Assembly (NCBI RefSeq): GCF_000142905.1
Contig: NW_013657671.1
Span: 434,001 to 498,000, forward strand
Reading direction: 5' to 3'
Length of the DNA: 64,000 nt
Source of the DNA: Thecamonas trahens ATCC 50062
Lineage: Eukaryota; Protista; Apusomonadida
Positions within the stretch are counted from its first letter, which is position 1. The number at the start of each line of letters is the position of its first letter. Of this stretch, positions 1-64,000 are shown piece after piece. The notes beneath the pieces were generated by a model. That model made no database searches. It saw only the letters and a program-made list of their open reading frames with translations, and was not told where the DNA came from. Both the position numbers and the translations under genes were made by a program.

Positions 1-2947
1 CATGAACGACGGCCAGTCGGCCTCGACAAATCGGAGCTCGTACTGCGCCTGCCGCCCGGTGTGGAGGTGCGATCGCAGCGGTTCTGCAGCTTCGGCCTCC
101 TCCACCGAGCCGCCCGAGCCCACAGCCGGGCCGGCAGCAACAACGACGCCGGACGTGGCCCGGACCGAGACACCGTCGCCGACGTCCAAAACCGCGCCAC
201 CCGTCGAGGCCGCGGGCGAGAGCGCGGCAGCCCATGTCTCGGCAAATGTCATTGGGACATCCTCACCCTCGGTGACGACGCCGGCTTGCCCAGCGGATGG
301 CACCTGTGGAGCAAGGGTGAGGACGTGGTGCTCGGCGGTCGGCGCGAGAAAGAAGACCTTGTCGACAAGAAGCGACGGCCGCGAGATGACGCCCGAGCCG
401 TCGACGCAGCAGAGGACCGTTGTGTCGCCGAGCGTGTACAGGAGATTGGTAGTCCGCGCGAGGCCGAGGCCGCGGCCCGAAACATACTTCCAGAATGAAG
501 CCCATAGGAGCGAGAGCGGGAGCAGGGCTCGTTTGCGGGTAAAGAGCATGTCGCGCGAGTGGCGGATGGCAAACTCGTCGTCGAACTCGTCCATCTCGGA
601 CGAGCCGAGCTCGTTGAACTGGTCCGACGAGATGTCAAACTCAAGGTCAGACGACTTGAACTCTGACGAGTTGGAGTTGAGCGCAACGTCTTCGGTCGAC
701 GACGACGATGATGATGATGACGACGACGACGAGAAGAGCGGCGACGCCGCAAGCGACTCGTTGAGCTGGGTGATTTGCTTGAGCAGGTCAAAAATGAGGT
801 GGAGCCGGGCGTTGCCATAAGCGGTGACCACAAAGACCGGAAGCGATGAGACAACAAGGGCAAGCACGACGTAGACTTGACGAAGGACGAGGATCTCGAG
901 CCAGTCGATGAGCGCGCGCGGTTGTGTGCCCACAATGATCCAGGTAATGTTGGCGGCGGCGGCAAGCGCGACGAGGACAAGTGCAACGTTGTTGTAGTAC
1001 TTGCGGCCGAGGCGGAGTCGGGTCATGAACGGCGCCTCGCGGCGTGGGACCTTGGGTGGCTCGGCTGTTACAACCTTGCGCTCGGGTGGCGCAAAGGTGA
1101 GCGTGCTGAGCATGTCGCCGTCGGGCCCGGCCGAGGTGGCGTCAGCGGCAGTCGATGCCGGGTCGATAGCCTGTGACGCCGACTCGAGGCCGGTCACCAT
1201 AGGCGCGATGTCGGCGAGCGAGACAACGCCCGAGTCAGGAACAGGCTCGGACGCAAGAACCGAGGCGTCATCAGACGCAGCAGTAGGCGGGCCGGTGGGA
1301 AGGTCGGCGATCGGGAGCTCGTCAGGCGTGATGAGCGACGGGAGTGCAGCCGCAAAGAGGCGTGCGCCGCTAGCCACCGACATGGCCGACGCGACGGCGT
1401 GGGTCTGGGCGTCGTTAAAGCCGCGCGGGCGGGCAGATCGAGAAGAGAGCGGCGAGAGGACGTCGGAGGAGAACGACGAAGACGACGATAGTGACGAGAG
1501 CGACTGTGGAGGCGGGCCATCGGCAGCCTCAAGTGAGAGCGCATCGTCAGCGTCGTCAACGTGGAGCAGATCGGCGACGAGGTCGTCATCGGCCTCTTGC
1601 TCCTGCTGCTCCTCGAGTGGTTGACGTGGGTGCAAGCGCGAGTGCGGGCGCGAGTGCGGGCCATCAGCGGCCTCGCGAGCGAGCGCGTCGTGTGGGTGGG
1701 TGGCGAGCGCCGAGAGCTCTTCCTGCTGCTCGAACGAGTCACTCGCTGGTGACGGGTGGTCGGGCCCGAGGTTGGCGGCCTCGAGCGCGCGGCGGCGGTG
1801 GGCGCGGTCGAGGAAGAATATGTTCGTGTTGGCCGGCATGCAAAGGGCCACGTCGAGAGTCTTGGTGACCGGGGTGGCGGCGAGACGGAAGCGAGCACGA
1901 CCGCCGAGAGCATGGATGGCCGACTTGTGCTCGTGGCTCGGATCGACGGCGTAGGGGCGAGCCGGTTGATCGGCGGGTGGGTCTGCCACACAGTCGCAGG
2001 GCAGGAGATCTTTGAGCGGTTCGCCTTCTGCAAGCTCAAACCCAACCGATCGAGCGTATATGACCGAGGCAGCCGCCGGGGCACGCTGGCCAAGTTCCAG
2101 CTCGATGACGTCGCCGGCCACGAGGAGATCAGGCGGGAGTGAGCGCCAAGCGTGGTCACGCAGCGCTGTGATGCGGGTCTTGGACTCTGTGCGCGGGGCA
2201 TCAATGTGGGCGGCTTCGTCGACGTAGTACCCACGTGAGGCGGCAAGGGCGGCGATCTGGCGCATAACTCTGCAGCGCATCTCGTTGGCTCCGCAAAACT
2301 CGTCCCATGCCTCGACTGCGACGTTGACAACAGCGCCAACAAGTACGGTTGCGGTCTCGAGGCCAAGCTGCATGCCACGGCCCCCAAGCGCCCAGATTGC
2401 GGCCATGATGACGGCCAAGGCTGCGAGGGCGATGTTCATGGGCGAGGCGGCAGCAGCAGCGAGCGCAGCGGCGAGTGTGATCGGTGGCGGCAACATCCGC
2501 TCCATGGTCCCGACTAGCTGCGCGTTTGCAGTCAGCGTCCGCGGCGAACGCTGCGGTAGGCCGATGGCCGCGTGACAATGCGGTGCATCGGTCATCGAGT
2601 TGCTTTGCAGCGGCGGCAGAGTGGGCGGCGGGTCGGGCAAGTTGGTAGCCGACGGCAGCTGATGGGCAGTAGCGGCCAGGATGTCGGACGCGGCCTGCAG
2701 GACCGATCGCGGAGTGCGGGGCACAGACGCCACTTTGGGCGAGTTAGCTCGGACTGGCGACGATGCGTCTGGAATGACAGCAGCGACGATGGGTGCCACC
2801 GTGGTCGACGCCGACCGTGAGAGAGTGGCGCCTGGGGGCGGTGGGGTGGGGGCGATGGCAAGGGAAAGGGAGGAGGAAGAGGAGGAGGAAGAAGAAGAGG
2901 AGGTGGGGGCGGTGGGGGGCGGTGGGGGCGGTGGGTAGCTCCTCCAT
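1..2947 (-). CDS. TMEM94: TMEM94/KIAA0195-like P-type-ATPase-related membrane protein; 5' part only, runs off the left edge
   Basis: Read by hand in the minus frame aligned to codon 1-3, which the ORF track lacks. It shows TM helices, an actuator-like RDHAWRSLPPDLLVAGDVIELELGQRAPA, YGNARL, and LLYTLGDTTVLCCVDGSGVISRP (cf. TMEM94 LGSVTVLCCVDKQGILS). The ATG at 2947 needs removal of one G from the G6 run at 2914-2919; the alternative in-frame Met is at 2595. Confidence 0.8.
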
Positions 2948-3227
2948 GGCCCGGGGTTTGGCGGGGAGTAGAGTGGAGTGGGGTGCGGTCGGCTGGGGTG
3001 AGGTGCTGCGGTGGCGACGAGTGTGAGTCTGAGGAGGGTAGGAAAGGGGGGGGGGGGGGGGGATGATGAAGAGGTGTGGTATGTATTAGGAGTGCCAGAC
3101 TGTGGTTGTGAGAAGGATCGGATCAGAGGGGCGCGTAGTGACGGCGGGCAAGGCGGGCAGGGCAAGGCGGGCAGGGCGGGGCTGCAGCCTGATGGCGAGG
3201 AGGAGGGGGGGGTGGGGGGTGGACAGG

Positions 3228-4041
3228 TTATGTCGAGGGCGACTGCTTGGCGTGCTTGTAGTAGGTCTTGTTGTAGCGCGGATTGGTTCGCATCAGGTGC
3301 TGGGCGAGCCAGTTGATGGGGTTGATGGGCTTGACGTTGGCCACGCCGGCGTTGCGCTTCTGGGCATTGGAGGCGAGTGCCTTGAGGAGGGCCTCGACGG
3401 CAGCATCGAGAACCGGGTAGACGGACTCTTCAAGAAACTCGTCGTCGGTGTTTGTGCGCGGATTAACGGCGACGACAGGCATGATGTCCTTTTCGCGGAG
3501 GACGTTGATGGAAGGTCGGCGGGCGAGGCGGGACGAGAGCAGCTGCAGTCGCTGCCTTTTCTCCAACCGCTTCTGGGCCTCCAGATGCGAGGGCGAGAGC
3601 TTGTTGGCCGGCATGATGTTGGACTCTTGCAGCTTTTCCATGGACGGGCGCGTCCGAAACGTCCGCTTGAGGCGAGCCTGAATGCGTGATCGCACCAGAG
3701 CCTTCTGCCGCTCGAGCACTGCTGCCGACACGTCACCACGCTGCAGAATGTTTCTCGAGATAAGATCATCTCGTTTCATTCGGCGCACGAGTTTGTGTTC
3801 CAGCGCTGCGTGATGATGGTGACGGTGATGTGAGTGTGAGACGTCGCGCTCTGCCACACCGATCGCTTCTTCCTCTCTTTCTCTCCCTCTTCCCGCCCCC
3901 CTACCTGCCCTGCTCGTCTTGAAGCATTCCTTCCCATGACGTACCTTGTGAGATGGACGATAGCGCCACCGGATGGCCACCATCGTGTTCCTCCGACTTT
4001 CCGCTGGACCCACTGCCCGAGTCCGAGTACGAGTACGAGCC

Positions 4042-4074
<33 letters not shown>

Positions 4075-4413
4075 TCCCGAGCCTCCCGAGCCCGACCTAG
4101 ACGAGCCTACATCCAAAGACCAAGACCAAAGAGGAGTGAGTGGCAATGTGTAGTATGGGTGTGGGTGTGTATCACGTGGGGAAATGGGTGTGGATGCTGG
4201 AGGCGCTTGTAGGGGAGGTGCCCTCGGCCGGTGGTGGGCAACGGACGCTCGCTGGCCCTGCCACCGCCGCCGCCATGGTCACCGCCATGGCCACCACCAC
4301 TGCCACCACCACCGCCACCACAACTGTCACCGCACTCAACGCACAGCGGGACATGGGAACTGTAGAAACATACCGCCTGAGCACATGCTGTCGGAGCTCG
4401 AGGTCCGTGACAT
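3228..4413 (-). CDS. RPEL-repeat protein with C-terminal Dpy-30/RIIa-like dimerisation motif; predicted exons 4413-4374, 4106-3945, 3805-3228
   Basis: Three RPEL-like repeats (LEHKLVRRMKRDDLISRNIL, LKRTFRTRPSMEKLQESNIM, LSSRLARRPSINVLREKDIM), then FLEESVYPVL...NPINWLAQHLMRTNPRY. Both GT-AG introns are phase 1 and keep frame. Confidence 0.75.
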
Positions 4414-4468
4414 GGTCGTCGTCCTGCCGCGAGCACCAGTGGCTCGGCGAGAGGTGTGCGCCGTCGAT

Positions 4469-5204
4469 CCGCCTACTCTCGATCCATCGGCTCTCGATGA
4501 CCGGTCCGCCTACTCTCGATCCATCGGCTCTCGATGACCGGCCCACCTACTCTCGATCCATCGGCCGTCGATGACCGGTCCGCCTACTCTCGATCCATCG
4601 GCTCTCGATGACCGGCCCGCCTACTCTCGATCCATCGGCTCTCGATGACCGGCCCGCCTACTCTCGATCCATCGGCCGTCGATGACCGGTCCGCCTACTC
4701 TCGATCCATCGGCTCTCGATGACCGGCCCACCTACTCTCGATCCATCGGCCGTCGATGACCGGTCCGCCTACTCTCGATCCATCGGCTCTCGATGACCGG
4801 CCCGCCTACTCTCGATCCATCGGCCGTCGATGACCGGTCCGCCTACTCTCGATCCATCGACTCTCGATGACCAGCCCGCCTACTCTCGATCCATCGACTC
4901 TCGATGACCGGTCCGCCTACTCTCGATCCATCGGCTCTCGATGACCGGCCCGCCTACTCTCGATCCATCGGCCGTCGATGACCGGCCCGCCTACTCTCGA
5001 TCCATCGGCTCTCGATGACCGGCCCGCCTACTCTGGATCCATCGGCTCTCGATGACCGGCCCGCCTACTCTCGATCCATCGGCTCTCGATGACCGGCCCG
5101 CCTACTCTGGATCCATCGGCTCTCGATGACCAGCCCGCCTACTCTCGATCCATCGGCTCTCGATGACCGGTCCGCCTACTCTCGATCCATCGGCCGTCGA
5201 TGAC
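4469..5204. repeat. 37-bp minisatellite, about 20 copies (CCTACTCTCGATCCATCGGCTCTCGATGACCGGYCCG)
   Basis: Head-to-tail units with period 37 (e.g. 4472, 4509), few variants, no spacers. Confidence 0.95.
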
Positions 5205-5591
5205 GGCATCGGCATCGACCATGCCAAAAGCAGACACAAAGGGTATACGACGGCGCACAAATGGCAGTATCGGCATCGTTCGATGCAGGCCGACGGCAAG
5301 CGGCAAGACAGGCGAGCGGAAGCAATTGGGACACACCATGAGCAATAACAGTTTCGGGGGGAGCAAAGCCAACCAAAAGGCGAACCCAATTTGTGCCGCA
5401 CCCTCTCACACCCGCCACCTACCCACACACCACCTTGACAAGTCTTCTGTGACCACCTCACCTCTCCATACGGTTCCACACCCCAAGTGTTTCACTGACA
5501 CATATATACATACATACAGCCGTTTACATACTCTGAATCTGGCGAGTGTTGCAGAGTCCGTCCCACACTTACTCTCTCTCTCTTTGGTCTG

Positions 5592-5593
<2 letters not shown>

Positions 5594-5632
<39 letters not shown>

Positions 5633-5645
5633 CACACACACACAC
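5594..5645. repeat. (CT)n/(CA)n microsatellite upstream of the Hpt gene
   Basis: Directly visible dinucleotide runs. Confidence 0.85.
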
Positions 5646-5666
5646 CTGTTGTGGCCCACCATCATC

Positions 5667-7233
5667 ATGTCGGTCGCGTTTGAGGTCGAGTCCATGTTGG
5701 CTCTCTTCGGCTCACAGACAGGAAAACGTACGTTGTGGTGAGGATTGTGCGGTCATGGACAGAACTCCGCTGGTACTTGGGCACTCACGTACACACGCAC
5801 CACTTGCACGGGATACTCACAACCGCAATTACCCTCACACACGCCTGCGCACACACACGCCCTGATGAACATGATCGATGTGGCGCCGAGCGATGATAGT
5901 GGTGCATCTGCTGGTTCAGTTTGTCAACAATTCGGACAGATACCTCGCTGATTGCGAGACTAGCATCGCGGTAGATACACCCGAGGCGCTCAAAGCCTTT
6001 CGTGCGGCGGCGCATACACTCAAGGGATCAGCTGGGACTGTTAAGGCTACTCGCCTCTATCCGCTTGTTCTGTGTCTGTCGGATGTTGCAAAGCACTCGC
6101 CATTCCCTCAGCCGCCGGTTGTGGTGGAGCTCCTCCGCCAAGCCCGCGCCGAGCATCATCGCCTCAAGGCCTACGCTGCCTGCCTGGAAGCTGCATCATC
6201 TCCGGACTTTGACGCTTCCAACGAGGCTGCCAAGGCGGCGACGCTGTTGGCCCCGGTTTCTAGTGCTGCTATGGCTCGCCCGAGCAAGACCAAGGCCAAG
6301 CTCAACGAGCTCATCACTGTTCTCGAGGGGACCAAGGAGGTCGGTGACGTCATTAATGTCGTCGAACGCATCGGTCGCGAGCTCGACGCTCCGTTCATCA
6401 CCGTCATTCCCGAGGCCTACCGCTCGATCACGAGCATGGCTATGGAAAAGTCGCGCATGGCCTTTGACACCATGCACCGCGGCTTGCTCGACGAGGCTGC
6501 CGCCGCCCTCGAGTACATCGACGCTGGCGGCTTTGGCGTAGGCACGTCGACCGCCCACAGTGCTTCGTCGTCGACCTCGTCGGACTCGCCCTCGTACTCG
6601 TACTCGTACTCGTACTCGTCCGACGCGCGGGCCAAGGCCAAAGCCCGCAAAAAGGCAAAGGAAAAGGCCAAGGCCAAGGAGAAGGCCAAGAAAGCGGCAA
6701 AGGACAAGGCAAAGGCAAAGGCAAAGGCAGAAGCCAAGAGCAAGGCCAAGAGCAAGGCCAAGAGCAAGGCCAAGAGCAAGGCAAAGTCAAAGGACAAGGC
6801 CAGGGCCAAGGACAAGACAAAGAGCAAGGGTCGCGATGCGCCTGATGGAGTCGCTGGCGCCAGTACTGGTACAACTGCTAGTGCTGTCGACTCGGCGGAA
6901 CTCGACTACGACGAGGTTGTGGCGCGGTTTGGCGGCTCGGCCGAGTTTGCCAACGAACTGCTTGGAGAGTGGATCAAGTCACATGCCAGCGGCATCAGCG
7001 GCCTCGCTGAGGCTCTAGCCAGCGACGATGTGGCCGCCATCAAGAGCATCGCGATTGCCATCGAGGGCGAGGTCTCGATGCTCTCAATGCCGGTTCTGGC
7101 CAAGGCGGCGCAGACCGTGAGGAATGCGTGCGAGTCAGGCGAGATTGATGCCATCCGCCGGTGCTGCAACGATTTCAATGAGACCTTTACTGCAGTCGCT
7201 GCCGCCCTTGCCGCGCGCGGTATCACTCCTTGA
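5667..7233 (+). CDS. Histidine phosphotransfer (Hpt) protein with second degenerate Hpt-like domain and Lys/Ala-rich linker; predicted exons 5667-5727, 5891-7233
   Basis: AAAHTLKGSAGTV is the Hpt motif (His codon 6013-6015). The C-terminal LDYDEVVARFGGSAEFANELLGEW...AIAIEG is Hpt-like but lacks the His. A phase-1 GTACGT...AG intron joins MSVAFEVESMLALFG in frame. Confidence 0.8.
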
Positions 7234-10200
7234 GCCGCGTCGGCGGCGCATCGCGATCGCAGGTGCCGTGACCGGTATCCGCCGAGTGCTCGTCGTCATC
7301 GTCGTCCAGGTCCGACGTCGACTCGGAGTGCCACCAGGCGTCTGGTTCACCGTCTGCCTTGCCACTGGCACCGCCGTCTGCGTCGCTCATGTGCTCCACG
7401 GGCGCATGGTTGTGGCGGCGGATGCGTCGCCGCGGCGCGCTGTGCGATTGGTGCTTGCGCCGATGCCGTCGCCGCCGCCGCCGGTGATGCCGGGTGTGAA
7501 CCGCGTCGTGGCTCTGCTCGCCGTCAAACACGTCATCGACACTCGTCACTGCCGCCCACTTGGCCCGAAGCGCGGTAAAATCCACAGACCGTGTGTCTTC
7601 AGGCCCGAGCGAGATGTTGGCCTTGACGGATTCCTTCCGTCGTCCGCCCGGCGACGCCGATGAGTGCTGCGACCGGAGTCGGGTGATAGACCGCTTCTTG
7701 CCGGCCAGTGGCGACGAACGAGTCGGGACATGCTTGGCTGCATTCAACGCGGCCGCGACTGCGCCAGCTTCTGGTAGTGCCTCTGAACCGGCCGTCGAGC
7801 TTGCGCCGACATCGTTCGAGGCGTGTGCGGGCGATGCGCCGACCGACGCAGCAGCAGCCGCAAGTGCCGCTTGGGCTCGCTTGGCCGACGCGTCTGCGAG
7901 CGAGGTCCGGATGGCCATCGACGACGAGCGATGCTTCAGCTGGCGGAGGCGGATTGGCGACTGCGACGAGAGCGGTGCGGCCGAAAGCGATTTGGGCGTC
8001 AGCGGCTCAGGCGGCTCGTCGTCAGAGCCGGCCACCGCCGCCGCAGTCTCGGACGAGTCGAGCACCGAGCGCAGCTCGTAGACTGCGTACGTCGAGTTGA
8101 GGTGCGAGGGGAAGAAGAGGTCACTGGCAGCCGGGCAGGTGAACGGGGCCGGCACGTCAAGTAAGTGGATCTCGATGGGTGTGCCGTTGAGCGCCGAGTA
8201 CACAACGGTAAACGCAGGGAAGGAGACAATGATGAACGGGTACGAGAGTGCAAAGTGCATTGGCGTCGATCGCCAGTGCATGGTGTGCCGGGCGGCGGCG
8301 AGGCTTGCCGGCGACGTCCGCAGCGAGGCGTCAACGGCCCACGGCAGAATCTCGCCATGACTCTCGTAGCATACCAGCCAGGCGCCAGGGAGCTCGTAAG
8401 CAGCGAGCGGTGGGTGTCCGGATGGCGAGGCGGCGACAGTGTGGAGACCCCAGAGCTGGTGTCGATGAGCACTAGCGCAGCTGCGCCCTCGGGCGCAAGA
8501 ATGCCGACAAGGATGCCAACCGAGGTGAGCGAAAGGCATGTGATGCGGCCAGGCATCTGGACAGGCTCGATGTGTGGGACAAAGGCAGGGCCCGACTCGA
8601 AGCCGCCTGCGTCGTGGGTGAGGACGTGGACTGCGTACCGCGACGCGACAACCAGGACTGGCGCGCCGTCAAGCTCGCCGGCTTCGAAAAAGCCGGGTTG
8701 GCGACCGGCACAAAGGCGACGCTTGGCCGGCCGCCACTCAGCAGCGGCTCAAGCGCCACCGCAAACATGGCCTGTTGACCCGATGCCGACGTCGTTGCCG
8801 CAAGAAGCGCGTTGGCGGACGCGCACACTGCAATGGACACTAAGCCGGGCATGTTGAGCACAAGCTTGCAGTCTGGATGACCGCGGGTGTTGGAGAAGAG
8901 CGCCTGCGGCGTGGCAAGAAACAGCGTCTCGCCGAGGGTGTCCATCGACGTGATGGCGTAGGGAAACGAGTCTAGGAGCGGGTCAATGGAGAAGACCTGT
9001 GACGGCTCGACTTTGAGCGCGGCGCGGAGGAGCGGAACCGAGGCGTCCGAGACGGAGGTCCGGCGCGCGCTGGTGGCGTCCGCCTCGGTGCTGCTTAGCC
9101 ACGGCATGTGCATGAGCGAGAGCCGGATGCTGTCGAGGGCGGCCAGCCAGCTTGTTGACTCGGGTGGCGGCGACTTGGTTGTCAGCTTGGACAGCTTGCG
9201 GCGCTTCTTGTCGGCAGTCGGGAGTGCGGCAAGATCGTCGAGGAGCGCGTCAATGAGCATGGCGCGGGTACGCAGCGCGCGCGCCTTGAACTCGGGCGAG
9301 CGGAGCGTGGCACGCTGCCCATTGAGGCACTTGGCGAGGATGTGGGTGCGGAGCGCCGAGGCGGGAAGAGGCGTCGGTGGCGTGAGCGGGCCAAAAGCGC
9401 GAGTGTCGGCCGCATGGGCAATGCCGACCAAGTAGTGCGGCTCAGACGAAGAAAGCACGGCGCTCGGTGGCACTGGAGAGACAACGACCAGCGTCCGAGT
9501 ATACTTGGACGCCATGGTGGAGGCCAGGTACGGCGAGGTCATGGGCGCGTCCATAAAGACGATGACAACAATGTCGTTGCCAATGAACCGCTTGCGCTGG
9601 ATGTGCTGCTCGTCGTTGGCATCCCAGTGAAGGAGGGTCGAGACGTGGAACATGACGTCGTGGTCGGCAAACGAGGTTGTGACAGAGTGGGTGCCCGAGC
9701 CGTCGCAAGCCGTGTCAAGCTGAGCCGAGTAGCCATCGTAGCCTTTGAGCCTCACCCGCGAGCCAAGGAGTTCGAGAAAGGCGTCAAAGGCAAGCGAACC
9801 ATCCTTGTTGCCGAACATCTCCAGTTCGTTGACTTGACCTGGTGCAGCGTAGAGGACGCCGATCTTGAGTGTCTTGGCGGTTTCGGGCTCCTCGAGACGG
9901 CGGACGGCGGCGATAAGCCGAGGTGGCGGCTGGGCGTTTGCAGACGGCACCAGGCTCCACAGCCGTGAAACAGCCTTGGGCGATGAAACCGAGGCTGGTG
10001 GGAGGATCGCAGGCGCGAGCGCAGTAAGGACAACAGCAAAGTCAAGTCGCGACGATGCGTGGAGCACAAAGTAGTACGCGCGACGCGCAGTCTTGGTGAA
10101 GACTGCAAGCCAGTGCTGAATACCAGCATGTGAGGCTTTGGTGAGCGCAAGCGCCGCCACCGCGCCAAGGTCCGGCGCTGTATAGAGAGTATGCGGCATG

Positions 10201-11162
10201 TCCGAGAGCAGCGCAGTGTACCACGCCGAGCATGCGGGATCGTCCTCGATCCACGGCCCGGCGGCCTCCACTGGGAACGCGGATGCGTCCGAGACCGAGA
10301 ACGGCTGCTCCACGTGCCAGCCTGGTGCTTCAGCTACTGGCCAGGGTGGTGAGGCGATGGCGGCGGCGCGGGTGGCGGCGCGCGCGTCGAGCGCTGCTGC
10401 CAGTGATGGTGACGGCACTTTGGCGTGGCTCGCGTCGGCTATCCGGACCAAAAGCTCCAGAAAGCCTGCTTGCGGTGGCGCCATCGCCAGCCGATGCAGG
10501 ACGTAGCCGGCGTAGTCGGGCGAGGCGGCATTGAGATCGACGGTCGTCCTGCCGATGACCGAGTCGCGCGCCATCCGGTGTGCAGCATAGAGCTCAAGAG
10601 TGACCGACACCTCATCGTCTGAGCAGCTTCCCTGGTTTCCGCTGCGGCTCTCAAGAGGAAGAACAAGCATGGCGTGCCAGGCAGTGTCCAGCGGTGCCGA
10701 GTGGGTTGTAGCCGAGACCGGCGGCTCGGCCTCGCCAACACGCTTCCCGGCTACCGCCGCCCGGACATAGGTCCGTGACTTTGCCCGACCAACAAGGGCG
10801 TCGTCGGCCTTAGCCACACGCAAGACATACAGACACAAATAGCGAGGGGGAGTAGCAGGAGAGGAAGAGGACATAGCCAGTGGAGCTAGATGGGTACAGG
10901 CACCGCCGCCCAAGGCCGATGGATACAGAGCTTTGCAAGCCAGTTCGTTGAGCGCACACTCTCCGCCACCCGCTTGGGACGCATCACCAGGTCCAAGAGC
11001 AGCTGTTGCTGTTGCTGATGAGGATGTTGTTGTTGTTGCTGCTGCTGTTGTTGTTGGTACTGCTGCTGCTGTTGTTGTGCCTCTCCCAGAGTTGGTACCA
11101 GATTCGGACCGAGGGTGGCACGGCGTGCCTGTGTCCGACCCGTTGCTTCCGCCTCTCTCCAT
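7223..11162 (-). CDS. C2 + Rap/Ran-GAP + CNH-like protein (GARNL3-like), broken by two apparent 1-bp frameshifts (~8690, ~8413)
   Basis: RapGAP motifs KIGVLYA, EMFGN, FDAFLELLG, VMFHVSTLL, QRKRFIGNDIVVIVF; C2-like N-terminus; CNH-like WRSTPMHFALSYPFIIV. Coding sense passes through ORFs 8472-11162, 7999-8556 and 7223-8539. Start may be 10874. Confidence 0.8.
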
Positions 11163-11485
11163 GACGAGGGAATGAGGAGGGAATGCGGAGGACAGGGGGG
11201 GGGGGTGAACTGGAGTGTTGCTACCTCTGCTGCTCTGCTGCAGCTTGACCTGTTGTTGGGAGTGGCGGTGGCGACAACACTGCGCTGTTCACTCGTGTTG
11301 AGTGTTGCAAGAAAATGGCAACTGGAGTGATGGCGAGCATGACGGTGAACATGATGGTGATGGGCGGTAACGGGGAGGGAATCGGTAGGGGATGCTATGG
11401 TATGGAGGAGTTTTGTAAGACTGAACGAGGGCGCGAATGGCGCGGAGGGGGGGGGGGGGGGGGGGGAGGCTGAAGTGCGCGCGGC

Positions 11486-14400
11486 TTACACGTCGCGGAG
11501 GAGTAGTGAAGGAAGCGGGGGTGGGGCAGGAATTGAAGCTGATGTCGGCGATGACGCGGATGAAGACGAGGTTGCCGTCGATGACGTAGCATGTGAGGAG
11601 GAGCTAGAGTCGGATGCCAGGCGCGAGGTGGTGGGGGAGGTCGGCGTGATCGGAGAGAAGGGCGAGAGCGGAGAGCACGGCGAGCAGACGGTAAGGCGGG
11701 CGCCGGGCGGATCAGTGGGAATGCTGAGCGAGAGGTTAGGAAAGATGCTTGTAGTGGGCGAAACCGAGACCGAGCTGTGTGGCGAGCTTGATCGTGGGCT
11801 GATTGACATTGCGGTGGCGGAGACGCCCGAGCCATGCGACGCGAGACCCGCCACGGCATCGGTGTTGAGAAAAACGGCCGAGGCTGACGGCAGACCGACG
11901 AGTGTGTCCATGCCCGAGGCAGCCACGTAGGCCTGGCCCGGAACAAAGGCAACGCCTGTCGTGTCTTCGATACAGGACGCGTCGGTGAGCGAGTCGATGT
12001 CAATGACCGAGATCTCGATGTCGGACGACTTTCCATGGGCAGCAAACTCAAAGTCGACCTCGCCGGTGTCGCGGTCGCGGATCCACCAAACTTCGTAGAC
12101 GATGGCAACAACGACAATAAAGAGGGTGGCAAGCAGCGCGGTGATGACCACGGCGTCGCGGAGGTGGCTTGATCCCTGCATGGTGCCGCCCCAGAGGAGA
12201 ACTACGGCTCCGGCGCTAACGGCTCCATCCAATATGTTGTGGTGCTCTTCAGCGTAAGGGCGATGTCTGTGGATGAGGGCATGCACGATGCTGGCAAGGA
12301 TGCCGAGACCGATGACGTGGGCTTTGGCGCTCGGCGACCGCAGCGCGCACACGGCGACCACCATGGCAAGCTTCCTTCCGAGCACCACATTCTCGTACCA
12401 ATACAGATCCGGCCGGTACTTGGCGACGAGGAATGCATACTTGGTGAGAAAGCTGAGATCGTCCAGCTGCTGCTTCTTGCGGCGAAGGAAGACTCCAAGG
12501 CCAACTGGGATAATCAACCCGTAGGCGAGGGCGACGATGATGATGAGGGGTAGGGTGGCGTACCACGCCACAGTGTAACAGCGCTGGTGTGGATTGGTTG
12601 TCATGACCACGATTCCCCCGCCGACGTCTGTGCAGTCGACATACCGCAGCGCAGAGTACATCAGCGGCATGTAGAGCAAGAGGAGCGTCTGTAGATAGCC
12701 GCGCCCGGCGGCGTCGACTAGCTGCCTGTTGGGGGCAAAGAGCGCCCTAGCGTGCGCGCCGACGCCTGCGCGTCCTTGTGCGACGCGGCGATTATGGCGC
12801 AGCGCGCTCCCGACCGAGGCACAGCACGTGACAAGGCCAAAGGGAAGAAGGAAGAGCATCGGCAGCGCCATGGTCACGCCCCACTTGAACATCCAAACAT
12901 CGCCGACGTCGAGCCCGCACTCTGGCGAAGCGAGGTCAAAGTTGAGGTTGACAAGTGAGACGGCGTCAAAGATGGCGGCGGCAACAGGATGCCAACGCAG
13001 TCGGATGGTGCCGTAAAGGGCCACGGCTTGTAGCGAGTTGAGCGCAATGACAAACGCGGCGTATCCGTACATGTTTGTCTCGCGTGTGTTGAGCCAGAGG
13101 ACAACAGTGGCGTAGACAAAGAAGCCAAGGATGAGGAGAGCGGCCAGAGCAGCGTTGGAGCCACGGCAGCGTCGGCACCGCTCTCCAAGCCGGAACCAGC
13201 CGCGATCGCACTCGGCGCACAGCCGGCCGGTGTAGCCGACCCGGCAAGCTGTGCCACCGACGCAAGCCTCAGGCAGCGGACATGCCACAAAGAGGCCCGG
13301 GCCGTCGTCGCCTTGGCCAAAACCGGCGGCGGCGACCGGATCTGCGCGGCCGCCGAGACAGACCGCGCCGAACGGGCAAGCGACGCATGCTGCGCCACGC
13401 CGCTGGCCGCGCGCTCCGAACCAGAAACCCGGACGGCACGTGCAGTTGGTGTAGCTTTGGGATGCTTCGGGCGAGGTTGAGAACGGTGGACAGACACTAC
13501 ACTCGGGAGCGTCGATGGCGTCCGAAAAGGTGCCGGGCGCGCACGCGCTGCAACCTCCGCCGTCGACCGAGTGCTCGCCGGGCACACAGGTGGTGGCGGC
13601 AAAGACAACAAATGGTGAGCCGACAATATCCTCGCTCGAGATTTCGACCGATAGGGTGTATGTCCCACCGCGCTCGGCGACGAGGTCAAAGCCGAGGCGC
13701 GGACTCTCGCGGTACAAGATTTGGACAGATCTCTCACCGGCGCTGCCCTTGATCCGGATCGAGACGTCCGCGTCTGATGGGAGGCTTGAGACCGCATTGC
13801 CGTAGACATCGGCAACAACAACTTCGTACCGACTCGCCACGCCGGTCTCGACGCTGAGGACTGATCCGAGCACGGCGTTGTCGAGCACAGAAGCTGACGC
13901 GGCGGCTGGTCCGGGGACAACCTGGACTGTGAGCGGTGCAGCTTCAAGTGTGCGACCGTTGATGCCGAGCGTGTATGTGTACACGTCAGCAACCGTCGGC
14001 ACCGTGACTGTGGCCTCGTACTCTCCGCTGGCCAGAAAGCTGTGGGAGGCGACACGATCTGTGCCATCGGGCAGGCGTGCTGTGGGCAGGTCGAGTCCGC
14101 TGCCTGTCGGGAGATGGAAAGAGTCGCGGACGTGAAAGGCCACCACAAAAGACGATCCCGCGACGAGGACGATCGGGGCCGCGGGGGGCGTGGCGAACGA
14201 GTTGCTGATGTTGAACGAGGAGCAGAACGGGGTCGAGGCCGAGACACTCCACTCCGAGTCCCCGCCGCAAATCGAGGTCGAGGGACCGACAAGCGAAAGG
14301 CCCCCGGTGCAGACAAAGGAGCATGACTCGCCAAAGATGCCACGGCCCGTGCCATTTGAGCAGGTGATGACAATGTCCGGCGGCGGGACCAGCGGCGGGC

Positions 14401-15483
14401 AAGAGACATAGGCGCAGACGGCCTCACTTCCAGACCAAGTCCCATCAGAGCAGACGCGCAGAGCCGAGCCTGAAATGAGGTCGATTCCGGGATCGCAGAT
14501 GACTGTGGCGGTCGAGCCGGTGTAGCCGTAGTTGGAGAACGAGAGCGAGCCGTTGGACGGCGGCGCAAAGAGCGGGCATGCATAGGGCGGCGGTGGCGAG
14601 GGCGGTGCCGGTGGCGAGGGCGGCGGCGGCGGCGATGGGATACATTGAACCGCCGGAGGGAGAGCTGACCAGATGCCATCCACGCATGTGACCGAGTTTC
14701 CCGGTCCGGCGCCGACGAGGGTGAGGCCGCCGGAGCAGGTGATGGTGACGGCGTCGCCAAATGGCACGGCAGTGGTCGAGGTGATGGGCGAGACCGAGAC
14801 CGAGGCGTCCGTGACTGGAGGATAAGGATGACATACGTGGTAGTAGGTGAGGTTGAGCGAGCTCGGCGTGGCGTTGGCCGAGTACTTGCGCTGTGGCTTG
14901 CAGCCGATGCAGTCGAGCGAGAGCAGGACGACGAGCGACGTGGTAGAGCTGGTACTGGTGATGGCGTCCTGGGCCACAACGTCGAGTGGGATCTCAAACG
15001 GGTTCAACTGCGATGTTGCCGGCCAGGACTGGATCGGGCCGACGCGTGGGACGGCGTCAAGGCCGTACGAATCAGACCAGGGGGCGAGGAAAGGGCGGTG
15101 CCGACCGCCGGATCGTCGTATTGGTACGCCTGCAGATGCCAGACCGCCGACGAGGCGGCATCGGCTTTCTTGAGGCGGGCGAGCGTGATCTTGGTATCTG
15201 TCGGAACCATAAACACACTGCCATTGGTGGGGAGCGAGAGAGATCCCAGAGGGAGACGGAGAGCAATGACATGGTCGCGCATAGAGATGGTGCCGGGAAT
15301 TTCGATGGAATTTCCAGAACTGGTCTCCATGGCGCGGACATCGACTGCGGGGTCCAGCGGCTCGTCAAGGAGGAGCAGCGTGGCGGCATGACATGTGTGT
15401 GCATACAGCACGAGCACAAGCATGGCAGCCGCGACATTGGCCTTGGTTCCGTGGCGTGAGGGATGAGAGCGGGGAGGGATCAT
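11486..15483 (-). CDS. Large cell-surface multipass protein: signal peptide, 3 Sushi/CCP, filamin/Ig-like repeats, Cys-rich ephrin-receptor-like repeats, multi-TM C-terminus; frameshift ~15080
   Basis: Sushi patterns (CDPGIDLISGSALRVCSDGTWSG), filamin-like DVYGN and DIVGSPF, CAPGTFSD/CTCRPGFW/GYTGRLCAEC, then many hydrophobic helices with YRPDLYWYE. Upstream ORF 15004-15570 supplies the signal peptide MLVLVLYAHTCHA. Confidence 0.7.
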
Positions 15484-16241
15484 GACGGGCGAGTTTGGGG
15501 AACAATGAAAATATTTCTCACGCGGCGTCGGCACGCGTGCGGACTGAGGCCACGGAGCGACAAAGGGCAATAGTGGAGGATATACAGGGTTCCCGGTAAT
15601 AGGCTTGGACTCGGACGGTAGGTAAACGCTTGTATAATGCTATGCAGGGAGTAACGGGACCGGGGACTTTCTGTGGATAGACGATAGAGGCCGTGGAACA
15701 AAGGGGAAGACCAAGTCGGTGGCACGTGCGGAGAGAGATATGCGGGGCCTACTACCGCAGTCCCGCAGCATCGAATACAGACAGTGGAGAAGGAGAGGAC
15801 TACAGGGTCGACGAGGGCCGTTATCGCATTGTGCTTTGGTTGTAGATCGGGCTTGGATTGGGTGCCAGACCGGAGCTCGGCCTCCTGGACAGAAGCCGTG
15901 GCTTGGCGGGCTTCCGGCCGGGGTTCTGGCCCGAGGCTGGCTCGACGAGTGAACGCATGCAATGGCAGACCAGGACAAGGAATTTGACTTTGAGCATGGT
16001 GCGATGGGGCGGATTGATAGGCCCCATGTTGGGAGCCCGCACATATGCCCAGGAGCATGCTCCAGGCTCTCGAGTACTCTGGTCTCAAGACCAAGCAAGG
16101 ACGCTGATGGTTCGCGGCCGGTGGCCCGGTGCCACGCAGCACTCGTTGGGCCGGCCAACCACCAACCAACCCACAGGCCACCGGTCGCCACTCGCCACTC
16201 ACCGACACCAGTTGCCACCACTCGTCACCAGCCAGCACATC

Positions 16242-19200
16242 ATGTCGACCTGCACGTATGCAACCACGGGGGCAAACTTCAAGTACCAGGTACGAGACCT
16301 TCCCCACCCACCCATCCTCTCCACACATGTCCATGCCAATAGCTCTACCGCCCCCCAACCCCCCCCCCCCCCCCCACCCCCCACCCCCCCCTCTCGTAAC
16401 CGGCCCCTTCCCTCTGTCTACCTCTGCCCAGCTCTGTCTTTCTTTCCATTGGTTTTTCTTCCGTTCCCCCCGCGACTTTCCACCTCCTCCCACCAACNNN
16501 NNNNNNNNNNNNNNNNNNNNNNNNNNNNNNNNNNNNNNNNNNNNNNNNNNNNNNNNNNNNNNNNNNNNNNNNNNNNNNNNNNNNNNNNNNNNNNNNNNNN
16601 NNNNNNNNNNNNNNNNNNNNNNNNNNNNNNNNNNNNNNNNNNNNNNNNNNNNNNNNNNNNNNNNNNNNNNNNNNNNNNNNNNNNNNNNNNNNACCCCCCC
16701 CCCACCACACACACTCCATCCCCCACAAACCAGCCCATCTCCTTCCCCTTTCCCCTTCCTTCCCCTACCAGCATTCCTACCTCCCCCCCCCCTCTCGCCC
16801 TGGCAGAAGCCAGCCGAATAGCTGAAAAATCGAATCGAACAAAGCCGGCCCCCATCGCCCTCCCCTCCTTCTCCCCCCACACCCGCAGACTCACACATTG
16901 ATGGACTTGGAGGGGATACAGGAGTGGTACGAGTGCGCTACGTGTGGGATGAACAACGGGTCTGGTGTGTGTGCCGTGTGCGCTATGCAGTGCCACCGCG
17001 GGCACAACCTGTCGGCGCCCAAGCACTCCAAGTTCTACTGCGATTGTGGGGCCGGCGGGTGCCAAGCCATGTCTGGCGGGAAGAAAAAGACCAAGAAGGT
17101 GCTGAAGGTCGCAAAGCGGGCACCGGCAAAGCAGCAGTTGCAGCAGCAGCCGCTGGCACTGCGGCAGGTGCAGCAGATGCAGCAGATGGCGGCGCAGCAG
17201 CAGAGCCTGGCAGCGCCGATGGCCCAGATGCAGCAGCAGCTGGCGCGCGGGCAGCAGAGCTCGGCGGCGACGGCCAAGCGGTCGGGCGTGTCGTACGAGC
17301 CGCGGCCGATGCAACAGGCTGCGCTGCGGGCGGTGAGCCGGGTGGCGGATGCGTCGGCGGTGCCGCGTGCACGGTCGTACGTGCCGAACGACCTGCGCGT
17401 GGACGTTAACTCGCCGGTGATCCGGCTGCCGCCCGGGTACTTTGTGCATGTGCTGGACACCAACTCGAACGTGACGCGGGTGCACCAGGGCCCGGCGACG
17501 CTGACGACGATGGACCACGAGCAGATTGTGCTTGGCCCGCGGGCAATGATCGTTGTTCCACCTGCACACTACTGCGTGGTGGCGGATCCTGTGGTCCGCG
17601 ACGACGCCGGTGAGCCAGTGGTCGAGGACGGGCAGTTCAAGGTTGCATTTGGCGAGCGCAAGGTTGTGGTAAGCGGCGAGCCGTTCCTGTTGTACCCGGG
17701 CGAGTCGATGGCGAGCGGGGTGACACCGCTGTTTGTGGTGCCCGAAGGCTCTGCGCTGCGGCTGCGGTCGGACCGCGAGTTTACCGACGGCGAGGGCGTG
17801 GTGCGGCCTGCGGGCTCGGAGTGGTATGTCCGCGGCCCGCAGACGTACACGCCGCTTGTCGAGGCGACGCCTGTGGAGCTTGTGTACGCGGTTCCACTCG
17901 AGCCGACGCAGGCGCTGCGGCTGGCAGCGCGGTCGAACACGGTCGACGCGGGCGGCAAGGCGCGGTCGACTGGCGAGGAATGGCTTGTCCGCAACGAGTT
18001 CAGCTACCTGCCTGGCGTGGAGGAGATTGTGCGTGGCATTGTGGATCCGATTGTGCTCTCGCCGACGCAGGCACTGCACATGCGGGCGACGCAGTCGTGC
18101 ACCGATGGGCTGGGCGTGGCGCGTAAGGCCGGCTCGCAATGGCTGCTGACGCGGGCCGACGCGGCGGCTTACATTCCGGGCGTGTTTGAGCAGGTTGTGG
18201 GTGTTGTCGACGCCATTGTACTGATGGCGAACCAGTATGTGGTGGTGGTTGATCCGGTCGATGCCAACGGCGTGCCGCAGCTCGGGCGCGCCGAGGTCCG
18301 CCGCGGCGAGGCCTCGTTCTTCCTGCACCCGGGAGAGTCGCTCCACGACGGCATCCAGGAGGTGCAGGTCCTTGGCAAGCAAGAGGCGCTTCTCTGCCGG
18401 GCGACCGAGTCGTTTGAGGACGCCGGTGTGGCGGGCGCGGACGAGGCGGGTGCGTCGGGACCGATTGCGCGCGGTGCCGGTGACCGGTGGCTCGTCGAGG
18501 GTCCGTGCGAGTACCTCCCGCCTGTGTGCGTGCAGGTCCTCGACCGGCGGTCTGCCATTCCGCTCGACAAGAACGAGGGCATCTACGTCCGCGACTGCTC
18601 GTCCGGCGCGGTGCGGTCTGTGACTGGCTCGTCGTACCTGCTCCGCGAGAACGAGGAGCTGTGGGAGAAGGACCTTCCCGAGAGTGTGGAGCAGCTGCTT
18701 GTGCGCTACGGCGGCGCGGCGGCACGGGTTAAGCACCGTGTTGTCTCGTTCCGGGTCCCGCACAACGCGGTGGCGCAGATCTACGACTACCGGCGCAAGT
18801 CTGCGCGGCTTGTGTTTGGGCCAGGCATGGTGATGCTCGAGCCCGACGAGCAGTTTACGCAGCTGACGCTGTCGGGCGGCAAGCCGAAGCGGTCGGGCGC
18901 GATCCGCGACGTCATTCTCCGGCTCGGCCCGGACTACATGACCGACATTCTCAATGTGGAGACGTCGGACCACGCGCGACTCTCGCTCAAGCTCTCGTAC
19001 TCGTGGCACTTTGACGTCGACCCGGCGGACGAGTCGCCCGAGGGCCTGGCCAAGGCCCGGGCGCTGTTCTCGGTGCCGGACTTTGTTGGTGACGGCTGCA
19101 AGGCCATTGCCTCGCGGGTTCGTGGCGTTGTCGCCTCGATTCCGTTTGACCAGTTCCATCGTAACTCGGCAGCCATCATTGCCGAGGCCGTGTTTGGCAT

Positions 19201-19945
19201 CGAGCCGACGAGTGGCAACCTTCGGACCGAGCTCCGGCTGCCGAACAACAACCTGGTCATCGACGCCGTCGACGTGCAGACGGTGGAGCCGGTGGACAAG
19301 TCGACGCGCGACTCACTCATGCGCTCGGTCCAGAACGCCATCCAGGACACGACTGACGCCGTCGAGGCCGAGGCCACCAACAAGGCGTCGCAGAAGGAGC
19401 AGCAGGCCATGGGTGAGCTGCAGCGGCAGAAGATCCTCGACGACGCCAAGATCGAGGAGGCCCGCCAGAAGCTCCTCGAGCTGCAGGCCGACTCGCGCGC
19501 CATCATGACTTCCGGTTCGGCCAAGGCTGAGGCCGAGGCCCGCGCCACCGCCCAGAAGATCACTGCCACCGCAGAGATCGAGCTTGCAGAGCTCCGCGCC
19601 ACCGCTGCCAACGCGCTCTCCGAGTCGGAACTCGCCCGCATGGCCGCCTACCAGCAGGCTGAAATCGACCACCAGCGCGCCCTCAACGACATTGAGGCCG
19701 AGCGCTCCGACAAGCTGGTCAACCTCGAGGTTTCCTCGTTCAAGACCACCGTCGACGCCATCGGAGCAGACGTCCTCACCACCATTGCGCAGGCCGGGCC
19801 CGAGATGCAGGCTCAGCTGCTGCAGTCGCTCAACCTCAAGACAACCGTCCTTACCGACGGCACCTCACCCATCAACCTCTTCAACTCGGCCAACGGCCTG
19901 GTCGGCGCCGCCTCGTCCGCCGCGTCGGCCTCGGCCTCGGGTTGA
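16242..19945 (+). CDS. MVP: Major vault protein with N-terminal UBR-box zinc finger and Gln-rich linker; exons 16242-16289, 16922-19945
   Basis: MVP repeats (VIRLPPGYFVHVLDTNSNVTR, GEPFLLYPGE, FFLHPGE, IPLDKNEGIYVRD), shoulder domain (LGPDYMTDILNVETSDHARLSL, FSVPDFVGDGCKAIASRVRG) and cap (AGPEMQAQLLQSL, TDGTSPINLF). The spliced N-terminus reads MSTCTYATTGANFKYQ/EWYECATC...CAVCAMQCHRGH...FYCDCG. Confidence 0.95.
16498..16692. other. Assembly gap (N run) inside the predicted first MVP intron
   Basis: Run of N. Confidence 0.99.
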
Positions 19946-20046
19946 AGTCCCAAATGAATGCCCCCGCCCCCCCCCCCCCCCCCCCCCCCCCACCACACAC
20001 ACACACACACACACACGCACACACACTTGTCTCCACACTCTGTGCC

Positions 20047-21358
20047 ATGTCGCGCCGAGCAGGAGCCACCCACCTCGCACAGATCTACGGTACCGAGAGG
20101 GACAAGTACGCTCTTGCCCCTGTCTCCCCGTCCCCTTCCCCCTTTCCCTGTGCCCCCGGCTCGCTCTCCACCCCTTACCCCTCACCCCCGTCCACGCAGG
20201 GTCAACTGCTCGTTCTACTTCAAGATGGGCGCTTGCCGCCATGGCGATACCTGCAATCGCACACACGTGGCTCCGGCCTTTTCGCAGACTGTCATGCTGC
20301 CCAACATGTACATCCCGCCCACCACCCGCGCACAGCTCGCGCGACCGCCTCATCGCAATCTCCCAGACCCACCTCCATCCTCCTCTGCACCCGCGTGCCC
20401 ACCTGCACCCGCATCAGCATCCACGACGACAGCACCCGGACTTGAGCCATCGACATCGGCGCCCGCTTCGGCAGCTGGCCAAGAGCCGATGGAGCTTGAG
20501 ACTGGCGCAGCAGGTCCCGCCAGCTCGGCACAAGCGACCGAACCGGTTCCGGTCGACGATGAGGCGCCTTTGGTGCCCGCACGGGTACCTGATGGCGATC
20601 TGAGTGCGCCACCGTCAGCCGACGAGCTGCAGGCACACTTTGACGACTTTTATGAGGATGTGTACCTTGAGATGGCAAAGTGCGGCAAGGTGCTCGAGCT
20701 CCACACCGCCGCCAACGCGACCGAGCACCTCGCAGGCAACGTGTACTGCATGTTTGCCACCGAAGACGCCGCAGATCGCGCCGTCGCCCTTTTCCATCGC
20801 CGCTTCTTTGCAGGCCGCCAGCTGAAGTGCGAGCTCTCGCCGGTCACCGACTTTGCCGAGGCCAAGTGCAAGGAGCTCAGCCTCGGCCGCTGCAACTATG
20901 GTGTCTCGTGTAACTTTCTCCACATGCGCTACCTCTCGCCTGACGCCGCCCTCGACGTCCACGGCCGCCGTCCACCTGCCACCTTTATCATCGGCGATGA
21001 CGATCCGCGCGGCCGCGGCGGTCACGATCGCGGTGGCTACGACCGTGGCGGCTACGACCGTGGCGGCTACGACCGTGGCGGCTACGACCGTGGCGGCTAC
21101 GATCGTGGTGGCTACGATCGTGGCGGTTACGACCGGAACCGCGACCGTGACCGTGACCGCGACCGTGACCGTCACAGGGGCTATGTTGGCGATCGCGGCA
21201 GCCACGGCGGTGGTGGCTACCGCGACCGCGACCGCGGCTCCCGTGGCGGCTACGATGACTACGGCGACCGCGGAGGTCGCGGTGATCATGACCGTGGAGA
21301 CCGTGGAGACCGTGGAGACCGTGGAGACCGGGGCGACCGGGGCTCTCACCGGTACTGA
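20047..21358 (+). CDS. U2AF1: U2AF small subunit (U2AF35); exons 20047-20105, 20200-21358
   Basis: HLAQIYGTERDK/VNCSFYFKMGACRHGDTCNRTH CCCH finger, UHM HFDDFYEDVYLEM...HLAGNVY, ELSPVTDFAEAKC...CNFLH second finger; phase-2 GT-AG intron. Confidence 0.93.
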
Positions 21359-21562
21359 TAATGAAAGCTGCGCCCAGCATCCCGCGAATGCTTGCTTGCT
21401 ACCCCTGGCGTCGCCACTCGGGCGAGAAGCATCACGAAAAGGTCGTGAGACCTTTGCAGGCGCCAGTCGAGGGTACTTGACCCAACCCTCTGCAGACAAG
21501 CTATCGCTCCCAGACTCGCCGCTACTGTCGCCGCGAGTTTGCGTCACCTCTCCCCTCCTACC

Positions 21563-24500
21563 ATGTTCTTGGGAACATTGCCGGCTCATGTGCCCGCTTT
21601 ACTCTCCTGCGGCCTGTGTGACAAAGTCTGCCGCGGTCCCCAAGCCGTGGCGCAGCATCTGATCGACGTCCACAGCAGGGCGACAAGGAGGTGTGTACTT
21701 TGTGGAACAGGACTAGATGGCCAAGCCGACGCAGCCCACCACTTTGTGGACCATGTCAATAAGCTGCTCGGCCTCTCATACACCCTCGATACTGCCCTCA
21801 AGGTCACCACACCCGACGAAGAGACAAGCTTAGTCTGCAGCTGCGGTGCTGTGGTGGGGTCAGCCATGCTCGCCGACCACAAGTCGTCGTGCTCGGGCAA
21901 GTGGAACTACGCAGCCATGTTTGAGGCACTCTCGCAAGTCGGGCCTGTCCTCATTCGCTACGCAAATGACTCGAACGTCTGCTTCTCCTGCGGCCGCTCA
22001 TTCCGTACCCGTGACAAGCTCGTCTCCCATTGCAGGGCGGTGGGGCATTCTACCAACAACTTGTCGCCACGCGATGAAAGCGCTGCCGACGCTGCAGATG
22101 CCGCCGCCAACGCTGCTGCTGCCCGCAACGTCGGTGCTACGCGCAGCAAGGGGGTTAAGTCCAAGAAGAAGCCTGCATGCAAGGCTACGTCGCCGCCGCC
22201 AGCGGCTGTCGACACTAACTCTGCGCCCGGCTATCCATGCACGGCATGCGCGGGTGTGTTCCCGACCAAATCGCAGATGGAAAAGCACATTTCTGCCGTT
22301 CATCGCGAGCTCCATTGTGTGCCATGCGGCCGGTTTTTTGCCACAAGGGCGTACCGCGAGCAGCACGACCGCGACAAGCACCGCGAGAGCTCGGCCGACG
22401 CCGAGGATGCAGGCGCCAGCGCGGCTAGCGCGGTACCCGTGTTCTCAGGTGACGCCAATGGCTTTGTGTGTGCCTTCTGCCAGCACAGCTTCAACAATGC
22501 GATCCAGCTGTTCCAGCACTTGACCTCGACCGGGCACGACAAAGAAGTTGTCGACGAGCGCTTGCCGTACCAAGACGAACGGCCACGGTCTGCAATCTCA
22601 ACGCCGCAGCATGTTTGCCGCGAGTGTGGGCAGGCGTTCGCCAATGGCTCGATGCTCGAGCGGCATCTCGACCGGGTTCATCCGGACTTGGCGGCGCAGG
22701 ACGAGGCCGATCTCCGCGCAGCGGCGATGCGGGCCACGCATACCTGCTCGTGCGGACGCGACTTTCCCTCCCGCGCCGCGCTCATGCAGCACTCGCGGTC
22801 GTCTGGCCACAACCGTGGCCGGTCGACATTTGCCACTGCGCCGACCGCCATGTCGAGCGCTTCCCCGCTGTCTCAAACGGCGACTCTGCCGCCTGCTGTG
22901 GCCGGCCCTATCTGCAACCACTGTGGAATCCGGTTTGCCAACCACGATGCGCTCGATGACCATGTCCTCGAGGTGGTGCTCGAGCGCTCGCGTGCGGCCG
23001 CCGCCGCCGCCGAAGAGGAGGAGCGCAAGTTGGAGGTCGAGCGCCAGGCCGCCGCACGCGCGCAGGTACAGGCGCGAGCCGCGCAGGCCGCTGCTCGTGC
23101 GCAGGCACAGGCACAAGCCGAGGCACAAGCTCGAGCCGAGGCCCGCGCCCGCGCTGCACAGGCGCAGGCCGAGGCACAACTCCAGGCGAGGGCCCAGTCC
23201 CAGTCCCAGTCCCAGTCCCAGTCCCGCGCTTCTTTTGGTGGACTCTCCGGCCTCCACACCCGGGTGCAGCCCGAGCCATCGAGTGCGCCAGCCGGCATGG
23301 GCCTTTCGGGCCTCGCCATGCAGATACGGACCGGCAGCAGGGCGCAGGCACCGAATGGCGGCGGTGGCCTGGTGGGTCTCTCGGGCTTGGCCAGCCTTGC
23401 ACAGCAGTCGGGCCAGGGGGGAGCAAGCGCCACCGGCGGTGGTGGTCTTGGGGGCTTTGGTGGCCTCTCTGGCCTCGCCGGCCTCGCCGGAGGCGCCGCC
23501 GCCTCGCCAGCGTCGAGCTCCGCCTTTGGAGGTCTTGCGGGCGGCTTTGGCGGCCTTGCGGGCGCAAGCGGCCTCGCGCTGGGGGCGGCCTTGCGGGCGC
23601 AAGCGGCCTCGCGGCTGGGGGCGGCCTTGCGGGCGCAAGCGGCCTCGCGGCTGGGGGCGGCCTTTGCGGGCGCAAGCGGCCTCGCGGTTGGGGGCGGGCC
23701 TTGCGGGCGCAAGCGGCCTCGCGGCTGGGGGCGGCCTTGCGGGCGCAAGCGGCCTCGCGGCTGGGGGCGGCCTTGCGGGCGCAAGCGGCCTCGCGGCTGG
23801 GGGTGGCCTCGCCGGCTCAAGCGGCCTCGCGGCTGGGGGTGGCCTCGCCGGCGCAGGTGGCCTCGCCGGCGCAGGTGGCTCGAGCTGGTCTGGTCTCGCA
23901 GGCCTTGGCAGCGGAGCTGGGGGTGCCGGGGCGGGCGCCAATACGGGCACCGGTCTCGTCGGCCTGATGGCGGCGGTGGGTGGTGGCAGTGCGGCGGCAG
24001 ATGCGTTGAGCGCGGCAAGTCCCCCAGGTATTGCGAGCGGACTCCATGCGAGCTCCTTGCACACGAGCGGATTCGACAACAGCGGCGGTGACAATGATGA
24101 CGACGACGACGATGATGATGAAGATGAGCTGTTCTGGGGCTCGGTTTCGGACGAAGACGAAGTTTTGCTCGAACCGTACTCGCCCGAGTCCAAGCAGGCG
24201 GCCGCCGCCATGCCGCAGGCGGCAGCGGCGGTTGCCACTACGGCTGGGAGCAGCGGCATCGCAACGGCTATCCGCGCCATGCATGTCGACGAGAACCCGT
24301 GGGGTGGTGCGCCACCAACGTGGGAAGCGACGGCGCTCCATTGCTGCGGAAAGGAGTTTGCCACGCGCATGGCACTTGAACAGCACATGCGCGACTCGAA
24401 GAACCATCCCGAGTTTCGTGTCGTGAGCAGTGCCGGCACGGCAAACAGCTCGCCCGCGTCCGTCACAGCTGATGGCGAGTACGAGTGTCCTCAGTGCGGC

Positions 24501-24944
24501 AAGGCGTTTGCAGAAGAGCGGTACATGCGGCAGCACGAGCGCGATACACACTCTGCTGCGGCGCAGGCTGCGTGCTCCGTGTGTGGCAAAACGTTCAAGG
24601 CGATCCAGTACCTGCAGCAGCACCAGCGCGATGCGCACTTCATGTCGACAATGCCCAAAGTTGCCGAGAGCAGCAAGACGTCCAAGACGACCAAGAACCT
24701 GCCACAGCACCAGCGCGACTTGCATCAGGGAACACCAAAGTACGAGTGCGGTGTGTGTGGCAAGCGGTTCAAGGCACCCAACTACCTGGGGCAGCACCAG
24801 CGCGACATGGGCCACACCGCCGCGACGCAATCGGCCGGTGTCTCGTCACTCGATGTTCTCCAGGCGCTGGTGTGCACGCGGTGCGGACTGGCTACGTCGT
24901 CCATGGCCGAGCTCCGGGCGCATATCAAGAGTTGCAATCAGTGA
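21563..24944 (+). CDS. Multi-C2H2 zinc finger protein with Gly/Ala-rich repeat linker; frame breaks within a tandem repeat
   Basis: Many CxxC-x12-H-x3/5-H fingers in ORF 21539-24091 (N half) and ORF 22548-24944 (C half). The frame switches inside the 36-bp repeat. Confidence 0.8.
23549..23876 (+). repeat. 36-bp coding tandem repeat (GGLAGASGLAAG), about 8-9 copies, some with indels
   Basis: Unit TTGCGGGCGCAAGCGGCCTCGCGGCTGGGGGCGGCC (23701, 23737...). Confidence 0.9.
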
Positions 24945-25034
24945 AAGTCATTGACACGGCCCGCAGTTTACGTTTGGGGAGAAAGAAGTGAGGGGGCAGT
25001 GGGGAGGGCGAGGTTGGGAAGCTCAGACAAGTCG

Positions 25035-26087
25035 TTACTCGGCAACAATCTCACCGTCGGCGCTGCCGCTCTCGAAAGGGGCGTGCTTCTCGTCGATGTG
25101 GATGTCGAGTGCGGTCTGCGAGGCAAACTTGCGGTAGCACGAGGGGCAGGGGAGGCCAGCAGCGCGGTCGTCGAGGATGATGACTCCGTCGTGGTCCACA
25201 GCGCCGTGGTGGCGGTTGATGCCGTGGCGCGAGCCAAAGACGCGGTCACAGGTCTCGCAGACGTAGGCAGCGCCGCCAGCAGGCTCATCGGCATGGCCGG
25301 TGACGTGCAGATGGCGGGCGAGGCCGCGGGCCGAGACGCAGACCTTCTCGCAAGCGTGGCACTCGTACGGGCCGCCGTCGTCGACGACGGCCGGGGCAAA
25401 GGCGGCCACGCCCTCACCCGTGTGGCCCTTGGCCTGCTGGTGGCGCTCGAGGCCGCGGGACGAGACCAGGGCCTTACCGCATGAGCAGACGTAGGCGCCG
25501 ACAGGGGCGTCAGCGTTGGCGCCGCCGTCGGCGCTGGCGTCGTGGCCAGTGGCCTCGCAGTGGCGCTCGAGGCCGCGGGCAGAGGCAAAGGAGCGTCCGC
25601 AGGCGCCGCAGGAGACGGTGAGCGCCTGGGCGGCATGCGGGGTCAAGGTCATGCCCTCATGGCCCTTGGCTTCCTGGTGGCGCGAGAGGCCATGCTCCGT
25701 GGCAAAGCCACGGTCGCACTCGGCACAGAGGTACGATCCGCCCGAGCCCTGCTGACGGCCACGCGAGCGACGGGCGCCCCCCGAGGCAGCAGCCTGCGGA
25801 AGCTCGGCGACGTCGAGAACGGGACCCTCTGCGTGGCCCTTAGCCTCGCAGTGGCGGCTGATGCCGCGGGGCGAGGCAAAGGTGCGCGGGCACTCGGCGC
25901 AAGTATAGGGGCCACCGGTGGGGCCGTTCCTCCGAGAGCGGCGGCGAGGTGCAGCACCAGAGCCCGAGCCTGTGACATCAGACCCATCGCCGTGCTTGGC
26001 AGCCGTGTGGCGGGTGAGGCCCTGCGCAGAGGCAAAGGACCGGTCGCATTGCGGGCACTGGAACTCGAGGTCGTCGTACACGTCCAT
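25035..26087 (-). CDS. C2H2 zinc finger protein (about 8 fingers, many ending H-x4-GH)
   Basis: CPQCDRSFASAQGLTRHTAAKH, CAECPRTFASPRGISRHCEAKGH and similar. Confidence 0.88.
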   Translation of the reverse strand: MDVYDDLEFQCPQCDRSFASAQGLTRHTAAKHGDGSDVTGSGSGAAPRRRSRRNGPTGGPYTCAECPRTFASPRGISRHCEAKGHAEGPVLDVAELPQAAASGGARRSRGRQQGSGGSYLCAECDRGFATEHGLSRHQEAKGHEGMTLTPHAAQALTVSCGACGRSFASARGLERHCEATGHDASADGGANADAPVGAYVCSCGKALVSSRGLERHQQAKGHTGEGVAAFAPAVVDDGGPYECHACEKVCVSARGLARHLHVTGHADEPAGGAAYVCETCDRVFGSRHGINRHHGAVDHDGVIILDDRAAGLPCPSCYRKFASQTALDIHIDEKHAPFESGSADGEIVAE

Positions 26088-26209
26088 GATGGGGTGGAGG
26101 TGGAGGGGAAGGGTGGGGGGGGGGGGGGGGGGGGGAGGGAGGGGAGGGGAGGGTGGAGGGAGGAGGGAGGGAGGAGGCGGGGTAGGGGGAGGGGGTCGTC
26201 CGGAGTAGT

Positions 26210-26656
26210 NNNNNNNNNNNNNNNNNNNNNNNNNNNNNNNNNNNNNNNNNNNNNNNNNNNNNNNNNNNNNNNNNNNNNNNNNNNNNNNNNNNNNNNNNNN
26301 NNNNNNNNNNNNNNNNNNNNNNNNNNNNNNNNNNNNNNNNNNNNNNNNNNNNNNNNNNNNNNNNNNNNNNNNNNNNNNNNNNNNNNNNNNNNNNNNNNNN
26401 NNNNNNNNNNNNNNNNNNNNNNNNNNNNNNNNNNNNNNNNNNNNNNNNNNNNNNNNNNNNNNNNNNNNNNNNNNNNNNNNNNNNNNNNNNNNNNNNNNNN
26501 NNNNNNNNNNNNNNNNNNNNNNNNNNNNNNNNNNNNNNNNNNNNNNNNNNNNNNNNNNNNNNNNNNNNNNNNNNNNNNNNNNNNNNNNNNNNNNNNNNNN
26601 NNNNNNNNNNNNNNNNNNNNNNNNNNNNNNNNNNNNNNNNNNNNNNNNNNNNNNNN
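26210..26656. other. Assembly gap (N run)
   Basis: Run of N. Confidence 0.99.
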
Positions 26657-26771
26657 GTTCCCCATGTACGAATCACTCGTTCCGCCCCCTCCCCTCCCCC
26701 CAACCGCCACCCCCACACCCACACCCACACCCACACCCACACACACCCACATCCACACCCCACCGCACTCA

Positions 26772-28894
26772 ATGGCCCAACGGAAGCGCAGTCGCGGGAC
26801 CAAGCGCAGACCCCCGACGGCAAGCGGGCGGACGACCGGGGGGGCGACCGGGGAGGTGGAGGAGCTGGACATGGTGGTGGCAGAGGTGACGGAGGCGGCG
26901 GAGGAGGAGGAGGCGGTGGGGGCGGCGGGCAGGCGGCACACCATGGCGGAGCAGGTGTCGGGACTGGTGGGGCTGGTGGGGCTGGTGAGGGTGTGGTGCC
27001 TGCGGCGGCGACTGCGGCGGCGATGGGAGCGTACAACGCGTCGTTTCTCGCTTACGCAGCCTCGCGCATGGCCGCCTCGCCGCTCCCGGGTGTCCGTATG
27101 GCCTCGCCGCCGCTGCTCCCGGGTGAGCTCCCGCACGCGGTGACATTTATGCTCGGCGGCGGGAGTGCGGCTCTTGCTGCGGGGCGCACTGGTGGTGGTG
27201 GTGGCGGGGCAGCGGCGGCGGCGGCGGTGGCAGAGGCTGCCGCCGCCAACGCAGAGGCCAACGCCGTCCTCGCGCAGGTCCTGCTCGGCTCGGACGGCAC
27301 GCCGCTAGTCTTTCCGGGTAATCTGCACGCGCGCGAGTGGGCCGAACTTGACGAAGCCGAGACTGGCGAGATTGTGGCCGGCGAGGTCGTCGACACCATT
27401 GTGACGCGTGCACTGGACACGGTTTACAACTCGATCATCTCGGCTCAGATCATTCCCTTTGCCACACGGTCCATTGCCGAGCAGGCGGCGCGAGTCGTCA
27501 ACCTCATTGACGTCCGCCGCGACGAGGGCGAACCGCAGCTTAGCGATCTCAACGCCCTCCCGCCCGGCCCGCTGCAGAACCCACGCCATCCCCTTGCGCT
27601 CTGGATGCCCGACGACGAACCGCCGCCGCCGCCCATCGACGCCTGGGCCTGTGGCGCCCTGCCGGTTGTCTCGTGGGACACGCTTCTTGAGACCTCAGTC
27701 GCCACCCGCAAGGTCACCGCCGCCAAAAAGGCCGTCCTCACAGCCCTCGCCTCGGGCGCCGGCCCGGAGACCCCGTCGCTCGGCGGTGGCGGGAGCAGTG
27801 GCGCACTCGCCACCCCGTCGGCGCCGCTCACCGCCAGCAAAGCACCTCCGAGCGCGCTGCGCTACGTCGAGGGCCCGACGTCGCCGCGCTCGGCTGAGCG
27901 CGCCCGCAAGGCCCGCGCCGTGGCGGGCGCACGGCAGGAGGAACTTGCCGCCCAGGCCGCCCGCCAGGCCGCCGCCGCTGAGCGCGCCGCCGCATCGGGC
28001 ACCGACTCGGCCACCCGCGTCTCGCGTCGGACGGCGCTTGGCTCGGCCCCGCCGCCGCGGCATGTCCCCCCGCCGCTCGACCCGGCTGCCCGCGCCCGCA
28101 AGGAGGCCGAGGCCCGCCAAGCCGAGCGCGACGCCGAGCTCACCAACCGCCGCGCCGCCGAAGACGCTGAGCGCCTCGCCCGCGCCCGCAAGGTCGAAAC
28201 CCTCCGCCACGCCCGCCGAGAGTTTACCTTTGACCACCGCGGTGAGATTGTGCCGCTCAACAGGCCCAAAGCCAAGGCTCTTCCGCCGGCCACCATCCAG
28301 CCGCTCTTTGCCGTCGCCGCCGCGCCGCTGCCGGTCCTCGACGACGGCGCCGCCCGCCGCACTCCGCGCGCGGCAGCGGGCTCGGCCAAGCGGCCCAAGC
28401 GGAGAAAGAAGGAGAGCGAGCCACCGCCACCCAACCCGCTCTTTGCCGTCGAGGACGCCATGGCCACAGCCTCGTTTGAAGAGTCGGTCAAGACCGCGCC
28501 CGTCGCTACAGACGCCATCAAGCTCGCGCCGGGCGTCGTCCTCAAGACCGGCGAGCGGACCCGCGCCGGGCCACGGAGACGAACCGAGAAGAAGAACCAG
28601 TACTCGCGCGAAGAGTACGCAAAGCTGGTGGCCCGCGGCCCCGGCGCCGCCCGCCGCGGCACGCTCCCGGCTGCTGAGCGCACCGGGCCGGGCGCGAGAG
28701 CGCAGCAGGCTCCTCCCAGCCTAGCCTCCCGCCGCGAAAGGATGGCCAAGCAGCCGTCCGGCCTCCGCGCCCGTAGACGATCATCGATTTCGCTCTCGCG
28801 CCGCGGAGCCGCAGGAGCCGGCGGGCACAAGCCGGCCCCACACGCTCCACCTGCTACAGCCAAGCGGGTCACTCTCCCGCCACTGAACACGTAG
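26772..28894 (+). CDS. C2orf81/DUF4639-like protein; 5' end uncertain, possible frameshift ~26840
   Basis: PGNLHAREWAELDEAETGEIVAGEVV...QIIPFA...RDEGE...WMPDDEPPPPPIDAWACGALPV resembles the conserved C2orf81 N-terminal block as I recall it. The ATG at 26772 is in another frame, separated by a G7 run. Confidence 0.65.
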
Positions 28895-28951
28895 ACGGCA
28901 GCTGCGGTTGCCCCCCAGCTGTCGGGCTTCGAGTTTACGCAAAGTAGAACC

Positions 28952-31900
28952 TCACGGCAGGTCGCCGACGTGGACGGTGCATGTAAAGTGGCCGCCGAGC
29001 GCCTTGGACGCCTTTTTGGCCGCCAACTTGGCCTGGCTGCCCCAGTTGTCGAGCTTTGAGTTGTTGCGCAGGTCGATGGTGTCGAGCGACTCGGTGGTCT
29101 CGACGAGCTCGAGCAGCGTCGACTTGTGCTCCTTGGTGCCCTTGAACTTGTTGCCGGTGAGCCAGAGCTTTTGCAGGCGCGTGTTCGTCTTGAGGGCGTC
29201 AAAGAGGGCAATGGCGCCGACGTCGGCGATCTTGCACTCGTCAAGGCGAAGGATCTCGAGAAAGACGCGGTTCTGGGCCAGAGCGTGAGAGAGAGCCTCG
29301 GCACCGGCGTCGCCAAACGAGGCACCCGAGAGATTGAGCTTCTTGAGCGAGATGTTCCGCTCAAGGTGGCTGGCGAGTTCGTCAGCAATCTCCTTGCCGG
29401 CCTTGTTGTCGGCGAGGTTGAGCGAGAAGAGCGTCGAGTTGGAGCCGACGGCGGCGAGGATGGCCGAGACTCCGTCAGAGCCGAGCTTGTTGTTGGCGAG
29501 GTTGAGCGCCGTGAGGTTGCCGAGCGACGACGAGCCGAGCGCGCCCGCAAACTCGGTTGCCCACGACGCGTCGAGCTTGTTCCCGGCGAGGCCGAGGTGG
29601 CAGAGCGAGTTGCGCTGCGAGACGCCCTCGAGCAAGGGCGCGAGTGCCTTTTTGCCGAGCTTAGCCTCGTTGAGCGAGAGCTTGACCAGTCCGGTCGCCA
29701 CCCTCTCGGCCAGCGCCGTCGCCACCTTGGCCGGCACGTCGCACTCGTCAAGGAGCCACGAGCGGACCGTCGATCGCTCGGTTGCGAGCTTGAGCAGGAC
29801 CTTGGCCGCCGACGACCCGATGATGTTGCCCGAGAGGTTGACCTCAGACACACCGCGCCCGCGTTCGAGCGCCTCCAGCACCTCGGTCGTCCCGCGGTCA
29901 GACATGTCGTTGTACGAGAGGTCGAGCGTATCCATGGCTGTGTTGGCAAAGACGCGCCGCGCTGCAGCCTCGGCGCCGGCGTCCGAGAGCCCCACATGGT
30001 GCGCCCGCCACTCCTTGGTCACGTGTCCCGACCGGTCGTTGATTGACTTGACAAGATCCTCCATGCCCGCCGCACCCATCGGGTTGTACGAGACGTCGAG
30101 GACCGAGAGCGGCGTGAGCGGCCGCATCGCCGACGCCACCTTGCCCCACTCACCGCCGGAAATGCCGTTGTTCGCCAACGAGAGCTCCTCGATGTTGAGC
30201 AGATGGGCCAGGTCACGCCCGCCAAACTCGGAGAAGAAACGCGCGACCGCATCGAGGTTTCGGCTCTCGCCGCCGAGCGAAGCCGACGAGAGATCAATCT
30301 TGGAGACCCGCAGCGACTCGGCAAAGTACACTCGCGGGAACGGCGGGGTGTACGAGAGAGCCTCGACAAGCGCGCGCCCGACATGCTCGAGGTACGCCGC
30401 CACCTCGGACGATCCCGTGAGGTCGAACGCCGTCAGTGGCGCCGCCGCGTCCTCGGCTGCGTTGATGCACTCCTCCAGCGGCGGATACGGCTCGAGCCCG
30501 GCCCGCTCCAGCCGCTTGTGCAAGAAGGCCCGGAACGCCTCGAGCCGCGTCAGGAACGGCGCGTCCGGCATCCGCCGGTACCCGCCGCCAAATGCCGGGA
30601 GGCTCGATGACGGCGGCTCGTACACCAGCCACGCCCGCGGCAGCGGCTCGTCCACGGCAGGCAGCGCCGAGGTGAGCGCATACGCCGGGCCCGGGTTCTC
30701 CGTCAGCATGTTGAGCGCCATCCAGGTCGCAATCTCAGACACAACTTCGTCGCGGAGGCTCGGCGTCTCCACAAGATGCAGCGTGACGCTGATGCTAGAG
30801 GCTGACGGCCCGCCCGATTCAGCGTCGCTCGCGTCGGCGATCTGGCGCCGGAGGGTGAGCGTCAGCTGCCCATCCGCGCCGGTCGTCATGCCAGTGATCG
30901 AGCCATATGGCAGGAACTGGGCGTACCGCGGAGGCGGCAGCGCGTCGTTCATCACAATCATGATGCCGTCATGCGTAAGCGCCATCTTGCCGGTCACCAG
31001 CGGATCGACTTGGGTCGTCACCGAGATAGGCCGCGACATGCCGTAGCGCGGAAGCGAGTAGCAGACGGAAAGGAACATGCGCATGAGCTTCGACTTGGAC
31101 AGCTCGTCAACCGCGCTCGCCACGTTGACTACCCGCGTCACAAGATAGCCTACCGGGAGCTTGGCCGCAATGAGTGCCGGCGGGAGAACCGTCCGCAGCA
31201 GCGACTTGACAAACGACTGGACCTTTGGCCGGCTCTTAATCGAGCCGCACCCGACAACAACCCGGATGCCTGCCAGCCGGAATGCGACGCCATGCGACGG
31301 GAGCGCCCACAGTCCCGCCGACACATTCTCCACCGCGGCAAGGTACGCCAGTGAGAGCGTCGACTCGGACGTCGCAAGCAGGTAGTCCGAGAGCGGCTTC
31401 TCATGCGCCATCCGCACCACAAGCACGTCGTCGCCGCCGAGCGTCAGCGACGAGACCAGCGTCGCGTCATCGAGCGGCTTGGCGTCGACCGGCGACTTGC
31501 CGAGCGTAATCCGGAACGCTTCGGGGTACGGAATGTCCAGCTGCGCCGCGAGCGAGACCAGCAGCGAGCCGACCGTGGCGGTCGCCGGATCGTAGTCGAC
31601 CGAGTACGACGATTTGCACTGCGGCTTCATAATCATCGCCGTCGCCCCGGTCCCTGCCGGTGGCGCAGCCTCCAGGATGCTTGCCCGCTGCGTAAACGAG
31701 GTCTTGAGTGCGGCCACAGCTTTGGCCAGCTTAGGATCCAGATGGGCCGCGCCTGACTCGTCATCCATGCCAGTCATGGAAGTGATCGTGACTGGGGCCG
31801 ACGCTGACGCCGACGCCGACGCCGACGCAGACGCAGACGCAGACGCCGAGCTGGTGGCGGTCGCGGTCGCGGATGCCGGCTTGGCTGTCGCCTTGGTGGA

Positions 31901-32761
31901 GGAGGTCGTGGTCTTGGCCCTGGGCTCGGCCTCGGCCTTGGGCTCGGCCTCGGCCTTGGGCTCGGCCTCGGCCTTGGGCTCGGCCTTTGCCTTGGGCTCG
32001 GCCTTTGCCTTGACTGTATCGGCCTCGACAGTGTCGGCTGACCCATCCGGTCCGCCGTTGTCAGCATCGTTACCGGCATCGGTGCCAGCATCGGTACCAG
32101 CATCGGTTCCTTCGCCAGCGGCAGCCTTTGCGCTCGCCTTCTTGGTAACCTTCTTCTTCTTGATCACTTTCTTGGTCCCCTTCTTCTTGATCACCTTTTT
32201 CTTGATCATCTTCTTCTTGACCACCTTCTTCTTGACCACCTTCTTCTTGCCGGCATCGCTACCGGCTCCACCCTCGCCCTCGCCACCAGCACTGGCAGCC
32301 GACGCCGAAGCGGCGCCGGTGTCACCGGCGGCGGCGGTAGACTTCTTCCGAGCAGCCTTGAGCAGGGCGGTTGCGGTCTTGCCGTCGTTGTTCTTCAGCG
32401 ACTTGTCAGCGCCGGCCTTGAGCAGGGCAGCAGCAATGGAAGAGGCCTCTGCTGCGCATGCGAGGTGAAACGCGGTGTTACCGTCGTTGTTGACTTGGTC
32501 GATGTCCAGGCCGAGCTTGAGGACAGCGGTGACCATCTTGGACTTGCCCGACTCGACAGCCGCATGCAGAGCTGTGTTGCCAGTCCCCTCCTCCACAGCC
32601 TCTGTCACGCTCTTCTTACCACTTGCCTTGACAAGCTCGATGAGGTCTGTAGCCCTCCAGCCGCACCCGCAATGTGAGTTGACGGCCTTCTTCGACACCC
32701 GGCCGTGATCGCCCTTTTGATCGGTGGCTGTTCGATCACACACCCGATTGGCCAACGCCAT
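28952..32761 (-). CDS. Ankyrin repeat + FERM-like + RNI-like LRR protein
   Basis: Ankyrins GNTALHAAV, GNTAFHLAC, GKTA; Lys-rich and PKAEAE linker; FERM-like (AFRLAGIRV, FLSVCYSLPRYG); many LxxLxLxxNxxG LRRs. Confidence 0.8.
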   Translation of the reverse strand: MALANRVCDRTATDQKGDHGRVSKKAVNSHCGCGWRATDLIELVKASGKKSVTEAVEEGTGNTALHAAVESGKSKMVTAVLKLGLDIDQVNNDGNTAFHLACAAEASSIAAALLKAGADKSLKNNDGKTATALLKAARKKSTAAAGDTGAASASAASAGGEGEGGAGSDAGKKKVVKKKVVKKKMIKKKVIKKKGTKKVIKKKKVTKKASAKAAAGEGTDAGTDAGTDAGNDADNGGPDGSADTVEADTVKAKAEPKAKAEPKAEAEPKAEAEPKAEAEPRAKTTTSSTKATAKPASATATATSSASASASASASASASASAPVTITSMTGMDDESGAAHLDPKLAKAVAALKTSFTQRASILEAAPPAGTGATAMIMKPQCKSSYSVDYDPATATVGSLLVSLAAQLDIPYPEAFRITLGKSPVDAKPLDDATLVSSLTLGGDDVLVVRMAHEKPLSDYLLATSESTLSLAYLAAVENVSAGLWALPSHGVAFRLAGIRVVVGCGSIKSRPKVQSFVKSLLRTVLPPALIAAKLPVGYLVTRVVNVASAVDELSKSKLMRMFLSVCYSLPRYGMSRPISVTTQVDPLVTGKMALTHDGIMIVMNDALPPPRYAQFLPYGSITGMTTGADGQLTLTLRRQIADASDAESGGPSASSISVTLHLVETPSLRDEVVSEIATWMALNMLTENPGPAYALTSALPAVDEPLPRAWLVYEPPSSSLPAFGGGYRRMPDAPFLTRLEAFRAFLHKRLERAGLEPYPPLEECINAAEDAAAPLTAFDLTGSSEVAAYLEHVGRALVEALSYTPPFPRVYFAESLRVSKIDLSSASLGGESRNLDAVARFFSEFGGRDLAHLLNIEELSLANNGISGGEWGKVASAMRPLTPLSVLDVSYNPMGAAGMEDLVKSINDRSGHVTKEWRAHHVGLSDAGAEAAARRVFANTAMDTLDLSYNDMSDRGTTEVLEALERGRGVSEVNLSGNIIGSSAAKVLLKLATERSTVRSWLLDECDVPAKVATALAERVATGLVKLSLNEAKLGKKALAPLLEGVSQRNSLCHLGLAGNKLDASWATEFAGALGSSSLGNLTALNLANNKLGSDGVSAILAAVGSNSTLFSLNLADNKAGKEIADELASHLERNISLKKLNLSGASFGDAGAEALSHALAQNRVFLEILRLDECKIADVGAIALFDALKTNTRLQKLWLTGNKFKGTKEHKSTLLELVETTESLDTIDLRNNSKLDNWGSQAKLAAKKASKALGGHFTCTVHVGDLP

Positions 32762-33165
32762 GGCTCGGCGGCGAGCTCGCCGCTGCCGCCCGCTCTGGCA
32801 GAGGTGGAAGAGATGACTGGTGGATAGGAAGGTGTGGGGGGGCGTACTCTTGAGGTTGCCGCTGCGGGCCACCGCAATGGCGTCGGTGGGGGCAGCGTCT
32901 GACATGTGGGAGAGAAAAGTGCCTTTGCCAATGTCGGGGTTGGCGACGTTGGAGAACCGCCAGCGGCAAGCGGCGAATCGGCGGGTGTGCTGCGGCGCCA
33001 TAGTGGGGATGGGGATAGGGTTGGGGAAAGGAGCGGCGGAGAGAGCAACGATCTCTGCTGTTTACCGAACAAAAGATATGTGTGTGCGGGGGGGGAGGGG
33101 GGGGGGGGCGAGATCTGGCGCAAACCAGACCAAGCCGATGGGATCTGCGCTGCGTGGGACAGCGT

Positions 33166-34731
33166 CTACTCGAAGCACTTGTTGAAGGCCTGGGTCTCGC
33201 CGCCCTGGACAAGGCGGGTGATGGGCAGGTAGGAGGGGCGGTTCTGGTTGGTGAGGTACTCCATGGCGTGCGGCATGGCATTGTAGCGCTCGCCGTAGGA
33301 CGCGCCCTCGCCGATCCAGATGAAGACCTCGATGCCGGTGTCGAGGATAAAGACGTCGTCAGACTCGAGCATGTCGGTGCTGAGCGGGGCGTCGGCGACC
33401 TTGTCAAAGGTGAGCTCGCCCGAGTCGTCGGTGAGCTTCCAGAGCGACGGCTCCGGGGCCGGGTCGGACGGGGCGTGGTCCTCAGTTGAGATCTCGGCCT
33501 CGCCGCCAAGCAGCTCCCAGAACTCGGGCGAGAGCGGCTCGCCCATCTCGGGCTGGCCGTCGCGGTCGGAGCGGATGGCTGCGACAACTTCAGCGGCCTT
33601 GTGCTTCTCAAAGGCCGAGGCCATCTCGCCCTCAAACTGGTAGAGAGTGAGGCCAGCGTCGAGGACAAAGACGTCGTGCTGGTTGAGGGAGGCGGCCTCG
33701 AGCGCAACCTGTGAGACACGGGTGTTCTTGCCGACCTTCTTGACATGCAGCAGGCGCGGGGTGTACGACTCGGGCTCGACGTGGCGGAAGCCCGAGTCGA
33801 TACCGCCGGCGAGGACCTGGATGGCCGGGTTGAAGGCGGCGAGGAACGACGACGACTCGTGGTCCTGAACCTCACGGTGCTGCACCGCCGCGTCGTCGAG
33901 CAAGTTGTCAAGCTCGACGGTCTTGTACGCCGCAGTCCCCATCTCGTCGACCGAGGTCTCGGCGCCGAGCCAAAAGTGGATGTCCCACTTGAGCGTCCCG
34001 TCCTCGTTCTCGGTGGTGAGGAGGATGATGTACGAGTCGCCGCCGTAGAACTTGCCGTGGTCAGCCGCGTCGATCTTCTTCACCTCAAACTTCTCGATCC
34101 GCCAGATCTCGATACCCGGCGCGGCACCAGCGCCCTCCCACGCCGGCTCGGTCTCAGCCGCCGCCTTGCGCGCCGCGCGGTCCTCCGCCGACCCGATGTT
34201 GGCCACGTTCGAGTCTTCGAGGTCAGCTTGGCCGACCGGCTGCCTCCGCCCAACGTCGATGATCAATGTGAGTATGTTAGAGAGAGAGCTTGCAACCCGC
34301 GACACACTCGCTGACCTGACCACCAAGAAGCGGGAGACGAGCCACGCCACTGGGTATATGCCCCTGTTTCTTGCAGAGAGGGCGAGAGGACATCATCCAC
34401 GGCTCAGGTAGAGCAGAGCGAGCAAGATGTGGCTGCTTGGTCGCCTTGCTGAGCCTGTCGTGTCACATGTACGTTCTTTGACTTCGCAAGAATTTCTTCG
34501 GTTGCCACCGCAACCACCGCAGCAAACGCGACCGGCCAAAGGGGCAGCAGAGCAAGGGGAAGACGGGGAGGAGGAGGGGGAAGAGAGAGAGAGAAGGTGG
34601 GAGAGAGAGAGAGAGGTGGTGGATTCATGGTAGCGTGTACGTACTCCGGCTGCACGGTGGTGAATCTTCTGCTGGATGGTCTTGGAGGCTTCGGAGAGCT
34701 TGGCCGAGAGCTTGTTGAAGAACGACGACAT
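33166..34731 (-). CDS. Three-domain gelsolin-family actin-severing protein (severin/fragmin-like); exons 34731-34645, 34239-33166
   Basis: PGIEIWRIEKF, GKFYGGDSYIIL, IHFWLG, GTAAYKTVELD, QHREVQDHES, PRLLHVK, DDVFILDTG; phase-0 GT-AG intron. Confidence 0.9.
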
Positions 34732-35548
34732 TTTGTTCGGTGGTGACAGAGTCAGGTGATGGACGTTATGTTTGTGGTCGGAGCGGGGGGGGGGGGGGGG
34801 AGGGGGGGGGGTATGAACCCATCCGATCCCCCCACACACACATACACACAAAGACACACGCAGCCTGCTCGCTGTTTCTCGAGAAGGCGGAGAACGAGAT
34901 GTAATGTTTTTAGAGTGGCTATGTTTGATGGTTGAGACTGCCGCAAGTATCCGTTATCGCTTTGGAGCTGGCTGCATCCATTTCTCGCGACTGTGGTCGA
35001 GGACAATCGCAGCAGGTGTCTTGCTCTTGTTTCTGATCTCAGCAGAAGTTCGGCACCGACGAGAACAACATCGTCTCATATATCAACAGCTCTTTCGCTC
35101 TCATACATCTCGATCACGCTCAACTTACTTCCTTTTCGCAACTTAGAGGGGGGAAGTCACTATCGCCAAGCACCAGTTTACATGATCTCGTTTTTATCAT
35201 CCGATGCCCACACTTAACCCTTCTCACACCTCATCGCCCCCTCCCCCTCTCCCTCCCATCCCGCTCATCCTCCCACCAGACCACCACATGTCCCCCCCTC
35301 TTTCCTACCCCTCTATAATGCTCTCTATCCCAGATCGCATCGAAATCACATCATACCACTCGCCATCGCTTCCTTGTCAATCAAAGAGATTCTGACCAGA
35401 ACCATTGCAACGCAACCTCCCACTCCGACCCCTCCCCGCCCCCCCCCCCCCACTCCGCCCCCTGCACCCGCTCCCCTCCTCCCTCAGCCACTCCTCTCTT
35501 CCCCCCACACCCCCACACGGCCCCTCCCGGCACTTCCCGGCACCGGCC

Positions 35549-38500
35549 ATGTCATCTCCATCTGTGGGTACGCCCTTGCGCCCTCTTCCTCCCCCACCCC
35601 CTCCCCCCCCTCCCCCCCACCCCCACCCACACCATGCTCCCCTCACCCCTCCCCCCTCACCCCCCGCAGGTCTGGTCCTCCAACGAGGGCCGATAGAAGG
35701 GGCCCCACCTAGGTCACGACATGCACACTCGTCGGTTGTCTACGGTTCGAGGCTGTATGTCTTTGGTGGTTACACTCGTGATGGTCAAACCCTTGGCGAT
35801 CTGTTCGTCTGTGAGCTCGACTCGGCTCAGTCGCGGGCTACTGCTTCTTCCTCTGGACTTGGCCAAGGTCGGGACATAGCTGGCAACACTCCTTCGGCAA
35901 CCGCCATCACCTCGTCGTCGTCGCCGATCAAGAAAAAAGTGCCCAGGTCGCCGAACAAGGCCAAAGTGAGAGCAAAGGCTGCCGCCAAGGGCGACGATGG
36001 CTCGTCGTCGTCCGACTCGTACACCTACGGCACGTCGTCGTCCGGTTCGTCGTCGGCCTCGTCGTCATCAGGCTCATCAGTTGCGTCGTCGTCGGCCGGA
36101 GCGGCGCTCAGCGGGAGCAAGCCGACCACGTTCACCACCGCCGACGGACACTGGCGCGAGGTCAAGCCCGTCAAGGGCACTTCGCCGCTGCCGCGACACT
36201 CCCACTCTGCAGTGGCGTACAACGGCGCGATGTATGTGTTTGGCGGCGTCGACAAAGACGGCAAGATGCTGTCGGACGTCCATGCCTTTGTCTTTGAGTC
36301 GGAGGTCTGGCTCCCGGTGAGAGTCCGCGACCCGCCGCCTGGCCGCTACGGCCACACCGCGGTCATGCACTCCAACTCGATGGTGGTCTTTGGCGGCATG
36401 GCAGTGACTGACGCTCTCTCCGAGGTCTGCGTCTTCCACATTCCGTCGGCCAAGTGGACGCTTCTGGAGCCGTCGGGCACCGTTCCGCGCGGGCGGCACT
36501 ACCACTCTGCTGTGGCGTACGGCTCGCTCATGTATGTCTTTGGCGGTTATACTGGCCAGCACGTGCTCTCGGACATGTTTGTCCTCAACATCGAGACTGG
36601 GGCCTGGTCACTGGCAACCACTTCCGGCGATGCTCCGGGCCGCCGACGCGCCCACGCCGCTGCAGTGTGGAACAACCTCATGCTCGTCTTTGGCGGCATC
36701 GACCGCTCGCCGCTCGGCGACCTGCATGCGCTCGATGTGGCGACCATGAACTGGTCGGTCATTCCGCTCACCCTCCCACTTGGTGACTCGCCCGATGTCC
36801 TTGTCCGCACCTTTGCCACCCTCGCCACCGTCCGCGACAAGCTCGTCCTCTTTGGCGGCATCCAAAAGTTCACCGACGTTGTCGTCGACTGCTGGGTCTC
36901 TCCGCTCCGAGCCCTCGTTGCCTCGCACGTCACCCGTGCCGACCAGGTCGGCCGCGCCCACGCTCGCTTCCGCTCCTCTTCGGGCAACCGCGGGCTCTCG
37001 GCCACCACCTCGCATGTCACCGCCTCCGAGTCGGAAGCCTCCGACTCGGAGTCCACCGTCCATGTCACTTTTCCGTGCTCGCCGCCCGCCACGCCCAAGG
37101 GCTTTGGCGCCTCGCCGCCGTTTGGCGGCGTTGCTTCTGAGCCGCGGCCCATCCCGCCGCGCCCGCGGCTCGAGACCGGGCCGGCAAGCTCTGCCGCCTG
37201 GTCGTCGGCCTCGTACGGCTCGCCGGGCACTCCCAACGTTTTGGGCAAGATCCGGCTCAAGTGCAAGTTTGGCGACGAGATGCGCCTCGTCTCGGTCACG
37301 CCCTCGATGGCCTTTGACGACGTCGCTGCCAAGATGGAGGCCATGTTTGGCGTCGCCTGCCTCATGCAGTACTCGGCCGACGACGACACCATCACCATCC
37401 GGTCCGATGAGGACTTGCGTGAGGCCGTCGAGTTTGTGGCCGACTCGGGCTCGACGACGCTCAAGGTCTTCCTCACCCCTCTCTCGGCCACGCCGCTCGG
37501 CGCCTCGTCGCCGCAGCTCGGCGGGCTCGGCGGCGGCGACGCAACTGCCAATCCCCACGCCGACGCCCCTGCCGAGCCCGGCGACGACGACCCTGAGCGG
37601 GTCATCAACTTTTCGCGCGGCCAACTGCTTGGCCGCGGTGCCTTTGGCGAAGTATACCTCGGTATGGACAACGAGACCGGCTCGCTCCTCGCCATCAAGC
37701 AGGTCTCGCTCGCCGAGACCACCGGCCAGGAGACCGAGATCCATGAGCTGCAGCGTGAGATCGCCACGCTCAAGGGCCTTCACCACCCCAACATTGTGCA
37801 GTACCTCGGCTCGCTCCTCACCGACGAGTACATCCACATTCTGATGGAGTATGTGCCCGGCGGCTCAATCGCGCTCCTCCTCAAGAAGTTTGGGCCTTTC
37901 TCGCCGGCCGTCATCCGCAAGTACATCCGCCAAGTCCTCCGCGGCCTCGACTATCTCCACACCAACTCGATCATGCACCGCGACATTAAGGGTGCCAACA
38001 TCCTTGTCGACAAGACCGGGACTGTCAAGGTCGCCGACTTTGGCGCTTCGCGCATGGTCGCCGAAATCCAGTCCATCTCGGAGGACTGCCACTCGTTTCG
38101 CGGCACGCCGTACTGGATGGCGCCCGAGGTCATTGCCCAGAACGGGTACGGCTTCAAAGCCGACATCTGGTCGCTCGGCGCCACCGTCATCGAGATGGCC
38201 GACGGCCGACCGCCGTTCTCGGAACTCAACCCGCTCACCGCTCTGTTCCACATCGCCAAGGACTCAACGCCCATCCCGGTCCCGGACTCGCTCGTCGCCT
38301 CTGCCCGCGACTTTGTCCTCAAGTGCATGAACCGCAACCCGAGCGACCGCCTCTCGGCCTCGCAGCTGCTGGACCACCCGTTCCTCACCGACGAGCCCGG
38401 ATCACCGGCCGAGGCTGCTGCCGCCGCCGTCGAGAGAGGGCCACTCGGCCGCGAGCTCCTCTCGTCGTCGTCGTCGACGTCGTCATCCTCCTCCTCGTCT

Positions 38501-40455
38501 GAATCTCCGGCCGCCTCGCCTGGCGCCTCACCTCTTCCACCACCACAGGCTCAGGCCAAGCCGGCCCTTACAGAGGCGCTGGAGACCAAGGGCCTGTCGT
38601 CCGACTCGCTCGACGCCCTCAATCCGGTGGCAAGCGTGGACGACGAGACGTGGGGCGCGGCGAACTTGCGGCGGATGATGAAGGAGGCCGCCATCGGTGA
38701 CAGCTTTCCTTCGCTCGACGGCGTGCTTGTTGCGCCCGGCAGTGCGAGTATGGCCGGCAGTCGCAACCGGCGCGGCTCGCGGACCTCATTTGACTCTGCG
38801 CGGTCGTCGGTCTCGGTCGACGAGGCTACGCTCCAGGCCTTTCTGGAGGTCCAATCGTCGGCGCAGGAGCGCGGGTTTGGGTCGGGAGTGCCGTCGCCGA
38901 CGGCCGGCAGCGAAGGCGCCATGATGGCACACGGCAACTTTACGCCGACGCCGAGCGACGACGCGAGCCCCGGTCTGGCCTCGGTCCGCCAATCGACCAT
39001 CTTTGGCCGTGGCGGGCGGCAGCTGCGGATGCCCGTTCCGCAGCGGGCGCGCCCCGAGGATCCCGAGAGTGATCTCTGGATGGGCCTTGCACCGGCCATT
39101 CTGCAGCTCGACGGCATTGGCCCGGCATCAGGCGGAGTTGCGGCCGTGGTCGGCGACGGCGACGTGGTGGTGGCGGCCTGTTCATCGGGCCTCGCTGTGG
39201 CGTGGGACGCCTCGGGCACCGTCGTCCACACGCTCGGGCGCATGCCCGCAGCGTCGGATCGGGTCCTCGCCATGTCGTGCCGGAGCGGGCTGGTTGTGAC
39301 CGGCTCAGACTTTGGCGTCCTGCGGGTGTGGGATCTGGTCACTGCCGAGCTCGTCACCTCGATGCGGTCACCGTATCCGGTGCTCGCGCTCGAGCTCGAT
39401 CCGTCAGGCACGCTTGCGGTCGCCGGCTCACACGACGGGCACCTTGTTGTCTGGTCGCTTGCTGACGGGGTGGTGGTCAAGACACTCGGCAGCAACGAGC
39501 TGGGCGAGGCCGACGCGTCGCGTGGCTCGGTCCTCGCGCTGCAGGTCTCTGCCACGACGGTCATCTCGTCGGGTACCGACAACGTCATCCGGGTCTGGCA
39601 GCTCAAGTCGGGCGTGTGCCTCGCGTCGCTGTCTGGGCACGTGGGCAAGGTGACCGCACTGGCGTACGAGCCCGAGCTAGGCGCGCTGGTATCGGGCTCG
39701 AACGACGCCACGCTGCGGGTATGGGACGTCCAGCGCGAGCAGTACACCGCCGTGTTGTCGGAGCACTCAGGACCGGTCCTCGCTGTCGCACTTGACTCGT
39801 ACAAGATTGTGTCGTCGTCGCAGGACGCCACGGTCCGAGTCTGGCGGCTGACGTCGGGCGAGTGCCTGCACATCTTCCGGACCGCCGTCCCGCCCGACTC
39901 GATCTGCCTGCTGGGGCACGACAAGCTGGTTGCCGCGTCGTCGCTCGGCTCAGGCGTCCAGATGTGGCACTTTGTCCCGCTGTCGGAAGCCGCTAAGCTC
40001 ACGTCGTCGGCAGAGCGGGCCAAGTTGATGCTCGTCTCGCCAGTCCTCTCGCCGACGCCCGACGGGCGTCTGACGCCGCCGATCTCGGCGCTCTCGACCT
40101 CGCCGCACCGGACGCCTCTCACCCCGTTTGGTACCGCCTCGACCGTCTTCTCTGAAGTCGGCTCCTCGCTCTCCTCGCTCGCCTCGTCGGTCTCGTCGGC
40201 CACCACCCCACACTCAGGCCGCATGATGGGCGGCGAGTTCAATCCTCTGGCCGAGCTCACCGAGCTCCACACCCGCCCCGGCGCGGCTCCGGCTCCAAGC
40301 TGCTGGCCAAGCCCGCCCCAGGCCTCATCGACATGCCGCCGCAGCGTTCCGGCCGCCGGATGGCCCGTGGCTCGTCCAAGCTCTTTGACCCGCCGCCGTC
40401 GGCCGCATCCGGCACCTCGGGCACCTCGGGCACCTCCTCCCCGCCACCCTCGTAG
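35549..40455 (+). CDS. STE11/MEKK-like MAP3K with N-terminal Kelch repeats, PB1 domain and C-terminal WD40 repeats; probable intron 35568-35669
   Basis: Kelch RHSHSAV..MYVFGG repeats; PB1 IRLKCKFGDEMR...TIRSDEDL; kinase LGRGAFGEVY, HRDIKGANIL, DFG, GTPYWMAPEVI; WD40 GH...LRVWD. The raw ORF runs to 40609, into DnaJ; a frameshift near 40270 would give a stop at 40455. Confidence 0.88.
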
Positions 40456-40499
40456 CGCACCTATATACACACACTTCCTTGCACCTGCAGTCTCTCCTT

Positions 40500-42200
40500 T
40501 TACGCGGCACGGGCGCCGTCGTCGGACGACGACTGGCGCTGGGGCTTGGACGAAAAGACCTTACCGAGCTTGTCGAGCGCGCGCGAGAAGAACGACTTGG
40601 GCTCGATGACCTTCTCCTCCTCAGCCACAAACTCCTTCATGAGCTCGCGCTGACGCTCAGTCAGCTCCTCGGGCTTGGGAACCACCACCTTGTAGTGGAC
40701 GTACATGTGGCCGCGGATGCCGCGGTTGAGCTTCTCGATGCCGCGCGAGCGGAGAATGCGCCGCTCGTCGGGCTGGGTTCCCGGCTGGACGGTGAGCTCG
40801 ACGTCGCCGTCGAGAGTCGGGACCCGGACTGAGCCGCCCATGACGGCCTGGCCGACGGTGATGGGCGCGGCAACATGGACGTTGTACCCGTCGCGCTCAA
40901 AGTACTCGTGCTCGTCGACAACAAGCCGAAGGAAGACGTTGCCCGGCGGGCCGCCGCGGATGCCGGCGGCGCCCTTGTTCGGAATGCGGATGGAGAGCCC
41001 AGTATCGACGCCCGGTGGCACTTTGACCTCAAGCTCCTGCTCGCCACGGACCACACCCTGACCCGAGCAAGAGCCGCACGGATCGCTCAGCACCTGGCCG
41101 TCACCATCGCACTTGGGGCACGCCGCCTGGAAGGCAAACATGCCCGACTGCTGGACGGTTGCGCCCGCACCGCCGCACGCACTGCAGGTCTCGGGCTTGG
41201 CGCCGTCGCCGGCGCCGGTCCCGGAGCAGGTCTTGCACGAGACCGAGGTAGAGAACGCCACGTCTTTGGTCGTGCCCTTGGCCGCCTCCATGAACGAGAG
41301 GCGCAGTTGCATCTCGATGTCTGCGCCCGGGCGGGCGAGGCCGCGGCCGCCTCCGCCACCCATGCCACCCATACCGCCCATGCCGCCCATGCCGCCCATG
41401 CCACCGTCCTCAAACATGCGACGGAAGGCCGACATGACGTCCTCACCGCCCATTCCGCCCATGCCGCCCATACCGCCCATGCCGCCGAGATCCATGTCGA
41501 CGCCATCCTTGCCGTATGCATCATACTTTCGGCGCTTGTCCTCGTCAGAGAGGATCTCGTAGGCCTCATTGATGGCGGCAAACTTGTCGGACGCATCGGG
41601 TTCCTTGGACCGATCCGGGTGGTACTTCTTGGCCAGCTTGTAATACGCCCGCTTAATGTCCTTGCCCGACGCATCACGCCCGACCCCCAGCACCGCGTAC
41701 AGATCCTCTCCCTTGCCCACGCCAGGCGACGACGAGAACCATCGCGCGCCTCCCGGGCTCATCCTCGGCCGACCCTGCCCAGCCGACCACTGGCGCCACT
41801 TGCTCGAGCTGCCAGCCCAGGATCCGGCCTCCGCAGCCGACCCCATGGCGTGAGCCGCTGCCACAGCACCCGTTGCGCCAGCCGCCATCGCCCCTTGGCG
41901 ACAAGCATCGGCCACCGAGCGAGCCGCACCGGCCGACCCAGCCCTCCTCGCCGCCGTGGCAAAGGTAGCCGACGACGACGTGGGGACGACCAGCTGCGGG
42001 GCGACGCCGAGCTTGGATGCGCCGAGCATGGCACCCGAAGCCTTGCCGGCGACCTTGCCCATCGCCTGCCGAGTGGTTGCGGTAGCGGTGGTGGCCGTCG
42101 TGGCTGTGGTGACACTCGTAGTGGCGGTGGTGGCGGTGGTGGGATGGCGGGCGGCTGTGGCGAACGTCTGCCTCACCGAGAGGACAGGCATGGAGGGCAT
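40500..42200 (-). CDS. Type I DnaJ chaperone, mitochondrial (Mdj1/DNAJA3-like)
   Basis: J domain with HPD, G/M-rich linker, four CxxCxGxG motifs, C-terminal domain, Arg/Ser/Ala-rich presequence. Start uncertain (42386, 42200 or 42063). Confidence 0.92.
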
Positions 42201-42693
42201 AGTTGGAGCATGGGACGGGTAAGCCGCCTTCCGAGCCATCCTTCCTCCACTTCTCATCTTCATACCCTGTCCAACTCCGTCAAGCACTGCACGCATCGCT
42301 CGTGTCTTCCCACATCGCCCAAGCATATCTGCCTGCCTATCTCCTCCTCCGCGAAGTGCTGCCTTGTCGCGTACGCTCTCTCTCATTCTCCCGCCTGTCC
42401 TTCGCGAAGCGATTCATCGAGAATCGGCTCGTGTTGCGGCGGTGTCACGGCGGCTGGTGCCAACGGAGATGTAACATTGAGAACGAATTGGTGCGTCCCC
42501 ACCCCCCACCCCCCATCCCCCCCACTCCTCCTTGCCCCCCCCCCCCCCCTACAAGGGAGTCTCGTGCTGAGCAGAGGCTGGCTGCCCAAGCCCGGTCCGA
42601 GCACACTCCTCGGCCACAAGCCAGCAGCGCAACCCGCTCCTCCCCTTCAACTCCTGGAGCAGCTCAATTCCTCTCTCCTCTCGTGTTCTGGGC

Positions 42694-44343
42694 ATGTTCT
42701 CCTTGCGGACGGCGGTGGCTGCGGCGGTGGCGTCGTCGGCGCGGCGCACGTCGGTGCGTCGATGGATGCGCGGCGACGGGGCAAGCAGAGGGCGAATGGC
42801 GAGCAGCGTAGTTGCGGATGATGGAGCGAAGAGCCGACCTGAAGCATCTGCGCTCGACACGCTTCTCGCAGATCACTCTCTGCGACTGCAAAAGTGGCAG
42901 AGTGCAGGGCTGGACGGCGGAGCGGACGGCGGAGTGCTGCCGGATCCGGCGGGCGTGTTCTGCAATCGCGAGCTGAGGCTCTCGGACTCGATTGACGTCA
43001 TCGGGTTCGACTACGACATGACGCTTGCGGTGTATACGGAGGAGCTGCAGTCGCTCATCTTCCATCTGGCGACAAAGCATCTTGTGGAGGTCATGGGCTA
43101 TCCCGAGGCGCTGCGGAGCGCCGAGTACACGCACAACTGGGCCATCCGCGGGCTGGCGTTCGACAAGGCCAAGGGTCTGATCATCAAGCTCGACGCCTTC
43201 AACTTTGTCGACGACTCGGCGGTCTTTGCCGGTACTCGGCGGCTGAGCAGGCAGCAGGTCGCCGAGCTGTACTCGACGTCGCGGCACCTGCCCAAGAACT
43301 ACATGCGCGACCACGTCCAGGTCATGCATGACCTGTTCTGCCTCCCTGAGATCGAGCTCCTGGCCGGCATTGTGGACTTGTTTGCGGAGCGGAGCGTGGT
43401 ATACGACCCGTCGTACGTGGTTGCCGACGTGCGGACGGCGGTCGAGGCGGTCCATCAGGGCCTGACCGACCCGGGCATGCACCGGACCATCATGCGGCAC
43501 CCGGAGAAGTACCTTGTCCGCGACGATCGGCTCGGCGCTCTGCTGGCTGAGATCCGGGCATCAGGCAAAAAGAGCTTTCTGCTGACCAACTCGCCGTTCC
43601 CGTTTGTCGACGCCGGCATGCGGTACATCCTCGACGACGACGAGTGGCGGCGGCACTTTGACATTGTAAGCTGCACGGCGGCCAAGCCGGCGTTCTTCAA
43701 CTCGACCCGCCCATTCCGCAAGCTCTGGCGGCCGTCGACCGGATCGCCCGAGCTCTCGTGGAAGACGGTCGACTCGTTTGAGCCGGGCTCTGTCTACGTC
43801 CACGGCTCGGTTGACGCCTTCCACAAGCTCGGCGGCTTTACCTCGCCCGACCGCATCCTGTACATCGGCGATAACCTGCCGTCGGATCTTGTGTCGCCGG
43901 CGCGCAAGCATTCTTGGCGGACAGCAGCCATCATCCGCGAGCTCGAGTCGGAGATTGCAGTGACCAACTCGGAGCAGGCGCTGCGCCTCCGCGGCGTGCT
44001 TGCCGAGACCAAGAAGACCATCTCGGCCCTGACCGACGCCATGTACTCGGCCTCGCCCGATGCTGCTGCCGAGCACTACGTCGCCGCGCTTGGCCAGCTC
44101 CGCCGCGAGCATCGCGAGACCGAGGAGGCCATTGCTGGCCTCTTCACCGCACCATTTGGCCCTACTATGCGCGCCCGCGATCACGTCTCGCACTTTTGCG
44201 CCACGGTCGAAAAGTACGCCGACGTCTACACCGCGTCGGTCGTCAACTTTCTGCGCTCTGGCGGCCTGGCGTACGACTACTTTCCCAAGGTCCGTCTTGC
44301 GCAGCACGAGTCGCCGCCTCCGCCGCCGGGCGCCTCACCGTAA
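42694..44343 (+). CDS. HAD-superfamily 5'-nucleotidase, NT5DC2/3-like, probable mitochondrial presequence
   Basis: VFCNREL, IGFDYDMTLAVY, IRGL, FLLTNSPFPFVDAGM, KPAFF, LYIGDNLPSD, YADVYTAS. Confidence 0.92.
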   Translation: MFSLRTAVAAAVASSARRTSVRRWMRGDGASRGRMASSVVADDGAKSRPEASALDTLLADHSLRLQKWQSAGLDGGADGGVLPDPAGVFCNRELRLSDSIDVIGFDYDMTLAVYTEELQSLIFHLATKHLVEVMGYPEALRSAEYTHNWAIRGLAFDKAKGLIIKLDAFNFVDDSAVFAGTRRLSRQQVAELYSTSRHLPKNYMRDHVQVMHDLFCLPEIELLAGIVDLFAERSVVYDPSYVVADVRTAVEAVHQGLTDPGMHRTIMRHPEKYLVRDDRLGALLAEIRASGKKSFLLTNSPFPFVDAGMRYILDDDEWRRHFDIVSCTAAKPAFFNSTRPFRKLWRPSTGSPELSWKTVDSFEPGSVYVHGSVDAFHKLGGFTSPDRILYIGDNLPSDLVSPARKHSWRTAAIIRELESEIAVTNSEQALRLRGVLAETKKTISALTDAMYSASPDAAAEHYVAALGQLRREHRETEEAIAGLFTAPFGPTMRARDHVSHFCATVEKYADVYTASVVNFLRSGGLAYDYFPKVRLAQHESPPPPPGASP

Positions 44344-44373
44344 AGCGTACGTGTGCGGATATGTGTGTGGTGT

Positions 44374-45678
44374 TCATTGCTGCGGGAACCGGCCGCGGCG
44401 GATGATCTCAACGTCGCGCAGGTCCCTCTTGAGGATGTGCGAGAGGTGGTCCAGGCCGCGCGACTGCTCCTTGAGGAACATGAAGATCTTGCGCATGCCG
44501 TCCTCATCAACAACGTTGTACTCTTCGGGCTGCGCGTCCTCATTCTCCTGCAGCTGGAAGAGGGCCTCGAGCTCGGAGAGCCGGGCGCGGAACTGGGTCG
44601 GCTTGCACAGCTCGCGCTGCAGGAACTCGAGCTTGGAGCGGATGCGCTCCTCCTCGGGCGTAATCGGCTTGCCACGCGAGCGCCAGACCTCGATGCGCTT
44701 CATGATGCAGAGAACATCGTGGCGGAGCTTGGCGTGCTGCTCGCGGCAGAGCCTGAGCTTCTCGAGCGTGTCGCGGTGACGGCTGCGGATGGCGGTGATC
44801 TCGGCCTCGATCGAGTCGAGTGCCTTGGCGTGCGCGCTCGCCATGTCCTTCTGTGCTGTCAACCGAGTGGCAAGGTCGGCAAAGCCGCGGGCCGGCACCG
44901 GGACGTACCGCGACGGATCCGGGTTGTTCTTCTCGGCCTGCTGCGCGAGCACGCCCGAGCCCGACGAGCGCATGGGGCGGACCATGCCCTCGGGCAGGAC
45001 ATTGTAGAACATAAACTGAAAGTGGCAGTGCGGGTTGCTTGCATCTGCCGAAAAGGCGGCGAGGATCGAGTCCATGGCGGCCTTGATGGGATCATAGGCG
45101 AGGGCCACACCGGCGAGGCCCGCGTTGGATGCACCAGCTGCATTGCTCTTGTTGCCACCAAAGTTGAAGCCGCCCTTTGCACCACTGGCCCCACCGGCCC
45201 CGGACTTGTTTCCAAAGTTGAAGCCACCGCCACCACTACCACCACCTGCCTTGTTCTTGTTGAGATTGAAGCCACCGCCACCTCCAGCCGCACCACCTCC
45301 TGCCGCGCCTCCTGCTCCGCCGCCCTTGTTTCCAAAGTTGAAGCCTCCTCCTCCACCTGCCTTGTTCCCTGCTCCCCCCTCTATACATCACCTCCATGTA
45401 CGGTTCTTGTGAGTATGTGTGTGCTGTGTGTGTGCTGTGTGTGTGCTGTGTGTGTGCTGTGTGTGTGTGCTGTGTGTGTGTGTGTGTGTGCTATGGCTGG
45501 GAGGGGTTGATGGCGCCCTGACACAATGCGACACAGGCCGACCCCCCCCCCCCCCCCCCCCCCCTCCCCAGCCACCCTCCCTCCCTCCCCTCCACCCTTC
45601 CCCCAACCTCCACCACAACGTACTGTTAAAGTTGAAACCGCCACCGCCACCTCCGCCCTTGTTAAAGTTGAACGGCAT
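44374..45678 (-). CDS. NUP54: Nucleoporin Nup54/Nup57 with GGFNF(G) repeats; exons 45678-45624, 45380-44374
   Basis: FQFMFYN, NPDPSRYVPVPARGFADLATRLTAQ, ITPEEERIRSKLE, Q..GLDHL coiled coils. The N-terminal GGFNFG repeats are joined by a phase-1 intron. Confidence 0.85.
45416..45491. repeat. (TG)n-like microsatellite in the Nup54 intron
   Basis: TGTGTGTGTGC-type runs. Confidence 0.85.
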
Positions 45679-45752
45679 GGCTTCTGGGATGAGACGGGTG
45701 CCGCCCACGTCCTCGCCTAAGTCAATGCCACAGGCCGCAGAGGCTGTCGGTC

Positions 45753-45836
45753 GGCTTGGCGGCTTGGCGGCTTGGCGGCTTGGCGGCTTGGCGGCTTGGC
45801 GGCTTGGCGGCTTGGCGGCTTGGCGGCTTGGCGGCT
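45753..45836. repeat. 8-bp tandem repeat (GGCTTGGC)n, about 10 copies, upstream of Nup54
   Basis: Perfect period-8 run. Confidence 0.9.
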
Positions 45837-46314
45837 CGTGAGCTCGGGCAGCGTCCTTCTCAGCGGCATGGAGGCTCGGTTCGAGCACAGCTGAACTGAT
45901 CGTTTCACATGCAGCGAGCTCGATGATGTAGACTATTTGGCTAAGCTGCGTTGTGATCAAGATTGGGATCAAGATCATGATCATGATCATGATCATGGTC
46001 ATGGTCACGATTATGACAGTCCGCAACCGGTTGCCAGCCCTCTGAGCCTTGGCCATTGATGGCGATCGTAACTTGCTATCGCAGTTGCTATTGCTGTAGC
46101 GATTGTATCCGCACCCATCACGATGGCAGAGCCAAGCCAATGCCTTTGCCGTCGTCGGTGGTGCTGTTGCCCAGGCGACGGCCACTCGAATGGTGTCCCG
46201 GAACGGATTGGGCGAGGATAGTCGAGGTTCATCGATTCTCGACGACCAACGATTCTCGACGACCAACGATTATCACGTGAGAGTTTACCACACCTCTCGT
46301 AAGCCCACTGCTTC

Positions 46315-47597
46315 ATGTCGTCCTCCTCGTCTGCCTCTGCTGCCGAGGGAGCGCTCCTCGACACTGTGCCTGCGCCTGCTACAATTGACGCCTCTGACTC
46401 GAGCTCTGACTCGGGCTCTGACTCTGGCTCTAGCTCTAGCTCTAGCTCCAACGCTGCCGATGGCGGTCAGCCTGTTGACGGTGGTGCTGTTGGAGGTGGT
46501 GACGAGGCCGCGCCGGTGCCGGTCAACCTCCCCCACTTTTACGAGATCGTTGCCGCCTATGCCTGGGCCATTCTCGACGTGAACAAGGATGGTACGTCCT
46601 TACCCACCCCCCTACCTACTCTACCCCTTCTCTCACTCCCATCTTCCCTTTGTACCTCCCGTTAGCCCCTTCCCCATCCCCTCGCCACCCATCACCGCCT
46701 GTTCCCGGAATGCGACATTTTTCGGCCGGCTGCCGTTGGCAAGGGCTTGCAGGGGAGGGGGGGGGGTATGGGGGGGTATGGGGAGTGGGGGGGGGGGGGG
46801 GGAAAGGGGAAATGGATGAAGGGGGAAGGGGGAAGAGGGAAGAGGTGTGTGTGTGGGGGTGTGTGAAGGGAGGTGATTGGTTGGATCGGGCGAGGTGTGC
46901 ATTGTCGTGTGCGTGGTGGTGGAGGTAGATGTGGGGGGCAATGGGGGAGAAGAGAGCGAGAGAGTGAGGGAGCGAGAGATTGAGAGAGATAGCGAAGTAG
47001 CGAGATAGCGAGGTAGCGAGAGAGAGAGAGATAGGTATTGTGCGGCTTGTAATCATGCTGAATGGTGCGACTGTGACTGATCCTCCTCCTCCTCCCCCTT
47101 GTTCTGGTATAGGCGTCATCGATGTCCAAGAGTGGGTTACGGGCGTGGCCAAGCTGGTCCCGACGGCAGACAAGGCGCAGATCAAGGCTGATCTTCGTGC
47201 ATACGATGCTGACGACAACGGCGAGATCGACTTTTCCGAGTTTGCCGTCTTTATGGCCGGCTGGGACCAGTCTGGTCAGGCCGTCCTTCGCGAGGAGAAC
47301 ATCCGCGCCCTGGTCGACACCCTCGAGCTGTTCAAGGGCGAGCCGGCCGTCGTCGACTGGGCTGCCTTTCTCTCCATCGCCCGCCGCTTTGTTCCTGCAG
47401 AGGCCGAGACCACCGTGCTGGACGAGGACTTTGGCCGCCAGCTGCTGGCTGCTGTCTCGCTCGAGCCAGACCACGTCAACTCGCTGACCTACGGCGAGGT
47501 CCTCGTTGCGCTCTGCACCATGTGGCACGGCCCGCCGCAGGGCGCCACCGTTGCCTACTACGTCCGTAACGTCTGGAACGTTGACGGCCGCTCCTAG
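46315..47597 (+). CDS. EF-hand calcium-binding protein; exons 46315-46591, 47113-47597
   Basis: Splicing rebuilds EF loop DVNKDG/VIDVQE; second loop DADDNGEIDFSE. Confidence 0.85.
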
Positions 47598-47681
47598 AGT
47601 TGGGCCCCGTCGCCGCTACTAGCTTTGAGCATACACACACACATACGCGCACACATGCACGCACACACACACAGTCTTTAC

Positions 47682-50600
47682 TCACTCACTGGCACTTGCG
47701 GCCGGACTCGACCACGCGCCTGCCGCATGGCAACCGTCGCACACACGCCCGAGCTTGCCACGCTTGCCCTGCAGAGGAACCTTGTTCGATGAGCAGGCCG
47801 AGCAAAAGATGCGCCCGCACTGGCGACAGTGATGGCGCCGCTCAAGGAGGGTAAAGGTCAGCGCGCACGCCGTGCAGGCCTTGACCGACTCGTCCTTGAC
47901 CCAGTAGTCGGACGAGCCGCCATCCGGGAGCGACCACGAGAACACCCGGCCGAGGACGTCGCCCGAGTAGAGCTTGCGGTCGTCGGGCGCGAGCGCGAGT
48001 GCGGTGACCCCGACGGCGTCGGGCGCCACCGATCCCAGCGTGGTCAGCACGCCTTGCGTGTCGTGGACCGACCGCCACAGGCGCGCGAGCCTCTCGGCTT
48101 CGCCCACGTCGGCCGGCGCAGGCACCGACGCCGAGTGGCGGAGCTCAAGCTCGGAGCCGGTCACCGACCAAAAGTTGATGCAGCCGTCGGCGTGCCCGGT
48201 CACCACCACGTTGTCCGACCGCCACACCGGGCCCATCGAGAGCGCAACCGAGAGCAGCGCCTCGGACGCCCGCAGGCCGATGTCAGCCCGGACCAGAAGC
48301 TCGCCGTTGATCGACCACACAAAGGCCGACGTCAGCGTGATGCTCACAATATCGCCCGACAGGTGATTGATGGCAACCTGTCGGACCGGCGCCCCGTGAC
48401 CGGCAAGCTCTTCCACGTACACCCGCCGATTGAGGTCCCATACAATCGCCGTACCATCCATCGAGCCCGAGACAAAGATGGAGAACGAGCGCGAGAGTGC
48501 AAGGCACGACACGGCGCCCTCGTGGCCCGACAGCCGCTTGATGAGCGTAAACTCGCGCGCCTTGCGCGGCTTGGTCGACGCCCACACCGCCACGCAGCAG
48601 TCGTCGCCGCCGGTGTAGAGCGTTGAGCCCGTCGGGTCCATCAGCACGGCAGTCAGCTGCCCATGATGCATGCCCTCGGTTCGCCCCAGCACCTTGCCGC
48701 TCTCAGCCGCCTTTTCCACCAGTGCGTGATCGGGAAAGCCCCAGGCAAGTACCTTGTTGCAGTGCGGGAGGATGAGAGTGTGTAGCGCAGGCGCAACCTG
48801 CAGCGTATCGTTCACAACCCGGAGGAGGCCGACGAGCGAGTCGAGCTGCCGCACAGGTGCGGACGACGGCAGGAGGACGTGCGGCGCAGAAAAGACCGTC
48901 ATCTGCAGACTCGCCTCGCGGACACGCTCCATGTTGCGTGCAGGGTGCGGCTTTTTGAACAGCTGCCGCGGCGTCTGCCCAAAGTTGTTGATCTGCGCAA
49001 TCGTCGCCGCCTTAATCACCGGGTCGTCGATTGCCGCAATGTCGACTGCGCCTTCGTACGTGAGGTGGAAGAAGACGTTGAGTGCGTCGCGCGCCGCCTC
49101 TCCGCGCTGCTTGTAGCCGAAAACAAGATCGATCCACTCGTGCAGGTGCGCAGAGACGTAGTCCGACTCGAGCGCCGCACGGTGGATCCGCACAAACTCG
49201 CGCGCAGAGCCGTGCGCCCAAGGCGGGAGCTCCACGTCCGAAATGACCACCCCGTCCTGCCGCACCCCGAGCTCAAACTTGTTGACGTTCGCCAGAAAGT
49301 CCGGGAGGTAGAAGAACTCGGGAATGAGCTCCTTGACGTCGGACATGTTGAGCGCCGACGCCGACTCCCATGACTCACGGAGCGAGGCAAACAGCCGGTC
49401 CGGGTGGTCAAACTTACCGCCCTGCAGTTTGAGAAAATGCGAGGTGAACGGCTCCATTCGAATGAGGTAGTGCAGAACCGTGCCGGCCGACGAGTAGTGC
49501 GTGCCGTAGTGGAACGGTGGCGCCATGTCGTCCTCCCACATGGCATACCGCTCCTCAAACTGCGCCCGCCGCTCCGCCCCGATTGCGCCCATCGGCTTGC
49601 TCAGATCGCGATAGACCGACGGGTCCGATAAGTCGAGCGTCTCACTGACATAGTCGGAGAGAATCCATGGAAAGACCGGATACTGCGTGAGATCGTTGTA
49701 GCTCCGCCCCGCCAGCGTGTTGAGGTGCATGAGGTACTCAAAGTTCGAGATCGAGCCCTCCACCCACCGCGCCTTGACCGACGAGCTGCTCGAGGCAAAG
49801 AGCTTATTGAGTCCACGACGCGAACTACCACCGCCCTCGCTCCCGCGCAGCGGACGCCCAGTCTCGGATAGCAGCGACCATGAGACGGCAGACGACGAAA
49901 ACAGGCCACCAAGCGCCTCGAGCGGCGACCGAGACGACGACGAGCACTTGGCCTTGATCTTGGATACAACCTCGTTGCGCTGTGCAATGTCAAACATAAG
50001 CAGATCATTCCGCCCGTCGACCGAGAACAGCTCCAGCGCGTTGTCACGCAGCAAGTACCGCCGCTTGAGCACATTCGCAATGTCCTCGTACTTCCACCAC
50101 ACCACCGCGTGGCCCTCCTTCTCCGCAGCCTCGGACGAGAACGCCAGTGGGCCGAGCGCAGGATCGACCTCGTGCACAGACGCCCCAGACACATCCTCCA
50201 CGTCGCCTGAAGGGAGCACCATGTAGTAGTCGATCACATACACTGCGCTCTCACACACCAGAAACAGCGCCGGCCACGTGTCGAGCCCCACAATTCGCGC
50301 GCAGTTGTACATGTACCGCATCCGCTCGCCAGGCTCAAGCAGTCGGAGAATCTTACGGTCCGTCCGCTCCTCCGAGAGCGTCTCGTCACCACCAAGCCAC
50401 TTGCCCTCGTTGCGACCGACAAGCACAGTGTCATCATCATCATCATCATCCTCATCATCGTTGTCGTCGCCAGAGCCGTCGCCGCTCTCCTCGCCAATCG
50501 CGTCGTCGCGCTCGGCCGCATTGCCATTGGCAGATCCCCCGACGTGCGACGGTGCAAACTCGCCACTTCTGGTGACAGGCAATACGATGGGAGCGATCTG

Positions 50601-53600
50601 AGCATCGGCGGCGTCGGCGGCACCGTCAACAGCGTCCAGGCCCCTCCCGGCGGCGTCGCCGACTGCACCAGCCTGAACCGCCACAGCCGCCGGCTCGGCG
50701 GCGTCCATGAGCTCGGCCCACGCTGCCGAGTCGCGCGAGGTCGGGATCTTGCCACCATCGCCCGAGTTCTGCCCTTCGCCCAGAAACGGGAAGCGGGCAT
50801 AAAAGTCTGGGTTCGGTGTCATCTTGAGGCGGATGCGGTGCGGGCCCTCTGTCCGGTCGAGTTTCCATTTGAGCAGTGCGGTTGCGCGCGCATCCTCCCA
50901 CAGCCCGCGCTGGCGGTAGAGCTCTGCGCGGGTCTCGCGCCAAAGAATGGAGACCTGCTTGGTGCGATCGGCGATGGCGAGGCGCCGCTTGCGGCGGCGG
51001 ACCGCCTGCACGTGCTGGATGCCGACGACCCGGTTCATCCGCCGCATGTCGGCTTTTTTCATCGCCGCAAACGTGGCCTGCTTGACCCGCAGCCGTGCCT
51101 CTTGCGCCGCGCTCCGCGCCGCGTTGGCCTTGCGCAGTGCCGCGGCCTGTCCGCGGACCTGGATCCGCTCAAATGCCTCCCACACCGGCGCCAGCGTCAC
51201 ATCAAACACAGCCTTGACTGCGCTGTCGTGCTCGGCCATCCAGTACGAAAAGCCGTTAAAGTCCTTGTCGCGAACAAGCCGCTCAAAGCCGCCGGTGTAG
51301 ACGTCGGCCTCGGGCGAGCTGGCAAGAAAAGGGCCGACGTGCTCACGCCGGGTGAGAATGAGCAGCTTCCACAGGTTCATGGCTGAGAGCCGCAAGTGCG
51401 AGTCGTCGTGGAGGAGGAACCGGTACAGCCAGTAGCAGAGGCAGCCGTAGAATTCGCTCGACGTGTTTGTCGGGAGAAAGACTGTCTGCTGGTAGAGAAG
51501 AAGTCGGTTGAGGACGTCAAGCGGCGGCTCGCGTCCGACCCCGTTCGCCGCGCAGTACACGTCATGGATGACAATGAGCGAGAGCGCAGATGTGAGCGGC
51601 GCCACAAGCGCCGCACTCGCTGGCGCCGCGCTGACCCCAAGCTTGGTGATGAGCGTGACAAGAAAGTCAAAGACAAGCCGCGAGCCACCGGGGAACGACT
51701 TGCGGTAGACCTTGGCCACCAGCAGTGAGTAGAACGCCTCGGCCGCCGCCGCGAGGTTCGGCGACGCCACAAGCTTGTCGACCGTCAGCGACGCCGCAAG
51801 ATAATCCATCAGGTCCGAGAGGAGCTTTGACTGGAAGAGTACATGATGGTCGCGACCAACATACGGCGGCACAGCCTCCAGGACTCGCTCCAGCAGCTCT
51901 GGCCCGGTGCTCGAGTGGATGAACGATTCTTGGACAAGCGTGCGCAGAAAGTCAAAGACGAGCATCGAGACTGGGTGCAGGAAGAGAGTGACAAGCTGTG
52001 ACTGTGCCGACGAACTCGGACTCTCGCCGCTGCTTGAGCTCTCGACTGTGCTCTCGACCGCACCCGCACTCGCACTGGGGGACGACGACGGCGAGAGGCC
52101 GTAAAAGTCCTGCAGCTTGCGCCGCGACGCCGATTGTGGCGACGCCGGCGTCACCGGCGTACTCGGAAGCCGGAAGCCCGAGTCCGAGACCGACCGCGGC
52201 GATGGGGAACCCGGCGCTGCCAGACCCTGCCGTCGCACCGCAACCGAGACACTTGGCGAGGTCGGCGATGGCGACCGCGAGATCGACGAGCGCCGTACAG
52301 GCAGCGCCGGCCGCCGGCTCGGGCTCGACTCGGCGTTCTCGACTGGCTGAATGACTACAAAGCCCGCATCGCGGTCGTGGTCGTGGTCATCCCCGCCGTC
52401 GCAACTGCCGACGGCCTCATCCAGACTCGAGTCCTCACGCACAGGCGTGAGGAGGCTGGTCTCGACGACTGACGTCGCAATGTGTGCTCGCGGAAAGAGG
52501 ACTTCGGTGAGCTGACAGATGACGTCGTCCTTGGAGGCCAAGGTGCGGAACGAGGGCGAGGCCTTGAACAGGAAGGTCATAAACTTGAGCATGGTGACCT
52601 CGACTGACGACGACGAGGCGGCAGCTTCGGCAGGTGTCTGTGATTCCGAGCCGCCCGAGGCCTCTGCGGCGAGCACAGCGGCGCAGCGGGCCTTGAGCAT
52701 GGCGAGAAGAACAAGGACGATGTCGCCGTGGACGACAGTCGCCTCCTCGACCCCAAAGGCGTCGACAAGCAGCTGGAGCGGCGTGGCGCCGGACGCAAAA
52801 ATGCCATTCTCGTCGGTGGCGCAACCATCAAGTCCCTCCGGAGGATTGACGACAAGGTCGAGGCGGCCGAGGAGAATGGCAAATAGCAGAAAATAGGCTG
52901 TGAACGACGAGGCCGCGTGCGGAAGCATGTGCGCGAGGGCGGCAAAGCCGTCAGAGGCGCGAAATTCCCGCGCAAACGACGAGGCGTGCTCGCCCAAGAG
53001 CAGGCTGCCGAGGATGCGTAGCGCGAGGAGGACGGTCGACTTGTGAACGTTGCGCTCGAGAAAGAACAGGACCCACTGGCGGGTGGTGCGGCGGGCAAAG
53101 ATCTCGGCGGCGACAGAGGCGGCCTGCGGCGACGAGCCACGCGCTGGCCCAGCGAGTGCATCGAGAACGTCGGTGAGGAGCATGTTGCGGATAGAAACAA
53201 GACGCGAGGCCTTGTCTTCTGAGTTGCCGACCACCGGCGCGACGCGGAGGCCAGCAGCAATGCCTGGCGAGTCTAGGACGTGCTCGTGGAAGGCACGGGC
53301 CGAGGCGGCACCAAATGAGCGAGCCCGGCGGCGACGGCGCGGGCGCGATCCACCCGAGTCAGTGCGTGGACGCGCGGACTCGCTCGCACCCACCCAGCCC
53401 TGGGTCTCGACCGTGGCCGAGAGCGTGGCAACCAAGTAGTGGGCAAGTTCGGAAAAGTCGACTTCGCGCGGGTCGGCTGCGAGCAGCGCGCGCAGCAGCG
53501 CACGCGCAGGCTCCAGCAGCGACGTTGCGGTCTCGGGCGCAAGCATAAACTCGAGGACATGGATGAGGACGCCCGAGGCGCGGAAGGCTGAGAGGTTGAG

Positions 53601-56600
53601 CTCGGCAAGCGACGAAAAGGTGACCAGGTACGAGAGCCGTGAGAGGAGGAGCGCCTGGAGCGCAACCGGCGCCGACGCCCACATGCACGGATTGGCAAAG
53701 AGCGCGTCAAAGGCGGCGACCGAGGCTATGAGGCCGTGGTCCTGCGAGACAATGTCCTTGCCGACTAGCGCAACAAGCGCGTTGAGGGTGGCGTGGTCGA
53801 CAAGGTTGTCGCGCACCTTGTCCACCATGACCTGCGCGAGAATCTCGTAGCCGGCGAGCGCGGTCATTTGGGCCAGGTTCTGCGGCGCAGCGTCGAGGAG
53901 CTGCGAGAGGAGCTGGACGCGGGCAAACAGCTCGTCGCGGGTGGTTGCCGTGGCGACCAGCTCGAGGACAACAGGCACACCGCCGACCGACTGCAGCGCG
54001 GTGGCGAGCGTGGTGGGCGTGTACGCGCCGGCGAGGCCCATCAGCCGGCCGACGGAGCCCGAGGCCGCGTCGCCCGAGACAGCCGACGCCGACGCAAGGG
54101 CGGCGCGCTCGAGGTCGTAGTACAGCGGGGTGCCGGCCTGGAGCGCAGGCGGGTCGCCGGCGCCCGGCGGGCCCGAGCTTCGGCCTGCGCCACCGGTGCC
54201 GCTTGGCGCAAACGGCTCCGTGGCGAGCGCGAGTGCGGCAGCCGAGCGCGGCGCGATGAGCGAGCGCGGCGCGGCGGCGGCCGGGCTAGCCAAATTGAGC
54301 AGGTGTGACGAGGCGACGAGTGCGTCGGCGCCGGCGTGGGTAGTGACCTTGGACGAGAGGTCCAAGTACGACTTGGCAGAAAAAGCAAAGACAATGTTCG
54401 GCCCCGTGAGGGTGGTAAAGCTCGCGGCGGCGTAGTTGAGGTAGCTGGCCCACTCGAAAAAGGCAAAGCTGCGACCGGCAGGTGACGGATCGACGGGTGA
54501 GGCGCCTGCTGGGGCGATGGCAGTCGCCAGCGCGGCGGCAGGGGCGGCGAGGCGGGCGGCGGCAAGCGAGGCAAGAGCGGCAACAGCCGAGGCAGCAGCA
54601 GCCGCGGCCGACGACGGGTCGGACGCTGCCGAACTCGAGTCAGACGCATCGAGGGCGGTGGCGGTGGCGAGGTTCGGCCCGTCGAACGGAGCGTACGACT
54701 GGTATGGTTCGAGCGAAGGATCAAACGTGCCCGAGTACTGTGGGCCGAGACAGTACCAGAGGTGGACGTCACGTGGCGAGGCGACGGCTTCGATCATGTA
54801 CGTCGCGCCAAGCTTAAAGGCAGCGCTTTCGGCGGAGCCGCGCATCGACGGCGAGGTGCCAATGAGAGCTGAGACCTGCGAGGCGGCCGAGGCAGGGTAG
54901 GGGCAGCGGTGCGAGCCCGCAAGCAGGCCGTCGATGTAGAGCGATGCGACCGAGGCGTGAAGCCGGGAGCGCGAGTGGGTGACCACAAGGTGGTACCAAC
55001 GGCGCGACTTGATGACCGCGCCAGCAAAAGTTGCGGCGGCGGTGTCCGCGGCCGAAGTCGAGAGCAGCGGTGTGGTCCCGAGGAGCGAGAGCGCGAGGTA
55101 CGAGCGCTTGTCGTCGGAGGAAACGGTGAGGAGGCGAAGGAGGTGGGATGCGTCAAGCGCCTCGACGTAGAGCCAGGTGCCAAAGGTGTAGCCGGTGGCC
55201 GGCGGCCACGACCGCGATCCGAGTGACGGCATGTGGAGGCCGGCAAAGCCCGGCTTGTGGCGCAAGTCAAAGTTGACAAACGGCGGGTCGTTGGCGTATG
55301 GCTCGGCAAGGAGGAGAAGGGTGTTGGTGAGCTCGAGCGTGGCCGCAGCCGAGCCGCCGTGGGCGGTGTAGAGATTGAGGAGCGCGCGGAGCTCCGACGG
55401 AGCGAGCGCCACCCGGCCTACAGCCTGAATGAGGCGCAGGATGCCTGGCCGCAGCCGCTCGGACTCGAGCCAGGTACCGCTGTGCGCAAGCAGTGCAGAG
55501 AGCAGCGAGGCCGATCCGAGCGAGGCGGCGTTGTGGACGGCGGCAGCAGCGAGAGCCTCCAGCAGCGCCGAGAGGTGCGGAAGCAGGCTATCGACCAGGT
55601 GGGTACCGTGAAAGACAAGATTGAGCGCGAGGAGGACAAAGGCCGGGTGCGCGAGCCGGGTGTTGGCCGAGAACACCAGCGGGAGCGTGTAGCCTCCGGG
55701 TGGCGGCGGCGCGTTGAGGACGAGAGCGTCAGCGGCAAGACCGGCGATGCTGTCGCCGGCGAGAAGACGGGCGAGGAGAACGTCCCACGCGTCCGAACCA
55801 AACGGGAGCGGCACGGGGTGCGACGGCCTGGCGCTCGAGGTCAGTCTCGGCATGGCCATGGCGACAAGGAGGTACACGTAGTACGGGGCAAGAGTCGAGT
55901 CGAGGAAGCCGGTGTTGAGGAGGATCTGGCCGAGCGGCTTGAATCCAATGTGGGCCGAGACAAAGGCGAGGTTCTGCTCTTGTGAGACGACGGCATGGTA
56001 GAGGAGGCGGAGGACGGCGAGGACGAGCGCATGGGCGTCTACAGCCGGCGCGTCTGTAGGCGACGGTGTGTCTTTGGTTGGCGCAAAGACTCCTTCGAGG
56101 GCGACGAGTATGGAGACGAGGGTGACGAAGCCGCCGAGGTCGCGAAAGGTAGCGGTGGCACCCGGGTTGGCGCGGAACATGAGGGTGATGGCGTTGAGCA
56201 TGTCAACAGTCATGGCATGCGAGGTCTTGGAGTGGACATGGAGAAGCTCGATGTAGTGGACAAGGTCTGCATGCTCCTGGCGCTTGTCGGCACCGACAAT
56301 GCGGACAAGGAGCGTGAGCGCTGCTGGCCGCAGCGAGTCGTGGACAAGGAGGTCCATGAGCGTGGCTGGAAGCGAGGCAGCGCGGACGGCGCGGACGTTG
56401 GTGTAGTTGGACTCAAGGAGGCAGGCGAGGGTACCGGTGACGGCGTCGATGGCGGCGGTGGGCGCAGTCCACGGCTGAGCGGCGGGATCAAGGAGCGCGA
56501 CGAGGGCATCAACCACGCCGAGCTCGCGGGCCTCGTCGCGGTAGCTCGAATCGAACGAGACGAGCGAAGTGAAGACGGCGGTAATGAGCACGACTACCGG

Positions 56601-58258
56601 GGCGTCGAGCGCGAGGGTGGCGAGGAGATGAGCAAGCCGGGTGAGCTCCGGTGTCGGGTGCGGCTTGATCGACGTCGCCACAAACTGGACGAGCTTGATG
56701 AGCCTGTTCTGGACGACAGGCGCGTACGACGGGAGCGGGATGAGGAACGACGAGAGCACATTCGGCCCGTTGCACGCTTCGTACGCCCCTGGATCGACAG
56801 CAAAGATCGAGAGAATGAGGTCCAGCAGCTCGACGCGAACGTCCGGCGAGGCAGCATCGTTGAAAAAGCTGCAAGGACCGTGAATGCGCGCGGGTAGGTT
56901 ACAACCTTGGTTGCCGAGCCGGGCGAGAGCATGAGGTCTGCAGCGCCGCGGTCGGCCGGCGCAGAGACTGAGCGCGTCGGAGCCACACTCTGCTGGGCTG
57001 CCTGTCCACTCTCGATGTAGAGCAAGTCGACAATAGTCCCAATAAGCTGATCAAGCTGGGTCGGCGAGCCGGTGGCCTCCATGTACGAGAGGAGCTTGAT
57101 GAGGTAGACATCGGGCCCACACTCAAAGGCGCGGAGAAGTGACAGGCGGGCAGGCGGAGAGAGGTCTGGTTCAAAGAGCGGCGCCAGCAGCGCGAGCAGA
57201 GTATCGAGTACCAGCTGCGGTGAGAGGTCGGCCAGGCCGTCGACAAGCGCCGAAAAGGCAACCCGGTAGCAGCCCTTGTCGGCAATGTACGACGCCGCAG
57301 CCGGGAGCGAGAGGAAGGCCGGCGAGAAGACAGCAGCCAGTGGCGGGAGGAGCGATGGTGAGAGCGGCGGGAGCTTGCAGAGCACAAAAACGGTGTCTGA
57401 GTCGAGGAGATCCTCGACGGCGGCGTGTGAGGCCGTGATGAGGGCGGCGAGAGTCCGGGCCGGCGGCCCGAGCCTCTGCTCGCACCCGACCGCGAGGACA
57501 AGCGCCTTGGCGAGCGCAGTCGGAAGGGCAGTGCGGGCAACAGCGTCGGCGAGGAGCGGAAGTGGCGTCAGCGGAGCGGTGAGGACAAACTCGAGGACGC
57601 TCACCAAGAGCGGGCCGTGCGACGACGTGCCGTCGCGGGCGACGAGCAAGGCGGCAGTGGCGGATGCGGCGGCTGCACGCGAGGACGCGGCTCGACCGGC
57701 GGCCACCAGCGAGCTCCGCAGTGAGCACGCAGCAGCAGCCACAAAGAGCGGCAACGGGGCGAGGGTGACGGTGAGCTGATCGATGAGATCGCCGTCGAGG
57801 CGCGGAGCGTCGAGATAGAGCTCAGCAAAGAGTTCCAACAGCGGCATGAGGAGGGCGTTGAGGTTTTCCAGCGAGATCTTGCTCAGTTGCGCAGCTTGCG
57901 GTGAGAGAAACCTCGCAGGGCCACTCACTCCAGCAGCATCAGCCAGAGCCTGAGCAAAGGTAGCCGAAGACGAGGCGAGGAGGGCAGCAGCTCGAGCCTG
58001 AGGCGAGTCCGGGGAAGTGGTAGGAAAGACAGCGGCAAGATCTGCAGGCGAAGCCGGCCAACTCGAAGAAGTATATCTCTGAGAAGAAGCTGTCGTCCCA
58101 CCAAGGTCACCCCCCTGCCCATCACTTCCGCTCCCGCCGCCTTGTTCCATGCCCGCGCCCCTGTCACTCCCACTCGAGCCACCACGACCACCTGGCCCTC
58201 CACGGGCATGCTCCCCAGGTGCTCGAACTTTGTTCACCAGCGACTTGACCCAGTTCAT
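47682..58258 (-). CDS. WDFY3: ALFY/WDFY3 (LvsA-like) BEACH protein: ARM, ConA-like, PH-BEACH, WD40, FYVE; one frameshift ~56865
   Basis: WPPATGYTFGTW ConA-like, KRRYLLRDNALELF PH, ISNFEYLMHLNTLAGRSYNDLTQYPVFPW BEACH, WD40 repeats, WVKD...RRHHCRQCGRIFC FYVE. One extra T at the A5 run (56863-56867) fuses the two ORFs. Confidence 0.9.
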
Positions 58259-58825
58259 CCCAAGCTCAACGTGCTTCCTCTCAAAGAGTCAACGTGTGTT
58301 GCGTGCGGTGAAGTGTGGCGTGTTGCACGTGGACCCGAGAGCTTGGCCATGGTCGCCGCCGCGGTGCGGGGCTGGACCAAGGGTCAGATGCAGGAGATCA
58401 GAGTGGAGGATGATCGGGGCGCCCGGGAGGGGGGGGGGGGGGTATAGAGGGAGATAGTGGGTACTTGTATGCGCGCGTGTGTGTCTGTAACCACACCATG
58501 GTGATGGCTTGAACTTGATTATGGATGACTCTGGGCTGGTGACGCCATCCGAGGGAGTGACCAAAGGACAGCCATGTGACCGATGATGTCAGGCAGGCAG
58601 AACGCGACCAGAGCCGAGAGCCCAGTCGCAAGCACCGACCACGCACACTCACTCGACTGACAAGACACAAGGATTTGCTTGTGGATGAACAGGAACGCAG
58701 CTGACGGGGTCCGGCGACGCGGGCGTGGGACGCACAGCAAGGCTGGGAGCGATTCGGGGTGGGGCGGCGGAAGCTCCGATCACGGGCGCGAGTCGTCGAT
58801 GGGGAAGACTGACAATCGTGGGACG

Positions 58826-60034
58826 ATGATGCGACAAATGCAGGCGTTTCTGGGTGCGGCATCGGTAGCATCGGTACCGGGATTGCTCGCTACCCACGTC
58901 AACATTGCCATGTATGCCTTTGCCTACTGGCTGCAGCAGCCGGTCCTCCCGTTCATCTCGTCGGAGCTCGGAGCTTCGGCGGCGACGTTTGGCCTCCTCC
59001 AGTCGGTTTTCTCGGGCGCACAACTACTGGGCGGCCCGGTCATGGGTACGATGGCGGACTCGTTGTCGCCGCGGGCGATTCTGGCGATCTCTTTGGCTGC
59101 AGGCGGCGTGTCGTATGGGCTACTCGCCCTCACTCACTCGCTCCCGATGCTGTTTGCGTCCAAGCTGCCGTCGGCAGCGATGCACGCGATGATGGCAGCA
59201 CAGGCGTGCGTATCGACTTTGTCGACACCCGAGGCGCGGGCGCAGGCTCTCGGGCGGCTCTCGCTGTCATACGGCCTGGGGATGGTGGCCGGCTCAGCGC
59301 TCGGCGGCTCGCTGACGCGGGTGGTCTCGCTCCACACGGTGGCCGGCATGTCGGCTGCTGTCTCGTTTGCCACTGTTGCCGCGACGTATCAGCTGTTGCC
59401 GGATAAGGTGGGCGGCGAGGGGCGGAGAAAGGAAGCCGAGGATAAGGACGCGGCCAGTCCTGGATTGGGCGCGTCGCTGAAGCTCATGGTCTCACCGGCG
59501 CTTGCGCCGGTCATGCTCTTTGTGGCTGCCGTCGGCCTCGCACTCTCGATGCAGCGGGCGACGTTCTCGATGATGGCCAAGGACGCGTTTGGCCTCTCAT
59601 CGGAGGAGCTCGGATGGACGATGTCGTACGGCGCGCTGCTGGGGCTTGTTGTGAACGTCGTCATTGTCCCGCTTCTCACCTCGGTCATGTCCGAGATCCA
59701 GACCTCGATAGCCGCCGCCGCGCTCCTTGCCCTCGGCTTTGCAGGCTATGGCTCGGCAGCGTCGCTCGCGGACATTGTGGTTGTTCTCGTCCCGCTCACA
59801 GTGGCGAGCGCGACGCTCTACACTGTCACAACAGCGCTCATCTCCAACGTCGTCCCGGCCGAACTGGTTGGCTCGGCCATCGGCTTGCGTCACGGCCTCG
59901 GCTCGCTGCTCGGCGTGGTCGCGCCAGCGCTGGCATCGGCCATTCTCGCCGCGTCGTCACCTGCCGGCCTCGCTTACGTCTGCGCCGGCCTCGCGGCGGC
60001 GGCGGCGGTGGCGGCCCTTGTTGCGCGAGCCTGA
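58826..60034 (+). CDS. MFS transporter (SLC22A18/TetA-like)
   Basis: About 12 hydrophobic helices, motif A-like GTMADSLSPR, RAQALGRLSLSYGLGMVAG. Confidence 0.85.
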   Translation: MMRQMQAFLGAASVASVPGLLATHVNIAMYAFAYWLQQPVLPFISSELGASAATFGLLQSVFSGAQLLGGPVMGTMADSLSPRAILAISLAAGGVSYGLLALTHSLPMLFASKLPSAAMHAMMAAQACVSTLSTPEARAQALGRLSLSYGLGMVAGSALGGSLTRVVSLHTVAGMSAAVSFATVAATYQLLPDKVGGEGRRKEAEDKDAASPGLGASLKLMVSPALAPVMLFVAAVGLALSMQRATFSMMAKDAFGLSSEELGWTMSYGALLGLVVNVVIVPLLTSVMSEIQTSIAAAALLALGFAGYGSAASLADIVVVLVPLTVASATLYTVTTALISNVVPAELVGSAIGLRHGLGSLLGVVAPALASAILAASSPAGLAYVCAGLAAAAAVAALVARA

Positions 60035-60847
60035 TGACACGTGGATCACGTGCGCGTCAGAGTCACGAGGTCTAGAACTGACTTGTGATTTAGTTGCCCC
60101 AGCGGCTTGGTCCGCAGTAGGGCCGAGCAGGCAACTTTTTGCCGATTATGTTCGATTCGCGAGATACCGGACACGCCGAAATTGACAGGGTGTCCCCAAT
60201 CAAGGCGATGATCAACCAGTGTGTTTAAGGCCGCACATGGTAGCTGCCTGGCAGTCACACGTCAGTGTGTCCAAGTTGACTGCGTGAGATGGTGTGTGAG
60301 GTAGCGCTCGCTAGCGTTTCTGCATAGATTATGAGGCCAATATCGGCTTTAGATGAGGCTCACATGGCATACCACACGAGGTACGGGTTCTTGATTGGAG
60401 GGCAGACAGTGCGGCTGGTATTAGCGGAGACAGAATAATAGACTGACAGGTAGTTTGCGCGTCTGACCTTTGACTTCCTGGCACTTGGGGGCCGTAGTCG
60501 GCAGCATTTCGCCGTTGTGGGCCCCAATGTGAGCTTGGAGCTTGCAGAAAGGTTGCGGAATGGGTATCCTACGTTGCGATGTTGGTCTCTGATCAAGCTT
60601 ACGGGCCGGGCTCGAATGCCTGATTCGACGCAACGAAGTCTTTCCAAGCTCTGTGGATGCGGTAATTGCCCGAGTGACAGCCAACTGGCAGACGGCGACC
60701 GTCACACGGAGACTCGGCACGGTGCGAGCGTCGAGATGGACAAGGCGTTCACGGTCAACACAACTCTCGCTGGCAAGCAAGTGCGCACAGAGGGGTAGAA
60801 GAGAGACTGGCAGCTGGTAAGGCCTGGGTCTGGAGTGCTGAAAGCCG

Positions 60848-61399
60848 ATGTTGACGTCTCTGGCGCAGGTGATACCTGCTGTTGTCCCTCGGGTGGCGCC
60901 GAACTACTTTGCACACACCTTTGGCTTGCTCAAGCCCGATCTGGTAGCAGCGACGCCGCGAGCTGCTGCGGTTGTACGTGCGCTGGCTGCTCCCGATTCT
61001 CCGCTGCGGATTGTGGCGCTGAGTCATCGTGAGGTTGATCCGCAGCTCGCTGATGCGTTCTACGCCGATCACGCTGGTAAGTTCTTTGCACCGCGACTGA
61101 CCGCCTCAATCTGTTCAGGCCCGCTGGTGGCGATGGTACTCGAGTCTGTTCCGGCGTCTGGCGAGCATGCAGCGGGCTCGATCGATGTCAGTGCCATCGA
61201 GGCGTGGCGGTCGCTGATCGGACCGACCAAGGTGAACTCAGCGCGATGCGCGTTGCCTGGCACGCTCCGCGGGTTGTATTCGACCAGCGACACGCGCAAT
61301 GCCTTTCATGGGGCAGACGCGCACGCCGCAGTCCTTGCCGAGGCCGAGCTCTTCTTTCCCGGCCTGCTTGCTGCGGCTCCGAGACCAGCGCGGGAGTGA
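60848..61399 (+). CDS. Nucleoside diphosphate kinase, NME6-like
   Basis: TFGLLKPD, FYADHAGKFF, SGP, WRSLIGPT, PGTLRGLY, DTRNAFHGAD. Confidence 0.88.
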   Translation: MLTSLAQVIPAVVPRVAPNYFAHTFGLLKPDLVAATPRAAAVVRALAAPDSPLRIVALSHREVDPQLADAFYADHAGKFFAPRLTASICSGPLVAMVLESVPASGEHAAGSIDVSAIEAWRSLIGPTKVNSARCALPGTLRGLYSTSDTRNAFHGADAHAAVLAEAELFFPGLLAAAPRPARE

Positions 61400-61731
61400 C
61401 AGAGACTGTGGCACATAAGGTGCGGAGATCACCTATGCGGCTCGGAGGTAAATTGGCCGCAACAGGACCAAAATTATTCACCTTGGTGTTGATTGGTCCT
61501 TGATAGTGGCCAACTAGCGCGGGTGGGCACACGCAACTGCACACGCTCAGGGCCTCCTCCAAAGCCAAACTAGGGAGACCCAAGAGCATCCATAGGCACA
61601 CTTACTCGACGTCAGACCAAGGAGCTCTTTCCGCACGTCGTGGAAGGCGTAAACAGAATTGACAAGAGTCCCGTTTATTGACCTTGCGGGTCAACGTGGG
61701 GAGAAGCGCCGCATTGACTGACCAAGCCTTT

Positions 61732-63615
61732 ATGACGTTTGTCTCGAACGGGTCAGCGGGCGGACCCGGCAACGAGCAAGCGCCGCCGCAACAGGTACCT
61801 CTCTCCCCCACGCACACCTCTTCTCCAACAAGTGCAAGCAGCAACGCCCCGCTCTCGGCTCTCAACATGGTGAGCGGCGAGGCGTTGGCCTCGACGACCT
61901 CGGAAACCAAAGTAACAACGACGGCCCCGGGCGCCGGGTCGGCCGACGCCAACCCTGGTGGCAGGCCAATTGGCTCCAGCATGCTGGTGACGACCGAGAC
62001 GGAGACCACAAACAGCACCAATAACCACTCCCAACTGCATGGAGATGCCGAGGAGCACGTCGGCGACATGGCGCCCGTCAATGAGTCATACTCGGTGGCG
62101 GGCTCAGAAAATGGCGGTGGCGACCGAGCGCGCGCTGCCAAGCGGTCTAAGCTGTCAAGCTCGGCAGCTGTCACCCGGCAGACGGCCGAGGTGGACTCGG
62201 GTTCCGACTCGGACTATGTCGAGGGAAAGAAGCAAGATGGAGGCAATGGCAAGCGCAAGCGCAGTAGTGCATCCACCAAGCGAGGCGGTGGAGCCGCTGC
62301 CAAGAGTCGTCGATGGGGCGGCAACCGCGCGTCGAGCCGCCTCTTTCCGCCGCAGGCCAAGGCTGTGTTCGAGACCTGGCTCAAAGATCACCTTGACGAG
62401 CCGTATCCTGAGGAGGAAGACGTGCTGAGGATGGCGCATGACGCTGACGTCAAGCCTGATCAAGTCCTGCAGTGGTTCATCAATGCCCGCCGCCGGCATC
62501 CGCTGCTTGTCAACCGCAACTTCAAGCGGTGTCGCCGTCGGTACTCCACCATTTCCGACCGCGCCTCGACGCAACGCCGCAAGTCGCAGCGCCGGACAAG
62601 AAGCCCGGCCGAGCCAGCAACGGCTCCGATGATGACCGGGACCGGCGGACAGCCGGTGGCCGCATCGTTCCTTTTCGGGCAAAGCGCCAGGGGCTCCGGC
62701 GGCGCCAGCTCGCTGATGCTGCCCACGGCGCAAGACGGCGATGTCGGCTACGGCACCACCGCGCCCATCTATCAGACTATCGGTGCAGGCGGCGAGGTGT
62801 CGCTCATGCCCGGTGCTAGCGGTGCCTCCTGGCCGGGCACTGCCGCAGCCATGCAGTGGTCTACAACGCCGGTGACCATGCAGCAACAGGCTCGCCTCTT
62901 TGCGGCTCAGCAGCAAGCCCAAGCACAGGCCCAGCAGTTGCAGATGCAGGCCCAACAGATGCGCCTGGCCCAGCAGATGGGCATCATGCAGGGCATGGTG
63001 CCGGGGTCGTACCCGTCGTCGCCGTACACAGCGTCAGGTATGAGTCCACAGATGCAGTCACTGGCATACATGCAGCAGTTCCATGCCCACCAGCAGGCAG
63101 TCCAGGCTCAGCAGCAGGCGGCACAAGTCCAGTCGATCAAGACGATGTCGCACTCCCAGCAGGCGCTCTCGCACTTGCAGCAGCTTCCTCAACTTCAGCA
63201 GCAGCAAGTCTTTAATCAAGGTCTCGTCACGCCAACCATGACCGACGTGTACTCCAGCTCGTTCGGCAAGCTTACCCCGGGTTCAGCTTCGGGCTCGGGT
63301 CCGGGCTCGGGCTCAGGCCCGGGCTCGGGCTCGGGCTCATACCCGTCGTTGGCGCAGACTGGCTCGCTCGGTACGTCCGGCATTGCTCCGGTCTCCTACG
63401 AGGTCCAGAACGCGCGCCAAGCCCTTGACCTTGCCAATCAGGTCTTGTACAACGCACACGGTCAGGTGGCCGCCCCGAGCAACAGCCAATCAATGGCTGC
63501 CGCCACCACCAAGGCCGACGATGCTGCTGCTGCTACCACTGCTGCCGCTGTCGCTGCTGCTGCTGCCGCCGCCAGTACGGCCAACGTCGCTGGCAGCACC
63601 CCAGCAGCAATCTAA
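61732..63615 (+). CDS. TALE-class homeobox transcription factor with Gln-rich C-terminus
   Basis: WLKDHLDEPYPEEED...QVLQWFINARRR (PYP loop, Ile50). Confidence 0.88.
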   Translation: MTFVSNGSAGGPGNEQAPPQQVPLSPTHTSSPTSASSNAPLSALNMVSGEALASTTSETKVTTTAPGAGSADANPGGRPIGSSMLVTTETETTNSTNNHSQLHGDAEEHVGDMAPVNESYSVAGSENGGGDRARAAKRSKLSSSAAVTRQTAEVDSGSDSDYVEGKKQDGGNGKRKRSSASTKRGGGAAAKSRRWGGNRASSRLFPPQAKAVFETWLKDHLDEPYPEEEDVLRMAHDADVKPDQVLQWFINARRRHPLLVNRNFKRCRRRYSTISDRASTQRRKSQRRTRSPAEPATAPMMTGTGGQPVAASFLFGQSARGSGGASSLMLPTAQDGDVGYGTTAPIYQTIGAGGEVSLMPGASGASWPGTAAAMQWSTTPVTMQQQARLFAAQQQAQAQAQQLQMQAQQMRLAQQMGIMQGMVPGSYPSSPYTASGMSPQMQSLAYMQQFHAHQQAVQAQQQAAQVQSIKTMSHSQQALSHLQQLPQLQQQQVFNQGLVTPTMTDVYSSSFGKLTPGSASGSGPGSGSGPGSGSGSYPSLAQTGSLGTSGIAPVSYEVQNARQALDLANQVLYNAHGQVAAPSNSQSMAAATTKADDAAAATTAAAVAAAAAAASTANVAGSTPAAI

Positions 63616-64000
63616 CTTTGTCCTCAGCACTGCTATGATAATGAAGCACCTTGCTGAGCCTGGAGAGGGAATGGGGTGATGATGTTGGCAATGCCGTGCC
63701 AGCTGGTCGTCCAAGGTTGGGTGTGTCCTGGCGGTGGTTCGATGAACATTGCGCGCGACCTCCCCCTATTCAGGGCTCACATGGGAGGCGGACAAGAGGG
63801 ACAGACCAACATTCACATACATGTTGGCATGTAACTCCCCGGCATCGATGGCATGGATGGGCAGGTCGCGCGAACTGTTGCTGCCACCGGCGGTAGTTGA
63901 CAGGGAAGGCCACGGGGGTGAACGTGGGTGGAGCAAGCGAGTAAGATGGGTGAGAGGAGTGAGCCGACGACAGGCTGTCGGTCGGAGAGCAATGCAACAT

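Follow-up and report, generated by a model that had tools for sequence, protein, structure and literature searches.

Vaults were discovered about forty years ago. A gene of the marine protist Thecamonas trahens ATCC 50062 joins their shell component, the major vault protein (MVP), to an N-terminal UBR-box zinc finger, and raises the question of whether such a fusion is real and what a peptide-recognition finger could be doing on a vault. An answer could bear on the particle itself, the cellular role of which a paper of 2026 still describes as elusive (PMC13100048).

One spliced and expressed gene

The window analysed is a stretch of 64,000 nucleotides and carries the gene on its plus strand in two exons, 16242-16289 and 16922-19945. 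From the letters alone, an earlier note had read a Cys/His domain, a Gln/Ala-rich linker and a complete MVP in one open frame, and had joined to them a 48-nt first exon with a donor at 16290 and an acceptor ending at 16921, in phase 0. Both readings held. The frame 16898-19945 is open, its translation contains the three parts and Pfam recognises the domains; the splice is borne out by the RNA, the deposited protein and an orthologue. The spliced model is identical letter for letter to XP_013760945.1 (1023 aa, deposited as 'major vault protein'), and the joined sequence of exons 1 and 2 was taken as that protein. The features are as follows.

16242..16289, plus strand: exon 1, 16 codons, with the start codon, the first zinc ligand C4 and F13 (equivalent to UBR4 Phe1671); from translation and RNA contigs
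16290..16921, plus strand: C-rich phase-0 intron with GT..AG ends; joint in three RNA runs; contains the gap 16498-16692
16922..17071, plus strand: exon-2 part of the UBR box, residues 17-66; Pfam zf-UBR and PDB matches to the UBR4 box 8j9q, BIG and FBXO11
17072..17413, plus strand: linker, residues 67-180; from composition
17414..18925, plus strand: MVP repeat domains, residues 181-684; Pfam Vault (four times), Vault_2, Vault_4 and Vault_3
18926..19297, plus strand: MVP shoulder (SPFH-like) domain, residues 685-808; PF11978, 149 bits
19298..19945, plus strand: cap-helix and cap-ring region, short Ser/Ala tail and stop codon (19943-19945); alignment to residue 853 of solved MVPs

The intron opens with the donor GTACG at 16290 and closes with the acceptor AG at 16921. 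In three metatranscriptome runs, RNA contigs skip its 632 bases with GT..AG ends; the joint was placed at 16286>16919, and a cut 3 bases rightward fits equally and gives 16289|16922. The contigs begin at 16228-16239, continue into the splice joint and tile 16228-19882. Of the transcript evidence that the earlier note had named, the joint was thus recovered and the linker is covered by overlapping contigs of one run (27-base overlap at 17197-17223), but no single contig reaches from the finger to the repeats, as they are interrupted in the CAG-rich linker. In view of an unspliced RNA contig at 16809-16948 in one run, the in-frame ATG 16901 may also serve as the start of an isoform that lacks C4 and F13.

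A trans-spliced kinetoplastid gene starting at ATG 16901 was considered and rejected, as exon 1 agrees with the beginning of UBR4 boxes and the deposited protein is one of Thecamonas. A scan for bacterial-type promoters and terminators, which is not relevant to a eukaryote, found nothing.

An assembly gap upstream and the break of the RNA contigs inside the linker could point to a misassembly, or to a gene model merging two genes. The gap (N, 16498-16692), however, is confined to the intron removed in the RNA, and its unknown length therefore cannot alter the frame, which is unbroken from the finger through to the MVP stop; the RNA contigs overlap across the linker break; and two independent metagenome contigs of a related species, L009 and L044, share the same continuous frame. 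An artefact is close to refuted by these observations. A marine metagenome orthologue with 70% identity keeps the finger, the linker and the MVP body: its contig L044 has a short exon 1 at 176-220, a phase-0 intron of 489 bases (221-709) and then exon 2, and L009, truncated at the 5' end, has an intron at the same position. The UBR-MVP fusion is one expressed, spliced and conserved gene.

By their sequence, residues 181-1023 constitute a full-length major vault protein. The Pfam profiles Vault, Vault_2, Vault_3 and Vault_4 scored 176, 86, 97 and 68 bits (cut-offs 23-29) and MVP_shoulder was likewise far above its cut-off, while residues 181-1014 align in one stretch with residues 6-853 of solved MVPs (9z4w, 7pkz; E about 1e-244). 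With the finger included, the domains for which the earlier note had suggested a HMMER-type check, zf-UBR, Vault and MVP_shoulder, all exceed their cut-offs.

A finger of the UBR4 type

Residues 1-66 of the fusion form a complete UBR box. The profile zf-UBR (PF02207) scored 33.8 bits on exon 2 alone and 32.2 bits on the full protein, over profile positions 2-56, against a Pfam cut-off of 25.2. The pattern had earlier been called closest to the UBR4/FBXO11 type; within this type the box is nearer to UBR4 (58.5 bits, against 40.5 bits for FBXO11). The UBR4 box structure 8j9q matches the finger at 3e-15, and residues 1661-1727 of full-length UBR4 align with residues 3-66 of the fusion. Exon 1 aligns with the CT[FY]..T...F..Q start of UBR4 and BIG boxes and encodes both the first zinc ligand and the UBR4-specific Phe; exon 2 contributes C21, C24, C33, C36, C40, H41, H44, K50, F54, Y55, C56, D57, C58 and C63, and the UBR alignment shows invariant columns in this part. 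All 11 zinc ligands, nine Cys and two His, are present (C4, C21, C24, C33, C36, C40, H41, H44, C56, C58 and C63).

UBR4-type boxes, subfamily 2, are defined by a Cys at Zn2 where UBR1/2 have a His (PMC10687169). The Thecamonas finger has this ligand pattern in common with the UBR4/p600 box (8j9q, 8j9r), as well as the CDCGA ending, which proved to be the UBR4 form, as the earlier note had suspected. The UBR4 box no longer binds when F1671 or F1713 is mutated; its D1715 holds the amino group of the N-terminal residue, and charge selectivity at the second residue is set by K1708 (PMC10687169). The four contact positions are all kept in the fusion, as F13, Y55, D57 and K50, with a conservative change of F1713 to Tyr; the loop carrying UBR4 D1721 is shorter, and the orthologue has a Tyr at the F13 position.

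The surroundings of the two boxes differ. Whereas the UBR4 box is located within a 570-kDa E4 ligase, the Thecamonas box is the first domain, right at the N-terminus, of a cage protein that has no hemi-RING or other ligase module, and its loop after CDCGA is three residues shorter. Pfam found no RING, HECT, hemi-RING or F-box in the fusion; since only zf-UBR and MVP domains are seen, the protein should, on its domain content, not be classed as an N-recognin ligase.

Between finger and shell lies a linker of ~115 residues, consisting of a patch of 21 residues rich in Lys (67-87, net charge +9), a Gln/Ala/Met-rich part (88-131) and a Ser/Ala/Arg part (132-180). In the orthologue 38% of the linker residues are identical and the overall character is kept, with a basic patch also present. 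Comparison with the orthologue gave dN/dS of 0.16 for the box, 0.23 for MVP and about 1.08 for the linker; measured by these ratios, purifying selection has acted on the finger no less strongly than on the shell part.

Possible roles of the finger

The N-termini of MVP are located in the interior of the particle, at its waist, and UBR boxes on them would thus be expected in the cavity. The earlier note had stated that N-terminal additions to MVP end up there, and this agrees with published constructs: particles still assemble with tags or fusions at the N-terminus (GFP, a Cys-rich peptide, a Gag segment), and these additions are found inside at the waist (PMC6680493). T. brucei MVP tolerates an N-terminal eYFP (PMC12547018), and the box of UBR4 itself projects into an internal substrate arena (PMC7618180). 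By analogy, the finger would lie in the lumen.

We propose, tentatively and at somewhat under even confidence, a vault shell with UBR boxes inside that catch clients by their N-termini. The fusion protein would form shells either by itself or together with the genome's two canonical paralogues, and up to 78 flexibly tethered boxes, about 1.5 MDa and 5% of the lumen volume, would occupy the cavity; because those paralogues exist, a particle may carry fewer than 78 fingers. As the box keeps the residues by which UBR4 grips a free aromatic or Arg residue at an N-terminus, the fingers would most likely act as luminal receptors tethering client proteins or peptides by their N-termini, with either a broad N-degron-like class or one dedicated partner as clients. 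Given the lack of a ubiquitin-ligase domain, the outcome would be capture or sequestration and not ubiquitylation. Cargo or N-degron capture is a plausible prediction. Several points count against a receptor. The FBXO11 UBR box does not bind N-degrons (PMC5606531), and a UBR box can therefore lack such activity; UBR4-box affinities for some peptides are weak, in the hundreds of micromolar (PMC10687169); F1713 is changed to Tyr and the D1721 loop is shorter; clients would have to enter a closed shell; and the fusion is confined to two close lineages.

An alternative is a structural role, in which finger and linker brace the waist, pair half-vaults or aid dimerisation of nascent N-termini, with no client involved. 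MVP dimers form via their N-termini on polyribosomes (PMC13100048), zinc-mediated domain-swapped dimers are possible for the FBXO11 box (PMC5606531) and the Cys-rich peptide is among the tolerated luminal additions (PMC6680493). We nevertheless consider this role unlikely: a fast-evolving linker (dN/dS about 1) between finger and repeat 1 is more to be expected of a tether than of a brace, conservation falls precisely on the peptide pocket of UBR4, the UBR4-specific Phe included, and the two canonical paralogues manage without a finger.

The rest of the genome bears on two further readings. The earlier note had called for a count of MVP paralogues and minor vault components, and this yielded two more MVPs, canonical and finger-less, a vPARP-like gene (PARP-VIT-vWA), which gives a vault context in favour of the luminal receptor, and no TROVE or TEP1_N signature. 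The closest UBR box elsewhere in the genome (62.5% identity) belongs to a small protein that also has a UBA domain and gives a weak, sub-threshold ubiquitin-like match (18.6 bits; cut-off 25.4). This ubiquitin-pathway context of the nearest box would fit a free or part-assembled fusion protein acting outside the vault lumen, its finger docking, for example, onto another factor, so that MVP or vaults are coupled to the machinery of the ubiquitin system or of autophagy, as would reports that vaults interact with NBR1 and are cleared by p62-dependent autophagy (PMC13100048). The MVP body, however, is complete and conserved end to end, the known geometry places N-terminal additions inside, and the fusion protein showed neither a ligase nor a UBA or LIR-type domain, which together make such an adaptor decidedly improbable.

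With no TROVE or TEP1_N signature found, the Lys-rich patch and Gln-rich linker might instead bind RNA within the vault and replace a missing TEP1/vault-RNA module, leaving the finger mainly as a folded cap. The charge of the patch, basic in the orthologue as well, is consistent with this, but it is the finger that is conserved and the linker sequence that is not, and UBR boxes are not known to bind RNA. The Rfam vault-RNA model matched nothing in the genome and nothing in the control genomes either, so that search is uninformative. We regard a nucleic-acid tether as very improbable.

Distribution and comparison with known vaults

Among 120 MVPs listed, the only carriers of PF02207 were XP_013760945.1 and P0002, the profile finding the finger in none of the 118 other homologues, and a word-indexed search with residues 1-70 retrieved these two proteins only. 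A HMMER search with the exon-2 box against 1.84 billion representatives gave 968 matches; Vault domains were absent from the eight proteins of 853-1485 aa that were scanned among the best 150 of these, in a search that can miss fusions, as the fusion's own cluster was absent and is probably represented by a finger-less MVP. None of the five UBR loci in a JGI metagenome scan had an MVP, and the ESM Atlas held no cluster combining UBR and Vault. The fusion has thus been found in only two close lineages. In the MVP tree the two finger-bearing proteins group in a separate clade on a long stem, with the deep branches unresolved; an alignment of MVPs with short UBR proteins was set aside, as the second half of the box was misaligned. 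The earlier note knew of no description of the fusion. This stands for the literature searched, which made no mention of a UBR-MVP fusion, but not for the databases, where the protein and its Pfam matches are already public: the fusion is undescribed yet deposited.

Canonical MVP (rat and human; PDB 4v60, 4hl8, 7pkz, 9z4w) has the same repeats, shoulder, cap helix and cap ring, and lacks the 180 extra N-terminal residues of the Thecamonas fusion, as do the two paralogues and the 118 listed homologues. Comparable in design are engineered vaults with a foreign module at the N-terminus of rat MVP (Cys-rich peptide, GFP or HIV-1 Gag segment; PDB 6bp7, which aligns with the fusion from its residue 77). 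Unlike these, the Thecamonas fusion is natural, kept in two species and under purifying selection, and what it adds to MVP is a finger for peptide recognition, carried on a long flexible tether. It would be the natural counterpart of vault engineering, a functional module on the lumen-facing N-terminus, and the module comes from the world of N-degrons and protein quality control. The fusion is thus a testable hint at vault function and, if the hint is true, a natural 'Rosetta stone'; it might also serve as a ready template for vault nanoparticles that load themselves. Taken further, vaults of this lineage might be cages with an inner lining of receptors for N-terminal residues, in which cleaved or orphan proteins are caught through their N-degrons. 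This would suggest an ancestral quality-control sequestration role that other eukaryotes would fill via separate, non-fused partners; this wider idea we hold to be doubtful.

Several divergent MVP paralogues per genome are also found in Trypanosoma brucei and Dictyostelium, and all three of T. brucei enter one shell (PMC12547018). None of these paralogues has been reported with an added N-terminal domain, whereas in Thecamonas one of the three full-length proteins is fused.

A single reading frame joining UBR box and vault protein

Translation of the window gave an open frame of 1,015 codons (16898-19945, + strand) running from a Cys/His-rich start through a Lys-rich patch and a Gln/Ala/Met-rich stretch into major vault protein (MVP). 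Pfam profiles matched zf-UBR (33.8 bits in the exon-2 frame; cut-off 25.2) and, in the same frame, Vault, Vault_2, Vault_3, Vault_4 and MVP_shoulder (68-176 bits), bearing out the earlier note's claim that the two are encoded together. The two-exon model proposed there is exactly equal in sequence to P0001, the deposited protein (XP_013760945.1, KNC56433.1, UniRef100_A0A0L0DY13) that a protein database search returned at 100% identity as the 1,023-aa 'major vault protein [Thecamonas trahens ATCC 50062]'. The gene model is already public, and the precomputed Pfam matches of the deposited protein include zf-UBR. We analyzed exons 1 and 2 separately, the joined form being the deposited P0001 only. 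The intron boundaries were read from the sequence:

16242-16289, + strand, exon 1
16290, + strand, start of the intron donor GTACG
16498-16692, run of N in the assembly, between donor and acceptor
16921, + strand, end of the intron acceptor AG
16922-19945, + strand, exon 2

We compared the contigs of four metatranscriptome runs with positions 15600-20400. In three of the four, all from one study, 16286 is joined to 16919; the joint fits equally three bases rightward, as 16289|16922, with GT..AG boundaries and 632 bases skipped, so the splice predicted in the earlier note is present in RNA contigs. Because the mRNA drops the whole gap-bearing stretch, the frame does not depend on how long the gap really is. 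One contig of run X1 joins 16228-16286 to 16919-17223 with zero mismatches and a second spans 17197-19882; they share only 27 bases, within the CAG-rich linker, and the contigs are uninformative on transcript ends. Depth was zero in all runs in the flanks (15761-16082 and 19947-20400) and the intron interior, which fits RNA rather than contaminating DNA. Run X3 also has an unspliced contig across the acceptor (16809-16948, depth 3.9), which may represent intron retention, pre-mRNA, DNA carry-over or an internal start, and a minor form could begin at the in-frame ATG at 16901.

The start-codon frame stays open upstream to 15858, with four in-frame ATGs within 15858-16241. We prefer the annotated start because no RNA contig of the metatranscriptome runs covers 15858-16241 and because exon 1 of the orthologue, one residue shorter than that of Thecamonas, also opens with Met-Ser, followed by a zinc-ligand Cys. 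Reference and environmental transcripts differ by five single bases (17497, 17545, 18214, 18499 and 19516) common to several runs, which suggests that the subsurface and seawater samples include a very closely related strain.

Type and conservation of the finger

With exon 2 alone, the zf-UBR match began at profile position 10 and that to the UBR4 crystal chain at residue 18; with full P0001 the former reached profile position 2, the alignment covered UBR4 1661-1727, and PDB E-values improved (e.g. from 1.8e-13 to 6.7e-17 for 9qx1). We aligned the finger with twelve UBR-box segments taken from the matches of the exon-2 box search, nine of UBR4/BIG type and the other three from proteins whose box is C-terminal; the peptide of exon 1 falls on their shared opening pattern Cys, Thr, aromatic, ..., Thr, ..., Phe, .., Gln. 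The nearest solved structure is the UBR4 box 8j9q (3e-15), followed by the UBR-type domain-containing protein 9qx1, plant BIG and FBXO11 (9e-10), with UBR5 far behind, in agreement with the UBR4/FBXO11 type assigned earlier from the sequence.

The crystal study of the UBR4 box describes a subfamily whose second zinc is bound by a Cys at the position of the UBR1/2 His, calls Phe1671 unique to UBR4, and reports that F1671A and F1713A each abolish binding (PMC10687169). The alignments set Gln16 equal to Gln1674 of UBR4, and with this offset the UBR4 contact positions F1671, F1713, D1715 and K1708 correspond to F13 (in exon 1), Y55, D57 and K50. Zinc is coordinated in this scheme by eleven residues, C4, C21, C24, C33, C36, C40, H41, H44, C56, C58 and C63. 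The orthologue has Tyr in place of F13. The peptide pocket thus appears preserved, with conservative aromatic changes, as a candidate N-terminal-residue pocket. This is suggestive and no proof, since the FBXO11 box has the fold without the pocket and binds no N-degron (PMC5606531).

The same architecture occurs in a cluster of four metagenome proteins (P0002, the orthologue, and P0170-P0172; 70% identity). Two orthologue contigs, L009 and L044, are independent assemblies of another species; in both, the finger and MVP are read through to the stop codon in a single uninterrupted frame, which rules out a misassembly between 16922 and 17400. L009 starts within a C-rich intron, with the acceptor at the identical codon boundary; L044 (marine metagenome, study PRJEB4352) contains the complete 5' end, and its exon 2 opens Glu-Trp-Tyr-Glu-Cys, as in Thecamonas:

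L044 176-220, exon 1, 15 codons, with Cys, Thr, Phe ... Tyr .. Gln
L044 intron, 489 bases, donor GTACGT

Codon comparison of the Thecamonas gene with its orthologue (values rough, given the small sample and high dS)
Region, codons, dN/dS, amino-acid identity
UBR box, 50, 0.16, 78%
MVP body, 830, 0.23, 77%
Linker, 107, 1.08, 38%

Rough as they are, these values indicate that constraint on the finger is as strict as on the shell part, and that the linker behaves as a composition-constrained tether.

The vault shell and a putative luminal receptor

Residues 181-1014 aligned in one stretch to residues 6-853 of solved rat and human MVPs, and therefore no part of the shell protein is missing. A genome profile search found three T. 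trahens loci with an MVP shoulder, together with two further vault-related loci:

Contig C9, the gene under study, MVP shoulder, N-terminal UBR box
Contig C46, MVP shoulder, P0005, 861 aa, begins directly at repeat 1
Contig C40, MVP shoulder, 875 aa, begins directly at repeat 1
Contig C52 (L023), 2886-4577, + strand, fourth MVP-like locus, Vault and Vault_2 repeats from repeat 1
Contig C63 (L045), 2173-8415, + strand, vPARP-like frame, 2,080 codons, PARP catalytic, VIT and vWA domains

At the C52 locus the repeats are followed by the end of the frame, and a search for a shoulder domain there gave no match; a 'short MVP' form and an unresolved intron are possible explanations. The C63 domain order is the vPARP (PARP4) arrangement. 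TROVE and TEP1_N had no match in the genome; the Rfam vault-RNA model matched neither this nor any control genome and is uninformative.

In published cryo-EM of tagged vaults, additions to the N-terminus lie within the particle at its waist, and larger tags give more density; N-terminal GFP, Cys-rich peptide or Gag segment leaves assembly possible (PMC6680493). T. brucei tolerates N-terminal eYFP and combines three divergent paralogues in one shell (PMC12547018). By the published tag geometry, the 180-residue extension (19.4 kDa; 78 copies amount to 1.5 MDa, ~5% of the published lumen volume) would sit in the vault cavity, with up to 78 tethered fingers per particle, or fewer if co-assembled with the two canonical paralogues. 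We favor a luminal receptor that would tether clients by their free N-termini, with assembly, binding and cargo inferred; as the protein has no ligase module, capture would proceed without ubiquitylation. The spatial logic resembles that of UBR4, in which the box reaches into an inner arena for substrates (PMC7618180). All details of the earlier note's observation are confirmed, and its interpretation as a cargo-selecting vault is supported in part: the architecture, the type of box and a probable position in the lumen are upheld, and cargo selection is a reasonable putative mechanism. With this fusion, the function of vaults can be approached through specific experiments.

Distribution of the box and of the fusion

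Elsewhere the UBR4-type box is a mobile module. The closest box in the genome (62.5% over 64 residues) lies at the C-terminus of a 245-aa protein (contig C32, L024 5888-6625, - strand) that contains a UBA domain and weakly matches a ubiquitin-like profile, at 18.6 bits and thus short of the cut-off of 25.4; that box has no intron, whereas the MVP-fused box is interrupted by a phase-0 intron after exon 1. As in the MVP fusion, the box is an N-terminal add-on to a full serpin domain in L042 (73-1788, + strand) on the AT-rich metagenome contig SDBS01088574.1 (32% G+C), where Asp/Ser/Thr repeats flank the serpin fusion. Pfam matched 20 tandem UBR4-type boxes in P0020 (1,423 aa) and five with a RING finger in P0022 (469 aa); P0021 (993 aa) has 14 matched stretches by the finger sequence search only.

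Among 120 MVP homologues listed, from animals, cyanobacteria and metagenomes (19 in the first database search), only P0001 and its orthologue carry zf-UBR (PF02207). With the finger as query, word-indexed, 50%-clustered and metagenome searches gave no further UBR-MVP fusion; the word index, the clustering and the limit to the best 150 matches are the blind spots of these searches. A full-text literature search on major vault protein with UBR or Thecamonas returned no mention of the fusion, and apusomonads, zinc fingers and fusions are absent from the 2013 paper on MVP evolution; the fusion is present in public databases yet undescribed. Many filamentous cyanobacteria, and a single actinomycete bin, also have full-length MVP homologues (e.g. 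P0006, P0011, P0243 and P0256); these proteins, annotated 'colicin uptake protein', show ~49% identity over ~82% of the query and form a tight clade in the MVP tree.
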